DNA from: Anaerolineae bacterium
GTDB taxonomy: Bacteria > Chloroflexota > Anaerolineae > Aggregatilineales > Ch27
Assembly: GCA_013178165.1 (NCBI GenBank)
Contig: JABLXG010000022.1
Location: 13,923-77,922, forward strand
DNA length: 64,000 bases
Direction: 5' to 3'
The translations under genes were made by a program, and so were the position numbers. Every line of letters begins with the position of its first letter. The stretch's first letter is position 1. This document shows positions 1-64,000 of this stretch, piece by piece. Under the pieces are notes generated by a model. That model was not told the origin of the DNA. It worked only from the letters and a program-made list of their open reading frames with translations, and did no database searches.

Positions 1-747
1 AGTACCGAGGCGGACGGTTAGCACTGCCTGCCATGCCACGAATGGCAGAATAGCAAGTAGTCCGAATGTGAGGCCCGCTAGCCAGCGCCGCGAAGCCAGC
101 TCCCAGAGAACGATTCCGGCAGCAAAGATCAGGGCAGTTTCCTTAGCCAGCGTTGCCAGCGCACAGGCGACCGCCGCTAACCAGAAGCGGCCGTTTTCAC
201 GGAGCCAGATGGCGAGCAGTACCAGCCCGTAGGCCCACGGTTCACTGAGGCTGAGACGTATCGCCATCAGGATGCCGGGGAAAAGCCCGTAGATGAGCGC
301 ATACCAGCGACTCACCCCGCGAGCAATCAGCAGTGATTCCAGCAGGTAGACTCCCGCAATCAACGCTGCAAGATTCAGTGCGGGCAGCAGCCAAGGCAGC
401 AGATCAGCATTGCCGAAGGACAGCACAGCGGCCAGCGCCGGGAGAAGGATGCGCTGAAGGCGATATGCTGGCACGTCCAGCAGGGGCGCTGCGTCCCAGC
501 CATCACGGGCGATGAAGTAGGTGAATTGACCATCGTACCCTTCGGCGCCGGTGGGGTCATGTTCGGCGAAGCGGGTGCCCAGTGTGACAAAGGTCAGAGC
601 ATTGGAGTCGTGAATAAGGAAGACAGCAATCAGATACAGCAGCGCTGCCAGCAGGCAGATCATCCAGGGACGCCAGAGGTAGGCTGCTGCGGGCTGTCTG
701 GTGGCTATCTGGTGCATAAATCGCGCAACCCGGTGCGATACTGACAT
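1..747 (-). CDS. Polytopic membrane protein, putative GT-C-type glycosyltransferase / cell-surface glycopolymer formation protein (3' end truncated by the window)
   Basis: Read by hand on the minus strand from ATG at 747 (absent from the ORF track because there is no stop in the window): MSVSHRVARF...EGYDGQFTYFIARDGW...VPAYRLQRILLP...LSLSEPWAYGLVL...LAKETALIF. It has multiple hydrophobic segments, and the YDGQF/YRxQRIL motifs are typical of GT-C-like proteins. Confidence 0.6.
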   Translation of the reverse strand, partial: MSVSHRVARFMHQIATRQPAAAYLWRPWMICLLAALLYLIAVFLIHDSNALTFVTLGTRFAEHDPTGAEGYDGQFTYFIARDGWDAAPLLDVPAYRLQRILLPALAAVLSFGNADLLPWLLPALNLAALIAGVYLLESLLIARGVSRWYALIYGLFPGILMAIRLSLSEPWAYGLVLLAIWLRENGRFWLAAVACALATLAKETALIFAAGIVLWELASRRWLAGLTFGLLAILPFVAWQAVLTVRLGT

Positions 748-870
748 GTACGGATTGTATAGCCGCGCGGGCGCGCTCTGCAACCCTCCCCTGGAGGTGT
801 GGTAAAATGACCGTCTGCTGACTAACTGGGTTGATATTGAGGTATGGGCGGTCTGAAAGGCGAGGAGAGT

Positions 871-1794
871 ATGCCTGTTCCCGCATTGATTGTGCATGGC
901 GGTGCCGGGGATATCCCACCGGCGGAACATCAGGATTATCTGGCTGGCTGCCGTGTGGCGTTTGAAACTGGCTGGCGGTTATTGGAACGGGGACAGTCGG
1001 CGCTTGATGCGGTGGAAGCCGCCGTCCGCGAGATGGAGGACAACCCGACCTTTGACGCCGGCGTTGGCAGCGTGCTCAACTCTGAGGGTGAGATCGAGCT
1101 AGATGCCATGATCATGGATGGTGCGCAGTTGCGGCTGGGCGCAGTGGCAGCGGTACGTGGGATTGCCAACCCCGTGACACTGGCCCGGAGGATCATGGAG
1201 GAATCCGGGCACAATATTCTGGTGGGGGAGGGCGCTCGCCAGTATGCTGCCCGGATTGGCCTGCGCCTGTGCAGCCAGGCAGAACTGACGGTTCCGCGTG
1301 AAGTGGCACGCTATCGGGAATTTCAGCAGGCGGCGCTGCGGGCGCGCAAGCTGGCGCTGATCGGGCATGATACGGTGGGCGCAGTGGCCATGGATCAGTT
1401 TGGCAATATTGCAGCGGCTACCTCTACCGGCGGGATCGCCTTCAAGCTGCCGGGTCGCGTGGGCGATTCGCCGCTGGTTGGATCGGGCGCATATGCGGAC
1501 AATCTCTCCGGTGGCGCTTCGGCAACCGGACACGGGGAAGCGATCATGCGGGTGTTGTTGAGCAAGACCGCCACTGATGCAGTGGCATCAGGGCTTTCTG
1601 CGCAGGAGGCTGCCGATCGTGCCCTGCGAATCCTGCGCGATCGGGTTAACGGAGAAGGCGGTCTCATCGTGCTGGACAGAAATGGACATGTGGGCTTTGC
1701 TCATAACACGCCGTACATGGCGGTGGCGTGGCGTGGTCCTGAAGGCGCAATGCATGTGACGATGCAGGCCAACCCAGGACAAATGACGCGATAG
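871..1794 (+). CDS. iaaA: Isoaspartyl peptidase / L-asparaginase (Ntn-hydrolase, T2 family)
   Basis: Motifs IVHGGAG, autocleavage site GHD|TVGAVA, TSTGG, GRVGDSP, SATGHGE. ATG at 871 follows a GAGGAG RBS. Confidence 0.92.
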   Translation: MPVPALIVHGGAGDIPPAEHQDYLAGCRVAFETGWRLLERGQSALDAVEAAVREMEDNPTFDAGVGSVLNSEGEIELDAMIMDGAQLRLGAVAAVRGIANPVTLARRIMEESGHNILVGEGARQYAARIGLRLCSQAELTVPREVARYREFQQAALRARKLALIGHDTVGAVAMDQFGNIAAATSTGGIAFKLPGRVGDSPLVGSGAYADNLSGGASATGHGEAIMRVLLSKTATDAVASGLSAQEAADRALRILRDRVNGEGGLIVLDRNGHVGFAHNTPYMAVAWRGPEGAMHVTMQANPGQMTR

Positions 1795-1822
1795 CAGCGC
1801 GACCGTTTCCCGTCTGGCACTA

Positions 1823-1831
1823 TGGTATAAT
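1823..1831 (+). promoter_or_regulatory. Extended -10 promoter (TGgTATAAT) of rnpB
   Basis: TGGTATAAT ends about 9 nt upstream of the predicted RNase P RNA 5' end. Confidence 0.65.
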
Positions 1832-1839
1832 ACATGGGT

Positions 1840-2215
1840 GGTGGCTGAGTGGATCGGACGGTCGCGGCATGGTCTGACCATGACGAGGAAAGTCCGCACT
1901 CCACAGGGCGCGGTGCTGGCTAACGGCCAGGCAGGGTGACCTGACGGCATAGTGCCACAGAGAGGAAGATTGCCCGCGCCAGTAGGCGCGAGCGAGGGTG
2001 AAACGGTGCGGTAAGAGCGCACCGGCGTTGCTGACGACAGCAGCGGCCAGGCAAACCCCACCGGGAGCAAGGCCAAACAGGCGCGAGAGGCGGCCCGTCT
2101 CGTTTGAGCGTCGGGTAGGCTGCTTGACCCCGGCGGTAACGCCGGGGCTAGAGAGATGACCGTCGCTCCGTGTATGCGGAGTACAGAATGCGGCTTATAG
2201 ATCGACTTGGCCACC
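1840..2215 (+). ncRNA. rnpB: RNase P RNA, bacterial class A
   Basis: Universal motifs GAGGAAAGTCC (1885), AGTGCCACAGA, GGGTGAAACGGTGCGGTAAGAGCGCACC, GGCAAACCCC, CAGAATGCGGCTTAT (2184). The P1 ends pair (GGTGGC...GCCACC). Confidence 0.96.
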
Positions 2216-2240
2216 GCCGAAGTCTGATCGTGTAGCGGCA

Positions 2241-2275
2241 AACAGCCTGCAAGGGAATTCCAACCGCAGGCTGTT
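2241..2275. terminator. Hairpin between convergent rnpB and tpl
   Basis: Inverted repeat AACAGCCTGC...GCAGGCTGTT. Confidence 0.55.
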
Positions 2276-2300
2276 CCTGTGTGCAGGGCTGGCGTGGGAA

Positions 2301-4252
<1,952 letters not shown>

Positions 4253-4265
4253 GGCAATTCACGGT

Positions 4266-4313
4266 TTACAGTTATTCTGTAATTCAGTGTAGCACTGTTA
4301 ACTTATTCGTCAA
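4266..4313 (-). promoter_or_regulatory. sigma70-like promoter (TTGACG-16-TACACT) with a downstream palindromic operator TTACAG-N5-CTGTAA for lrp-tpl
   Basis: On the minus strand: -35 at 4313-4308, -10 at 4291-4286, and a perfect 6-bp inverted repeat at 4266-4282 in an AT-rich island. Confidence 0.55.
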
Positions 4314-4386
4314 ATGGCGGTCTGTGATTTTGCTTATTCATCTGGCGCAGTTACGCCGGCAAGGAAATATCTCCTCGCCGGCCAGG

Positions 4387-6129
4387 TCAGAAGCTCACCG
4401 CACCAAATAGCCGCCAGACCCAGATCATGCCCAGGGTAAGCAGCGCCACTCCAATAAAATCGAGCACGATCCCGCGGCGAAAGATTTCGCTGGTTTTGAA
4501 GAAACCGGTTGAGTACGCCATCATGGTTGGCGGCGTGCCGACCACCAGGGCGAAATCGATCGAAGAGGCAATGGCCACAACAACGACCAGCAGACGAGGA
4601 TCGATCTGCAGAATGCGAGCCAGAGGGATGGCCAATGGGATAAGCATTGCTGCGCAGGCTGTGTTGGAGATGAAAGCGCCGACCGCGACGGTCAATACGC
4701 CGATCAGAAAGATCACCACGATCTGCGGCAGATTCACCAGGCCGATCAGCTGAAGCGCTATCCAGTCAGAGACACCCGTGGTCACCAGTAAGCTCCCGAT
4801 GGACAGGCCGCCGCCAAACGTGAGCAGGGCGTCCCAGTTGATCCGGTTGAGATCGTCGCGGTGCAAGATTTCTGTAAAGAACAGGACCAGGGCGCCAGCC
4901 AGGGCGATAATCGAGGCGTGAATATTGTGTGTATTTTCGGTTAACCACAGCAGGACGACCACGATAAACACGGCGAAGATGATTTTCTGAGAGCGGTTCA
5001 GGGGGCCTAGTTCTTTGAGTTCCTGGATGTAGACACTTCGATCCAGTTCTGAACGAGCCGTGACTCGGAAGGTCAGGAGCAGATAGATCCAGATAGTCGG
5101 AACCATCACCACAACCAACGGCAGGCCATAGACGAACCAGTCGTTGAACGTCAGCTTGACCCCCACAAATTCGCTCAGGAAGGTCATGGCCAGGATGTTG
5201 GCAGGTGTGCCGATGGCTGAACCGATTCCGCCGATGGCCGCAGCATAGGCCACGCCCAGGATCAGGGCTTTGTGGAAACCGCCGGCTTGGGAATCCGGTA
5301 TCTTGTTCAGGATGGCCAGTGCGATAGGAATGATGATGGCAACCGCTGCTGTGTTAGACATCCACATGGAAAGGAAGGCGGTGATGGCCATCATTGACAA
5401 CATCAGGTAGGTCGGTTTGGTGCTGGCCCGCCGCAAGATCGACAGAGCCAGGAGACGATCGATTCCGGTGCGGCGCATTGCCTCGGCCATCAGGAAACCA
5501 GCCAGAAAAAGCACAACAATCTGGTGGAAGAATGGCTGCAAAACGGTAGCCGTATCCGTCACGCCGGTCACCACAATAACGACTGGAATCAGCAACGCCC
5601 CCGCCGCAAGGGGGACGATCTCGGTCAGCCAGATGGTGGCCACTGCAAAGAGCAGGCCGGTGGTGATGCGCGCATGGAAAGGGACGCGCATGGTGAAAAC
5701 GAGTGCTTCGCTGGCTCGATCTGTTGGCGGTAACACCTGTTCGTAGTTGGGGCCGCGGATGATTGAACTGGCGTGCTCAACAGGCAGAACTATTGGGGTG
5801 CCATCGTTGTCGGTCACCTCTACCTGATAGGTAATCCGTTCGCCCAGCCTGTAGGCATATTGGTCGCGACCACTAACACGGATGGTGTAAGGATCGGCTA
5901 TGCTTTCGGTGGTTTTCAGTTGCCCGGCACTGCTACCGAGGGTGAAATCCTGTGTAATGGTATGGACACCATCCGGCAAGTTCAGGGTGACTGTGGCTGA
6001 GTAGTTTCCCGGCGTCAGGTCGCTCGGCGCCAGAGCATAGCCAAAGAGGCCTAGCAAGAGGATCAGGCTGATGGTAAACCCTTTGCTATGCACGAGATTC
6101 GTTACCAAAAGCCGCGAACTTGTTGCCAT
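4387..6129 (-). CDS. DASS/SLC13 family anion:sodium symporter with an inserted ~120-aa soluble domain
   Basis: Signature motifs SMWMSNTAAV, GSAIGTPAN, FISNTACAAM and VVGTPPTMMAY. A hydrophilic beta-rich insert follows TM1. ATG at 6129 has an RBS. Confidence 0.88.
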   Translation of the reverse strand: MATSSRLLVTNLVHSKGFTISLILLLGLFGYALAPSDLTPGNYSATVTLNLPDGVHTITQDFTLGSSAGQLKTTESIADPYTIRVSGRDQYAYRLGERITYQVEVTDNDGTPIVLPVEHASSIIRGPNYEQVLPPTDRASEALVFTMRVPFHARITTGLLFAVATIWLTEIVPLAAGALLIPVVIVVTGVTDTATVLQPFFHQIVVLFLAGFLMAEAMRRTGIDRLLALSILRRASTKPTYLMLSMMAITAFLSMWMSNTAAVAIIIPIALAILNKIPDSQAGGFHKALILGVAYAAAIGGIGSAIGTPANILAMTFLSEFVGVKLTFNDWFVYGLPLVVVMVPTIWIYLLLTFRVTARSELDRSVYIQELKELGPLNRSQKIIFAVFIVVVLLWLTENTHNIHASIIALAGALVLFFTEILHRDDLNRINWDALLTFGGGLSIGSLLVTTGVSDWIALQLIGLVNLPQIVVIFLIGVLTVAVGAFISNTACAAMLIPLAIPLARILQIDPRLLVVVVAIASSIDFALVVGTPPTMMAYSTGFFKTSEIFRRGIVLDFIGVALLTLGMIWVWRLFGAVSF

Positions 6130-6563
6130 GCTCTTGATTCCCTCGTCCTTTCCTATCAGCAAAGCCAGGCAGTATTCCTCGCTGGCAGCCATCAGATGCT
6201 GCAGCGAACGCGGTACAGCTGAGGGTGGGAGCCACGGGCGGACATGACGAGATGGGGCACCACATTGCAGGGAGGACGTTGTAACCTGTGCGGAATGTCT
6301 CTGTATGGCCGGATCGCATGCCCGGTCAACCCGAAACCACGCTCAAGCCTGGAGATAAGTATGTGCGGTTTGCACAATCGGCGCAAGTTTTTAACTATGC
6401 ATGCTGCAATATGCAGAAGCGGAGCGACGGAATGCCGGGAATGAGCCGGCATGCAGGCTGGCCTTGAGGTAACTGACCACGCCTGTTTCTGGCGTAGGAG
6501 GTAGTTCCAGCCCTTGGCGATAATTTTGCCGCTAGTCCCCTGACGGCCCTTGGCTTCTTTGCA

Positions 6564-7542
6564 TGGCAATTAGCGGTGGCTACCGCAGTATTCTCAATAG
6601 AAATGCGACTCCGTGATAAAGTTGTTGTGGTTGCGAGACAAACAACCCAATCACAGGAGCCGCACGATGGACACTATAACACAGATTCAAGTGGCATGGG
6701 AATTGAAGAAGCCGGGCACAGGGCGGATGAGATTGCTGAGCAGCTGGGGAAGCATCGGGCGACGATCTATCGCTGGCTCAAAGGCATTCGGATGCGGGGC
6801 ATTCGGGGCTATGTGGCCTATTTCAAGCAGGCGAAGAAAGGACGCCGAGTGCGCAAGACGCCGGGCTATGTGGTGCAGCGGGTATTGAGTATCCGGCGGG
6901 AGTATCGCGACTGCTGCGGGGAGAAGGTCGTGTACGTGCTGGCGCAGGAAGGCATTGACCTCAGCCGCAGCACGGTCTATCGCATTCTCAAGCGCCATCT
7001 GGTCTTACGCAAGCATCACCGCCAGCCCGAGGGTGCGCCGGTGCAGCGTGCCACCGGACCGCGCCAGGTGGTGCAGGTCGATACCGTCAACCTGGGGGAG
7101 GTGTACGCCTACACGGCGATTGACACCTTCACCCGCGAAGCGGCGATTGTCATGCGCCCCTCCTTACAGGCCGCCGATGGCCGGGTTGCCCTGGAGCAGT
7201 TGATGGCGGTATTCGGGCGCGTGTCCCTCCTGCAAACCGATGGCGGGTCAGAATTCAAGCCGAGTGCGCTGAGGGCATGCATCGCTGGGCGGATCAGCAT
7301 CGTATCGCGCGGGCTTACAAGAAGAACGAACAGGCTTTCATTGAAGCCTTCAACGGCACGCTGCGCCGTGAGGAGTTTGGCGCTCTCAAGTTCCGGGGCG
7401 ATGAATTGGAGCTGGCCCAGCAGTATGCCGATGCTTTTCTCGACTACTATCACCACCGGCGCCCCCATCTCTCACTCGGCATGCTCACGCCCGCTCGTTT
7501 CGCTGAGTCGCATTTGCCTTGAGAGAATGCGGCTACTTGACA
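6564..7542 (+). mobile_element. IS481-like insertion sequence (~980 bp)
   Basis: Imperfect terminal inverted repeats: left TGGCAATTAGCGG...TCTCAATAGAAATGCGACTC (6564-6611); right end reverse-complemented TGTCAAGTAGCCG...TCTCAAGGCAAATGCGACTC, ending in ACA at 7542. It encloses a single HTH + rve transposase. No clear target-site duplication. Confidence 0.75.
6667..7522 (+). pseudogene. DDE/rve transposase with two -1 frameshifts
   Basis: Pieces join as MDTITQIQVAWEL (6667, frameshift ~6706), EAGHRADEIAEQLGKHRATIYRW...QVVQVDT...LQTDGGSEFK (frameshift ~7260), AECAEGMHRW...EQAFIEAFNGTLRREEF...RPHLSLGMLTP* (7522). Confidence 0.85.
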
Positions 7543-7565
7543 CACCTGCAAATCAGGCGTATAGT
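7537..7565 (+). promoter_or_regulatory. sigma70 promoter TTGACA-17-TATAGT upstream of the ROK/ABC operon, with the -35 inside the IS right end
   Basis: TTGACA at 7537-7542, exact 17-nt spacer, TATAGT at 7560-7565. Confidence 0.75.
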
Positions 7566-7573
7566 GTAGACAG

Positions 7574-7596
7574 CTTATTTCATTCAGTGAGAAAAG
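7574..7596. promoter_or_regulatory. Candidate ROK repressor operator 1
   Basis: CTTATTTCATTCAGTGAGAAAAG is an imperfect palindrome just downstream of the -10. Its reverse complement matches 8818-8840 at 17/23 positions. Confidence 0.55.
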
Positions 7597-7600
7597 TGGT

Positions 7601-8803
7601 GTGGGCAACATTCGGCGTGGTGATCGGGACCTCATCAAGGCCATGAATCGCAACCTTGTTCTCAATATGATTCGGCGTCGTGGCCCGCTATCCCGTACCA
7701 GGCTGACGGAAATCTCTGGACTCAGCGTTGGGGCGATCTCCCAGATTGTGGGCGAACTGCTGGATGATGGCTGGATCATCGAAGTAGGGGAGGGCGAATC
7801 TACCGGCGGGCGGCCCCAGATACTCCTTCGGCTCAATCCTACTGCGGGTTATGCTGTCGGCCTCAAGTTGATGGAAGACCGAATGGTTTGTGCTGTGACC
7901 AACCTGGAGGTCAGCGAGCAGCTTTATCTTGAGGCTCCGCTGACCAGCCGCGCACCACAGGACGTGGTTGTCGCTGTGAGCAATGCTGTGCGGCGCGCCA
8001 TCGTTGAGGCCGGCATCACCGTCAAGCAGGTGCTGGGTGTGGGGATCGGCCTGGCAGGCGTGGTCAACACTCGAACTGGCGTAGTGCATTATTCCCCGTT
8101 TTTTAAGTGGCATGAACTGCCCATTGGCGATGCAATCGCCGCCGAACTCAATCTGCCTGTTTTCATTTCGAATGATGTTAATACGCTGACCATCACCGAG
8201 CAGCTTTTTGGCGATGGACACGATTACGAGAATTTTGCTGTGGTGACTGTTGGGCGTGGTATTGGCATGGGGATAGTGCTGCACAACCAGCTTTACGAGG
8301 GCGGCCCCGGTGGCGCAGGCGAATTGGGCCATATCACCCTGGAGGTGGATGGTCCTCAGTGCGATTGCGGCAAACGTGGCTGTCTTGAGGCGCTTGCCGC
8401 TGATCCTGCTGTCCTCCGCCAGGTTCAGGCGGGATGGGGAGCGGAGCGGCGGGCGATCACCCTTACAGACGTTGTGGCGGCGGCAGAAGCAGGCGATCGA
8501 GTGGCCCAGGAAGCACTGGCAGCCAGTGGACGTTATATTGGTCGCGGTCTTTCCACGCTGGTCAATATGCTTTGCCCGGCGTTGATCATCATCAGCGGTG
8601 AGGGCGTGATCGCGGGTAATTACCGGCTGGGACCGGCGCTTGACGAGCTTCGCTCTCATAGCTTCAATGGCCTGTTTGAGCATGTGCGTATTCTTGTCAA
8701 GCCGGGCGACGATCGCACCTGGGCGCGTGGCGCCGCGGGCCTGGTGGTAGGCAAGGTCTTTGAGTCGCCACTGGTGGAATCCGCGCGGAAGATCGAAGTC
8801 TGA
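7601..8803 (+). CDS. ROK family transcriptional repressor
   Basis: N-terminal wHTH (LNMIRRRGPLSRTRLTEISGLS), GGRP motif, ROK core (ISNDVN, GRGIGMG, AGELGH, CDCGKRGCLE). Confidence 0.95.
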   Translation: MGNIRRGDRDLIKAMNRNLVLNMIRRRGPLSRTRLTEISGLSVGAISQIVGELLDDGWIIEVGEGESTGGRPQILLRLNPTAGYAVGLKLMEDRMVCAVTNLEVSEQLYLEAPLTSRAPQDVVVAVSNAVRRAIVEAGITVKQVLGVGIGLAGVVNTRTGVVHYSPFFKWHELPIGDAIAAELNLPVFISNDVNTLTITEQLFGDGHDYENFAVVTVGRGIGMGIVLHNQLYEGGPGGAGELGHITLEVDGPQCDCGKRGCLEALAADPAVLRQVQAGWGAERRAITLTDVVAAAEAGDRVAQEALAASGRYIGRGLSTLVNMLCPALIIISGEGVIAGNYRLGPALDELRSHSFNGLFEHVRILVKPGDDRTWARGAAGLVVGKVFESPLVESARKIEV

Positions 8804-8817
8804 TCTTTTTTGAATCG

Positions 8818-8840
8818 GTTTCTTTAGTGAGTGAAATAAG
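8818..8840. promoter_or_regulatory. Candidate ROK repressor operator 2
   Basis: GTTTCTTTAGTGAGTGAAATAAG lies between the ROK gene and the first permease and resembles operator 1. Confidence 0.5.
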
Positions 8841-8855
8841 CGTGGAGCGATTAGT

Positions 8856-9740
8856 ATGGTCGGTCAGAGTGGCGTCAAACGATGGGTATGGGTGATGCTC
8901 TTCCTGAGTCCGGGACTGCTGGGTTTACTCGTATTCATTGTCGGCCCAGTCATCTTTTCACTTGGGCTGACGACTTTCGAATGGAATCTGTTGACGCCCC
9001 CGCAGTTCATCGGCCTACAAAACTACGCTAGCCTGGGGCAAGACCCGCGCTTTTGGGCTGCGCTGGAACATACGGCGCTGTACACGGTGCTGTACGTCCC
9101 TGCGGTGATGGCCGTGGCCTTTATGCTGGCACTGCTGCTCAACCAACCATTGCGCGGACGGGCGTTCTTCCGGATGGCGTTTTACGTCCCAGTGGTCTCA
9201 TCTTGGGTGGCGGTCTCCATGATGTGGCGCTGGATCTTCAACCCCCAGTACGGGCTGATGAACTTTCTGCTGGGGCTACTGGGTATACAGGGGCCAGCCT
9301 GGTTATTCGACCCGGCGACCGCTCTATACGCCGTAGTGATTGCCAGTGTGTGGAAGGATTCAGGCTTCTCTACAGTGCTGTTTCTGGCGGGTCTGCAGGG
9401 CATTCCTCACGAGTATCAAGAGGCGGCGCAGATTGATGGGGCGAACGCCTTCCAGCGCCTGCGCTATATCACTCTCCCGCTGATCACGCCGACCGCCTTT
9501 TTTGTGCTGATCACCACCCTGATCGGGGCCTTCCAGGTCTTTGACCAGATGTACCTGATGCCGGTGGAATACGCGCAGCGCGGCACGACTGTCCTGGTGC
9601 AATTGATTGTCAACAACGCCTTTCGCTACCAGCGGATGGGGTATGCAGCTACGCTGTCGTGGGTCCTCTTCGCGGTGATCTTCGCTATTACGGTTGTCCA
9701 GCTCCGACTGCAGAAGCGATGGGTGTACTACGAGCTATGA
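8856..9740 (+). CDS. Carbohydrate ABC transporter permease (MalF-like)
   Basis: Six TM segments and EAA motif (GLQGIPHEYQEAAQIDGAN). Confidence 0.95.
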   Translation: MVGQSGVKRWVWVMLFLSPGLLGLLVFIVGPVIFSLGLTTFEWNLLTPPQFIGLQNYASLGQDPRFWAALEHTALYTVLYVPAVMAVAFMLALLLNQPLRGRAFFRMAFYVPVVSSWVAVSMMWRWIFNPQYGLMNFLLGLLGIQGPAWLFDPATALYAVVIASVWKDSGFSTVLFLAGLQGIPHEYQEAAQIDGANAFQRLRYITLPLITPTAFFVLITTLIGAFQVFDQMYLMPVEYAQRGTTVLVQLIVNNAFRYQRMGYAATLSWVLFAVIFAITVVQLRLQKRWVYYEL

Positions 9741-10651
9741 GCACCAGACCAGCTATAGAAACCAGGACGATTGCCATGCCGAACGCGATCACCCGGCTCA
9801 ATGTCATGCCTGTGCGTTCCAAATACCAGCTCGGGCGGCTGTTGCTGAGTGGCCTACAGTATACGGTACTGATCCTCATGACTCTGGTAATGCTGATCCC
9901 GTTCGCGTGGATGTTCAGCACGTCGCTCAAGACTGGGGAGTACATTCTGCGGACAGATTTTATTCCTAACCCGGCCTCGCTGGACAGCTACCGTCGTCTG
10001 TTCGAGATTATGCCGATGGGCCGTATGGTTCTCAACAGCGTGTTCATTACGGTTGTTGGCACAGTCGGCCAAATTCTCTTTGCCGCCATGAGCGCCTACG
10101 CCTTCGCCCGGATGAAATGGCGGGGCCGGAACACCGTCTTCACCCTGTACCTGGCGACCATGATGATCCCATACCAGGTTGTGGTCATCCCGCAGTTCAT
10201 TATGGTCAGCAAGCTGGGCTGGGTTAACTCCTATCCTGCCCTGATCGCCCCAAGTCTGTTTAGCGCGTTCGCCACCTTTCTGCTGCGACAGGCATTCCTG
10301 ACTATCCCGAACGAGCTAGAAGAAGCAGCAGTCATGGATGGAGCAAACCATCTGACGATCTTTTGGCGGGTCATGCTGCCGCTGGTAAAGCCGGTGCTAG
10401 CGACGCTGACGGTCTTTACGTTCATGAGCATCTGGAACGCTTACCTGTGGCCATTGTTCGTGGCCCGTAAGCAGGAGTTCATGACCCTTCCTTTGGGCTT
10501 GGCCACGCTGCAGGGCAGCAACGAATCCCTGACAGAGTGGAATCTAGTCATGGCCGGTGCTGTGGTGACGGTGCTGCCTATTCTGGTGATCTACCTGTTC
10601 GCCCAGGAGTGGTTTGTGCAGGGAGCCGTTATCAGTGGCATCAAAGGCTAG
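9737..10651 (+). CDS. Carbohydrate ABC transporter permease (MalG-like)
   Basis: EAA motif IPNELEEAAVMDGA. The ATG overlaps the upstream stop (ATGA). Confidence 0.95.
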   Translation: MSTRPAIETRTIAMPNAITRLNVMPVRSKYQLGRLLLSGLQYTVLILMTLVMLIPFAWMFSTSLKTGEYILRTDFIPNPASLDSYRRLFEIMPMGRMVLNSVFITVVGTVGQILFAAMSAYAFARMKWRGRNTVFTLYLATMMIPYQVVVIPQFIMVSKLGWVNSYPALIAPSLFSAFATFLLRQAFLTIPNELEEAAVMDGANHLTIFWRVMLPLVKPVLATLTVFTFMSIWNAYLWPLFVARKQEFMTLPLGLATLQGSNESLTEWNLVMAGAVVTVLPILVIYLFAQEWFVQGAVISGIKG

Positions 10652-10695
10652 CGCATTGCGCTCTCGCTAGACGTAGGAGTAAAAGGAGAAGCTGC

Positions 10696-11928
10696 ATGTT
10701 TCGCAAAACCGTAGGGCTGTGCATCGTGCTGGTGCTGCTCTTGGGGGCGCTGTCTCCAGCGTTGGCCCAGGAGGGCAAAGTCGTGATCCGCTATGCCAAC
10801 TTCACAGCCGGGCAGGATCGGGCAGCGGAGTTGGACCAGATCATTGCGGCATTCGAAGCTGAGTATCCGAACATCAAGATCGAACCGTACAACATGCCGT
10901 TTGGCGACTACTTCACCATGCTCCAGGCCGACTTTGCCGGGGGCGATCCGCCTGACGTGTTCGAGTTGAATTACGAGAACTTCGTCGCCTTTGCTGCCAA
11001 TGGTGTGCTGCTGGATCTGAGTGCCTACGTATCGGAGGACGCGCCGTACTATCCGCAGGCTCTCCACGCATTCCAGTATGAGGGCAAGCAGTATGCTTTG
11101 CCGGAGACATTCTCAACAGTCGTGCTGTTCTATAACAAAGACCTCTTTGATCAGGCCGGGATCGACTATCCGACTGCCGAATGGACCTGGGTGGACGCGC
11201 TAGAAACGGCCAAGGCTATCCGTGCTCTGGGGCCAGACATCTGGGGTATCTACTCGCCGATCCAATTCTGGGAATTCTACAAGCGTGCTGCACAGAATAA
11301 CTGCCAGTTCTTCAACGAGGACAAGACCGAGACACTGATCAACGCCCCTGAGTGTGTGGAGGCGCTGCAGACGATGGTCGGCCTGCTGGAGGAAGATGTG
11401 ATGCCTGATCCGGCTGAGCAGGCTGGCGTTAGCGACAGTGAGCTGTTCCAGGCTGGCCGGTTGGGGATGCAGGTGACCGGCATCTGGATGATGCCGGCTT
11501 ACCAGGAAGTGCCGTTTAACTGGGATATTCAGCTGGAACCCGGCATGGCGACCAAGGCCTACCACTTCTTCTCAAACGGTATCGCGGTAGATATCAACAC
11601 CGAACATCCGCTGGAGGCTGCTGCCTGGGCGCAGTACATGACTTCAAGTAAGACAGCTGTCGATGTGCGCCTTGCGGCTGACTGGGAACTGCCGACGCTC
11701 AACGACATGAGTCTGTTTGAGAGCTATCTCGCCATGACTCCGCCGGATAACCGCGAGGTGGTCTTCCAGTCGCTGGAAGCGCCCGTGCCGCCGCCTACCA
11801 TCGCGCGGCAGAGTGAGATGCAGGACATCTTTGACGAGCTGTTTAACGCCGTAATCGCCGGTGAGCTTGACCCTGAGACGGCCCTCAATCTGGCCAAGGA
11901 ACGGGTTGACTCCCTGCTGACATCGTAA
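10696..11928 (+). CDS. Sugar ABC transporter substrate-binding protein
   Basis: Signal peptide (MFRKTVGLCIVLVLLLGALSPALA|Q), SBP_bac_1 motifs (GDPPDVF, YALP...VLFYNKDLFDQAG), AAGGAG RBS. Confidence 0.93.
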   Translation: MFRKTVGLCIVLVLLLGALSPALAQEGKVVIRYANFTAGQDRAAELDQIIAAFEAEYPNIKIEPYNMPFGDYFTMLQADFAGGDPPDVFELNYENFVAFAANGVLLDLSAYVSEDAPYYPQALHAFQYEGKQYALPETFSTVVLFYNKDLFDQAGIDYPTAEWTWVDALETAKAIRALGPDIWGIYSPIQFWEFYKRAAQNNCQFFNEDKTETLINAPECVEALQTMVGLLEEDVMPDPAEQAGVSDSELFQAGRLGMQVTGIWMMPAYQEVPFNWDIQLEPGMATKAYHFFSNGIAVDINTEHPLEAAAWAQYMTSSKTAVDVRLAADWELPTLNDMSLFESYLAMTPPDNREVVFQSLEAPVPPPTIARQSEMQDIFDELFNAVIAGELDPETALNLAKERVDSLLTS

Positions 11929-11946
11929 GAGCGACATCCATACTGA

Positions 11947-11984
11947 GTGTACTGGGAGCAGGCCATCGCCTGCTCCCAGTACAC
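11947..11984 (+). repeat. Perfect 17-bp stem-loop after the SBP gene (mRNA stabiliser or attenuating terminator)
   Basis: GTGTACTGGGAGCAGGC-CATC-GCCTGCTCCCAGTACAC, with no U-tract. Confidence 0.7.
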
Positions 11985-12023
11985 AATCTCGCCATCTATG
12001 CTACTTTCTAAAAGCGACCGACC

Positions 12024-13097
12024 ATGAACCTGTGGGACTCCAGCATTACTATTATTCAGGCCGGGCAGGCCGCCAGTGGCGCATATGTTGCCTCGCCCAC
12101 GTTCTCCCAGTACGGCTACTGCTGGCTGCGTGACGGCACATGGACTGCCTATGCCATGGATCTGGCGGGTGAACATGCCAGTGCCCACGCTTTTCATGCC
12201 TGGGTGGGGGCAACATTGCAGAAACATGCTCCGCGTGTGGAAGCCCTGCTGGCCAGGTTGGCTCGAGGCGAAACGCCACATGATCATGAATACCTGCCGA
12301 CACGCTTTACGCTGGATGGCGAGCTTGGGACGGATGACTGGACAGATTTCCAGCTCGATGGCTACGGCGCATGGCTGTGGGGGCTGGTTGCTCACGTGGA
12401 GGCAGCCGGTGATGACGCCTTGTGGGAAACACTGCGACCAGCCATTGATCTCACAGTGCGCTATCTGGGAGCGCTGTGGTCCATGCCCAACTATGATTGC
12501 TGGGAGGAATCTCGTCATCAGATACATCTGAGCACTTTGACTGCCCTGTATGGCGGTCTGGCGGCTGTAGCGCGCTATGATCCCGGATGCGTTCCAGCGG
12601 AGCTTCCTGCAGCTATCCAGGCCTTTGCCCTGGAGCACGGTGTGACGGTGGCCGGCTACCTTAAGAAGTCCCTGGGGAATGAGGCGGTGGATGCCAGTTT
12701 GCTATGGGCGGCGGTGCCGTATGGACTGCTGAGTGTGACTGACCCGCGCTTTGCTGCTACGCTGGCCAAGATCGAGCATGATCTCGCACGCCCGGGTGGT
12801 GGCGTATACCGCTACGCGGCAGATACATACTATGGCGGTGGTGAATGGGTGTTACTTGCCGCCTGGCTGGGCTGGGTGTATGCGGAACTGGGGCGGAGGG
12901 ACGAGGCGCAACAATTGCTGGCGTGGTGCGAGGCCCAGGCGACAGCAGCAGGTGAATTACCGGAGCAGGTGACTGATCATCTGCTTGATGCCTCCCTGTA
13001 TGATGGGTGGGTGCAGCGCTGGGGAGCGGTTGCCTGCCCTTTGCTGTGGTCGCACGCCATGTACCTGATCTTGCGCGCGGTGCTTGATAGACGCTGA
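12024..13097 (+). CDS. GH15 glycoside hydrolase, probable isomaltose glucohydrolase
   Basis: YGYCWLRDG, PNYDCWEE, VDASLL, GELPEQ and CPLLWSHAMY motifs of a single (alpha/alpha)6 GH15 domain. It sits next to a CNN-degrading-type GH31. Confidence 0.8.
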   Translation: MNLWDSSITIIQAGQAASGAYVASPTFSQYGYCWLRDGTWTAYAMDLAGEHASAHAFHAWVGATLQKHAPRVEALLARLARGETPHDHEYLPTRFTLDGELGTDDWTDFQLDGYGAWLWGLVAHVEAAGDDALWETLRPAIDLTVRYLGALWSMPNYDCWEESRHQIHLSTLTALYGGLAAVARYDPGCVPAELPAAIQAFALEHGVTVAGYLKKSLGNEAVDASLLWAAVPYGLLSVTDPRFAATLAKIEHDLARPGGGVYRYAADTYYGGGEWVLLAAWLGWVYAELGRRDEAQQLLAWCEAQATAAGELPEQVTDHLLDASLYDGWVQRWGAVACPLLWSHAMYLILRAVLDRR

Positions 13098-13174
13098 ACC
13101 GCTGGGCGCTGCAGAAAAATCATTCCTAGAAATCATTTCTTGAGAGCGTTGTAGTGAAAACATGAGGGGAAACT

Positions 13175-15493
13175 GTGACCATGATTGAGATCGTCCACCG
13201 CCCGTATGGGCAGGAGCATCCCTACGAACAACTTCCTGAAGAGCGCTTTCCACGTCAACCGCTGGCTGGTCAGCCCTTCATCATTGGTATTGTCACCCGG
13301 CCTCCTGGCGCAGTGCAGGAGGTGATGGTCCATACTCGCGTGGATGGGCAGCCCGGGCCGTCAATAGTAGCGGTATTCCAGCCTGACTGGCAGCAGAAAA
13401 CGGAGGATGGCTACGGCGCGGAATTCCTGGAGCGAATCATCCGCATCGAACAGGATATCTGGCAGGCCTCCCTGACTGCTCCCGCAGCCGGGCATACGCT
13501 TGAGTACTGGATCGAGGCTGGGGGACAGACCAGTGAGGTGTTTACATGGCGGCCTGCTGAGTGGCGACCTGCTGAGGGATTAGCGGCTTCTGTCAGCGAG
13601 GAAGATGGCGCTTTGGTCTGGCGGCTTTCGCCGGGAGAGACGGGTTGGGCTGTAGACCTACCTGCCTGGCTCCCGCGCCTGATCAGCGTTGAATGGCAAA
13701 CAGATGGGCAGCATGTCCGCCGCGTGCGGCTTGCGTTTGCATCCCCAGCGGATGAGGCGTTCTACGGTCTGGGGGAACGTTTCAATGCCCTTAACCACCG
13801 AGGCCAGACACTGGATGTCCGCGTATATGATCAGTACCGCTACCAGGGTAAGCGCACGTATTTACCCGTGCCCTTCTTGCTCTCGTCGAAGGGTTACGGC
13901 CTGTGGGTGGACAGCAGCCGCTGGATGCAGTTCGATCTGGCTGATAGTGCACCCGATTGCTGGACACTGGAGGCCGATCTGGGCCCGGACGAATCACTGA
14001 CTTTGCGCTGGCTCACCGGCGATTCCCCCTATGCGATTACGAGTCGTTTCACTCGCCTGACCGGGCAGCCCGGTTTGCCGCCACTGTGGGCCTTTGGTTT
14101 GTGGATGAGCGCCAACGAATGGAATTCGCAAGCCAGAGTCATGGCTGAGGTCGAGCGTTCTTTTGCGCATGGCATCATCCCCTCGGTTGTAGTGATCGAG
14201 GCTTGGTCGGATGAGGCGACGTTCTATATCTGGAACGACGCGCAATATAAGCCCCGTCCCGGTCACGAGTTCTTGCGCTATAGCGATTTCACTTTTCCGC
14301 CGGATGGTCGCTGGCCGGATCCGAAGGGCATGATCGATACCCTGCACGGGCGTAACATCCGTGTAGTGCTGTGGCAGAACCCGGTTCTCAAGGCGGACGA
14401 TCCTGACTTGCCAAATCCACAGGCAGACAATGACCGCGCCTACTTCATCGAACAGGGCTTTGGTGTCAAGGAGGCGGATGGTCGAACGCCCTACAGGGTT
14501 CGACCATTCTGGTTCCGGGATAGCCTGTTATGGGATGTCACCAATCCCGCCGCCTGCGATTGGTGGTTCGGTAAGCGGGCTTATTTGGTTGAAGAACTGG
14601 GGGTGGATGGCTTTAAGACTGATGGTGGCGAACACCTGTGGAGCGCGGGCGCGGTCTTCGCTGATGGGCGTCGGGGCGATGAACTTTGGAACGAGTACCC
14701 GAAGCGCTACACCGAGGCGTACCACCACTTCATCACCCAGAAACGGGGTGGTGATGGGCTGACCTTCAGCCGGGCGGGGTTTACCGGATCGCAAGTCGCA
14801 CCTGCGCACTGGGCCGGGGATCAGCCCTCCACCTGGGAGGCGTTCCGCTCGGTGATAGTAGCTGGTCTGTCAGCGGGAATCTGCGGCATCCTGTTCTGGG
14901 GGCTGGATATTGGTGGTTTTAGCGGCGAAATTCCTACGGCGGAACTGTACCTGCGTAGCACGGCCATGGCGGCGTTCTGCCCGATCATGCAGTACCACAG
15001 TGACTATAATCAGCACCGTGAACCCGTAATATTCCGCACGCCCTGGAACATCCAGGAGCGCACCGGGGACACGCGTGTAGTCCCGATATTTCGCCGTTTT
15101 GTCAACGTGCGCCATAACCTGATGCCTTATATCTGGCAAGAGGCACAGTTTTCCGCCAAAACCGGACAGCCTTTGATGCGTGCGCTGGTGCTGACCGATC
15201 CCGCTGCGGAACCATACCAGTACTTCTTCGGACGCGACCTGCTTGTCACACCGGTGACAAAAGCAGGCGCAGAGACGTGGTCGGTTTACCTGCCTGCAGG
15301 GGTGTGGCACGATCTGTGGACGGGGGAAGCGGTGCACGGTGGGAAGGTCATACAGACTGATGCGCCGCTGGATCGCATCCCGGTCTTTGTGAAGGCAGGG
15401 GCGACAATCCCGGTACGGCTGGAAGGGGGAAAGCTGGGTGATCCGGTTCCGCTCTCGTCTGAGGCTGATGCGGAGCTGCGCTTCGGGCCTTGA
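13175..15493 (+). CDS. GH31 glycoside hydrolase, probable cycloalternan (CNN)-degrading enzyme
   Basis: N-terminus IVHRPYGQEHPY, GLGERF, WMSANEWNSQ, VVIEAWSDE, DGFKTDGGEH (nucleophile), HWAGDQ, IMQYHS. These match my recollection of Kribbella Kfla1895 / CADE-type GH31 enzymes. Confidence 0.82.
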   Translation: MTMIEIVHRPYGQEHPYEQLPEERFPRQPLAGQPFIIGIVTRPPGAVQEVMVHTRVDGQPGPSIVAVFQPDWQQKTEDGYGAEFLERIIRIEQDIWQASLTAPAAGHTLEYWIEAGGQTSEVFTWRPAEWRPAEGLAASVSEEDGALVWRLSPGETGWAVDLPAWLPRLISVEWQTDGQHVRRVRLAFASPADEAFYGLGERFNALNHRGQTLDVRVYDQYRYQGKRTYLPVPFLLSSKGYGLWVDSSRWMQFDLADSAPDCWTLEADLGPDESLTLRWLTGDSPYAITSRFTRLTGQPGLPPLWAFGLWMSANEWNSQARVMAEVERSFAHGIIPSVVVIEAWSDEATFYIWNDAQYKPRPGHEFLRYSDFTFPPDGRWPDPKGMIDTLHGRNIRVVLWQNPVLKADDPDLPNPQADNDRAYFIEQGFGVKEADGRTPYRVRPFWFRDSLLWDVTNPAACDWWFGKRAYLVEELGVDGFKTDGGEHLWSAGAVFADGRRGDELWNEYPKRYTEAYHHFITQKRGGDGLTFSRAGFTGSQVAPAHWAGDQPSTWEAFRSVIVAGLSAGICGILFWGLDIGGFSGEIPTAELYLRSTAMAAFCPIMQYHSDYNQHREPVIFRTPWNIQERTGDTRVVPIFRRFVNVRHNLMPYIWQEAQFSAKTGQPLMRALVLTDPAAEPYQYFFGRDLLVTPVTKAGAETWSVYLPAGVWHDLWTGEAVHGGKVIQTDAPLDRIPVFVKAGATIPVRLEGGKLGDPVPLSSEADAELRFGP

Positions 15494-15511
15494 GGGCGTT
15501 GTTCTGAGATG

Positions 15512-15546
15512 TCGAGCGGAGATGCTCCGGCAGCGTCTCCGCTCGA
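15512..15546 (+). terminator. Stem-loop after the GH31 gene
   Basis: 15-bp stem TCGAGCGGAGATGCT...AGCGTCTCCGCTCGA followed by TTTG. Confidence 0.6.
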
Positions 15547-15729
15547 TTTGATTCCGGACACTTCAGATCAGCCGGGATCTGCCGTAGCTAAGTGTCAGAG
15601 CTGGCGGCGCATGGCAACAACAAACTCGGCTACCGAGATGGTGTTACCGTAGCCAGCCAATGTGGCTTACCCAGCCAGATCAGGTTGTAGTTGTGATTAC
15701 TCTCCCCAGCCTGGCTGGCTACGACCTGG

Positions 15730-16263
15730 CGCACTTTTGTTTTTAGGGACATCAGGTTATTTTTTACACAATCCCATGAGAATCCCGGTACCCTTCCAAT
15801 CCGTCATGATCCCACTCTATTCCATCTGCGTGACTCCAGCTTCCCAGGTACCCACTGCGCGGCGCTCTTGCTAGCCACTGGGCTTGGCTAGCCATCTGGC
15901 ATATTCCTGATGCAGGCGTTCAGGATGTACCGGGTGAATCGGCTGATGCAGTGCGAGTAGATGGCCGCAACAAATTTCAGGCTTTCTGGCGGGTCATGTT
16001 GCCAATGGCTGGCGCAGCGATGTCGGCACTATATTCGTCTTTCAGTTCATAGGCACCTGGAATGCTTTTAATAAAAACCACTACTTGATATGCAGATGCG
16101 GCTATTGCCGCTTGGATTTATGTTCTTCCAGGGACGTTATGCGCAAGACTATGGTCTGATCGCTGGTGGTGTCACAATTGCGACTGTGCCAGTGTTCATC
16201 GTCTATATGCGGTTTCAGCGGCAGTTCTTGCGCGGGTTGACTGCCGGTGCACTGAGAGGATAA
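15730..16263 (+). pseudogene. Decayed carbohydrate ABC permease (MalG-like)
   Basis: Fragments in shifting frames with an internal stop: PFQSVMIPLY, GIFLMQAF, DVPGESADAVRVDGRNKFQAFWRVMLP (EAA loop), IFVFQFIGTWNAF, LPLGFMFFQGRYAQDYGLIAGGVTIATVPVFIVYMRFQRQFLRGLTAGALRG* (16263). The 5' boundary is approximate. Confidence 0.85.
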
Positions 16264-16268
16264 CCGTC

Positions 16269-17300
16269 ATGAAAGAGTTTGTAGTCGTTGCGGAGCGCAC
16301 CATCCAGTTTCGCGATTACGAAGAACCACCGCTTGGCCCGCATGAAGTGCGGGTCAAGGCCATTGTCAGCGGGATCAAGCACGGCACTGAGATGGCGCTC
16401 TACCGGGGCAAAACCCCCTTCCTCGCCGAAGCTTTTGACCCAACCTACCGGCTCTTTATGCCTAAAGAGGGGCACAGTCTGTATCCCTGCCGGCTGGGGT
16501 CGTGGATGACCGGCGAGGTGATCGAGGTCGGGGCGGAAGTGACCCGTTTCCGCGTGGGGGACAAGGTGCATGGTGGGATGCCGCACCGGCCCACAAACGT
16601 GGTCAATGAAAACAAGCTGTATCACCTGCCCGCAGGGATGAGGCCAGAGACGGCGTTGTTCACCGATCCGTCGATCTTCGCTCTGGCAGCGGTGCATGAT
16701 GCCCAGATTAAGATCGGAGATTGGGTTGCCATTTTCGGTATGGGCGCTCTGGGCCTGATTGCTGTGCAGCTGGCGCGGGCAGCCGGTGCGGAACTGGTGA
16801 TCGCGGTGGACACGATTGACCGACGGCTGGCGTTGGCCAGGCAGTTTGGCGCGGATGCCGCCCTGAATGCTCGCACTGATGATGTCCCGCTGGCCATCAA
16901 AGACCTGACGGGCAAGAAAGGTGTTGACTGCGCCATTGAGATTTCGGGCGCTTATGCAGCCCTCCAGGCGGCCATCCGCAGTGTGCAACCGTGCGGTGTG
17001 ATCGTGGCGGCCAGCTACTACAGTGGTATCGAACCGATTCAACTTGGCGCGGAATGGCACCATAACCGGCCTACACTGATCTCCAGCATGCCGGTCTGGG
17101 GGATGCCGCACCGGCACTACCCGCTCTGGGACCTGGCGCGTATTGAGCAGACCTGCATCCGCTTGCTGGAAAGCGGGCGTATCCTCACTGACCCGATGAT
17201 CGGTCGCCGGTTCCGCTATGAACAGGCAGTGGAGGCTTATCAGTTTATTGACCAGCATCCTGAAGAAAGCGTCAAGACCCTGTTCGACTATGGCGACTGA
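16269..17300 (+). CDS. Zn/MDR-family sugar dehydrogenase, YcjQ-like
   Basis: GIKHGTE, GMGALG Rossmann motif, C-terminal FIDQHPEESVK resembling E. coli YcjQ (guloside 3-dehydrogenase). Confidence 0.8.
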   Translation: MKEFVVVAERTIQFRDYEEPPLGPHEVRVKAIVSGIKHGTEMALYRGKTPFLAEAFDPTYRLFMPKEGHSLYPCRLGSWMTGEVIEVGAEVTRFRVGDKVHGGMPHRPTNVVNENKLYHLPAGMRPETALFTDPSIFALAAVHDAQIKIGDWVAIFGMGALGLIAVQLARAAGAELVIAVDTIDRRLALARQFGADAALNARTDDVPLAIKDLTGKKGVDCAIEISGAYAALQAAIRSVQPCGVIVAASYYSGIEPIQLGAEWHHNRPTLISSMPVWGMPHRHYPLWDLARIEQTCIRLLESGRILTDPMIGRRFRYEQAVEAYQFIDQHPEESVKTLFDYGD

Positions 17301-17330
17301 TGGCCTGGCCGCCTATCGATCGGAGGAGTT

Positions 17331-18473
17331 ATGAACGACCGTGAACGGTTCAATGCCACGATGCATTATCAGCCACGCGATCGCTCGCCAATTTGTGACT
17401 TTGGCTTCTGGAAGGAAACGATCACACTCTGGTATGACCAGGGCCTGCCGCGAAATGTGAACCCCTGCAACAGTGATATGTTCTTCGGGATGGACTTTGG
17501 TCTGGACTGGATCGGCGCGGGGGTCAATGTTGGCCTGGAACCCCTCTTTGACGAGGTAGTGCTTGAAGACCGTGGTGACTACGAGATTGCCCAGCAGATT
17601 GACGGCGTCCGTGTGCTCCGCAAGAAGTTCATGGGGACCATTCCCCAGCACCAAGGGCACCTGCTGGTTGACCGGCAAAGTTGGGAAAAGCACTACAAAC
17701 CTCGTCTAGACCCTGCTACGCCCCGGCGCTATCCAGCAGACTGGGACAGCCGGGTACGCAACTGGCGCAACTCCAGGCGCAGCAATGTTGTCGCGCTACC
17801 CGCTGGAAGCCTCTATGGCTGGATTCGGGACTGGATGGGATTGGAGGCCGTCTCGCTGCTGGTCTACGACGATCCCGTTCTCTTTGAGGAGATGGTGACC
17901 ACCATTGCTGACTGCATCATTGGCGTGATGACCCGCCTTCTGGAGACAGGAGGGCATTTTGACGCCGTTGCGATGTGGGAGGATATGTGCTACCGGGCTG
18001 GTCCTTTGCTCAGTCCGCAGCACTTCAAGCGCTATCTGGTGCCCCATTACCGGCGCATCAGCGACCTGGCGCGTTCTCATGGCGTAGATGTCCTGTGGGT
18101 GGACTGCGACGGCAAAATCGATGAGCTTATCCCGCTGTGGCTTGATGCCGGGATCAACTGTATGTTCCCGGTGGAAGTGGGTACCTGGGGCGCGGACCCG
18201 GTGGCTTACCGCAAGAAGTACGGTAAGGATCTGCTGATGCTGGGCGGTTTTGACAAGCGGATCCTGGCCAGTTCCAAGCAGGCGATTGAAGCCGAAGTCC
18301 GCCGTCTGACGCCGCTGGTCGAGGAAGGCGGCTACATTGGCTTCTGCGACCACCGTGTCCCGCCAGATGTGCCGCTCCAAAACTACGTGTTCTACCTGGA
18401 GATGGTGCGCAAAGTGTGGGGGCGGGACACGAATCTCAAACCCATGGGACAGCTTGAAGATCCTCTGGAGTAA
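17331..18473 (+). CDS. Uroporphyrinogen decarboxylase (UroD/MtaA) family protein
   Basis: RERFNATMHY..DRSP, WEDMCYRAGPLLSP, VDCDG, GINCMFPVE, GGFDKR, GGYIGFCDHRVPPDVP motifs. Confidence 0.8.
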   Translation: MNDRERFNATMHYQPRDRSPICDFGFWKETITLWYDQGLPRNVNPCNSDMFFGMDFGLDWIGAGVNVGLEPLFDEVVLEDRGDYEIAQQIDGVRVLRKKFMGTIPQHQGHLLVDRQSWEKHYKPRLDPATPRRYPADWDSRVRNWRNSRRSNVVALPAGSLYGWIRDWMGLEAVSLLVYDDPVLFEEMVTTIADCIIGVMTRLLETGGHFDAVAMWEDMCYRAGPLLSPQHFKRYLVPHYRRISDLARSHGVDVLWVDCDGKIDELIPLWLDAGINCMFPVEVGTWGADPVAYRKKYGKDLLMLGGFDKRILASSKQAIEAEVRRLTPLVEEGGYIGFCDHRVPPDVPLQNYVFYLEMVRKVWGRDTNLKPMGQLEDPLE

Positions 18474-18561
18474 GAGCGCACCGCAGCAGTTTTGTTTGCG
18501 GAATCAGGAGCATTGGCTTGAACCATACATCTGGACTTCCAAGCCAGGACAGGGGGAGAGC

Positions 18562-19578
18562 ATGGCTGGTGAGCTAAAGTTAGCAGTGCTGGGGTGTGGC
18601 GGTTTTGCACGCAAGCGCCAGGTGCCGAATCTGGTTGCGCAGCCCGGCGTTCGCTTAGTGGCCTGTTGCGATCAGGAACGGGGTAACGCGGAGGCGCTGG
18701 CCCAGGAAGCTTCTAATGGGGCGGCAGTCGTATACGACGATTATGTCACCATGCTGGACAAAGCCCGTCCTGATGCGGTGTATATTGCCTTACCGCCGTA
18801 TGCCCATGCCGATGAGGTGCAGGAAGCAGCGCGGCGCGGTATTCACGTCTTCATTGAGAAGCCTATTGCGCTGGATATGGATACCGCCTGGCGGATGGTG
18901 GAGGCCGCCGAGCGAGCCGGAATTGTCACGCAGGTTGACTTCCAGTTTCGCTTTGGTGCGGCGGTGGAGCGCGTCGCTGCCCAGATCGCGTCCGGCGAGG
19001 GTGGTTCGCCTGGTCTGATGTTGGCACGTTATTTCTGCAACAGCCTGCACGCGCCCTGGTGGCGGCAGAAAGACAAGAGTGGCGGCCAGCTGGTCGAGCA
19101 GGTGATTCACATGATCGATCTGCTGCGCTACTTCCTGGGGCAGCCGGTTTCGGTTGTCGGGCGGCAGGCCAACCTGTTCCACCGGGATGTGCCCGACTAT
19201 ACCGTTGAGGACGTGAGCGGGGTGCTGGTGAGCTTTGAAAGCGGGGCACTGGGGGTGATTGCGGCCACCAATGGTGCCATTCCGGGTAAGTGGATCAACC
19301 AGTACCATCTGGTGGCGCGGCATATGACGGCAGACTTCACTGATGCCAATCACGCCACGATTGCCTATACTGCGGAGGCGCCGCCCCGCATTGAAGTTTT
19401 TGGCGATGAGAATCACGACCCCTGGGCCGCCGTCGCTGCTGACTTTGTATCGGCTGTTGTCCAGAACCGACCGGCGCGGATTCCTATCCGTGAAGGCGCG
19501 CTGACCCTGCAACTGGCGCTGGCTGCGAATGCTTCAGCTGAGCAGGGGCGGGAGGTAACGCTCGGCCCGCGCAAGTAG
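18562..19578 (+). CDS. Gfo/Idh/MocA family oxidoreductase
   Basis: LAVLGCGGFA, HVFIEKPIA, VEQVIHMID motifs. ATG at 18562 follows GGGGGAG. Confidence 0.92.
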   Translation: MAGELKLAVLGCGGFARKRQVPNLVAQPGVRLVACCDQERGNAEALAQEASNGAAVVYDDYVTMLDKARPDAVYIALPPYAHADEVQEAARRGIHVFIEKPIALDMDTAWRMVEAAERAGIVTQVDFQFRFGAAVERVAAQIASGEGGSPGLMLARYFCNSLHAPWWRQKDKSGGQLVEQVIHMIDLLRYFLGQPVSVVGRQANLFHRDVPDYTVEDVSGVLVSFESGALGVIAATNGAIPGKWINQYHLVARHMTADFTDANHATIAYTAEAPPRIEVFGDENHDPWAAVAADFVSAVVQNRPARIPIREGALTLQLALAANASAEQGREVTLGPRK

Positions 19579-19920
19579 GGTTGGAAAGGACCGTCCGGCC
19601 TGGAACGAGCCGTATCCATGTGAACGGGGAGTAAGCGGTGCCTCACTTCGGATAGCTACGGATCAGGCCGGACGATCCCGGTTGACCGGGTCTGGACCAG
19701 CTCATTCTGTCGAAAGTGTACGCTGTACGCGGCGTTGGCGCTGCGCCGCTTCTTCCCGGTTGAGTGTCTGCATACCTGCGAGATGCCAGAGGGCTGAATC
19801 ATCTGCAGCCATCAGGTGACCGGGGTAACCCGCCCGCGCGCTGGTGCAATCATTGGCGTCGCGCCCCCGGCGCGGTAGACTATGGCTCGCTTGGTTGCGC
19901 CGCCCAACTTTGAGTAACTT

Positions 19921-21129
19921 GTGACGATGGACACGTTCATTGCAGCGGATGGCCTGGCTATCCATATTGGCCAGGGAGAATGGCAGCTAGCGATATCGCG
20001 CGTTGATGGCCTGACGCTCTTCAATGCGGTGGCTGGCAGCGCTGCTGTCAAGTATCGCCCGGAGTTTGCCCGCATACGACGGCTTCCTGTGGAAGGCGAA
20101 CTCCCCATTGAACACATTCGGGAAGTGGTGGCGGGCTGGTCGCCCGGAGATCGAGCCTGGCATCTGGGAATGTTGCTGGCGCCGGTGGTGGCCGAGCCAC
20201 GCGGAGGCCGCTGGTGCTTGCTGGCCCGCTGGCAGGATGAGTCCGGGCAGGTAAAAGGTGAGGAAGTTCGTCAGGTCGGCCAGCAATTGGCAGAGATAAT
20301 GGGGGTGGCCTTTCGCTTCGTGGCGCCGGCGGCTTCGCCGGTCGCGACTGCTACTCTGGCTGCCCAGGCTACGCCGGTGCTGGAGAAGGTGTCCGCCGCA
20401 GTGGGCCAGCCCGCGCAGGTTGCACAGGCTATTGCCTTGCCACTTGAAGTTGGTGAGTGGCGGCTGCGGCCAATCGATATCGGATTGCAGTGGGAACACA
20501 CGGCAGTCTGGTCTGTGGGCACCTTTGCCCGCATCATCTTTCGTCTTGCGCTGGGCATTGTGTTTATTGCGCTGGGGGTATTGACCCTGCAAAGCCCCTA
20601 TGCGCCGGTTCAACCCGCTTTTCTGCCCTACCTGGGGCTGATTGTTGGCGTTGTCCTGATTGTCGATGTGTTGCGGTACATCCTGCGGCTGATGCGAACC
20701 GAAGTCGTGGTGGTTGATCGGCGGGAGCGCGAAGTCAGGCGGCATCTGGACCTGACCAGTGATGTTCTGGATGTGTATGACTTCGATGAAATCCGGGCGG
20801 TAGTCGTGACGCAGATCGCCCGTAACCGGCAGCGCGGGCGGGACGGACAACCGGATCGGGTGACGCATGAAGCCTGGCTGCATCTGCTCCTTCACGAGCC
20901 ACATCAGGAACCCGGCAAGGAGCGCGACCTCAAACCTGAAGATGCCTACCTGACGATTGGCTACATTGAGCAGACTGAGGGCGAAGCGCTGGAGCCTGCG
21001 CTGGTAGACAGGAAGCAAGAACGTGCGCCCCGGCTCATGCGGCCTGAGGAGGCCACGACGCCCGCCCAGAAGGCTGCAGTGGTTCTGGCTCAGGCTATCC
21101 AGGTTGACGCCTATCTTGACCAGCGTTGA
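19921..21129 (+). CDS. Hypothetical membrane protein (two central TM helices, soluble N- and C-terminal domains)
   Basis: 402-aa ORF with two hydrophobic segments and typical codon usage. No recognisable family. Confidence 0.7.
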   Translation: MTMDTFIAADGLAIHIGQGEWQLAISRVDGLTLFNAVAGSAAVKYRPEFARIRRLPVEGELPIEHIREVVAGWSPGDRAWHLGMLLAPVVAEPRGGRWCLLARWQDESGQVKGEEVRQVGQQLAEIMGVAFRFVAPAASPVATATLAAQATPVLEKVSAAVGQPAQVAQAIALPLEVGEWRLRPIDIGLQWEHTAVWSVGTFARIIFRLALGIVFIALGVLTLQSPYAPVQPAFLPYLGLIVGVVLIVDVLRYILRLMRTEVVVVDRREREVRRHLDLTSDVLDVYDFDEIRAVVVTQIARNRQRGRDGQPDRVTHEAWLHLLLHEPHQEPGKERDLKPEDAYLTIGYIEQTEGEALEPALVDRKQERAPRLMRPEEATTPAQKAAVVLAQAIQVDAYLDQR

Positions 21130-21238
21130 GCTGGCGCTCTGGACTTGCACATTCAGGGGGGAACGTATACAGTAAGGCGGCTGTTTTTCTCCTGCGATCT
21201 GGATATCCACGCATTGCATTGACTATTGAGGAGTTCTG

Positions 21239-22075
21239 ATGCGCGAAATTACCGTCGCCCTGGTGCAGATGAAACCTGTGCTGGGGGAGCCTGAGGAAAA
21301 CCTGGTCAAGATGTCTGATTTTGTTGCGACCATTGCCTCGCAACAGCGGGTTGACCTGATCGTCTTTCCGGAACTGGTAACCAGCGGTTACGAGCTGGGC
21401 GTGCGCTTTACGGAAATCGCCCAGCGTGTGCCCGGGCCGACGATTAACCTGATGTCGCAGCGGGCCAATGAGCACGGCGTCTACATCGCTTTCGGTATGG
21501 TGACGAAAGAAAAAGTTGAGAGCGTGCTCTACAACAGCGCGGTGCTTGTCGGGCCAGATGGCGAACTGGTCGACGTGTACAACAAGATTCACCTGCGTGG
21601 CGAGGAACGCATGGCCTTCCGCGAGGGCTACAAAATCCCGGTATTGGAGACGGAATTCGGCACGATCGGGCTGTTGCTGGGCTGGGACCTGGCATTCCCG
21701 GAAGTGGCGCGGGCGCTGGCGCTGGATGGGGCGGAACTGTTGTGCGTCATGGCTAACTGGGAAGCCAGCGCAATTGATGAATGGAAGACATACCTGCGGG
21801 CGCGCGCCTATGAGAATACGCTGTTCGTGGCCGGCGTTAACCGCATTGGCGAGGATGTGACGCTCAATTTCGGTGGCGAGAGCATGGTTGTCGGCCCACG
21901 GGGAACAGTCTATGCATCGCTGACAGACGAGGTTGATCCCGGGACGGGTCAGCCTGCTGAGGGCTACACAGTTGCCCGCATCGATCTGGATGAGGTGCGC
22001 CGTTACCGCGAAGAACTGCAAATTCTGCAGGCGCGCCAGCCTGCCGCCTACCGGGCGCTGGTGCGTAAGTATTAG
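21239..22075 (+). CDS. Carbon-nitrogen hydrolase (nitrilase superfamily) protein with the catalytic Cys replaced by Gly
   Basis: VFPEL (Glu) and YNKIHL (Lys) are present, but LLLGWDLAFPE replaces ICYD. RAYENTLFVAGVNRIG and GGESMVVGPRG are also present. Confidence 0.9.
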   Translation: MREITVALVQMKPVLGEPEENLVKMSDFVATIASQQRVDLIVFPELVTSGYELGVRFTEIAQRVPGPTINLMSQRANEHGVYIAFGMVTKEKVESVLYNSAVLVGPDGELVDVYNKIHLRGEERMAFREGYKIPVLETEFGTIGLLLGWDLAFPEVARALALDGAELLCVMANWEASAIDEWKTYLRARAYENTLFVAGVNRIGEDVTLNFGGESMVVGPRGTVYASLTDEVDPGTGQPAEGYTVARIDLDEVRRYREELQILQARQPAAYRALVRKY

Positions 22076-22108
22076 TCGCGCCGGAGTGCGCTGGCACAGG
22101 AGGACGGT

Positions 22109-22375
22109 ATGCTGCCGGAAAGGCCTGATCGCGCCGCTCAGGACGCGGCAGCTGATGGACGATTGATCGAACAGGATGCTCAGCCGGTGTATGTCGGCGC
22201 GCCCAGCGAATATGCCAGTGAGGCCGAGGTCCCGGAGACCGTCGGCCTCATTGCCAAGATTCTGGCAGGCAGTGTGCTGGCCTGGTCGACAGGCGCCATT
22301 GTGCTGGTGTTAGCTGGCGCTGGTTGCGCCCTCTGCGTGGCAGCGACGCTGCTGATCGGGCTGACGCTGCGTTAA
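22109..22375 (+). CDS. Small hypothetical membrane protein
   Basis: 88 aa with an acidic N-terminus and a hydrophobic C-terminal half. GGAGG RBS. It fills the gap between flanking genes. Confidence 0.55.
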   Translation: MLPERPDRAAQDAAADGRLIEQDAQPVYVGAPSEYASEAEVPETVGLIAKILAGSVLAWSTGAIVLVLAGAGCALCVAATLLIGLTLR

Positions 22376-22395
22376 CGGGAGCTGGAGGAGCGCGA

Positions 22396-23016
22396 GTGGG
22401 ATTGTCAGGCTCGCGGAACGGTTCGTTTTGGGAACGCTATCGTGGTCTGCTCACTGTGCTGCTGATCCTGGCGATTGTCAGCGGCGTCGCAGTCTTTCTG
22501 TTCAGACGTCCTGAGCCAGTAGCGATCACGATTATCCCGCCGGAGCCAACGGTTACCCCGTTTCCTTCGCCTACGCCGGGGCCAATCACGGTATATGTCA
22601 CCGGGGCGGTGGCCCGTCCCCAGATCATGGTCAGCCTGCCATATGGCAGCCGGGCGATCGATGCGATCGAAGCGGCGGGCGGTTTCACCGCTGAAGCGGA
22701 TCGCGTGCGAGTAAACCAGGCCCAATTGCTGCGCGATGGCGACCAGGTGCATGTGTTTGCCGTACAGGAGACGATCGCTGCCCCTGATACGATTCTGGCT
22801 ACGCCAGGCGATAGTGGTATCGTCTATGTGAATTCTGCCAGTCAGGCTGAACTGGAGAGTCTGCCACGAGTCGGGCCGGAACTCGCCCGGCGAATCATTG
22901 CCTACCGCGAGGAGCACGGGCCATTCACAACCCTGGACGATCTGCTGGCGGTCAGCGGAATCGGGCCTTCCTTGCTGGAGGCTATTACCCCACTTATCTC
23001 GCTGGATGTGCACTAG
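22396..23016 (+). CDS. comEA: ComEA family DNA-binding protein (TM + SLBB + helix-hairpin-helix)
   Basis: ITVYVTGAVARP, DAIEAAGG, VNQAQLLRDGDQVHV, VNSASQAELESLPRVGPELARRIIAYREEHGPF. GTG at 22396 follows GGAGG. Confidence 0.9.
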   Translation: MGLSGSRNGSFWERYRGLLTVLLILAIVSGVAVFLFRRPEPVAITIIPPEPTVTPFPSPTPGPITVYVTGAVARPQIMVSLPYGSRAIDAIEAAGGFTAEADRVRVNQAQLLRDGDQVHVFAVQETIAAPDTILATPGDSGIVYVNSASQAELESLPRVGPELARRIIAYREEHGPFTTLDDLLAVSGIGPSLLEAITPLISLDVH

Positions 23017-24149
23017 CCGATGCGCTGGCCGGTCGCCTGATCGAATAGATGCACTTGGTCGGGCGGGATCGAGAGCCGGATCTGCTGACCGCGGGTGACA
23101 GGATGTTCCAACGGTGCCCGGATGGTGACCGCGTGCGGCCCAAGCTGGACATGGATTAGCTGGACGCGGTCGCTGTAGAGCGGTTCAACCAGCGTCACCG
23201 TGGCCGGGATGCCCTCCTGGTCGTCCAGCCGGATGTGTTCCGGGCGAATGCCTAGCACGATGCGCATGCCGCTGGCAAAATCGCGGCGGATCGGCCCCCA
23301 GTTGAACGCTTTGCCAATCCACATCCCATCTTCCGCATAGCCATCGAACAGATTCATTGGCGGTTTGCCCAGGAACCCGGCTACAAACACGTTTCTTGGC
23401 GTTTCGTACAGGTGAGCAAATGTGCCGATCTGCATGAGCTGACCCCGGTTCAGCACGGCGATGCGATCACAAAGGGCGATGGCTTCAGTCTGGTCGTGGG
23501 TGACATAGATGCTGGTGACCTGGTAGCGTTGCAGCAGGCGCTTCAGTTCAACCCTGGCGCTGGTGCGTAGCTTGGCGTCGAGGTTGGAGAACGGCTCATC
23601 AAAGAGGAACAGGCGCGGGTCGCGGGCCAAGCAGCGAGCGATGGCGATCCGCTGGCGTTCTCCACCGGAAAGAGTCGGTGGTTTGCGGCTGAGGAGGGGC
23701 TTAAGGTCAATCCGCATCAGTTCAGAAATCTCAAGCACACGGGCTGGAATTTCCGCTTCGCGTTTGTGCAGGCGCAGGAAGAAGCCAATGTTGTCGATAC
23801 TCGGCAGGTGGGGGTACAGCGCGTAGTTCTGGAAGACCATCCCGATCCCCCGTTTGGTCATTGGGATATGCTGCAGGTCTTCGTTATCGTAGAGCACCTG
23901 GCCGGATGTAGGCAGTTCCAGGCCGGCGGCGATGCGCAGCAGGGTGGTTTTGCCACAGCCTGATGGCCCCAGAACGCCCAGCGTTTCTCCGGGGCGTACC
24001 GTGAGGGTGACATCATCCAGGGCATAGATGGCCTCGTCCTGAGGCGGCGGGGAATCATCGGCGCTGGCCGCTGCCCCCTGGCTGTGCATGGCCTTACCCT
24101 GATTGCCGTAAATCTTGGTGATATGTTTCAGCGTCACGGTGGTCGACAT
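23013..24149 (-). CDS. Sugar ABC transporter ATP-binding protein (MalK/UgpC-like)
   Basis: Walker A GPSGCGKT, LSGGERQR signature, FLFDEP, YVTHDQ, C-terminal TOBE domain. Confidence 0.95.
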   Translation of the reverse strand: MSTTVTLKHITKIYGNQGKAMHSQGAAASADDSPPPQDEAIYALDDVTLTVRPGETLGVLGPSGCGKTTLLRIAAGLELPTSGQVLYDNEDLQHIPMTKRGIGMVFQNYALYPHLPSIDNIGFFLRLHKREAEIPARVLEISELMRIDLKPLLSRKPPTLSGGERQRIAIARCLARDPRLFLFDEPFSNLDAKLRTSARVELKRLLQRYQVTSIYVTHDQTEAIALCDRIAVLNRGQLMQIGTFAHLYETPRNVFVAGFLGKPPMNLFDGYAEDGMWIGKAFNWGPIRRDFASGMRIVLGIRPEHIRLDDQEGIPATVTLVEPLYSDRVQLIHVQLGPHAVTIRAPLEHPVTRGQQIRLSIPPDQVHLFDQATGQRIG

Positions 24150-24307
24150 GACAGGCGATTAGCCTCCGGCGGTACTCATTACCCCTTCATGTACCATTTT
24201 AAGGGGATGATGGCCCGACGGCTACCCTTGTGTTTTGTGCAGGTTCGCTCTACCATCGTTAACTTATGATCGGGTTCTATCCAGATACAGAAGGCAGGAC
24301 AGGGCGT

Positions 24308-25348
24308 ATGGATCGCATTGACCTGCGCAGCGATACGGTGAGCTGGCCAACGCCAGCGATGCGGCAAGCAATGGCTACCGCCAGGGTCGGCGATGACGTC
24401 TATGGCGAGGACCCTACGGTCAACGAGCTGGAGGCGCTGGCCGCTGAGACGCTGGGGAAAGAGGCTGGCCTGTTTGTGGTGAGCGGGACGATGGCCAATC
24501 TGGTGGCCTTGCTGACCCATTGCGGGCGCGGCGACGAAGCCATCATGGGCGACCAGTGCCACACCTTCCTTTATGAGGTAGGCAGCATCGCGGCTCTGGG
24601 TGGCATCCAGCCGCGCACTATTCCGGTACAGGCTGACGGCACGTTCGATCTCGATGATATCAGGGCGGCGATCCGGGACAGCGAGGACATTCACCAGCCT
24701 GTATCGCGCCTGATCGCCCTGGAGAATGCGCAGTGCGGAGTCGGGGGTATGCCCCTGACGGCAGCCTACACCGCTGAGGTGGGAAAGCTGGCACAAGCCT
24801 ATGGCCTGAAGCTGCATATCGACGGCTCGCGGATTTTCAACGCGGCAGCGGCATTGAACTGTCCGGCGCGTGAACTGGTCGAAGCGGCGGATAGTGTGTC
24901 ATTCTGCCTCTCCAAAGGGCTTTGCGCGCCGGTTGGGGCGATGCTGGTAGGTAGCCGGGAGTTCATCGCCCGCGCCCGCCGGATGCGTAAGGCGCTGGGA
25001 GGTGGGATGCGCCAGGCTGGTGTGCTGGCTGCCGCCGGTCTGGTAGCTATGCGTGAGATGATCGGGCGCATCCATGAAGACCATGCCACTGCCCGGCAAC
25101 TTGCGGAAGGGCTGGCACGCTTGCCGGGAATTGAGATTGATCTGGAGCGCGTACGAATCAACATGGTGATCATGCGCCTTGCTGATAGCGTCCCGTACAC
25201 GGCTGACGAGATCGCTGCGCGTCTGCGCGAGCGCGGAATCCTGGTCGGCGGACGGGGGGAGCGCAGCTTCCGGCTGGTAACGCACTACTGGATCACGCCG
25301 GCAGTGGTGGAGCAGGTGATCGCCGCTTTCGAGGAAATCTTGGTATGA
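24308..25348 (+). CDS. ltaE: Low-specificity L-threonine aldolase
   Basis: IDLRSDTVS, VGDDVYGEDPTV, SGTMAN, LHIDGSRIFNA, FCLSKGLCAPVG, GGGMRQAG. Confidence 0.93.
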   Translation: MDRIDLRSDTVSWPTPAMRQAMATARVGDDVYGEDPTVNELEALAAETLGKEAGLFVVSGTMANLVALLTHCGRGDEAIMGDQCHTFLYEVGSIAALGGIQPRTIPVQADGTFDLDDIRAAIRDSEDIHQPVSRLIALENAQCGVGGMPLTAAYTAEVGKLAQAYGLKLHIDGSRIFNAAAALNCPARELVEAADSVSFCLSKGLCAPVGAMLVGSREFIARARRMRKALGGGMRQAGVLAAAGLVAMREMIGRIHEDHATARQLAEGLARLPGIEIDLERVRINMVIMRLADSVPYTADEIAARLRERGILVGGRGERSFRLVTHYWITPAVVEQVIAAFEEILV

Positions 25349-26181
25349 ACCGTGAGCTGCCGCCCTTACCCGATTTTGAGTCGTTTGAATGGGATGCCGA
25401 AGGCCCGGCTGACCGGGACATCTTCAGCACAGCGGACACCCTGGCCGCGCCTGTGTCCCCCGAACTGATGCAACCGGCCGCCAGCGGCAGGGCCAGCCCG
25501 GCCTCTGCCGGAGCGACTCAGGCTCCCGCCGATACACCGCCGCCAGTTGCGATGAAGCGCGCCAGACGCCGGGAACGCCTGTGGAACGTGGAACCGGTAT
25601 TTTTCTACCTGATCATGGTCGCCCTGAGTGTGGGGCTGACACCGCTGGCTATGAGCCATCCTGTGGGCCGTTATGCACTCCTGTGGACATTGCTGGCTGG
25701 CGGTGTGCTGGCTTCTTATCTCCTTGACGATGGCACGCTCGAGGTACGGCTTCGCCCGCGCGATCTGATGGCCGGGGCAGGGTGGGGCGCTGTCGTTGGG
25801 TTGCCATTGCTGCTGGTAGGGGCTGGACTGCTGGCAGAGATTTCCGAGCGCATCTTTGTGGAGATGCCTGACGGCGCGGTCTTCCTGACCATTGTGTTCG
25901 TGATGGCGACCACCGAATCGGCGTTCTTCAGGGGACTGTTGCAGAGTCGGCAACCGTTGCTCTTCACAGTGCTGCTGGCCAGCGCCTGGTCAATCCTCAT
26001 GTTCTTCCCGACTATGGATGTGATTGGGTATCCGCTGGTGGCGCTGATCGCGGGAACCTTCCTGGTGATGCTCAATGTGCTGTATGGCTACGTCCGGCAG
26101 CGCAACGGCGCCACGGCCGCATGGGTCTGCCAGACCCTGGTTAGTTTGGCCTGGCTATTTGTGCCGCGTCTGCTGGTCTAA
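25345..26181 (+). CDS. Membrane protein, CPBP/Abi intramembrane protease-like
   Basis: Multiple TM segments and TTESAFFRGLLQ (EExxFRG-like, degenerate). Overlaps the ltaE stop (ATGA). Confidence 0.6.
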   Translation: MNRELPPLPDFESFEWDAEGPADRDIFSTADTLAAPVSPELMQPAASGRASPASAGATQAPADTPPPVAMKRARRRERLWNVEPVFFYLIMVALSVGLTPLAMSHPVGRYALLWTLLAGGVLASYLLDDGTLEVRLRPRDLMAGAGWGAVVGLPLLLVGAGLLAEISERIFVEMPDGAVFLTIVFVMATTESAFFRGLLQSRQPLLFTVLLASAWSILMFFPTMDVIGYPLVALIAGTFLVMLNVLYGYVRQRNGATAAWVCQTLVSLAWLFVPRLLV

Positions 26182-26847
26182 GCCAGCGGCAGCATGAGCT
26201 GCTCGGATCGGCTCCGGCAGGCGGTAGCGGGTAGTACAGGCAAGCACGATCTGCACGGCTGAATGCAAGTCGCACAGGTGGCCGGGTGAAACGTAAACCG
26301 GCTTGACCCGTGTTCGTGTCCGCAGGACAGCGCCGATCACTTCTCTCTGCGTGTTCAGTAAAGGCACGAAATCTCCCCGTTTTTGGCCCGGCTCACGATG
26401 AAAGCCCGTCAGACGGGATTTGGCGCAACCGACAGTTGGACGTTCCAGCCAGAGGCCGATATGCGCTGCAATGCCAAGCCGCCGGGGATGCGCCTGGCCC
26501 TGGCCGTCAAAGATCAGGATGTCCGGCGTGACGGTCAGGCGTTCGTAGGCCGCCAGGATCACCTGACCCTCCCGAAAGCTGAGCAAACCGGGAATGTAGG
26601 GGAAAGGAGTTGGAGCCTGAGCCTGGCTGACTTCGAGGATGGTGAGCGCCGGGAAGCGGAGCACCACGATGGCAGCACGGGACACTTCATCCCGGACGCT
26701 CACATCAACACCGGCTACGGTACGGATATCAGCCAGTGCAGGCCCGGCCTGAGTCCGCAGGCGACTGGCGAGCGCTATCTGCAGTGTCACGGCGTCATCA
26801 GGATTCAGATTCCAGGGGTGAAGATTGGGGTTAGCGATTGCTGGCAT
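26155..26847 (-). CDS. nfi: Endonuclease V (deoxyinosine 3' endonuclease)
   Basis: VAGVDVS, FPYIPGLLSFREG, DGQGQAHPRRLGIA, PTVGCAKS, PVYVSPGH, RLPEPIRAAH. Confidence 0.95.
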   Translation of the reverse strand: MPAIANPNLHPWNLNPDDAVTLQIALASRLRTQAGPALADIRTVAGVDVSVRDEVSRAAIVVLRFPALTILEVSQAQAPTPFPYIPGLLSFREGQVILAAYERLTVTPDILIFDGQGQAHPRRLGIAAHIGLWLERPTVGCAKSRLTGFHREPGQKRGDFVPLLNTQREVIGAVLRTRTRVKPVYVSPGHLCDLHSAVQIVLACTTRYRLPEPIRAAHAAAGLDQQTRHK

Positions 26848-27131
26848 CGCCTAGTTCCTTTTGAGTCTGCGTCCGGATGGTCGACAGGATACCGCACCTG
26901 GTAAATCCGTGACAGCGCATGCTGCGGGACAGCCTGGCAGCAGGTAAGCACAGAGGCCAGGGGGCTGGGAGGCCGGGAGACGCCTGATGCAAGGCTGGCG
27001 GTTACAGTAGTGTTGTGGGGGTGGCAGGAGCGCTGCTGGAAGAGGCAGACAGCGGTTGTTTGCTGTGTGCCGGTTTGCGGGCGTGGTGGCGTATAATAGG
27101 GCCATTGCGGACTGCACAAGGCGGCTGAGGG

Positions 27132-27995
27132 ATGCCGGATATCCTGCAGACACTGGTGCCGTATATCGTGGGCGGGATGTTTTTTCTCGCCCTGGTTCTG
27201 TTTCTGGTGGCGCTGGTGTATTTCCGGCGTGGGAAACGCGATCGGTACTGGCGACTTCGCCGTGCCGCCAGTCTTACTGGCTGGCAGTTGTTTCTTATCT
27301 CGCTCACGCTGGCTTTTGTGGCCTCGGCGGTCTGCCTTTTCAGTGGGTTTGCGTCATTGGTGCTGGAAGGCGGTTTGCAGGCGTCACCTGTACCTGTGTC
27401 TGGCTCGCCCACGGTGCTGGTGTCTCCGTTAATAACTGTCTTGCCTACAGCGCAGGCGGCGGCTACCACAGCGATGCCCTCACCATCGCCTACGCCACAA
27501 CCTGCGTCCGCTACACCGTCGGCAACGCCCACCGGAACTGCCAGCGCTACGGCATCGCCCCGCCCAACGCGGCTGGTGGCATCAGTGACGCTTGCGGGGC
27601 CGACCGCGACTCCCACTGCAACGGAGCTTCAGGTGTGGCCGCTTGCCTCCAATGTGACGCCACCGCCTGAGGCTGACCTGACGATTGTCGCTGTGGATAG
27701 GGCTGTGAGCGCCGATCTACAACCGGTCAATCCGGATGCCCTGTTGCAGGCGGGCATCACCCGGCTGTACTTCTGGGTTGCCTATCGCGGGATGGTGGAC
27801 GGTGTGGCCTGGGAACGGCTTCTGCTGCGTGATGGGCGCGTTATTCAGGGCGGGGCTTACCTGTGGAATGGCGGCGCCGAAGGGACTGCGCTTTACTTCT
27901 TTGGCGACGCTGAAGGTTTTACACCGGGCGAATATGAAATCCGGCTGGCATTCTCCGGTGTCACGGTGGAATCGAAAACGCTGCGTATTCAGTGA
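27132..27995 (+). CDS. Hypothetical membrane-anchored protein (2 TM, Pro/Thr linker, C-terminal beta domain)
   Basis: Two N-terminal TM segments, a PT/PS-rich linker and a globular C-terminus. Confidence 0.75.
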   Translation: MPDILQTLVPYIVGGMFFLALVLFLVALVYFRRGKRDRYWRLRRAASLTGWQLFLISLTLAFVASAVCLFSGFASLVLEGGLQASPVPVSGSPTVLVSPLITVLPTAQAAATTAMPSPSPTPQPASATPSATPTGTASATASPRPTRLVASVTLAGPTATPTATELQVWPLASNVTPPPEADLTIVAVDRAVSADLQPVNPDALLQAGITRLYFWVAYRGMVDGVAWERLLLRDGRVIQGGAYLWNGGAEGTALYFFGDAEGFTPGEYEIRLAFSGVTVESKTLRIQ

Positions 27996-28025
27996 GCGCT
28001 ACACCCCGCAGATCAGCTTGGTGGG

Positions 28026-29786
28026 CTAACGGCTCCGCCGTTTGAAGCCAATAACGCGGTAAACGGTGTGCGGGCCGGGGTCGTCACGGAATGGCCGCTG
28101 TACCGGTTCAGCATCGATCCGGTCACGGACGCGCTGGTAGGTGGCTTCAGAGATGATGATCTCGCTGCGCTCCGCGGCCTCCTGAAGTTGTTTGGCGTGA
28201 GCGACCGGCTGACCAAGGGCGGTGAACTCCTTACGCTCATCGGTCCCCACATTGCCCAGAACGGCCATGCCGGTGTCGATACCGATGCCATACCACAGGC
28301 GGGCATTGGGCGGCATCAGTTCGTGAAGTACTTTGACATCATAGATCATACTCATCGCAGCGCGGATCGCCCGCAGGGCATGATCTTCTTCCTGGGGATT
28401 GAGCTGGGTGTTGTAGAGGCCAACGACGGCATCACCCATGTACTTGTCGATGATGCCCTCGTACAGGTGGATTGCATCGCTGGCGACCTCAAGGTAGCGG
28501 TTGATCACCGTCATCAGCGCCTCTGGCTCAAGCTGCTCGGAGAAGCCGGTAAAGCCGCGCACATCGGCGAAGATGATGCTGATCTCGCGCTCTTCCCCGC
28601 CAAGGGCAAGGGTGTCAATGGCCCGGATGTTCTCAACCATCGCTGGTGGGAGGTACCGCCGCACTTCGGCCAGCGTCGCTTCCCGGCGGCGGATATCGGT
28701 CAGGTCATCGACAAGGATGGTCGCCCCGCTGATACCCTGATCGTGAGTCTTGAGCGGGCTGAGACGCACAGCAAATACGACTTTTCCGCGCCCGACAAGG
28801 ACTGGCTCAAGCTCTGCGGCGTAGTTGAGGCCATCGCTGAGGGCGCGCTGCAGCGCTGCGTAGAACTCCGCACCGAGATCCGGGAGGATGTTGGCGAGGG
28901 GTCTATTCAGGGCCTGCTGGCGTTCCAGGCCAAAAATGCGTTCTGCTGCCTGGTTCCAGATGATGACTCTTGTGTCACAATCGGTGGTGATCACCGCGCT
29001 GGCGAGCGAGGCGAATACACTCTCCAGCAGTTCCTTGTTCTCGGTGACTTCTTCCAAAGTGGTTCTGACATGTTCGAACAGGCGGGCGTTCTCGATGGCC
29101 ACCGCGGCTTGATCGGCAAAGGCGGTCAGGAGCGCCAGCTCGCTCTCACCAAACAGACCGGAACGAACGCGGTTATCGGCGTATACCACCCCGATCACAT
29201 CCTCTTTAATCTTTAGCGGGACGCACAGGATGCTGCGCAGGGAATAGGACACCACGCTTTCCTGCTCGGCGAAGCGCGGATCGCTCTGGGCATTGGTGGT
29301 CACTACCGGCGTGCCGGTCTGGGCGACGCTGTTGACAACGCTACGGCTTACCGTAAAAGAACTGCGTTCGATTGTCTCCCGATCAAGGTTACGGGCCACC
29401 CGTACCATCATGCTGCCGGTGTGCTCATCGCGCAGTACGATGTAACCGCGTTCGGCGTCAGTCAGGCGAATCACGGTGTCCATCACCCGGTTGAGGACTT
29501 CGTCCAGACCCAGCGAGCTATTGATCAGGGCGGAAGTTTCAGCGAGGGCGCGCAACCGGGTCAGTTCGATCTGTTGTGCTCGCAGATGGGCGGCCAGCTT
29601 TTCAATGTCCTGTTCGGCGGCGGCGATGTCTTGTAGGGCACCCGGCGGGAGACTCATGCCGCGCTGTTGCAGCAGCGCACGCTGGGCACGCAGAAGGCCA
29701 TCCAGCTCGTGGATCATGCCTTTAATCCGTTCGGCGGCGACGATGCCAGGACTGGCGAAGGACTGAGTCCCGAAGAGCGTTGACAT
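28026..29786 (-). CDS. GAF-PAS-class III nucleotide cyclase (metal-binding, C1-like subunit)
   Basis: FADVRGFT and DKYMGD are intact, but the transition-state motif is GQPVAHAKQL (no Asn or Arg). GAF: GTPVVTTNAQSDPRF...RSILCVPL. ATG at 29786. Confidence 0.9.
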   Translation of the reverse strand: MSTLFGTQSFASPGIVAAERIKGMIHELDGLLRAQRALLQQRGMSLPPGALQDIAAAEQDIEKLAAHLRAQQIELTRLRALAETSALINSSLGLDEVLNRVMDTVIRLTDAERGYIVLRDEHTGSMMVRVARNLDRETIERSSFTVSRSVVNSVAQTGTPVVTTNAQSDPRFAEQESVVSYSLRSILCVPLKIKEDVIGVVYADNRVRSGLFGESELALLTAFADQAAVAIENARLFEHVRTTLEEVTENKELLESVFASLASAVITTDCDTRVIIWNQAAERIFGLERQQALNRPLANILPDLGAEFYAALQRALSDGLNYAAELEPVLVGRGKVVFAVRLSPLKTHDQGISGATILVDDLTDIRRREATLAEVRRYLPPAMVENIRAIDTLALGGEEREISIIFADVRGFTGFSEQLEPEALMTVINRYLEVASDAIHLYEGIIDKYMGDAVVGLYNTQLNPQEEDHALRAIRAAMSMIYDVKVLHELMPPNARLWYGIGIDTGMAVLGNVGTDERKEFTALGQPVAHAKQLQEAAERSEIIISEATYQRVRDRIDAEPVQRPFRDDPGPHTVYRVIGFKRRSR

Positions 29787-29793
29787 GCCGCTA

Positions 29794-31554
29794 TCACCCC
29801 TCCCACCCGAACTGGTAGATACGAGCGGGTTGCTGGCGTCCGCGGATTTCGATCTCGCCGCGATCGGTGGTCTGCACATGTTCAGCGATTTGCGGCAAAT
29901 GCGCCGCGCAGGCTTTGTAGACCTCCTGGCTGGCCAGTATTTCGTTGTCATCCGCCAGGTCCAGAAGGCGATGTGCCAGGTTCACAGTATCGCCGATGGC
30001 AGTGAATTCACGCCGGACTTTGCTGCCGACATTGCCCATGGTGGCGATGCCGCTGTGGATGCCGATGGCGTAACACGGCTGAGCCGAAGGTGCGCTGGCA
30101 GTGTGCAACCCGGCAAAGGCAGCGGCAATGTCCAGCGCGGCGCGCACCGCATCCCAGGCGTGGGTGGCGCTGGGGTTGAGTTGCGTGTTGAACAGCGCCA
30201 TGATTTCCGTGCCCATGAACTTGTCGATCACACCGCCGAAGCGATGAATCGGCTCGCAGCAAAGAGCCACATAGCGGTTGAGTTCAGCCAGTTGCTGTTG
30301 AGGGGATAGATCGGCCAGCAGTGTGCTGGCGAGGCGGATATCTACATAGAGCACGGTGATGTCCCGCCGTACGCCGCCCAGTCCCAGCTGGGCAATGCTC
30401 TGAATGTTGTCGACCATGGCTGGCGGCAGGTAACGCCGGATCACATTTAGCTGGGCTTCGCGCTGGCGGGCTTCTGTCAGATCATCCATGACGATGGCGA
30501 CGCCCTCGATCGATTGCCGGGCGTCTCGCAGAGGACTGAGCCTGACGCTCAGTATGCGCGTGCCGCGCGCCTCCACTTCAGCCTGCAACTCTACGCTCAT
30601 CCGCCGGTTTTCCAGCCGGGTTGCTTCCAGGGCGCGGCTCAGGCTATCGGCCACCATTGGCAGTCGGGCAGGCAGGGCACCGCCGATGACCTGCGCAGGT
30701 GTCAGGTGCAGGATATCACACGCCGCATCGTTAAGTAGCGTGATCTGGTCGCCAGCGTCGGTCACGATGACGCCGCTGGGGATGGAGGCGAACACATCAT
30801 CGAGCAATGCCTTGATCTCGCTGATCTCGGCCAGGGCGGCACGGATACGCTCAAACAGGCGGGCATTCTCGATGGCGATGGCAGCCTGATTGGCGAACGC
30901 ATTCAGCATCGCCAGTTCACTGTCGCCAAACAAACCTGCCCGGATGCGGTTATCAGCGTAGATCACGCCAATGACGTGGCCTTTGCTCTTGAGGGGGACG
31001 CAGAGGATGCTGCGCAGGGCAAAAGAGACGATGCTCTCCTGAGCGGCAAAGCGGGGATCGTCCTGGGCGTTGGTGGTGACAACTGGCTCGCCGGTGTCGG
31101 CGACGCGCTTGATGACACTGCGGCTGACGGTAAAGGCGTCCTGAGCGATAGTTTCCCGGTCGAGGTTACGGGCGACGCGATACTCCATCTCCTGAGTTTG
31201 TTCGTTGCGCAGCATCAGGTAACCCCGCTCGGCACCGGTCAGCCGTAGCACGGTGTCCATGGCTTGGCTCAGCACTTCATCGAGATCGAGTGTGCTGTTG
31301 ATCAGGGCGGCGGTCTGGGTCAGGGCACGGAGCTGGCGGAGGGCCTCCTCCTCCTCTTTCAGGCCATTGATCAGGTCCTGCATGGCGATCTGAGCATCTT
31401 CCAGCAGGGTGAATACAGCAGAGGGCAGGGTCATGCCCCGCTGGCGCAGAATCTCGCGCTGGGAGAGCAACACGCCCTGCAAATTGTGGAGGTTGCGGCC
31501 CAGAACCTGGGCTTCCTGGCGGATCGTATCGGTCGGCCTGAACTGTGTGGTCAT
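29794..31554 (-). CDS. GAF-PAS-class III nucleotide cyclase (substrate/transition-state, C2-like subunit)
   Basis: FTAIGDTVNLAHRL and the DKF Lys are intact, but YVDIRLAS (P-loop GFT lost) and KFMGT (second metal Asp lost) are degenerate. It is a paralog of the downstream gene. Confidence 0.9.
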   Translation of the reverse strand: MTTQFRPTDTIRQEAQVLGRNLHNLQGVLLSQREILRQRGMTLPSAVFTLLEDAQIAMQDLINGLKEEEEALRQLRALTQTAALINSTLDLDEVLSQAMDTVLRLTGAERGYLMLRNEQTQEMEYRVARNLDRETIAQDAFTVSRSVIKRVADTGEPVVTTNAQDDPRFAAQESIVSFALRSILCVPLKSKGHVIGVIYADNRIRAGLFGDSELAMLNAFANQAAIAIENARLFERIRAALAEISEIKALLDDVFASIPSGVIVTDAGDQITLLNDAACDILHLTPAQVIGGALPARLPMVADSLSRALEATRLENRRMSVELQAEVEARGTRILSVRLSPLRDARQSIEGVAIVMDDLTEARQREAQLNVIRRYLPPAMVDNIQSIAQLGLGGVRRDITVLYVDIRLASTLLADLSPQQQLAELNRYVALCCEPIHRFGGVIDKFMGTEIMALFNTQLNPSATHAWDAVRAALDIAAAFAGLHTASAPSAQPCYAIGIHSGIATMGNVGSKVRREFTAIGDTVNLAHRLLDLADDNEILASQEVYKACAAHLPQIAEHVQTTDRGEIEIRGRQQPARIYQFGWEG

Positions 31555-32084
31555 CTTACCCCCGACCTGCAGCAGGTCTCCGGGCATGGTGGCTTGGTTG
31601 ACGTCGGGCATGCGGCGCATTGCTGTCTGTTGCGGACATGTATCACTTGCCGGGCGGGTAGTTGACCGGGCAACGGTCCGCTGTTCACACAGGTCGGGTA
31701 CCCTGTGTGCCAGGCGGCCAGCGTGAACGCCGCAGCAGATAACTGTTCGCTGGCTCAGGAGGCATTATACCCGGCGGATAAGGCCGTGCAACAGCGACCT
31801 TATGTCGGGGGCCGGAATTGATGGGTAGAATCACGTTTGGATAGGGCTGGACAACCAGGGCAGGATGCCGCCTGGCAACAGCTTTCCGCAACCTGTGGGG
31901 GGATAGCTGCATCAAAGGAAGGTGTCACCGGCCGGGAATCCGTCGCCGGGCTTCAGTGGTATATGCTCGCGTCCCGGACACGAGCGAGTCTCTATGTTCC
32001 GGGCTGACAAGGGACGTTCCGGGTGAATCAGGCGCTTGTACGACGGGTAGGCTTCAACGCCTGCTGGAGGGAGAACGGTAACAG

Positions 32085-33011
32085 GTGCGTAAGGAAAAAG
32101 TGATCATCATCGGTTCTGGCCCTGCCGGGCTGACGGCGGCGCTCTATGCCGCACGAGCAAATCTCAATCCCCTGGTGCTGGCTGGAGACCTTCTGGGGGG
32201 CCAGATTTCGCTAACCAGCGAGGTGGAGAACTATCCCGGTTTTCCGCAGGGGGTGAGCGGGGCAGAACTGGTTGGGCTGATGAAAACGCAGGCTGAGCGC
32301 TTTGGCGCACGCCTTGAGTATGATTCGGCGGTGGCAGTCGATTTCAGCAAGGGATCGCCCTTCTACCTGAAGACCACCATGGCCGAGTATGAAGCGGAAG
32401 CGGTCATTGTGACGGTGGGCGCCTCTCCGCGCAAGTTAGGTGTGCCCGGCGAGGCAGAGTTCACCGGGCGCGGTGTCAGCTACTGCGCAACCTGCGACGG
32501 TTTCTTTTTCAGGGGGAAGGATGTCGTTGTAGTTGGCGGCGGCGATAGCGCGCTGGAGGAGGGCCTGTTTCTGACCAAGTTTGCCAGCAAGGTGACGATC
32601 ATCCATCGGCGTGACCAGCTGCGGGCCGGGGCAACCCTGCAGGCGCGTGCGGCCACAAATGCGAAGATCGGCTTCATCTGGGATACGGTGGTGACAGCTA
32701 TTGAGGGCGATGGTACCGTGCAGCGGGTGAGACTGCATAACCGCAAGACCGGCGAAGACAGCGTCCTGCCAACGGATGGCGTGTTTATCTTTATCGGCCA
32801 CGATCCGAATAACTCGATTTTCAGGGATCAGCTGGCAATGGATCAGGACGGCTATGTCATCACCGACAAGCAGATGCGCACCAGTGTAGAGGGGGTTTTC
32901 GCGGCGGGCGAGATTCAGGATCGACTTTACCGCCAGATTGCGACATCGGTAGGGCAGGGTGCAGCGGCGGCGATGATGTGTGAGCGCTGGCTGGCCGAGC
33001 GCGGAAGTTGA
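32085..33011 (+). CDS. trxB: Thioredoxin-disulfide reductase
   Basis: [41 protein letters not shown]. Confidence 0.96.
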
Positions 33012-33040
33012 TCCGCCCTGGCGAATACGGCGGTGATCAG

Positions 33041-33068
33041 AGGGGCTGCTACAGGGCAGCCCTTTTTT
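33041..33068 (+). terminator. Rho-independent terminator after trxB
   Basis: AGGGGCTGC-TACAGG-GCAGCCCCT followed by a T-tract. Confidence 0.8.
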
Positions 33069-33139
33069 GTGCTTAATGCGTTTTGTCGCACGATGGCGCA
33101 TTGCCGGGTACAATAGCGCCGTTTTGAGGAGGGGCGTCT

Positions 33140-33802
33140 ATGAACCTGATGGAATATGTGCGGATCATCACCCGCCGGCTGTGGATTATCGTGTTGTTGA
33201 TGGCGCTGACCATGGCCGCGGCTTTTGTCCTGAGTCGTATCCAGACGCCAATTTACCGCGCAACGCAGAAGATTCTGATGCAACCCTCGCGAATCGACTT
33301 TGGTCTGGCGGAGGCGACGACGCGGTTGATGCGATCGTACGTGGTTTTTCTGGATAGCGACGATCGCGCACGGGAGGTTATTGACGCGCTGAAGCTTGAT
33401 ATGACGCCGGGAGAACTGCGTCAACACGTGACGGTTGACACCGATGAAAGCCGCCTGTTGATCACGATTGACGTTGACCTGCCTGATGGCAATCTGGCCA
33501 ACGACGTAGCCCGGCAATGGGGCAACCTGTTCATTGAGTGGCGTAACGAGGAGAATCAGCGCACCCGCTATGAGGATCGTATCCGGGCATCCCTGGTGGA
33601 CTACCCCACGTACAGCCAGATTGTGCCACGAACAGCAGTCAACGTGGCGGCGGGAGCGGTGCTGGGGCTGATTCTGGGTGGCATGATTGTGTTTGTGCTG
33701 GAATACTTTGAATCCAATATCATCCGCCAGCGGGATGATGTTCTCCGCTCGCTGGATGTTCCGGTGCTGGGCACGATCCCGGCGGAAGAAACGCGGTCTT
33801 AG
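33140..33802 (+). CDS. Wzz/CpsC (YveK-like) polysaccharide co-polymerase
   Basis: Two TM segments, TPIYRAT, C-terminal LDVPVLGTIP activator segment. Confidence 0.88.
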   Translation: MNLMEYVRIITRRLWIIVLLMALTMAAAFVLSRIQTPIYRATQKILMQPSRIDFGLAEATTRLMRSYVVFLDSDDRAREVIDALKLDMTPGELRQHVTVDTDESRLLITIDVDLPDGNLANDVARQWGNLFIEWRNEENQRTRYEDRIRASLVDYPTYSQIVPRTAVNVAAGAVLGLILGGMIVFVLEYFESNIIRQRDDVLRSLDVPVLGTIPAEETRS

Positions 33803-33829
33803 GGGGGCAAAAGGAGACAGGCAAGACCA

Positions 33830-34492
33830 ATGGCTACCGTAGGCTTGATCATGCTCGCCGAGCCGCAGTCAGCTGCAGCTGAAGCGTACCGTGCGCTGCG
33901 GACGAACCTGCTGTTTTCTACCGTGGATCGCCCGGCCAATACCCTGGTGATCACTGGCCCGACGCCTGAGGTGGGCAAGAGTACTGTCGCCGCCAACCTG
34001 GCGATTACCCTGGCACAGGGTGGGCATGAAACCATTCTGGTGGACTGTGACCTTCGCCAGCCCCGGCAGCACGAGTTGTGGGGCGTGGATAACCAGCGCG
34101 GTCTGACAACGATGATGCTTGATCCGGCAGCTCTGGCGCAGCCGCCCCTGCAATCCGTCAACGTGGAACACCTGAGCATATTGCCCGGTGGCCCCTTGCC
34201 CCCTAATCCCGCCGATCTGCTGGGTAGCCGGCGGATGGATGAGGTGATTGGCGTGTTGAAGGCGCGGGCGGAGTTTGTCCTGTTTGATGCGCCGCCGGTG
34301 CTGGCAGTGGCCGATGCCGCGATTCTGGGTTCCAAAGTGGATGGTGTGCTGTTGGTCGTGCGGGCGGGGCAAACCCGGCGCGATCAGGCCATCCGGGCAA
34401 AGGAGTTGTTGGACCAGGTGCACATTCGAATCGTCGGCAGCGTGCTCACCAACGCTCCACGTGACGCGGCAGTGGCCGGTTACTATGCCTAG
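33830..34492 (+). CDS. CpsD/CapB family tyrosine-protein kinase
   Basis: EAYRALRTNL, Walker A PEVGKST, LVDCDLRQP, VLFDAPP, C-terminal YY. Confidence 0.92.
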   Translation: MATVGLIMLAEPQSAAAEAYRALRTNLLFSTVDRPANTLVITGPTPEVGKSTVAANLAITLAQGGHETILVDCDLRQPRQHELWGVDNQRGLTTMMLDPAALAQPPLQSVNVEHLSILPGGPLPPNPADLLGSRRMDEVIGVLKARAEFVLFDAPPVLAVADAAILGSKVDGVLLVVRAGQTRRDQAIRAKELLDQVHIRIVGSVLTNAPRDAAVAGYYA

Positions 34493-34495
34493 AGG

Positions 34496-35578
34496 GTGAG
34501 TGAGCGCATGAAAGGTCTGATTCTGAGCGGCGGCAAGGGCACCCGGCTCTATCCGCTAACCTATACACGCGCCAAACAGTTGATCCCGGTCGCTAACAAG
34601 CCCATTCTCTTCCGGGTCATTGAGGCGATCCGTGAGGCAGGAATCACGGAGATCGGGATCGTCATCGGCGACACCGGGCCGGAAATCCGTGAAGCCGTCG
34701 GTGATGGCAGCCGCTGGGGAGCAACAATCACGTACATCCAGCAGGAGCAACCGCTTGGGTTGGCCCATGCCGTCAAAATCTCCCGGGACTTTCTGGGTGA
34801 CGAGCGCTTTGTGATGTTCCTGGGCGACAACGTGATTCAGGGCGGGATACATCGCCTGATCACTGACTTTGCCCGGCATCCGGAATGGAACAGCCAGATC
34901 GTCCTGACCAGGGTGGATCATCCTGAGCAGTACGGCGTGGCCAAGCTGACGGCGGATGGCCGGGTTGAGCGCTTGATTGAAAAGCCCAAGACTCCGCCTT
35001 CCGACCTGGCGCTGGTCGGCATCTACATGTTTGACTCCCACATTTTCGAGGCAACCGAGCAGATCAGCCCATCCTGGCGCGGCGAACTGGAGATCACCGA
35101 TGCGATCCAGTGGCTGGTCGATCACGGGCACACGGTCTACCCATACGTGCATCAGGGTTGGTGGATTGATACGGGACGCCCGGATGACATGCTGGAAGCG
35201 AATAGCAAGGTGCTGGAGGAACTGACGCCAGAAATTTTGGGATTCGTCGATGAGCAATCTGATGTTGACTCGCGGGTGACAGTTCAGGCGGGGGCGCAGA
35301 TCATCAACAGCACCATTCGCGGCCCGGCGATCATCGGCGAAAACACGCGGATTGTGAACAGCTATGTCGGTCCCTTTACCAGCATCTACCATAATGTGGT
35401 CATTGAGAACTGCGAGATCGACCGTTCGATCATTCTGGAACACAGTGTGATGCGCGATATTGATGTGCGTGTCCAGGATAGCCTGATCGGGCGTCATGCC
35501 CTGGTGCAGCGCAGCGACTACCGCCCCAGGGCGCTTAAGCTGAACCTGGGCGATTACAGCAAGATCGGCCTGGTGTAG
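34496..35578 (+). CDS. rfbA: Glucose-1-phosphate thymidylyltransferase (long form)
   Basis: GLILSGGKGTRLYPLT, KQLIPVANKP, GLAHAV, RGELEITDAIQ, C-terminal left-handed beta-helix region. The start may be ATG 34508. Confidence 0.93.
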   Translation: MSERMKGLILSGGKGTRLYPLTYTRAKQLIPVANKPILFRVIEAIREAGITEIGIVIGDTGPEIREAVGDGSRWGATITYIQQEQPLGLAHAVKISRDFLGDERFVMFLGDNVIQGGIHRLITDFARHPEWNSQIVLTRVDHPEQYGVAKLTADGRVERLIEKPKTPPSDLALVGIYMFDSHIFEATEQISPSWRGELEITDAIQWLVDHGHTVYPYVHQGWWIDTGRPDDMLEANSKVLEELTPEILGFVDEQSDVDSRVTVQAGAQIINSTIRGPAIIGENTRIVNSYVGPFTSIYHNVVIENCEIDRSIILEHSVMRDIDVRVQDSLIGRHALVQRSDYRPRALKLNLGDYSKIGLV

Positions 35579-35613
35579 CGCCGGTAGCTTCAGGAGTGAT
35601 AGGGTACGTAACC

Positions 35614-36627
35614 ATGAAGAACATCCTCGTAACCGGCGGGGCGGGGTTCATCGGCAGCGCCTTTGTGCGCTACATGATCGACACCTATCCTGACTACAAT
35701 GTCGTTGTTCTGGATAAACTGACCTACGCCGGCAACCTGGATAACCTGTTGCCAGTCCGGGACAATCCGCGTTACCGGTTTGAACGGGCAGACATTGCCG
35801 ACCGCGCTGCCGTTGAACGCATCGTTGAGCAGCACGGGATCGATACGATTGTCAATTTCGCGGCGGAGACGCATGTCGACCGCAGCATTTTGCAGCCCGA
35901 TGCTTTTATCTACACTGATGTGGTCGGTGTGTATGTGCTGCTGGAGATGGTGCGCCAGAAGGGAGTACAGCGCCTGCTGCATGTCAGTACTGATGAGGTC
36001 TACGGCGATATCCCGCAAGGATATTCGGTCGAGACTGATCCCTTTGCGCCAAACAGCCCCTATGCCGCTTCCAAGGCCGGGGCTGAACTGATGATCCGGG
36101 CTTACTTCCAGACTTACGGCCTCAACGTTGTGGTGACACGCGGGAGTAATACCTTTGGGCCATACCAGTACCCGGAAAAACTGATGTCGTTATTCATCAC
36201 GGAAGCCATTGACGACCGGCCGCTGCCGCTCTACGGCGATGGCCGCCAGGTGCGAGACTGGCTCTACGTGCTGGATCATGTCACCGGCATCGACACGGTG
36301 CTGCATAAGGGCATAGCAGGCGAAGCCTACAATATCGCCGGCGAGAATGAACGGCCCAACATCGATGTAGTCCGGGCGCTGCTGAAGGAACTGGGTAAGC
36401 CGGAAAGCCTGATCCGCCATGTTGCCGACCGCCCCGGTCATGATCGCCGCTATGCGATGAACTGCGATAAGCTGCGCGCGCTGGGCTGGCGGCGTCAGCA
36501 CAGCTTCAAAGAGGCACTGCGGGAAACCGTAGCTTGGTATGTCCATAACGAATGGTGGTGGCGCAAGATCAAAACCGGCGAATATCTGGAATACTATAAA
36601 GCGCAGTACGCCAGCCGCCTGGACTGA
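35614..36627 (+). CDS. rfbB: dTDP-glucose 4,6-dehydratase
   Basis: LVTGGAGFIGS, DKLTYAGN, AAETHVDRS, STDEVYG, YAASK, DRPGHDRRY. Confidence 0.96.
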   Translation: MKNILVTGGAGFIGSAFVRYMIDTYPDYNVVVLDKLTYAGNLDNLLPVRDNPRYRFERADIADRAAVERIVEQHGIDTIVNFAAETHVDRSILQPDAFIYTDVVGVYVLLEMVRQKGVQRLLHVSTDEVYGDIPQGYSVETDPFAPNSPYAASKAGAELMIRAYFQTYGLNVVVTRGSNTFGPYQYPEKLMSLFITEAIDDRPLPLYGDGRQVRDWLYVLDHVTGIDTVLHKGIAGEAYNIAGENERPNIDVVRALLKELGKPESLIRHVADRPGHDRRYAMNCDKLRALGWRRQHSFKEALRETVAWYVHNEWWWRKIKTGEYLEYYKAQYASRLD

Positions 36628-36682
36628 GATTGATGGTTGCCGCGCGCCGTGCTGTGGTACGGCGGCAGGTAATCTGAATGCT

Positions 36683-36720
36683 AAAGCGGGCTGCCCCCAA
36701 GAGGAGACAGCCCGCTTTTT
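36683..36720. terminator. Bidirectional terminator between rfbB and groEL
   Basis: AAAGCGGGCTG...CAGCCCGCTTTTT. Confidence 0.75.
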
Positions 36721-36741
36721 GCACTGTGGACAGGACGGGGT

Positions 36742-38379
<1,638 letters not shown>

Positions 38380-38431
38380 AGCTTATAACCTCCAACGGTC
38401 AGGATAAACGCCAGTTGCTGAGGAAACTGCT

Positions 38432-38731
38432 TTACTTCTCGATAACCGCCAGGACGTCGCTTTCCTTGAGGATCAGCAGCTTCTCATTGTCGAGCTTGAT
38501 CTCGGTGCCGCCGTACTTGGCGAACAGTACCTGATCGCCGACCTTGACTTCCATAGGAATGCGCTTCTTGCCGTCTTCATCAAAGCGCCCCGGGCCAACC
38601 GCCAGGACTTCACCCTGCTGGGGCTTTTCCTTAGCCGTTTCCGGCAGGTAAAGCCCGCTCGCGGTCTTCTCCTCGCCCTCAAACGGCTTGACCACGATCC
38701 GATCATTCAGCGGGCGTAGTTTGATGGACAT
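38432..38731 (-). CDS. groS: Co-chaperonin GroES
   Basis: [41 protein letters not shown]. Confidence 0.99.
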
Positions 38732-38804
38732 ACTCAGCCACCTCCTCGGAGTTAGATGCTGATAGGCATAACACGTTGTTGCCAGTGAAAGAGATCATCC
38801 GGCG

Positions 38805-38831
38805 TTAGCACTATAGACTTTAGAGTGCTAA
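38805..38831. promoter_or_regulatory. CIRCE element (HrcA operator) 1
   Basis: TTAGCACTA-N9-GAGTGCTAA, one mismatch to TTAGCACTC-N9-GAGTGCTAA. Confidence 0.92.
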
Positions 38832-38845
38832 TCTTCACCGTCGGC

Positions 38846-38874
38846 AATATACCAGAGGACAGGGGGGTTGTCAA
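38846..38874 (-). promoter_or_regulatory. sigma70 promoter of groES-groEL (TTGACA-17-TATATT)
   Basis: On the minus strand: -35 at 38874-38869, -10 at 38851-38846. Confidence 0.8.
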
Positions 38875-38880
38875 GCAATT

Positions 38881-38907
38881 CTAGCAAACTTCTTATGCGA
38901 GTGCTAA
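38881..38907. promoter_or_regulatory. CIRCE element 2 (degenerate)
   Basis: CTAGCAAAC-N9-GAGTGCTAA with one perfect arm, just upstream of the -35. Confidence 0.7.
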
Positions 38908-39097
38908 TGCCGCAGGCGCGCCAGTTCTGTCCGTGATCCTGACGTCAGGAGGCGGGGACGCCGGGAGCCCAGGTGGCTTGCTGGCGATATGACCAGGCTT
39001 TGCCCGGTGGCGCTTATGTAGCTGAGAGTCGCAAGCAGTGAACACCCCTCTGCATGTGGAGCATTGATCGCTGACAACCTTTGCCCGTGCTGTTCTC

Positions 39098-40432
39098 CTA
39101 CCGCCCGCTGCCCGGCAACAGCCGGATGATGCGGCCTTCCAGGATGGAGACAGCGATGTATCCTTCCGAACTGACGGCCACATCGACCGGGTGTTCGGGG
39201 TAGAAACTCTGTCCCTGGATGGTCATGATCTCCAGTGGGTAGCCGTAATAGACGTCGACTGGTACTAGGAGTTCCCGAACGGATGGCTGGCCGGTTTCAT
39301 CCCGAATGAGGTTCCCGGTGGCGTCCTGGCAAGGTTCAGCGCGCCCTCGCGAGTCAAAACAGAAGCGGTAGAGTGCATAGCCGGTAGGGAGGTAACCCGC
39401 CGTGCTGCCGCGCAAGACGATCAGCAGATCGTCCTGGAAATCCGGGAAGGCCTCTCCCCGATAGAAAGTCATGCCGCCGGGCGTGCTGTAGGCAGGGAAT
39501 GTATATTCGGGGAGGGCAATCCGCTGGCAGAAATCTGGCTGTGGCGCGGGCAGCGGAAAATCTGCAAGTAACCCGCTGGCGGATGCAGCACAGTAGGGCC
39601 AGCCAAAATGCTGGCCACCCTCCGTGAGACGGTTTAGCTCGTCAAGGGGTTGTTCGCTGGTACTGCCGCCGGGGGCGGGTGCGCTGTCTGCAATCCATAG
39701 ATCACCGCTCCCCGGATGCCAGGCGAAGTCAAAAGCATCGTACAGCCCACGCGCCACAACCCGTTCATCGCTGCCGTCGGAACTGTAGCTGAGCAGAGTT
39801 GCACGGCGCGGATCGCTTTCCACACAGGTGCTGCACGCGGCGCCCTTGCTCACGTACAGACGACCATCGGGACCAAAGCCTATGCTGCCTGTCCACAGTC
39901 CTGACCCGCCGGGAAGCCCTTCAATGATAGTCTGCTGTACGTCCGCGTGGCCGTCCCCATCATCGTCAATCAGACGGTAGATGGTACGGTCGCCGGATAC
40001 GTACCAGCCTCCTTCATGCCAGGCGAGGCCATTAGGCGTATCTAGTCCTGAGGCAAAGATGTGCAAGGTGTAAGTCCCGGCGTCCTGATCAAAGTCGCCT
40101 ATCCACTGGACAAGTCCTTCGTCCGGGCGAGTCATGAATAGCCTGCCGCACCAGGCAACCGGCCCGGTCATTTCGTCGCAGGCTGGAGCGTAGGCAATAG
40201 AGGTGATCGCCGCCAGAGCCGAGTAGGGCAGGTTGTTGACCAGATATTCCGGGCAGAATCGAAGCGGATCGACGATTGGCTGCGTTACAATCATGCCCTG
40301 AGGATGGCAGCCGGACTGCATCGCCGTGGCAGCGGATGATGGCGGTGGTATTGTGCTGGCAAGGACGGGGGCTACCGCGATTCCTGCTACAGAAAGGGCA
40401 GCGATTACCGTCCAGTGAAACAGGTGGTTCAT
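39098..40432 (-). CDS. Secreted PQQ-dependent sugar (glucose/sorbosone) dehydrogenase-like beta-propeller protein
   Basis: Signal peptide, GLDTPNGLA, SIGFGPDGRLYVSKG, DELNRLTEGGQHFGWPYC, STPGGMTFYRG. Confidence 0.82.
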   Translation of the reverse strand: MNHLFHWTVIAALSVAGIAVAPVLASTIPPPSSAATAMQSGCHPQGMIVTQPIVDPLRFCPEYLVNNLPYSALAAITSIAYAPACDEMTGPVAWCGRLFMTRPDEGLVQWIGDFDQDAGTYTLHIFASGLDTPNGLAWHEGGWYVSGDRTIYRLIDDDGDGHADVQQTIIEGLPGGSGLWTGSIGFGPDGRLYVSKGAACSTCVESDPRRATLLSYSSDGSDERVVARGLYDAFDFAWHPGSGDLWIADSAPAPGGSTSEQPLDELNRLTEGGQHFGWPYCAASASGLLADFPLPAPQPDFCQRIALPEYTFPAYSTPGGMTFYRGEAFPDFQDDLLIVLRGSTAGYLPTGYALYRFCFDSRGRAEPCQDATGNLIRDETGQPSVRELLVPVDVYYGYPLEIMTIQGQSFYPEHPVDVAVSSEGYIAVSILEGRIIRLLPGSGR

Positions 40433-40579
40433 GGGGCATCTTTCCCCGGTTACTGGCAGTCGCGCCTCAATGCTACCGGTTCCGCACGTATCCTGCCAGT
40501 TGGCAACGGTTTGCCGGACGCAGGCGGGGCACGTAGAATCCAGAAGGCGCGCCGGGGTGTTATGGCGGCAGGAAGTTGA

Positions 40580-43174
40580 GTGATGACGCGATCAGTGTGG
40601 CGATTGGTGACTGGCGTAGTACTGGCTCTGGTGTTGGCGAGGCCAGCTGATGTGGCCCGGATGTGGCCGCAGTTGCAGGATCGCCTGCCGTTGCGCTATG
40701 GCGATTCGGTGACAGGCACCATTTCCCATGCCCGGTTCTTTCAGCAGTACAGCTTCAATGGCGCAGCAGGGGATCGGGTGGTGATCACGATGGAAGCGTT
40801 GTCAGGCAACCTGGATCCACTCCTGTTACTGGGGGATGCGGCTCTCAATCTGATCGCTGAGGACGATGATAGCGGCGGTGGGTTCAATGCCCGGCTGGAG
40901 GTTACGCTGCCGGCAGATGGCGTATACATCGTGGAGGCCACGCGCTACGGTCAGGATTCCGAGGCAGGACAGAGCACGGGAGATTTTCGTCTGACTCTGC
41001 TGGTCAACCAGGGACGCGGCAGAACGCAGGATCAACCGGCGGGGATATTTGCACCACTGACGTTTGGCAACACTTCTCGGGGCCTGCTCAGCCAGACTGA
41101 CCGCTTCCGCCTGTTCTGGTTCTATGCTCAGGGCGGCGATCGGGTTGCGGTCCGCAATGTCCTGAGCGCAGGGATGAAGGCAACACTGGTGCTCTACGAT
41201 CCGGCCTTTGTTGAACTGCAGCGTGATCCTGCCGGGCAGGTTGTGGAGGAAGACCTGGCGGTTACGGGCATCTATTTCGTCGGTCTGGCGCTGGCGGCGG
41301 ATTCCCCGGCTGGTACTTACGCCGTACGGCTCAGCGGCAGCGCCGGCGACGTAACGGGTGATGATGCGCTGCCGCTGGCGTATGGCGATGCGATGCAGGG
41401 CAGTCTGGATGATGACCATCCTGCTGACCGGTACAATTTCCAGGGGCGCACAAACGATCAGGTGATCATCCGTATGCAGGCTACCGGGCGAGGGCTTGAC
41501 CCATTTCTGTATCTGTACGGTCCTGAGGGAGAGATCGTCGGCCAGGATGATGACGGGGCGGGCGCACCGGATGCCGAGCTGGCTGTGGTGCTGCCTGTTG
41601 ATGGCCAGTACACGGTGGTGGCCAGCCGTTTTGGCGGTACCAATGGCGCCTCCGCAGGGGGATACACGCTCACCCTGGAAGGCAACCAGGTGAATGACGG
41701 CACTACCGAGGGGAGGAACGCTGGCGAGGCTTTGCCCGCGGATTTCCAGAGCCTGCCGCGGGTGCGCTATGGTGATGTGATCACCGATCGCCTTGACAAC
41801 ATGGTGCCCTACCGGGCCTATGTTTTCCAGGCGCGGGCTGGTGATACCGTCGAGATCACGATGCAAACGACGCAGGGGGACCTGGACCCTGCGCTGCGCC
41901 TGCTTAATGGTCGGCTTGAAACCCTTGCTGAACATGATGACATCAGCGCCGCCAATAAGAATGCCCGGCTTACCCAGACCATCCCTGCTGACGGCTACTA
42001 CGCTATTCTGGCAAGCCGCTATAACGGCGAAGCCGGGACAACCAGTGGCGGATTCCGGCTGGCCATCACTGCGCCAGGCATGCTTTCACAAAGTCAGATC
42101 GCCACTCTGTTGCCCGCGCAGACACTGTATGAAGGCGAGACGCTGAACGGCCAACTGGCTGACGTACCCGGCACACTGTACCGGTTTTTCGCCGCGGCTG
42201 GTGACACGGTTGAGTTGACCCTGGAAACCAGCGGTCCCTTGCAGGAGGAGGGACTGATCATCCTGGCTGATCCAGCCTTGCGGGAACTGGCTGTCAGCGC
42301 CAGCGGAAGCCTGCGCTACACGATTCCGCAGGACGGTATGTATACCGTGATCGTGTCTCGTCTGGGCGGGCCTCTGGGTACAGCGCGAGGCTTTTTCCGC
42401 CTGTCACTGGCGGGAGCAGACCCGACTGCCGCTGAGCGATTGGGGGGCGGCTCAGAGCCGCAGTATCAGCCGGGAGATATCGTCCCCTACGGGGTGGTGC
42501 TGATCGGTGCAATCGATAGTACAACACCGCGCCAGACCTACCGATTTCTGGGGCAACAGGGGGATCGGATTTCGATCACACTGGAGGCGCTTGACGCGAC
42601 GCTCGATCCGTTGCTCATTTTGCTGGGGCCGGATGGTACGCCGGTCATGCGGGATAACGACAGCGCGGGTAACCTGAACGCTCTGATCGGCCCGTACCTC
42701 CTGACACAGGGTGGTGAGTACACTATCGTGGCTACCCGCGCCGGCGAGGGCAGCGGCACTTCCCGCGGGCGCTACGAATTGACGTTGAACGGCATCCCGG
42801 TAACCCAGCCAGAGATACGAGAGGGTCAGACGGGAGCTGACCTGGCTACAGCGTTGCCGCTGGCGCCTGGCCAGACGGTCAGCGGTAGCATCAGCGACTC
42901 GCAGGTGGCAGTGTTCTATGCGCTCGATGGGGTGGCTGGGACTACTATCCAGGTGGATATGGTGCGTCTGGAGGGTGACCTGGATGCTTTCCTGGCGGTG
43001 CTTGACCCGGCGCAGACGCTCGTGGCCTTTGATGATGATAGTGCTGGAAGGCAGAACGCGCGCGTAATCTATACCTTCCCGCTGGATGGTCGTTACTATG
43101 TGGTTGCCAGCCGGTATGGCCTTCTTGAAGGGACAACCAGCGGTGAGTATCTGCTCAGCGTTGTGGCGCGCTAG
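40580..43174 (+). CDS. Secreted protein made of seven PPC (pre-peptidase C-terminal)-like repeats
   Basis: Signal peptide, then seven ~100-aa repeats (LxYGxxxxG...GD.V.I.M....LDP.L.L.....DDDS...NA....P.DG.Y.V.A.R....G.Y.L.L). No catalytic domain. Confidence 0.85.
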   Translation: MMTRSVWRLVTGVVLALVLARPADVARMWPQLQDRLPLRYGDSVTGTISHARFFQQYSFNGAAGDRVVITMEALSGNLDPLLLLGDAALNLIAEDDDSGGGFNARLEVTLPADGVYIVEATRYGQDSEAGQSTGDFRLTLLVNQGRGRTQDQPAGIFAPLTFGNTSRGLLSQTDRFRLFWFYAQGGDRVAVRNVLSAGMKATLVLYDPAFVELQRDPAGQVVEEDLAVTGIYFVGLALAADSPAGTYAVRLSGSAGDVTGDDALPLAYGDAMQGSLDDDHPADRYNFQGRTNDQVIIRMQATGRGLDPFLYLYGPEGEIVGQDDDGAGAPDAELAVVLPVDGQYTVVASRFGGTNGASAGGYTLTLEGNQVNDGTTEGRNAGEALPADFQSLPRVRYGDVITDRLDNMVPYRAYVFQARAGDTVEITMQTTQGDLDPALRLLNGRLETLAEHDDISAANKNARLTQTIPADGYYAILASRYNGEAGTTSGGFRLAITAPGMLSQSQIATLLPAQTLYEGETLNGQLADVPGTLYRFFAAAGDTVELTLETSGPLQEEGLIILADPALRELAVSASGSLRYTIPQDGMYTVIVSRLGGPLGTARGFFRLSLAGADPTAAERLGGGSEPQYQPGDIVPYGVVLIGAIDSTTPRQTYRFLGQQGDRISITLEALDATLDPLLILLGPDGTPVMRDNDSAGNLNALIGPYLLTQGGEYTIVATRAGEGSGTSRGRYELTLNGIPVTQPEIREGQTGADLATALPLAPGQTVSGSISDSQVAVFYALDGVAGTTIQVDMVRLEGDLDAFLAVLDPAQTLVAFDDDSAGRQNARVIYTFPLDGRYYVVASRYGLLEGTTSGEYLLSVVAR

Positions 43175-44672
43175 TGCTGCTGGCTGGCTCAGACGAGCCG
43201 GGCGGTGGGCGCTGACACTGGGTCTGGTGGCGCTATGGTGCTGTGGTTGGCCGGGCCAGGTCACTCCTGTGAACGGGCAGGAAGGCCGCCAGATCCTGTA
43301 CGGCGAAGCGATTGAGGGGCGGATCACGCAGGCGGAGCCGCGCCAGGTGTACTACTTTCAAGCCCGGCGTGGCGATGTGATCTCCCTGGCGCTGACGCGG
43401 CTAGACGGCAACCTGGACCCGGTGTTGTTGTTGGCGGCCAACACGGGCAAGATCATGGCCGTCTCCGACGATGCCGATAGCGCCCTGAGCGCACGAATCG
43501 ACACCATTCAGATTCCAGAGGACAACTACTACTTTGTAGTAGCCACGCGTTTCGGGCAAGGTCTGGGCGTTACAGAAGGCCGCTTCCGGCTGGAACTGCA
43601 GCGGGTGGGTGTTTCATCCCGGGCAGGGGTGTTCCTCAGCTATGGCGATTCTGTTGTTGGCTCGGTGGATGAGGCAAACCCGCGGGTAACCTATGTCTTT
43701 GAGGCTAGGCGCGGCGACATCATCAATGTGACTATGCGCCGGATCGCCGGAAACCTGGACGCCCGCGTGTCGATAGTGGGGCCGGATGGCACGCTGCTGG
43801 CTGTCAACGATGATCAGGATGCTTCCCTTGATGCGGCGATCACCAACCTGCTGATCCTGGAGCCGGGCTTCTATACCATTGTCGCTACCCGTTTTGGCGA
43901 AGAAGCCGGGCGTAGCACGGGAAGCTATGTGCTCAGCCTAGATACGGCACCGACGAGCGGCCAGGGTGCGACGCTCGAATCGGCGCTCCTTCTGCGGTAC
44001 GGCGACGAGGTCAGAGGGCTGATCGATCGCGACTACCCGGTGCGTTACTACAGCTTTGGCGCGATGCGGGGCGATGTGGTCACGGTCGCTATGAACCGCG
44101 CCAGCCGTGATCTCGATCCGCTGGTAGCGATCTTGGATGCTACGGGCAACGTTCTGGCGGAGGACGACGACTCTGGTCCCAGCAACAACGCTCTGATCCA
44201 GTCCTATATCATCCCGGCGACAGGCCGATACTACGTCCAGGCGACCCGCTTTGACCGTGCTCAGGGGACGACCACCGGTGACTACATCCTGCGACTGGAT
44301 GGGGTGACCGGGGAAGCGCCCATTGTCGCGCCCGGCACATTGACGATTCTGCCCGGGAGCACCGTGACCGGCACCATCAGCAACGAAAACAGCGCCATGA
44401 CTTATGCTTTCCTGGGCCGGGCGGGGGATGTGGTGACGATTGAAATGACAGCGGCGGATGGCGACCTGGATCCGCTGCTGGTACTGTTCTCAGCGGAGAG
44501 TGTCCAACTGGCGCTGGACGACGATTCCGGGCCGGGCAAGAATGCCCGCATCGCCGCCTACAGTATCCCGGCTGATGGGACGTACTACATTGTCGCAACG
44601 CGGTTTGAGTTCCAGAACGGCCGGACGACAGGCAACTACCGGTTAAGCCTGAGCCGCGATTCCAGCCAGTGA
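43086..44672 (+). CDS. Secreted protein made of four PPC-like repeats (likely start TTG 43161)
   Basis: Signal-peptide-like segment, then four repeats of the same type as the upstream gene. Confidence 0.85.
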   Translation: MVVTMWLPAGMAFLKGQPAVSICSALWRASAAGWLRRAGRWALTLGLVALWCCGWPGQVTPVNGQEGRQILYGEAIEGRITQAEPRQVYYFQARRGDVISLALTRLDGNLDPVLLLAANTGKIMAVSDDADSALSARIDTIQIPEDNYYFVVATRFGQGLGVTEGRFRLELQRVGVSSRAGVFLSYGDSVVGSVDEANPRVTYVFEARRGDIINVTMRRIAGNLDARVSIVGPDGTLLAVNDDQDASLDAAITNLLILEPGFYTIVATRFGEEAGRSTGSYVLSLDTAPTSGQGATLESALLLRYGDEVRGLIDRDYPVRYYSFGAMRGDVVTVAMNRASRDLDPLVAILDATGNVLAEDDDSGPSNNALIQSYIIPATGRYYVQATRFDRAQGTTTGDYILRLDGVTGEAPIVAPGTLTILPGSTVTGTISNENSAMTYAFLGRAGDVVTIEMTAADGDLDPLLVLFSAESVQLALDDDSGPGKNARIAAYSIPADGTYYIVATRFEFQNGRTTGNYRLSLSRDSSQ

Positions 44673-44764
44673 CGATTGATGCAATGTCTCCCGGCTGCTA
44701 CAATGGCCTGCCGGATTACGCCGGGCTGAGCGGCCCGGGTTCACCACAACGAGCACACGGCAAA

Positions 44765-45247
44765 ATGGGCAAAGTACTTTCACTTGAGGAAGCAATAGCC
44801 TGGCGGGAAGCGCTGGCGGTCAGCGGGAAGAAGCTGGTCTTCAGCAATGGTCATTTCGACCTTTTCCATGTTGGCCATCTGGACTACCTGGAAAAGGCGC
44901 GTGCGCTGGGGGATGCACTGTTTATCGGCGTGAACGATGACGACTCCACGCGGCGGCTTAAGGGGCCGGGCCGTCCCCTGATTCCCGCGGAAGAGCGGGC
45001 GCGGCTGCTGGCAGCGCTGGTGGTGGTTGATGCGGTGATCATCTTCTCTAGCGATACGGCTGATGGCCTGATCCGCCAGCTACGCCCGGACATTTATGCC
45101 AAGGGCGGTGATTATGAACACAAGGTGCTGCCTGAGCGGACCACTGTCGAAGCATTGGGTGGGCAGGTGGTCTTGATCCCGTTTCTGCCCGGCCACAGCA
45201 CCTCAGATTTGATTGCGCGGATCAAGGCCCTGGCGGAGGGCGAATGA
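44765..45247 (+). CDS. Cytidyltransferase-like nucleotidyltransferase (RfaE/HldE domain II, ADP-heptose synthase type)
   Basis: NGHFDLFHVGH (HxGH), GVNDDDSTRRLKGPGRP, YAKGGDY, GHSTSDLI. ATG at 44765 (an upstream GTG at 44669 is possible). Confidence 0.88.
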   Translation: MGKVLSLEEAIAWREALAVSGKKLVFSNGHFDLFHVGHLDYLEKARALGDALFIGVNDDDSTRRLKGPGRPLIPAEERARLLAALVVVDAVIIFSSDTADGLIRQLRPDIYAKGGDYEHKVLPERTTVEALGGQVVLIPFLPGHSTSDLIARIKALAEGE

Positions 45248-46890
45248 CCTCCGGGACGAATCCTGGCGCTGAATCCTCTCCCTCGCTTCAGGCCGTACCG
45301 TTGATGTCTGCTGAACTGCAGGCTAGGGATGACGCTGGTGTGGCCAGGGCAACTGGCATCAACGCTCTGGGGAACATTGCCAGTCGGGTGCTGGGGCTTG
45401 GGCGCGAGATGTTGCTCAGCAACTTGTTTGGCGCCGGGGTGGCAGTTGACGCTTTCAACATCGCGCTGATCGTGCCCCGCACCCTGTATGACCTCCTTAT
45501 CGGAGGACACGTCAACAGCGCCCTGGTGCCGGTGCTCAGCGAATATGCCATGCAGCAGGATCGGTCGGCGTTGTGGCGGCTGGTGAACCTGCTGCTGGGT
45601 CTAGTGGTAGTTGCGCTGGCCGTCCTTGTCCTGATGCTGGAACTGCTTGCGCCGCAGATTGTCGGCCTGATCGCCGGGGAAGCGGTGCCGCAGGTGCGGG
45701 AACTGGCGACGGTGCTCCTGCGGATCACCATGCCCGCCCTGCTGTTCCTCGGTGTATTTGCCCTGCTGAGTGGTCTGTTGTACGCACTGCGGCGTTTTGC
45801 GCTGCCCGCCTTTGCCGGGGCTGTGTTCAATGGCACGATTGTGTTTGTGGCGGTCATCGCTGCGCCCCGGCTGGGTATTCAGGCGATGGCGCTGGGCTGG
45901 CTGATCGGCGCGGCGGTGCAGATGGGCGCGCAATGCTGGGGGCTGCGCGGCGCGCAGCTGCGACTGGTGTTGCGCGGCGCGTGGCAGGAACCTGGCCTGC
46001 GACGCATTCTGGTGCTCTATGTGCCGGTGCTGGCCTCGCTGGTGATCGACACGCTGGTGATCCGCCTGGTGAGCTACCGTCTGGCAGCACAGGTCGGCCC
46101 GGCGAGTATCAGTTATATGAATTTTGCCACGACACTGGTGCAGTTCCCGCACGGGCTGGTCGCAACGGCGATCAGCATCGCCATCTTGCCAACACTCTCC
46201 CGGCAGGCGGTATTGCTGCATTCGGATGACGGGTTGCGCACCTATCAAGACACCCTGAGTCGCGGTTTGCGCCTGGCCGCGGCGTTGATTATCCCGGCAT
46301 CGGTCGGCTTATTTGTGTTGGCGGCGCCGATTGTGCGGTTGATTTTTGAGCACGGCTCCTTCACAGCGGTCGATACCGCTCATACGGTCCTGGCCCTGCA
46401 ACTCTACCTGATCGGGCTGCCGTTCGCTGCAGTGGATTTGCTGCTGGTTTTTGCCTTCTATTCGCAGCAGGATACTCTGACACCGGCCATTATTGGCGTG
46501 ATCAGCCTGGCGGCCTATATGGCTGTGGCGCTGGGCCTGATGGATCGCTACGGCCTGTTCAGCCTGATGATTGCTGACTCGGTCAAACATATCCTGCACG
46601 CCAGCATCTCCGCGTGGTTGCTGCGCCGGCGGATTGGCGGCCGCTACCGGAACGGTCTGGCGACTACCGTGCTGAAAACCGCCCTGGCCTCGGCGGTGAT
46701 GGGGCTGGTGGCCGCCGAAGCCAACCGGTTGCTGACCGATCTGGTCCCTGCAGGGTTGCCGGGAGAGATTCTGCTGGTACTTGGCGCAGCGGCAGCCGGC
46801 GGCGCTATGTTCATGGTGCTGGCGCTGGCGCTGCACATCGGGGAGTTGACCTGGCTGCTGGGCCTTTTGAAGGCGCGGCTGGTACGGTAG
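45244..46890 (+). CDS. murJ: MurJ/MviN family lipid-linked glycan flippase
   Basis: [48 protein letters not shown]. The ATG overlaps the upstream stop. Confidence 0.9.
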
Positions 46891-47029
46891 CGCTGTCTTC
46901 AGGCTTGTTGCACAATTTCAGCGGTGTTATGCGACCGTTTGGCTCCGATCCGCATCCTACTGTGCAGCGCCGGTGGGGTATAATGCGTCCCGGTTCATGC
47001 CTGACACTTTAGCGAGGAGACACTCCAAG

Positions 47030-48277
47030 ATGCCATTTCAGAAGATCGTACCGCCTGCGGCCGGTGAGAAGATCACGGTAAAGGATGGTAAGCTGCACAT
47101 TCCGGATCAGCCGATCATCGCGTTTATCGAAGGTGATGGCATCGGTTATGACATTATGACCGCATCCAAGCGGATCTGGGATGCGGCTGTGGAGAAGGCT
47201 TACGGCGGCCAGCGCAAGATCCACTGGATGGAGATCTACGCTGGGGAGAAGGCAGCGCGTATCTATGACGGTGACTATATGCCTGAGGAGACGTTTGAGG
47301 CGCTGCGGCAGTATCACATTGGCATCAAGGGGCCGCTTACGACGCCGGTTGGCGGTGGCTTCCGTAGCCTGAACGTTACATTGCGGCAGGTATTGGACCT
47401 GTATGCGTGTGTCCGTCCGGTGCGCTGGTACCGCGGGGTACCAAGCCCGCTGCGGGAGCCAGAGAAGACAAATGTCGTCATCTTCCGCGAGAACACAGAA
47501 GATGTCTACGCCGGAATTGAGTTTGAGTCCGGCACGCCGGAGAATGAGAAGCTGGCCGCTTTCTTGCGCCGGGAGTTCGGTGCACAGTTTTTCGAAGGCG
47601 CCGGGCTGGGGATCAAGCCGATCAGCCCGTTTGCCAGCAAGCGGTTGGTTCGGCAGGCGATCCGCTATGCGCTGGAGCGCGGACGGAGGTCCGTCACGCT
47701 GGTACACAAGGGAAACATCCAGAAGTATACGGAAGGGGCGTTCCGCAAGTGGGGGTACGAGGTTGCTGCCGAGGAGTTCGGCGACGTGACCATCACCGAG
47801 GATGAGCTGTGGGAGAAGTACAACGGCAAGCAGCCCGATGGCAAGATCGTGATCAAAGATCGCATTGCTGATATCATCTTCCAGCATTTGCTTCTGCGTC
47901 CGGACGAATTTGATGTCATCGCGACGATGAATCTCAACGGCGACTACCTCAGTGATGCGGCGGCGGCGCATGTTGGCGGTGTGGGAATCGCGCCCGGCGC
48001 GAACATCGGGGATGAAATCGCGGTGTTTGAGGCAACCCACGGGACGGCCCCCAAATACACGAATCTCAACAAAGTCAATCCGGGATCGCTGCTGTTCTCC
48101 GGTGTGATGATGCTGGAATACATGAACTGGTGGGAAGCGGCAAACTTGATCAACCTGGCATATGAGAAAACGATTGAGCAGAAGATCGTCACGTATGACT
48201 TCGCCCGTCAGATGGAAGGCGCAACTGAAGTTGGGACGAGCGAGTTTGCCACTGTCGTGATCGCCAATATGGGCTGA
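47030..48277 (+). CDS. icd: NADP-dependent isocitrate dehydrogenase
   Basis: [66 protein letters not shown]. Confidence 0.97.
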
Positions 48278-48486
48278 GGCGCTCCTGCAGAGCATGGCAC
48301 TTAGCATTGGGGGCCGGGGCGTGATGTCCCGGCCCGATTGATCTCCAACAGGGCGAAAGCCGCGAGGGTTGGGTGGAAAACGGTCCTGTATTTCTTAGAT
48401 GGGAATCACCGCGCTATCAGGGTAGCCTTAACTCACCGTGAGACGCTGTATCATCGCCCGGTATCAGCAACGGGTTCTGTATTGAG

Positions 48487-50508
48487 GTGCGCACTATGGG
48501 CCGCTACTCGCTTGCTGTCATTCTGCTGTTCGCCTTTGTTCTGGCGCTACTCACATCGCCAGCAGTAGGACAGGGTGAACCTGATCGAATACCAGCCCTG
48601 CCTTTCCCTGCCGATGTGGATTGGCTGAATGTGGCCGGTCCGCTGGACTGGGATATGCTGCGCGGCAAGGTGGTTGTGCTGGATTTCTGGACGTACGGGT
48701 GCATCAACTGCATCCATATTTTGCCTGATCTCAAACGGCTTGAGGATGAGTTTTCCGATACGCTGGTGGTGATCGGTGTGCATAGCGCCAAGTTCGAAAA
48801 TGAAAAGGACACTGGGAACATCCGCCAGATCCTGCAGCGGTATGAGATTGCTCATCCGGTGGTCAACGACCGCGATTTTCGCATCTGGAACGCCTGGGGA
48901 ATCCGGGCATGGCCGACGGTCATGCTGATTGATCCGGAAGGCTACGTCGTTGGCTATCACGAAGGAGAAGGTGTGTACAATGTCCTCCAGCCGGTGATCG
49001 CTGACCTGATCGCGACTTTTGACACAGCAGGCAAAATTGCCCGTGCCCCGCTGCCCATGGCGGCTGATGTCGTGGCGCGCCCGGAAAGCGGGCTGGCGTT
49101 TCCGGGTAAGGTGCTGGCGGATGAAGCCGGTAGGCGGTTATTCATTGCCGACTCCAATCACCACCGGATTGTTGTAGTTGCTCTGGACACGTACGAAGTG
49201 CTGGCGGTGATTGGGGAGGGTGTGGCCGGTCACGCGGATGGGCGTTACGACTCGGCCCGCTTTGATACCCCGCAGGGGATGGCGCTGGGCGCTGACGGGC
49301 GTATCCTGTATGTCGCTGATACCGGGAATCACATGCTGCGGGCGGTTGATCTGGTTTCGGAGACGGTCACTACGGTGGCGGGCACCGGCCAGCAGGGGCG
49401 GGGGCAGCTGCGCAGCGGTCGCGCTACGTCGGTGGCGCTGAACAGTCCGTGGGATGTGATGCGTGTGGGCGATATCCTGTATGTGGCCATGGCGGGGGCG
49501 CATCAGTTATGGCGCTATGACGTGGTTACGGGAGAGATAGCGGTGCATTCCGGCAGCGGTCGGGAGAACCTGCTTGACGGACCACACGCCGACGCGGCGC
49601 TCGCACAGCCTAGCGGCATCACGGCTGATGGGGCTGTGCTCTACTTTGCCGACAGTGAAGCCAGCGCAGTCCGCGCGGCGGATAGCGATCCTGGCGGCGG
49701 TGTGCGCACTATTGTCGGTACCGGTCTGTTTGACTTTGGTGACCGCGATGGGGTTGGGGGCGCGGCGCTGCTCCAGCATCCACTGGGGGTGGCGTACGGG
49801 GATGGCCTGCTGTATGTGGCGGATACCTATAACAACAAGATCAAGCAGATTGACCCGCTCAGCAGGGAAGTGCGCACTCTGGCCGGGCAGGCGCCAGGCG
49901 GCTACCGGGATGGTCGCGCTGAGGAAGCGCTCTTTGACGAACCGGGTGGGCTTTCCTACGCAGCCGGACGGTTGTATGTGGCGGACACCAACAACCACGC
50001 CATCCGGGTGATCGATCTGGCGACCCGTATGGTGAGCAGCGTGATCTTCGCTAATCCTGAGGCACTGCTGGCCAAACGGTCAGGAACTTCCAGTGTGACT
50101 CCCGTCAGCGGGGATGAGGTAGTTCTGGCAGGGCAGACGATTGCCCCTGGCAATGGCACGCTAACCCTGCGGATTGATCTCCCGGAAGACTACAAGATCA
50201 ATGACCTGGCAACCTCGAGCGTAACCTGGTGGGCCGATGGTACCGTTGCCGTGATCGAAGCGGTGGCGGCCACGCAGACGATCACGGATGCTGCCCGGAC
50301 GATCACCACGCCGGTGGTGTTCGCAGTGGGGGAAACAACACTGACAGCACAGGCAATGATTTTTTACTGCGAGGCGGTCAACGAGACGCTGTGCTTTGTG
50401 GCTCAGCCAAAGATCGTTCTGCCGATCCGTGTTCAACCCGAGAGTACAGAGCACGATCTGACAATCGCGTATGCAGTCCAACCCCCGCTTCCTGGCTGGG
50501 CTGACTGA
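48487..50508 (+). CDS. Thioredoxin-like + NHL-repeat protein (NHLRC2/SOQ1-like), with signal peptide
   Basis: LRGKVVVLDFWTYGCINC, GVHSAKFENEK, FPGKV, IADSNHHRI, repeated NHL blades (YVADTGNH, YFADSEAS, LQHPLGV), C-terminal beta domain. Confidence 0.88.
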   Translation: MRTMGRYSLAVILLFAFVLALLTSPAVGQGEPDRIPALPFPADVDWLNVAGPLDWDMLRGKVVVLDFWTYGCINCIHILPDLKRLEDEFSDTLVVIGVHSAKFENEKDTGNIRQILQRYEIAHPVVNDRDFRIWNAWGIRAWPTVMLIDPEGYVVGYHEGEGVYNVLQPVIADLIATFDTAGKIARAPLPMAADVVARPESGLAFPGKVLADEAGRRLFIADSNHHRIVVVALDTYEVLAVIGEGVAGHADGRYDSARFDTPQGMALGADGRILYVADTGNHMLRAVDLVSETVTTVAGTGQQGRGQLRSGRATSVALNSPWDVMRVGDILYVAMAGAHQLWRYDVVTGEIAVHSGSGRENLLDGPHADAALAQPSGITADGAVLYFADSEASAVRAADSDPGGGVRTIVGTGLFDFGDRDGVGGAALLQHPLGVAYGDGLLYVADTYNNKIKQIDPLSREVRTLAGQAPGGYRDGRAEEALFDEPGGLSYAAGRLYVADTNNHAIRVIDLATRMVSSVIFANPEALLAKRSGTSSVTPVSGDEVVLAGQTIAPGNGTLTLRIDLPEDYKINDLATSSVTWWADGTVAVIEAVAATQTITDAARTITTPVVFAVGETTLTAQAMIFYCEAVNETLCFVAQPKIVLPIRVQPESTEHDLTIAYAVQPPLPGWAD

Positions 50509-50548
50509 AGGCGGAGCGCATTCCTTGCCTGCACGCTCAGCATGCTTG

Positions 50549-51487
50549 TCACAGCGTCAGCCGCCGCAAACCAGCGCGGACGGCACGAGCGCGGGACTGC
50601 TGATCTGCGACTGGCGGGCGGGTGGCTGGGAGACCTACCTGTTCCAGCAGATATGAAGCGGCTACCGCCGCGCTGACGGCTGCTTCAGCCAGATCTGTAG
50701 TGCGGTGCCAGGTGACGGCTAGCGCGCCGCAGAAGGCGTCACCTGCGCCAACCGGGTCAACAACCAGGCCGGCTGGCGCGGGCGGTACGGCAACGCCTTC
50801 CCCCGTATGGAGATCCCAGACCTCAGCGCCGGCTGCACCAAGCCTCAGCGCCAGGATATGACCGCCGAGAGCGTGGGCGCGTTCCAGCAGCGCCTGTTTG
50901 TTGTCGGTGCCAAACAGTGCAACCGCTTCCAGCCAGTTCGGTGAGTAGATGTCACAGGCAGCCAGGATCAACGCCACCTCTTCCTCCGCGGGTGGCTGTT
51001 CCGGGGCTTTGAACGGCTCAATGCTGACCAGCGTACCCCGTTCCCGGAGCGCCTGGCAGGGGGCGAGGTAGGGGGCTTCTGGATGAATACCCCAGTGGAT
51101 AACCTGTACCGCTGGGTAGAAGCGCAGAATGGTGGCAGCGTCGGGATGAGTCTGGCGATCAGAGGTGAACTGATCAACGCGCCAGACGTGTGTCCGGCGG
51201 CCGTCGGCTTCCAGGATTTGCCAGGCGCGTGGCGTCGGTAGATCGGTGACGTGCACCCCCGTCAGGTCGATACCCATTGCCGCAAGCGGGGCGAGGGCCT
51301 CCAGTGGAAAGTCCCGCCCGACTCCGGCAAGCATACCTACCTGGTCGCCCGATTCCGCTGCGAGCGCCATGCCCCAAGCCGCCTGCGCACCACCGCCGCC
51401 CAGGGTACCCATTTGGGTACGGCCATCAGGAAACACAATATCGTCCAGAATGATGCCGGGAGCCAGATAACGGACGCTCATACTCAA
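50549..51487 (-). CDS. PfkB family carbohydrate kinase (candidate pseudouridine kinase)
   Basis: GGGGAQAA N-terminal motif and VDPVGAGDAFCG PfkB signature. Third gene of the psuG operon. Confidence 0.85.
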   Translation of the reverse strand: MSMSVRYLAPGIILDDIVFPDGRTQMGTLGGGGAQAAWGMALAAESGDQVGMLAGVGRDFPLEALAPLAAMGIDLTGVHVTDLPTPRAWQILEADGRRTHVWRVDQFTSDRQTHPDAATILRFYPAVQVIHWGIHPEAPYLAPCQALRERGTLVSIEPFKAPEQPPAEEEVALILAACDIYSPNWLEAVALFGTDNKQALLERAHALGGHILALRLGAAGAEVWDLHTGEGVAVPPAPAGLVVDPVGAGDAFCGALAVTWHRTTDLAEAAVSAAVAASYLLEQVGLPATRPPVADQQSRARAVRAGLRRLTL

Positions 51488-52461
51488 GCTGGTTGCTCCT
51501 TCAGCACGCTGTAGAGCATGGCTTTCCAGCGGGGAATATCGATCGCCCAGCAGACCGTGACATTGGGTGGCCGATCGACTAACGTTCCCCAGATTGGGCG
51601 GTTGCGCTCATCGGTCGCGACGCCCAGCCTGTCGACGATGGTCATACCCCGCGTCAGCGGGCTGCTTGTTTCCACCTCGACATAGTGACAGCTGCTGCGG
51701 GTGCAGATGGTCGGGTCCAGGGCAATGGCCATGGCCACCGGATCAGGCAGGGCCAGGCCGGGGTCGCCCAGCCATTCACGATTGGCCCGGATGCCGGCGC
51801 GGTTGCAATCCAAGGTGAAGTGGGCCAGAGGTGTGTTGAGGGCGCGAATCTCAGCCATTTCTGCTTCGGTGATGTTGGCGGGGCCGGTGGAAAGCTCGCA
51901 GCCGACCATCTCAATGGGCAATCCGCTGTGGAAGACGCGCCGCGCTGCTTCCGGATCGGCCCAGATATTGTATTCAGCGGCAGGCGTCACGTTGCCGACG
52001 GTATTGGCTGCGCCGCCCATCACGACGCAGCGCCCAACCATCCGGGCAATCTCTGGCGCACGGGCCAGGGCCAGCGCAATATTGGTCAGCGGACCAAGCG
52101 TGACCAGGGTGAGACCGGGATAAGCTTTGATCGTTTCAATCAGAGTGTCTATGGCATGTTCCGGGCGGGGGGAGGCCTTTGGCGGCGGGTAATGCTGGTC
52201 GCCCATGCCGTCCTGACCGTGGAAGAATTGAGCGTGGACCGGCTCGCGCATCAGCGGGCGGTCAGCGCCGCGGTAGACAGACACATCTACCCCGCACAAC
52301 TCAACTGTGTAGAGGGCGTTAGTCACGCCCTGATCAACCGGCACATTGCCGGAGACCACCGTGATCGCCCTGACCGCTACGTCTGGCCAACGCAGGGCCA
52401 TGAGCAGCGCAACGGCATCATCTGAGGCGGTATCCGTATCGATCAGGAAGTCTCGCGGCAT
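51484..52461 (-). CDS. Nucleoside hydrolase (IUNH family)
   Basis: IDTDTASDDAVAL, HGQDGMGD, LGPLTNIA, AEYNIWADPEAA, LPDP. Confidence 0.93.
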   Translation of the reverse strand: MPRDFLIDTDTASDDAVALLMALRWPDVAVRAITVVSGNVPVDQGVTNALYTVELCGVDVSVYRGADRPLMREPVHAQFFHGQDGMGDQHYPPPKASPRPEHAIDTLIETIKAYPGLTLVTLGPLTNIALALARAPEIARMVGRCVVMGGAANTVGNVTPAAEYNIWADPEAARRVFHSGLPIEMVGCELSTGPANITEAEMAEIRALNTPLAHFTLDCNRAGIRANREWLGDPGLALPDPVAMAIALDPTICTRSSCHYVEVETSSPLTRGMTIVDRLGVATDERNRPIWGTLVDRPPNVTVCWAIDIPRWKAMLYSVLKEQPA

Positions 52462-52466
52462 GCGGG

Positions 52467-53393
52467 TTATCTCCTGGAGAATCTGAGTTCAGCCAGAGCG
52501 ACGGCGACCTGCGCGGCAACAGCGGCATTGTTGATCAGCAGCGCGGTGTTAGCATCACGGGAACGGCCGCCGGTCAGCTCGAGGACCTTACCCAGGACAA
52601 AAGGCGTGATCGCTTTACCGGTTATCCCCTGTTCATCGGCAATACGCGTGGCTTCGGCAATGGCCTGCTCCGCTTCTCCGGCGGGGAGTTCATGCTCAGC
52701 CGGGACAGGGACGGTGATCAGGATGCCCTGAGGCAGGCCAAGCATCGCTCGCGCGTCGATGATAGCAGCGGCTTCAGCGGGCGACTCAATCCGGAGGTCG
52801 ACTGGCAGGCCGCTGGAGCGCGAGTAGAAGGCGGGCAACTCGTCCGTGCCGTAACCGATGACCGGGACACCCTGCGTTTCCAAGACCTCAAGCGTGAGCG
52901 GCAGATCAAGAATCGATTTGGCGCCGGAACAGATGACTGTGACCGGTGTCCGGCCCAGTTCGATCAGATCGGCGGAGATATCCTGTGGATGGCCGCGATG
53001 CACGCCGCCGATCCCGCCGGTGGCAAAAACATCGATCCTGGCCATGTGGGCGACGATCATGGTTCCGGCGACGGTTGTCGCGCCATGTCCCTTGAGGCCG
53101 ACGACCAGGGGCAGGTCACGGCGGCTACACTTACGCACCTGCTCCGGACCAAGTTCGATTAGCCGCTCAATGTCCCCCAGCTCCAGACCGACGCGAATCC
53201 GACCATCCAGTATGGCAACCGTGGCTGGTGTAGCGCCACGATCGCGGATGGCCTTCTCCATCGCCAGGGCTGTCTGCAAATTGGTCGGGTAGGGTAGACC
53301 ATGGGTGATCAGGGTGGATTCCAGAGCTACAACAGGACGATGCTCCGCCAGGGCTGCGCGGACGTCAGGGTGCAGGTCAAGTGGGACGATCAT
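52467..53393 (-). CDS. psuG: Pseudouridine-5'-phosphate glycosidase
   Basis: VVALESTLITHGLPYP, KCSRRDL, GATTVAGTM, FATGGIGGVHRG, DISADL, SGAKSILD, KAITPFVL. Confidence 0.96.
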   Translation of the reverse strand: MIVPLDLHPDVRAALAEHRPVVALESTLITHGLPYPTNLQTALAMEKAIRDRGATPATVAILDGRIRVGLELGDIERLIELGPEQVRKCSRRDLPLVVGLKGHGATTVAGTMIVAHMARIDVFATGGIGGVHRGHPQDISADLIELGRTPVTVICSGAKSILDLPLTLEVLETQGVPVIGYGTDELPAFYSRSSGLPVDLRIESPAEAAAIIDARAMLGLPQGILITVPVPAEHELPAGEAEQAIAEATRIADEQGITGKAITPFVLGKVLELTGGRSRDANTALLINNAAVAAQVAVALAELRFSRR

Positions 53394-53462
53394 CAGGGTT
53401 TATTCTCTTCCAGGGCAAGCGGTGCGCTGTTCAGTTCCGATCCTTAGTCTATAATAGCAGGA

Positions 53463-54659
53463 ATGCGGGTTGAAGCCATCTTCGCATCTGTTCGCCCGGA
53501 CAGGGAGGGGGGCATGATGGTGCTAGAGCAGTTATGGCGCGCTGTGCCCGGCCTGGAAAGTGCGATACGCCAGCAACCATTGGCGGCGGATCGCGAGGCC
53601 GCCTGGGTCATGCTACGGAGCCTGCTGCAGGCGTTTGCCCCTTCTACCGGCACAACGCTTCCGAACGGCATTCTGGATCAGGTTAGCGACATTGCTGCTG
53701 CCTTTGGGCTGGCGGATCGGCTGGAGGCGGACCTGGGTGGTGTGGGTAATGCCGGTTTATGGCTGGGTGTGGCCGGAGGGCGGGTCGACCTGCTGGTGGT
53801 TGCCCATCTTGATCGGCAGACTTTCCGGATTGAGCGGGTAGAGGAAGATGGTCAATCGGCCAGGCTGGTGCCCGTGTGCACGACAATGCCATGTGCTGAA
53901 GCTGTTTCTGCCCCGGGGCGAGCTTTGCGCTTGCAGGATGGGCGGCTGGAGGTAGGCGCCCGTGGTCATCTGCGGGCTGACAGGCAGGGGGTGTCTTTTC
54001 AGGCTGAGGAGGGCCTGCTATTGCCATCCGATCTGGTCACGCCTGATGGCAATCCGCGCCGCCAGGGTGACCGGGTTAGCGGAGGAGGCCTGGATAACGC
54101 TGCCGGTGTACTGAGTGTACTTGGTGCTGCTGCCGCATTGCGCCGCGTTGAGGAGACTCTGCTGGAGTACGACCGCCGCTGCCTGTTTGTATTCCCCGAT
54201 CGGCAGGATTACTCGCTGACGGCGCTCATGGCCATGTGTCCTGCGCTGCGACCGACACTGGGCACGATCATTGTCGATGTGGTGGGGACAGTGGGTACCG
54301 GTGTACGGCCTGGCGCCGGCGCAGTCTGTGTCCTGGCTGGAAGCCAGGCGGACGGTCTAGTCGTACCCCTGAATTATCAACAACTGGCTCAGCCGCTGGC
54401 GGAGGCTTTGAACGATATCAGACCGGGTTCCGTCCAGTTGTGGCGTGCTTGCCCGGAAGAATGGCTGGGCGCAGTTTCTCGCTCTCTCCGCGAACGGGTT
54501 CTGGGTTATATCGGCCCGGCGATCAGCAAGACGCGCCCTGGTGACGAGACTGTGCATCTGCCGGACATTCAGGCTGTGGCATGGTGGCTAGCGTGTTATA
54601 TCGCTGCTGTTCTCAACCTGGCTCCAGAGGTTACGAGACAGTATGCGCTTGGCCGGTAG
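53463..54659 (+). CDS. M42/M20-like peptidase homolog with a degenerate active site
   Basis: VVAHLD and GLDNAAG are present. The EE motif is replaced (FPDRQD) and the C-terminal His is not evident. The start may be ATG 53514. Confidence 0.65.
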   Translation: MRVEAIFASVRPDREGGMMVLEQLWRAVPGLESAIRQQPLAADREAAWVMLRSLLQAFAPSTGTTLPNGILDQVSDIAAAFGLADRLEADLGGVGNAGLWLGVAGGRVDLLVVAHLDRQTFRIERVEEDGQSARLVPVCTTMPCAEAVSAPGRALRLQDGRLEVGARGHLRADRQGVSFQAEEGLLLPSDLVTPDGNPRRQGDRVSGGGLDNAAGVLSVLGAAAALRRVEETLLEYDRRCLFVFPDRQDYSLTALMAMCPALRPTLGTIIVDVVGTVGTGVRPGAGAVCVLAGSQADGLVVPLNYQQLAQPLAEALNDIRPGSVQLWRACPEEWLGAVSRSLRERVLGYIGPAISKTRPGDETVHLPDIQAVAWWLACYIAAVLNLAPEVTRQYALGR

Positions 54660-54738
54660 AATCAGCTTCATTCTAACCGTTGTGATGTCCGCTATCTGGA
54701 GGGGCGCGCGTCTCGCGCCACTATAGCTGAGGATTCGA

Positions 54739-55395
54739 ATGCTTCAACAGCCGACGCAATATCGGGTGCGTATTACTTTTGGCAAGAACGATGCCCTGCG
54801 CTTTATCGGGCATCTGGACCTGGCCAAGCTCTGGGAACGGGTGCTGCGGCGGGCAGAGATGCCGCTAGTGTATTCGCAGGGCTACAACCCGCAGCCCAAG
54901 ATACAGCTTGCTTCGGCCCTGCCACTTGGTATCAGTAGCGACTGTGAGTTGCTCGATATCTGGCTACTGGAACCAGTCGACCTGGGGACCTTGCCTGAGC
55001 GGCTGAATGCTGTCAGCCCGCCAGGTCTGCGCACCTACCACGTCCGGGAGGTGCCACCCAAAGCGCCGGCGCTACAAACGCTGTTACACAGCGCGGATTA
55101 CCTCATCACGCTTGCGGAGGAAGTGACTCCTGAGCTGCCACAGCGTATCGCCGATCTGCTGAGCCGCGAACGGATCGAGCGTAAGCGGCGGGGCAAGAGC
55201 TACGATCTACGCCCGCTGATCCTGGCGCTGGCGCCGGTGGACGCCCGATCATTTCGGGTGCGGCTTGCCCTTGGCGCGGAAGGGACGGCCCGACCGGACG
55301 AACTGATGGATGCTATGGGGCTGTCCTTCGACCACGCCCGTTGTCACCGTGAAGCACTCAACCTGGTCAGTGCAGATGAGCAAGAAGCTGGCTGA
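54739..55395 (+). CDS. Radical SAM-linked protein (TIGR03936 / DUF2344)
   Basis: RITFGK..LRFIGHLDL..LWERVLRRA, YSQGYNPQPKI.LASALPLG, YDLRPLI, ARPDEL. Confidence 0.88.
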   Translation: MLQQPTQYRVRITFGKNDALRFIGHLDLAKLWERVLRRAEMPLVYSQGYNPQPKIQLASALPLGISSDCELLDIWLLEPVDLGTLPERLNAVSPPGLRTYHVREVPPKAPALQTLLHSADYLITLAEEVTPELPQRIADLLSRERIERKRRGKSYDLRPLILALAPVDARSFRVRLALGAEGTARPDELMDAMGLSFDHARCHREALNLVSADEQEAG

Positions 55396-55505
55396 CACCG
55401 ACGCCGCGTCAGCCAGACCAGTCTTCGAGTCGTCAGATCGAACTACTCGAGGTTGGAGGCATTGGCGAGGGGGCGTGCTGCTCTGTTCCCGCCTTGAGGG
55501 CTGTA

Positions 55506-55790
55506 CTATTTCCTGTTTTGCCGGTTGCGCGTAATCTCACGATCCAGAAAACGGATGACCAAACCCAGCACAATGCCGCCGCCGATCAGCGAAACGGCGG
55601 CTACAGCGGCAAAGATGAGGAAGTAAAGCGCCTGCGTCGGTGTTGCTTCCAGGGTGGACGCTTCCGGATTGAGCGTTTGCACGCGAACAGGCAGCGGGCC
55701 ACCCGGTCCGCTCAGGATGATCTGGAGGGTGATGAATCCGCCCACCATAAGTACTATCAGCGCAGCAACAGCAACTGTTGAACGGCTCAC
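55506..55790 (-). CDS. Small hypothetical membrane protein (2 TM)
   Basis: 94-aa ORF with two clear hydrophobic helices. Confidence 0.65.
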   Translation of the reverse strand: MSRSTVAVAALIVLMVGGFITLQIILSGPGGPLPVRVQTLNPEASTLEATPTQALYFLIFAAVAAVSLIGGGIVLGLVIRFLDREITRNRQNRK

Positions 55791-55869
55791 AAAAGGCCTC
55801 CTATCCGGGCAAAGTCAATCAGTATCGCTCAGTCAATTCAAGACATGTATTGTACATTATTGCGCAAAT

Positions 55870-56424
55870 TCAGCCTATGCTGCTGTTGCGTCGCACACCG
55901 CCAGATTCTGGCTTTGGGCTGCGACTCGACGAGTGGCTGTTCGGTACATCACGGGGTGCTTCCCGCTCGGTGGAAGAGTCTTCTGCATGATCAGCCTGGC
56001 TGTCTTCCCCGGTCTGGGCGGCATCCTGAACGACATCCGCCGCTTCGCCGGCAGATTCCAGAATGTCCGAGTCCAGATCAGCAGTCAGCGGTTCAGCCGG
56101 GCGATTCGGGGCAACGCTGCCTGGTGGTGGGGAGAGTGTCCGAGACAGGTGTCTGGATGCTGGTGGACCGGCTTTCGTGGTTCCCGGCTGCCATTGCGGG
56201 GTTTCTTCTTCCGCGGCGGTGGTATCTTCGCCTGTTTCCTGCGCATTATCAACGACCATGTCAGCGGCTTCGGCAGCCGTTTCGTGGCTATCGTGGTCGG
56301 AGCCGTGGTCGCTGGCACTGGCCGGTTGCCGGGAGGCGCCAGCAGCACTAAGGTTCTGTGGTGGCTCCTCGCTGAACGGCATACCGTCTTTCTCGTGGCT
56401 TTCCATGCTGTCTGCCATGGTCAT
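55870..56424 (-). CDS. Acidic low-complexity hypothetical protein with an internal repeat
   Basis: ORF from ATG 56424, rich in E/D/A/S/P, with two copies of EAADxVxDxAQxTGED. Confidence 0.4.
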   Translation of the reverse strand: MTMADSMESHEKDGMPFSEEPPQNLSAAGASRQPASASDHGSDHDSHETAAEAADMVVDNAQETGEDTTAAEEETPQWQPGTTKAGPPASRHLSRTLSPPPGSVAPNRPAEPLTADLDSDILESAGEAADVVQDAAQTGEDSQADHAEDSSTEREAPRDVPNSHSSSRSPKPESGGVRRNSSIG

Positions 56425-56566
56425 CAGTTTCGTTGTGGTGGTCAGGTTGCGAACATGCCGCCGGCCATTACTGGTGCGCACCCGTCGGCACTGCGCCAAT
56501 TGTAGCATGGTTCCTGTCTGAAACAGTCTTCCGGTTCAGATCGGTTGTGCCTGCGGCTGTCGATGA

Positions 56567-57424
56567 TCAGCTTGCCGGGTTGGGCAGCAATAGTGGAGGT
56601 AGTTCGACGAGCGCCCTGGCCACCCGCGTGCCATACCAGGCGAGCAGTGTACCGTCGATCAGATGGATGTGCCCTGAACGCGCCGCAGGGATATCCAGCT
56701 GAGCCAGTTCGGCAACGTGTCGATCAGTGAACGGCCAGGGTTTCCCCGGCAAGAGAATGACTTCCGGCTGGGATTGCAGGGCTGCCTCGGCCAGGAGCCG
56801 GATGTCAGCAGAGTCAGGAGGGTAGTTGGCAGAGGTCGAAGGCGCAAGTGGCTGTTGCCAGGGACTGATGCACTCACCTCCACATACGCGCAACAGATCA
56901 TGACCATAGGTGCCGGGGAGACATGCCAGGCGCGGCGTCGTTACCACTGGCACCAGAACCCGCACCGGCTGCCGGACGCTGGCTGCACTCCACGTCCAGT
57001 CCATCTGGCGCTCGATCCAGCGCACACGCTCGACCATGGTGGCTTCTTCGAAGATATCCATGATCTCCCAGAGCAGGTTGATGGCCTGTTGGACGGTGCG
57101 CGGATGGCATACCCAGCCGTGGAGGCCGGTAGCTTCAAGACTCTCGATGTGCTCCGGCGGAGTCAGGTCCTGATCGAGCAGCACCAGGTCGGGCTGCAGG
57201 GCGCGGATTCGCTCGATGTGGGGGGTACTGGCGCTGCCCAGACGAGACAGGCGGGATAGCGCCGGATCAAGGTGAAGACAGTCATCGGTGACGCCAACCA
57301 GCCGGTCGACCAGCGCCAGATCACGAATCGACTCGGTTAGGGCAGGGGCCAGCGAGACAACCCGGCGCGGCGGTTGGGCAGGTGCAGGGCCAAATCGATA
57401 CCCGGTTTCATCAGAGAGCGCCAT
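56567..57424 (-). CDS. Helical-backbone metal receptor (BtuF/FepB-like binding protein)
   Basis: RRVVSLAPALTE, LVGVTDDC, ERIRALQPDLVL, IHLIDGTLLAWYGTR. Confidence 0.8.
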   Translation of the reverse strand: MALSDETGYRFGPAPAQPPRRVVSLAPALTESIRDLALVDRLVGVTDDCLHLDPALSRLSRLGSASTPHIERIRALQPDLVLLDQDLTPPEHIESLEATGLHGWVCHPRTVQQAINLLWEIMDIFEEATMVERVRWIERQMDWTWSAASVRQPVRVLVPVVTTPRLACLPGTYGHDLLRVCGGECISPWQQPLAPSTSANYPPDSADIRLLAEAALQSQPEVILLPGKPWPFTDRHVAELAQLDIPAARSGHIHLIDGTLLAWYGTRVARALVELPPLLLPNPAS

Positions 57425-57430
57425 CGGTCG

Positions 57431-58108
57431 TTACTCCCGGATGCTGTAAGCCTGTCCCAGTGAGATGATGATCTGCTCTGTGCCCCATAGCTCCACCTGG
57501 CCATCCGGGCCAAAAGTCAGCGCTGAGCCGGGGCGGATATTGAGGCCGTAGGTCACCGGGCGCTTGTGCAGGAGGTCCTGCAGCGTCCGTTTCTGCGCGA
57601 GCTCCGGTACGCCGGTCAGGATGGCGGCATTGGCCAGCCAGGTGAAGCCAGAATAGGGGGCCAACGGCGATGGCCTGAGGATCCACTGCCCGAACAGTTC
57701 TGCGCCAAAGCCGATGCCCATGATCAGGGCACCATTCTCGTAGGCGCGCAGGATGCCTTCCAGCGCGGCTCCCTGTAAGCCGTTGTAGAGCCGGGCGTGC
57801 TGAGGGCCATCGCCGATCACGATGATGCCCGCTTCTCCCAGGTGTGCTTTGAGCGAAGCATCATCCTCGGCGATAATATCGATCGCGTAGCCACTGCGGC
57901 TTCCCAGGTCGCCCAGGTACATCAGGAACTGCTCAGCGGTTTCAGGTTCATCCGCTGCACCGATATAGACCAGAGCGCCGTCAGCCGCAGACCGGCTGAG
58001 CATCCGCGTGTCGATGGCCTCGGTCTCGCCATCCATAAAGCGACCGCCGCTGCTTAGAACAAGCCACCCTGCACCCTGCCGCCACTCAAAAATGCTGCTC
58101 TGTATCAT
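57431..58108 (-). CDS. Class I GATase-like / peptidase S51 (cyanophycinase-like) homolog lacking the nucleophile
   Basis: S51-like fold pattern (VYIGAA, GIIVIGDG, YENGALIMG) with GIGFGA in place of GxSAGA. Confidence 0.65.
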   Translation of the reverse strand: MIQSSIFEWRQGAGWLVLSSGGRFMDGETEAIDTRMLSRSAADGALVYIGAADEPETAEQFLMYLGDLGSRSGYAIDIIAEDDASLKAHLGEAGIIVIGDGPQHARLYNGLQGAALEGILRAYENGALIMGIGFGAELFGQWILRPSPLAPYSGFTWLANAAILTGVPELAQKRTLQDLLHKRPVTYGLNIRPGSALTFGPDGQVELWGTEQIIISLGQAYSIRE

Positions 58109-58175
58109 GTTTGCTGGTTATCACCTCTCTTGTGTTCCGGTTGTGATCGGTTCCGTTGCGCAACACACAGGCCGC

Positions 58176-59357
58176 TCAGCCCGGCAGGACATAGGCAGCA
58201 GCCGCCGAAGCCAGCATAGCCGCCGCCAGCGGCAGCGCTGCCTCGTCGAAATCAAAACGGGGGTGGTGATGAGGGTAGGCCAGGTTATGCTGGCTGTTTG
58301 CTGAGCCGACGAAGAAGAAGCAGCCCGGAATCCGGTTCAGGAAGATGGCCATGTCCTCAGCACCCATTGTGCGAATATCGGGCAGCAGGTTCTCTGGGTC
58401 GGTGTATGGCGCGATGGCCTGCTGCACGACCTGCGTAACTTCCAGATGGTTCACCAGCGGCGGGGTCAGTGACGTCACAGTGACCTCAGCGACGCAGCCC
58501 ATCGCCTGGGCAATGCCTTCGGTGACCTGCTTCAAGCGGCGGATGGTCAGGTCGTGTACCGCGTCCGTATAGGTGCGAATGGTCCCTTTGAGGGACACTT
58601 CGGATGGGATGATGTTGGAGGCTGTGCCGGCGGTGAAACTGGTGACTGACAGAACTGCCGAATCCAGCGGGTTGACGTTACGGCTGATCACCGATTGCAG
58701 CGCCGTGACGATATGCGCCCCGGCCAGCAGAGGGTCGCGGGTCTCATGCGGAGACGCTCCATGGCCACCCGCGCCGCGAATGATCAGATCAAAGATATCA
58801 GCCCCGGCCATCACCGGGCCGGGCATGATCCCTACCTGGCCAACCGGGAGCGTATTCCACAGGTGCAACCCCAGCGCGATCTCCGGCTCCGGGTTCTGCA
58901 GGACACCGTCCTGGATCATGGCCTGCGCGCCTTCAGCGATCTCCTCAGCCGGCTGAAAAACGAACTTCACCCGGCCATGAATCCGGTTGCGCTGATCGCT
59001 GAGCAGGTGTGCAACGGCGAGGCCAATGGCCGTGTGCCCATCATGGCCGCAGGCATGCATTACCCCCGGATTGACCGAGGCGTAAGGCACCTGGTTTTCC
59101 TCACGGATGGGCAGAGCGTCCATATCGAAGCGGAGCAGGACAGTCGGACCATCAGATGCACCATCGAGCAATGCAACGACGCCAGTTTTCCCGACACCTG
59201 TCTGGACCTCAAGGCCAAGCTGGTGGAGCTGGTTAGCAACCATACTGGCGGTTCGTGTCTCCATAAACGCCAGTTCGGGATGACGATGTAGCTCACGGCG
59301 CCAGTCGATGAGCTGGGGCGCCAGTCGTTGTGCACCCTGCAGAAAATCAACGGTCAT
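58176..59357 (-). CDS. M20D amidohydrolase
   Basis: RRELHRHPELAF, LRFDMDALP, MHACGHDGH, FQPAEE, GHGASPH, MGAEDM, HHHPRFDFDE. Confidence 0.95.
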   Translation of the reverse strand: MTVDFLQGAQRLAPQLIDWRRELHRHPELAFMETRTASMVANQLHQLGLEVQTGVGKTGVVALLDGASDGPTVLLRFDMDALPIREENQVPYASVNPGVMHACGHDGHTAIGLAVAHLLSDQRNRIHGRVKFVFQPAEEIAEGAQAMIQDGVLQNPEPEIALGLHLWNTLPVGQVGIMPGPVMAGADIFDLIIRGAGGHGASPHETRDPLLAGAHIVTALQSVISRNVNPLDSAVLSVTSFTAGTASNIIPSEVSLKGTIRTYTDAVHDLTIRRLKQVTEGIAQAMGCVAEVTVTSLTPPLVNHLEVTQVVQQAIAPYTDPENLLPDIRTMGAEDMAIFLNRIPGCFFFVGSANSQHNLAYPHHHPRFDFDEAALPLAAAMLASAAAAYVLPG

Positions 59358-59410
59358 AGCGCTATCCTTGCAGCAGTAGGTTTAGCGGGCCAACGGCATT
59401 ACCTCAGTTA

Positions 59411-60340
59411 TTAGCGTCTTGCCCCGCAGTCACAACCGCCGCCCTCATGCTTGCTGCAACCCTGTTCAGCCTTCTTTTGGAGCGCTTCCCATTCTTCCAG
59501 GGGGATGATCTCCTCGCGCTTGAAGGTGTAGCGCTCATTCTCGATGCTGACGGTTACTGTATCCTGCAGCGGCTGGACATCCAGGACTTTGCCTTCACCG
59601 GCGGGGGTGCCCACGCGCTTGTTGCGCTTGGGGAGGTGCTTACGCGCCTCCACATATTGCTCATACTCGTAGATCAGGCAGCAGCGCAACCGCCCGCACA
59701 TGCCCGTGATCTCGGTGGGGTTGAGCGAGATGCCCTGGGCCTTGGCCATCTTGATTGAGATCGGGCTGAAATCGGTCAGGAAAGTGCTGCAGCAACGTGG
59801 CTGCCCACAGGCTCCGTAGCCGCCGAGCAACTTGGCAACGTCGCGCGGGCCGACCTGGTGAAGGTCGAGCTTGGTGCCAGGAAACAGGCGGCTCAACTCG
59901 TTGCGCAGACGGTTCATGTTGGGCGATTTGTTTTCGGATTCAGTGTTGTAGTAGAGAAAGGTCAACATGCTGCCGTCATAGTTGTATTGTGCCGCAACGA
60001 ATTTCACGTCGTTGTATTCGCTGAACTTGCTGGCTGCTTCACGGCAGGTGATCAGGGCGCCAACTTCGCGCTCCTGCCAGGCCCGCTGGAGAGCCAGGTC
60101 GCGGGGAGTGGCTTTGCGCAGGATGGGTTTGTATTCGCGGTTTTCCTCTTCTTCGGCAAAACCAATGACCTGTCCCATCTGCCGCCCGCGCGTGGTTTCG
60201 ACAATGGCATAATCACCCGGCTCAACCTCCGGGTGGTCGGTGCAGTCAAAGTGGTAGAGCTTGCCGATCTTGGTGAAGCGAACCCCGATGATACGTAGAG
60301 GTCTGGTTGTTGTCGTCGATGTCATGCTGTTCTCACCCAA
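59411..60340 (-). CDS. PSP1-domain protein (RicT/YaaT family)
   Basis: IIGVRF..IGKLYHFD, QVGPRDVAK..GGYGACGQPRCC, KMAKAQGISLNPTEITGMCGRLRCCLIYE. The start may be ATG 60325. Confidence 0.9.
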   Translation of the reverse strand: MGENSMTSTTTTRPLRIIGVRFTKIGKLYHFDCTDHPEVEPGDYAIVETTRGRQMGQVIGFAEEEENREYKPILRKATPRDLALQRAWQEREVGALITCREAASKFSEYNDVKFVAAQYNYDGSMLTFLYYNTESENKSPNMNRLRNELSRLFPGTKLDLHQVGPRDVAKLLGGYGACGQPRCCSTFLTDFSPISIKMAKAQGISLNPTEITGMCGRLRCCLIYEYEQYVEARKHLPKRNKRVGTPAGEGKVLDVQPLQDTVTVSIENERYTFKREEIIPLEEWEALQKKAEQGCSKHEGGGCDCGARR

Positions 60341-60497
60341 GATAGAAGGCCTGCTTTCGTGTCACAGTACTCTCTGCGCTGTTGATCCTATAGGCATTGC
60401 AGCCTGATCGCAACCTGTTGGACCGTGTGCTACAATTCCGGCTCAATTCCGGACGCTTTTGGTCTGGCGCAATACGCAAACAGGATGTGGTGCGGCC

Positions 60498-61442
60498 ATG
60501 AGTGTAACGCAAGCACAGGCGATTTTGCTGGGCTTGGCGCTTGGGGACGCGCTTGGGGCGCCGGTCGAGTTTATGGGTCTGGCCGAGATCAGCGCACGGT
60601 ATGGTTCCGGGGGGATTCAGGAGCCTCCAAATCCGGCCCTGTATACCGACGATACGCAGATGACCCTAGCCCTGGCAGAAGGGTTGATAGAAGCTGGCGA
60701 AGCTGATCCTGACGCCCTGATGAGCGCTGTGGGAAAGTACTTTGTACGCTGGCTGAACAGCCCGGACAACGGCCGGTCGCCGGGCGGAGCATGCCTCGCT
60801 GGCGTGCGGCGGTATGAGCGCGGGGAGTCCTGGCGTCGATCTGGCCTGCCGGATTCCAGAGGATGTGGTTCGGCCATGCGTGTTGCGCCGATCGGGTATC
60901 TCTATCAGCATGATCCGGAACGATTGAGGGATGTGGCGCAGGCAACGAGTCTGATCACCCACGGCCATCCAACGGCGCTGGCTGCGAGCGTCGCCGCAGC
61001 GTACCTGGTGAAGCTGGCGCTGGATGGTATTGCCCCTGACCACTACCTGCACGAGGTGGCCGTTTCTGTGGACGGGCTTTCCGATGAGCTAGATCTGGCG
61101 CTGCGCCGGGTGGGTCATGTACTGGCCTGGGGCGACGAGATCATGGCAATGCGCCATATCGGCGCGGGCTGGGTGGCCGAGGAAGCCGTGAGCCTGGCGC
61201 TCTACTGTGTGATGCGCTACCCGGACGACTACGTTGCCGCTGTCCGGAGGGCAGCAAACATGGATGGTGACAGCGATTCCGTCGCCTGCATCGCGGGAGG
61301 GGTTGCTGCGGCGCGTCTGGGGATGGAATCTATCCCGGCGGACTGGCGCGATCGGTGTGAGAACCGCGATGGTATCCTCGATCTGGGGGCGCATCTGGCA
61401 GAGAAGCGATTGCGGATTGCGGAGCATCGTGATGGCTGTTGA
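60498..61442 (+). CDS. ADP-ribosylglycohydrolase (DraG-like)
   Basis: GLALGDALGAPVE, YTDDTQM, GCGSAMR, ITHGHP, DGDSDSVACIAG. Confidence 0.93.
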   Translation: MSVTQAQAILLGLALGDALGAPVEFMGLAEISARYGSGGIQEPPNPALYTDDTQMTLALAEGLIEAGEADPDALMSAVGKYFVRWLNSPDNGRSPGGACLAGVRRYERGESWRRSGLPDSRGCGSAMRVAPIGYLYQHDPERLRDVAQATSLITHGHPTALAASVAAAYLVKLALDGIAPDHYLHEVAVSVDGLSDELDLALRRVGHVLAWGDEIMAMRHIGAGWVAEEAVSLALYCVMRYPDDYVAAVRRAANMDGDSDSVACIAGGVAAARLGMESIPADWRDRCENRDGILDLGAHLAEKRLRIAEHRDGC

Positions 61443-62226
61443 CCGGCTTGTGTCACTTGCGGAGGCTGCGCAGGCCGTTCGCGACGGCCAGACGCTGGCG
61501 CTGGGCGGTATGACTCTTTACCGGCGACCGGTCGCTTTTGTGCGGGCGCTGCTACGGCGTTCTGATCGGCCCGTTGGCCTGACACTATTGAATTTCACGG
61601 CAGGATATGAGTCCGACCTGCTGGTCGGGGCTGGCTGTATTGCCCGTACCCGGACGTGTTATTTTGGCCTGGAAGCTTTTGGGCTGGCGCCGATGTTCAC
61701 CGATGCGGCAACGCGAGGCCAGATCACCGTGATTGAGGAAACCGAAGCCAGTCTGGCGATGGGCATCCGGGCTGCCTTGAGCGCGGTCGGCTTTATGCCG
61801 TCGCGGGCGTGGATCGGCACGGACCTGCCGCGCCTGCGACCGGATGTCAAAACTATCATCGATCCGTACAGTGGCGAAGAGCTGATGGCGTTCCCGGCGA
61901 TTCCCTGCGACATTGCCGTGGTGCATGCCCTCGTTGCCGATCGGCAGGGCAATGCCCGGCTGAACAGGAATCTGGCCATCGACCGTGAACTGGCCTACCT
62001 GGCAGGGACGGTCATTGTGACAGCGGAAGAGGTGGTCGATCGCCTGACGGCAGACGTGGACATCGCTGCACCGCTGACGACGATGGTTGTCCATGCGCCA
62101 CGGGGAGCCTGGCCAACATCGTGTCACCCGCTGTATCCGGTGGCAGGGGGTGAGTTACTGCGTTACATCGATGCCTGCGCCTCCGGTGAGTTCGATCGAT
62201 ATCTACAGGACTTTCTGGAGGAGTGA
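61432..62226 (+). CDS. Family I CoA-transferase alpha subunit (glutaconate/3-oxoadipate type)
   Basis: VRDGQTLALGG, YESDLLVGAG, CDIAVVHA..ADRQGNA, VIVTAEEVV, GAWPTSC. Confidence 0.88.
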   Translation: MAVDRLVSLAEAAQAVRDGQTLALGGMTLYRRPVAFVRALLRRSDRPVGLTLLNFTAGYESDLLVGAGCIARTRTCYFGLEAFGLAPMFTDAATRGQITVIEETEASLAMGIRAALSAVGFMPSRAWIGTDLPRLRPDVKTIIDPYSGEELMAFPAIPCDIAVVHALVADRQGNARLNRNLAIDRELAYLAGTVIVTAEEVVDRLTADVDIAAPLTTMVVHAPRGAWPTSCHPLYPVAGGELLRYIDACASGEFDRYLQDFLEE

Positions 62227-62298
62227 GGTTGGTCGGATCGGTTCTGTTGGATGGTGCCTGAATACGGTTTGCCAGGTTGATGGAGTGGACGAACAGGT

Positions 62299-63468
62299 AT
62301 GTGGAGACGATTGGCACTCTGGATTCTGGTGTTAGGCGCTTTTGGGGCTGGTTTGCTGCTGGGCGGCCAGATCACGCCGGCGCTGGCAGGGACAGGACAG
62401 CAGATAGATGCGGCTTTGGCGCCGGTGCAGGAGACCTGGGAAATCATCCAGGAGCAGTTTGTCGATCCGCCTGAGCCAGAAGCCCTAGTTGAAGCGGCGT
62501 TGAACGGCTTGATGGCGGCGCTCGACGATCCGTACAGCCTGTACATGGATCCGGATACCTTCCAGATAGCTAACAGTGATCTTGAAGGTGAGTTTGAAGG
62601 AATAGGCGCGACGGTCCAGCTGGACGAGGAAACTGGCGCCCTGGTGATTGTGAGCACGTTGCCCGGTTCTCCTGCTGAGGCGGCAGGGCTGCGCCGCGGC
62701 GATGCCATTGTGCAGGTTGATGGCGTCGATGTCAGGGGGATATCGCAGGCGAAGATCATCGGCGCCATCCGTGGCCCGGAAGGAACGACTGTCGAACTTG
62801 GTATCTTGCGATCTGGGGCAACCGAAATGCTCATTGTCCCGATTGTCAGGGCGCGCATCGCGCTGGCTACGGTTGAGGGCAAGATTCTTGATGGCGACAT
62901 CGCTTATATACGGCTCTTCCAGTTTGGGGAGGACACTGCAGATCAGTTGCGAGAGCAACTGCAGACGCTGGAGGTCGAAAACCGGGCTGGGTTGATTCTC
63001 GATTTGCGTGGCAACCCCGGCGGATTCCTGACCAGCGCTGTGGATGTGGCCAGCGAGTTTCTGCAGGAAGGTGTGATCCTAACCGAACGACTACGCGATC
63101 ACGAACAGGTCTATCGCGCTTCCGGTGTGGCCAGCGCGCCAACCGTGCCGATGATCGTGCTGGTTGACGAGGGCAGCGCCAGTGGCGCTGAGCTGGTCGC
63201 CGCAGCGTTGCAGGATCACGAACGGGCCACGATTGTCGGGACGAGGACATTCGGCAAGGGGACAGTTCAGACATGGCGTGAGCTGTCCAATGGCGGCGGG
63301 ATCAGGGTGACAATTGCCCGGTGGTATACGCCAGCAGGGCGGTCGATCCATGAAGTTGGAGTCTCGCCTGATGTTTTTGTTGAGCAGGATGCCGATGTGC
63401 CGGAGACCGATGCCCAGCTACAGGCGGGCATCAACCTTCTGCGGCAGCGGGTTCCAGAGTTGCGTTGA
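62299..63468 (+). CDS. S41 family C-terminal processing peptidase (PDZ)
   Basis: LDDPYS, FEGIGA, PDZ (GSPAEAAGLRRGD), LDLRGNPGG, SASGAE (Ser), TFGKG (Lys). Confidence 0.95.
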   Translation: MWRRLALWILVLGAFGAGLLLGGQITPALAGTGQQIDAALAPVQETWEIIQEQFVDPPEPEALVEAALNGLMAALDDPYSLYMDPDTFQIANSDLEGEFEGIGATVQLDEETGALVIVSTLPGSPAEAAGLRRGDAIVQVDGVDVRGISQAKIIGAIRGPEGTTVELGILRSGATEMLIVPIVRARIALATVEGKILDGDIAYIRLFQFGEDTADQLREQLQTLEVENRAGLILDLRGNPGGFLTSAVDVASEFLQEGVILTERLRDHEQVYRASGVASAPTVPMIVLVDEGSASGAELVAAALQDHERATIVGTRTFGKGTVQTWRELSNGGGIRVTIARWYTPAGRSIHEVGVSPDVFVEQDADVPETDAQLQAGINLLRQRVPELR

Positions 63469-63507
63469 TCGGTGTATGAGGTGGCGGAACAGGGAGATCG
63501 GTGCACT

Positions 63508-64000
63508 GTGCCAGCAGGCAACGAGTACACGGTTGATGAGATCATGGCGGTTTGCATCGCCCGCCGTCTGAGCGATGAGGTGACTGTTGCCCAGGGGATT
63601 GCCACACCACTGGTAGCTGCCGGTTACCTGCTGGCCAAGCTCACGCATGCGCCCAACCTGCGCTTTGCCTCGGCCATTGGCCAGGGTATTTGCCAGGACT
63701 GGGCGCCATTAGGCCTGGCACGCACGGAGGCGCTGTGGCTGGATAAGGCGCTGACCACGGTCGGGTTTATCACCGTGGCGGCCGATTTGCTGCCGCGCCT
63801 ACATCCCATTGAGTATCTGCGGCCTGCCCAGATTGACGCGCAGGGCAACTTCAACAACCTGGCGATTGGCGAAGATTACTGGCATCCTCGGATGCGGTTG
63901 CCGGGTTCTGGTGGTATCCCGGATGTGAGCGTGGTGTACAGCGATATGCACCTGTATGTTCCCCGCCACTCGCGGGCAGTCTTTGTGCCACGGGTGGATG
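63508..64000 (+). CDS. Family I CoA-transferase beta subunit (3' end truncated by the window)
   Basis: Read by hand from GTG 63508 (absent from the ORF track because there is no stop): YTVDEIMAVCIARRL...VAQGIATP...AKLTHAPNL...AQIDAQGNFNNLAIG...RLPGSGGIPD. Confidence 0.85.
   Translation, partial: MPAGNEYTVDEIMAVCIARRLSDEVTVAQGIATPLVAAGYLLAKLTHAPNLRFASAIGQGICQDWAPLGLARTEALWLDKALTTVGFITVAADLLPRLHPIEYLRPAQIDAQGNFNNLAIGEDYWHPRMRLPGSGGIPDVSVVYSDMHLYVPRHSRAVFVPRVD

Follow-up and report, generated by a model that had tools for sequence, protein, structure and literature searches.

A tandem pair of Anaerolineae class IIIb cyclases with reciprocal active-site losses: two probable subunits of one adenylyl cyclase

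Described cyclases with divided and with complete active sites

Bacterial class III cyclases are stated to be homodimers and the asymmetric C1/C2 design to be eukaryotic (PMC4821796, PMC9552081), and a Lys together with an Asp or Thr specifies adenine as the base (PMC6005667). The window, a stretch of 64,000 nucleotides from an Anaerolineae bacterium (contig JABLXG010000022.1), contains two genes, A and B, whose products probably form a class IIIb adenylyl cyclase as an obligate heterodimer. How the catalytic residues are distributed, that this is conserved, that the genes are linked, and how they evolved is shown by the sequences, whereas dimerization, activity, and product are inferred.

The division of residues between A and B is similar to that in the core of the mammalian membrane adenylyl cyclases (VC1/IIC2; PDB 1AZS, 1CJK), where the C1 side has the two metal-binding Asp residues and the P-loop, like B, and the other domain supplies a Lys, an Asp or Thr, an Asn, an Arg, and another Lys, like A. 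That core has one active and one degenerate site with the same positions decayed as is proposed for A:B, and in a PDB sequence search the VC1 chains were matched by B, but not by A. However, C1 and C2 of the mammalian enzymes belong to a single polypeptide, a class IIIa membrane protein, whereas A and B are separately encoded, soluble class IIIb proteins of independent origin; regulation of A/B by forskolin or G proteins is not expected. The sGC α1/β1 pair (PDB 3UVJ, 6JT0) comprises separate paralogous gene products with the sensor-PAS-helix-cyclase layout of A/B and is obligately heterodimeric with only one active site, as we propose for A/B; in the PDB sequence search B matches the sGC α chains and A the β chains. 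In contrast to A/B, sGC is a eukaryotic enzyme that produces cGMP (Glu/Cys base pair), has H-NOX sensors, and is not encoded in an operon.

A division of this kind has been engineered in Rv1625c. According to PMC4821796, which cites Guo 2001, the D300A and R376A variants are each inactive alone and complement each other in a mixed dimer. A has the D300-type defect, loss of the second metal-binding Asp, and B the R376-type defect, loss of the transition-state Arg, but the Rv1625c variants were constructed in the laboratory from a homodimeric enzyme of class IIIa, whereas A/B is natural, ancient, and order-wide. The closest relatives in sequence and fold are homodimeric class IIIb cyclases (P. 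aeruginosa CyaB, 3R5G, and Spirulina CyaC, 1WC0; 27–32% identity, TM 0.8–0.87). These enzymes and the single-copy Anaerolineae GAF-PAS cyclases have the Lys/Thr base pair of A/B; unlike A/B, they have every catalytic residue within a single chain and form two symmetric sites.

ADCY10 (sAC) and the bacterial sAC-like tandem cyclases are also class IIIb, with a C1/C2 division of labor and a degenerate site, like A/B, but their two domains are fused in one chain, without a GAF-PAS sensor. The degenerate site of sAC binds bicarbonate. In the cyanobacterial CyaB1/CyaB2-type GAF-GAF-PAS cyclases the GAF domains are in tandem, and the second binds cAMP (NKFDE motif); tandem GAF domains are not seen here, with Pfam reporting a single GAF stretch in A and in B. 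Heterodimeric ABC exporters (TM287/288, PatAB; PMC7756269) are an analogy only: they are encoded by adjacent paralogous bacterial genes and have one decayed interface site, but their fold and chemistry are unrelated to those of A/B. A full-text search, which did not cover a 2004 actinobacterial survey (PMC2447327), found no published case of a natural two-gene bacterial heterodimeric class III cyclase, in agreement with an earlier note on this DNA, made from the sequence alone, which had known of no characterized two-gene bacterial example.

The gene pair and its divided catalytic residues

Genes A and B are co-oriented on the minus strand with 7 nt between them (Table 1). In each protein a helical hairpin is followed by a GAF, a PAS, and a class IIIb cyclase domain, each of these three detected once by Pfam (the last as Guanylate_cyc), and A and B are 49% identical over 527 residues (BLASTP). 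The open reading frames and Pfam domains thus bear out the description in the earlier note of adjacent, co-oriented paralogs that share one architecture. The reading frame of A stays open to 31620, making alternative starts at 31587, 31611, or 31620 possible; a GGGGG lies 5–6 nt 5′ of the ATG at 31554. The layout of the A/B junction suggests a translationally coupled operon, as far as can be judged from sequence alone. A promoter and terminator scan returned none above shuffled expectation.

Table 1. Features of the A/B gene pair (positions are those of the window)
Feature	Position	Strand	Basis and remarks
Gene A, upstream "C2-like" subunit	29794..31554	-	ORF, Pfam domains, motifs; 586 aa
GAF domain of A	30871..31287	-	Residues 90-228; PF01590 E 7.6e-22
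PAS domain of A	30463..30792	-	Residues 255-364; PF08448 and PF00989
Class IIIb cyclase domain of A	29797..30363	-	Residues 398-586; PF00211 E 2.9e-13
A/B junction	29787..29804	-	A 3′ end, TGA stop, and spacer ahead of B ATG
Shine-Dalgarno-like GGGAGGGG	29797-29804	-	Within 3′ end of A; 10 nt ahead of B ATG
TGA stop of A	29794-29796	-	Junction sequence
7-nt spacer before B ATG	29787-29793	-	Junction sequence
Gene B, downstream "C1-like" subunit	28026..29786	-	ORF, Pfam domains, motifs; 586 aa
GAF domain of B	29094..29507	-	Residues 94-231; 73% identical to GAF of A
PAS domain of B	28689..29012	-	Residues 259-366; PF08448
Class IIIb cyclase domain of B	28029..28589	-	Residues 400-586; PF00211 E 1e-13

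Assignment of both proteins to subclass IIIb is supported by PF00211 scores above the cut-off and by their best PDB relatives, all of which are class IIIb. Superimposition of the AF2 models of the cyclase domains on CyaB (3r5g) gave TM 0.82–0.83 (rmsd 2.6 Å) for A and TM 0.86–0.87 for B, and the values against CyaB, CyaC, and Cya2 together span 0.8–0.87; both catalytic domains are, in these models, intact class III folds.

Residue equivalences were fixed by alignment to the solved class IIIb cyclases 3r5g (P. aeruginosa CyaB), 2w01 (Cya2), and 1wc0 (CyaC); equivalence to the mammalian residues relies on standard class III motifs only, without residue-level alignment to sAC or VC1/IIC2. Protein A (motifs YVD405IRLAS, K445FMGT449, FT518AIGDTVN525LAHR529L, and IR571G572R) retains Lys445 and Thr518 for base selection, Asn525 and Arg529 for the transition state, and Arg571-Gly572 for the γ-phosphate, and lacks the second metal-binding Asp, where Thr449 is found, and the P-loop (LAS in place of GFT). 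Protein B (FAD408VRGFT, K448YMGD452, FT522ALGQPVA529HAKQ533L, and FR-DD) retains both metal-binding residues, Asp408 and Asp452, and the GFT P-loop, but has Ala529 and Gln533 at the positions of the transition-state Asn and Arg. The base-selecting pair is present in both (K445/T518 in A, K448/T522 in B). Neither polypeptide has the full catalytic set (two Asp, Lys, Thr/Asp, Asn, Arg, and Lys/Arg); together, A and B show a complementary division of C1/C2 type between two cyclase domains. The losses listed in the earlier note stand with two adjustments: in A, the P-loop GFT and second Asp are gone as described, but the first metal-binding Asp is kept; in B, the Asn and Arg are gone, but the C-terminal [K/R]G motif is not lost as a whole, since its Arg remains and only the Gly is missing.

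Conservation and origin of the split

The family is present in 185/201 genomes and 84/88 genera of the order; copies were counted by reading individual loci, per-genome match counts being unreliable (only 6–8 candidates scored). The second Asp is absent from every one of the 83 A-type sequences (0/83) and the P-loop Gly is present in 7/83, while the Lys, Asn, and Arg are each found in 83/83 and the K/R-G motif in nearly all. The 73 B-type sequences all have both Asp residues and the Lys and Thr (73/73), with GFT in 72/73, Asn in 26/73, and Arg in 1/73; an invariant Lys or Arg directly precedes the position of the lost Arg. Because the same split is fixed across both clades, it cannot be ascribed to chance, and degeneration among the orthologues is reciprocal, not random. 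Each subunit is, to judge from these residues, retaining under strict selection a set that would be useless without the other half. One B orthologue (locus L003) has, by regain or retention, the Asn and Arg and with them the full residue set, which shows at the level of residues that the degeneration of B is not absolutely irreversible.

The counts for B also bear on a different reading, in which B is the real enzyme, acting as a weak B:B homodimer, while A, a regulatory paralog without catalytic activity, serves to titrate or modulate B in the manner of a pseudoenzyme inhibitor or activator and does not complete its site. The near-complete retention of the metal-binding Asp residues, P-loop, Lys, and Thr in B, the Asn in about a third of its orthologues, and the basic residue just before the lost Arg are compatible with this, as is the higher conservation of the B cyclase domain (mean identity 61% versus 51% for A). 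We nevertheless consider it unlikely: a pure modulator would need none of the Lys, Asn, Arg, and K/R-G motif that A has invariantly or nearly so, and the Rv1625c Arg-to-Ala mutant is inactive alone (PMC4821796). Some residual B:B activity is not excluded, given that both Asp residues, the Lys, and the Thr are kept, an Asn is sometimes present, and a basic residue adjoins the lost Arg.

The earlier note had suggested searching genomes for conserved gene pairs with the same reciprocal pattern. Such pairs are found order-wide (71 pairs), with the residue split family-wide. In all of these (71/71) A precedes B on the same strand, and the gap between the genes is −8 to +9 nt in 46/71 and ≤35 nt in 67/71. 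Clustering of the flanks of 79 loci revealed no conserved third gene, the largest flanking cluster covering 13/79.

Orthologues also occur unpaired, 10 in another family of the same order (f57) and 30 in other families of the class Anaerolineae, and all of them (40/40) have the full catalytic set and the whole shared architecture. These observations weigh against the view that neither A, B, nor their complex is a cyclase, and that they are degenerate cyclase-homology sensors or scaffolds, e.g. nucleotide-binding regulators. The failure of A and B individually to fulfill the full catalytic signature speaks for such a view, but the losses are strictly complementary rather than random. What A and B retain does not vary across 70 or more species and adds up to exactly one canonical site, and no unpaired orthologue is incomplete; we regard this view as highly improbable.

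In the IQ-TREE phylogeny the A clade (support 100/99) and the B clade (100/99) are sisters (100/100) that branch from within a grade of complete singles, and the subtree of A mirrors that of B; a 203-sequence FastTree agrees. This position among the complete singles shows, within what a phylogeny of sequences can establish, that a homodimeric GAF-PAS cyclase was duplicated once inside one Anaerolineae order and that reciprocal loss followed. The split does not share descent with the eukaryotic C1/C2 or α/β split, A and B being each other's closest relatives; since they are nested among complete single-copy Anaerolineae cyclases, their split arose independently of the eukaryotic ones.

The same tree is relevant to whether A:B pairing is exclusive. 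The genome encodes two further cyclase-domain proteins, a complete REC-GAF-cyclase on contig C34 and a C2-like domain fused to AAA_16, and A or B might also heterodimerize with such proteins, e.g. with the former, to form a mixed pool. This seems very unlikely, as A and B are strictly linked and have mirrored subtrees, which points to their having co-evolved as one unit, and the N-terminal hairpin and PAS architecture common to A and B is missing from the other two cyclases.

The sensor domains were considered separately. Gene conversion or concerted evolution of these domains was rejected, as the GAF and PAS of the own partner are not those of the closest B for a given A. Divergence specific to A or B was also rejected: in per-domain comparisons of GAF and PAS, A-versus-B identity equals A-versus-A identity. 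The "two diverged GAF-PAS modules" of the earlier note are therefore not supported.

The proposed heterodimer and its implications

The proposal that complementary half-sites make A and B an obligate heterodimer with one ATP-specific site, already put forward in the earlier note, is strongly supported by the invariant reciprocal pattern, the constant gene order, the completeness of the unpaired orthologues, and the single duplication; activity is inferred, and for a physical A:B dimer with one active site the support, which comes from gene linkage and co-evolution, is indirect. In the mechanism that we envisage, A and B would be co-transcribed and translationally coupled, and hence made in about 1:1 amounts; they would pair via their helical hairpins, GAF-PAS modules, and signaling helices, and their catalytic domains would associate head to tail. 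One complete ATP site would form at the A:B interface, to which B would contribute the two metal-binding Asp residues and the phosphate-binding GFT loop, and A the Lys and Thr that select adenine, the Asn and Arg for the transition state, and the Arg-Gly for the γ-phosphate. The symmetry-related site, composed of the degenerate metal half of A and the Lys and Thr of B without Asn or Arg, is predicted to be dead. From the Lys/Thr base-selecting pair, the product is inferred to be cAMP. As A:A would be without a metal site and B:B without a transition-state Arg, neither homodimer is expected to be appreciably active. A forskolin-like allosteric pocket at the degenerate site is speculation.

A more far-reaching version of the proposal can be offered only tentatively, and as a whole it is doubtful: that one entire order of Anaerolineae has in use an adenylyl cyclase that is a natural heterodimer of C1/C2-like design encoded by two genes, which arose independently of the eukaryotic ones when a homodimeric GAF-PAS cyclase was duplicated and half-sites were lost reciprocally, and whose decayed second site, with the invariant Lys and Thr of B and the neighboring basic residue, has perhaps been re-used as an anion or nucleotide allosteric pocket, as in sAC or the forskolin-sensitive cyclases.

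If the heterodimer proposal is true, a widespread natural bacterial heterodimer would qualify the homodimer rule, and the one-site design would have evolved at least twice through the same residue losses. A/B would offer a tractable soluble model with built-in controls, namely the complete single-copy orthologues in sister families and one B-type protein with the full set, and with these controls one could examine why a reduction to half as many active sites has been repeatedly favored, e.g. for tighter allosteric control. Experimental material is available, as the cultured relative Aggregatilinea lenta has an A-type gene (P0080). Since the living single-copy orthologues preserve the pre-duplication state, experiments could retrace how cyclase asymmetry evolved.

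Architecture and catalytic residues of the pair

Genes A and B are arranged head to tail, and open reading frames and Pfam agree with the earlier note's description of tandem, co-oriented paralogs with a common architecture: 7 nt separate the gene A TGA from the gene B ATG, and GAF, PAS, and class III cyclase domains occur once each in both proteins, which are 49% identical across 527 residues. A GGGGG run stands upstream of the gene A ATG (31554), and a Shine-Dalgarno-like sequence upstream of gene B lies within the last codons of gene A. AlphaFold2 models of the two full proteins (mean pLDDT 78.8 and 79.7) have the same layout, i.e. N-terminal helical hairpin, GAF, long helix, PAS, short helix, and cyclase domain; the catalytic domains of both fit solved structures of class IIIb cyclases at TM 0.8–0.87, and neither gene looks like a decayed pseudogene. 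Three long ORFs antisense to the cyclase genes were rejected as genes; recurrence of the first, seen in 57 of the 79 related loci, merely reflects its shadowing of a conserved gene in GC-rich DNA. From their translations alone, the neighbors resemble an ABC ATPase, a threonine-aldolase-like enzyme, an endonuclease V-like protein, thioredoxin reductase, a polysaccharide chain-length regulator with tyrosine kinase, and dTDP-sugar synthesis genes; other genomes do not keep any of these beside the cyclase pair.

Coordinates of features (window positions unless a contig is named)
Feature	Position	Strand	Remarks
Gene A	29794–31554	minus	long ORF, 586 residues; open to 31620
Gene B	28026–29786	minus	long ORF, 586 residues
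Shine-Dalgarno-like GGGAGGGG	29797–29804		10 nt 5′ of gene B ATG
PAS-cyclase linker helices	28596–28688; 30364–30462		~30 residues (RRYLPPAMV...)
Antisense ORFs	28068–29216; 29785–30309; 30488–30889	plus	not genes
Neighbors	23013–27995; 32085–36627		
L003, B-type gene	DAOUEM010000026.1, 3640–5466		protein P0142
L037, A-type gene	DAOTZZ010000345.1, 4001–5692		one in-frame stop
L080	G000 contig C34, 377223–377744		REC-GAF-cyclase
L083	contig C33, 23353–23583		C2-like cyclase domain

Three class IIIb structures, P. aeruginosa CyaB (3r5g), Synechocystis Cya2 (2w01), and Spirulina CyaC (1wc0), are nearest in sequence to the pair, and alignment to these confirmed the reciprocal active-site losses already observed in the earlier note. 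Gene B has both metal Asp residues and the P-loop and lacks the transition-state Asn/Arg; gene A lacks the P-loop and second Asp and has the Lys, Thr, Asn, Arg, and IRGR. The description can be refined in that gene A still has its first metal Asp, and the [K/R]G motif reported as lost from gene B is missing its Gly but still has Arg at the K/R-G position. Mammalian VC1 and sGC alpha chains are weaker PDB matches of B and not of A, whereas sGC beta1 is a weaker match of A and not of B, which echoes the residue split.

The source genome encodes two further cyclase-domain proteins, L080, with a complete catalytic set, and L083 (scan covering 931 aa of a 1342-aa open frame), in which the C2-like domain is joined to an AAA_16 STAND ATPase and has Asn, Arg, and Lys but no metal Asp.

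Catalytic positions in the two proteins, and counts in 83 A-clade and 73 B-clade sequences
Position	Gene A	A clade	Gene B	B clade
First metal Asp	YVD405IRLAS, present	Asp 40, Glu 40, other 3	FAD408VRGFT, present	73/73
P-loop (clades: Gly)	GFT gone	7/83	intact	72/73
Base Lys	K445FMGT449, present	83/83	K448YMGD452, present	73/73
Second metal Asp	gone	0/83	intact	73/73
Base Thr (clades: Thr or Ser)	FT518AIGDTVN525LAHR529L, present	83/83	FT522ALGQPVA529HAKQ533L, present	72/73
Transition-state Asn	present	83/83	gone	26/73
Transition-state Arg	present	83/83	gone	1/73
γ-phosphate K/R-G	IR571G572R, present		FRDD, Gly gone	

Conservation and origin of the split

In all of the best 120 database relatives of A, the second Asp is replaced (by Thr, Asn, or Ser) and Thr, Asn, Arg, and K/R-G are retained, while all of the best 120 relatives of B retain FADVRGFT and KYMGD, with Arg absent from all but two. 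A species scan (one genome per species) identified 443 species with a relative; the 79 loci kept are all from Chloroflexota MAGs (Anaerolineae, Aggregatilineales, Ardenticatenia, Thermoflexus, or Phototrophicaceae labels). An A-type gene is followed by a B-type gene on the same strand at every locus with sufficient downstream DNA, the sequence of the ten loci without B ending at a contig end. The order is A then B in 71/71 pairs, with gaps of −8 to +9 nt in 46 (ATGA or TGATG overlaps are frequent) and ≤35 nt in 67; no conserved third gene was found in the flanks of the 79 loci. The proposed search for conserved pairs with the reciprocal pattern supports the earlier reading, 72 of 73 B-type genes and their A-type partners showing complementary loss. 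The L037 A-type gene has one in-frame stop in an otherwise full-length alignment, and its downstream B gene is intact; the stop could be a sequencing error or mark a pseudogene; one TAG also lies within the match of another genome of the order (G251).

Single-copy orthologs provide a natural control. Even sampling across the class gave a relative in 54/151 genomes, and outside the window's order the fetched relatives are single genes (30 loci), all with a complete catalytic set (FADIRGFT, KFMGD, YTAIGDxVNLAKRL, VKGR). Within the order, the family was found in 185/201 genomes and 84/88 genera, with two adjacent matches in most genomes of each family except f57, where every genome has one; a family sampled by a single genome only also gave one match. 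Each of ten f57 loci carries one complete gene, giving 40/40 complete singles versus complementary loss in 72/73 B-type genes with partners.

A 203-sequence FastTree and a 57-sequence IQ-TREE phylogeny (LG+C20+F+G4) agree. A, B, and A+B each form one clade (IQ-TREE support 100/99, 100/99, and 100/100), and A+B is nested within a grade of complete single-copy genes, implying that the split arose separately from those of eukaryotic C1/C2 and sGC alpha/beta; the f57 singles are its sister with weak support (87/53). The branching within B is mirrored in A, indicating joint inheritance since a single duplication. Deep within the B clade, P0142 has a full catalytic set (FADVRGFT, KYMGD, ...PVNYAKRL, LRGE), while its A-type partner is still degenerate. 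Its Asn and Arg represent either reversal or late retention, and it would allow the stand-alone function of a "repaired" B to be tested on a natural protein.

A predicted heterodimer with an asymmetric catalytic half

Mammalian VC1/IIC2 structures have established that the active site of class III cyclases is built across the dimer interface, with the metal Asp residues and P-loop from one protomer and Lys, Asp/Thr, Asn, Arg, and Lys from the other. We consider it likely, in the absence of interaction, activity, or transcript data, that A and B form an obligate heterodimer with one ATP site; inference from sequence and comparison supports the core of the interpretation in the earlier note. Gene B would contribute Asp408, Asp452, and GFT, and gene A Lys445, Thr518, Asn525, Arg529, and Arg571, leaving the second interface site dead. 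The close spacing of the genes predicts equimolar synthesis, and ATP is the predicted substrate, Lys paired with Asp or Thr being a hallmark of adenylyl cyclases (PMC6005667). According to PMC4821796 (citing Guo et al. 2001), the Rv1625c D300A and R376A point mutants are inactive singly and complement each other; the D300-type defect is that of gene A, the R376-type that of gene B.

Mean identities of A to its own partner B and of A to A across species are 57% versus 59% for GAF, 44% versus 45% for PAS, 57% versus 71% for the PAS-cyclase linker helix, and 41% versus 51% for the catalytic domain. The GAF domains of the window's pair are 73% identical. Own partners are not unusually alike, so gene conversion is not the explanation. 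Paralog-specific divergence is limited to the catalytic domain and the linker helix, where it is strong (A versus singles, 41%; B versus singles, 33%). The asymmetry may extend into the signaling helix. The suggestion of two diverged GAF-PAS modules is not supported: the sensor half of the heterodimer is probably nearly symmetric and the catalytic half asymmetric, and integration of two different signals is unlikely. At the degenerate second site, the B-clade Lys and Thr are invariant and a basic residue always directly precedes the lost Arg; a ligand there is possible, with no test result in support.

Bacterial class III cyclases are described as homodimers, and the complementary two-domain design is treated as eukaryotic (PMC4821796, PMC9552081). 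No naturally occurring heterodimer among bacterial class III cyclases emerged from a full-text literature search that did not cover most subscription reviews, although one may have been predicted in passing before. If the inferred heterodimer is correct, the A/B pair would represent the C1/C2 principle as two bacterial genes, of independent origin and with living pre-duplication relatives.
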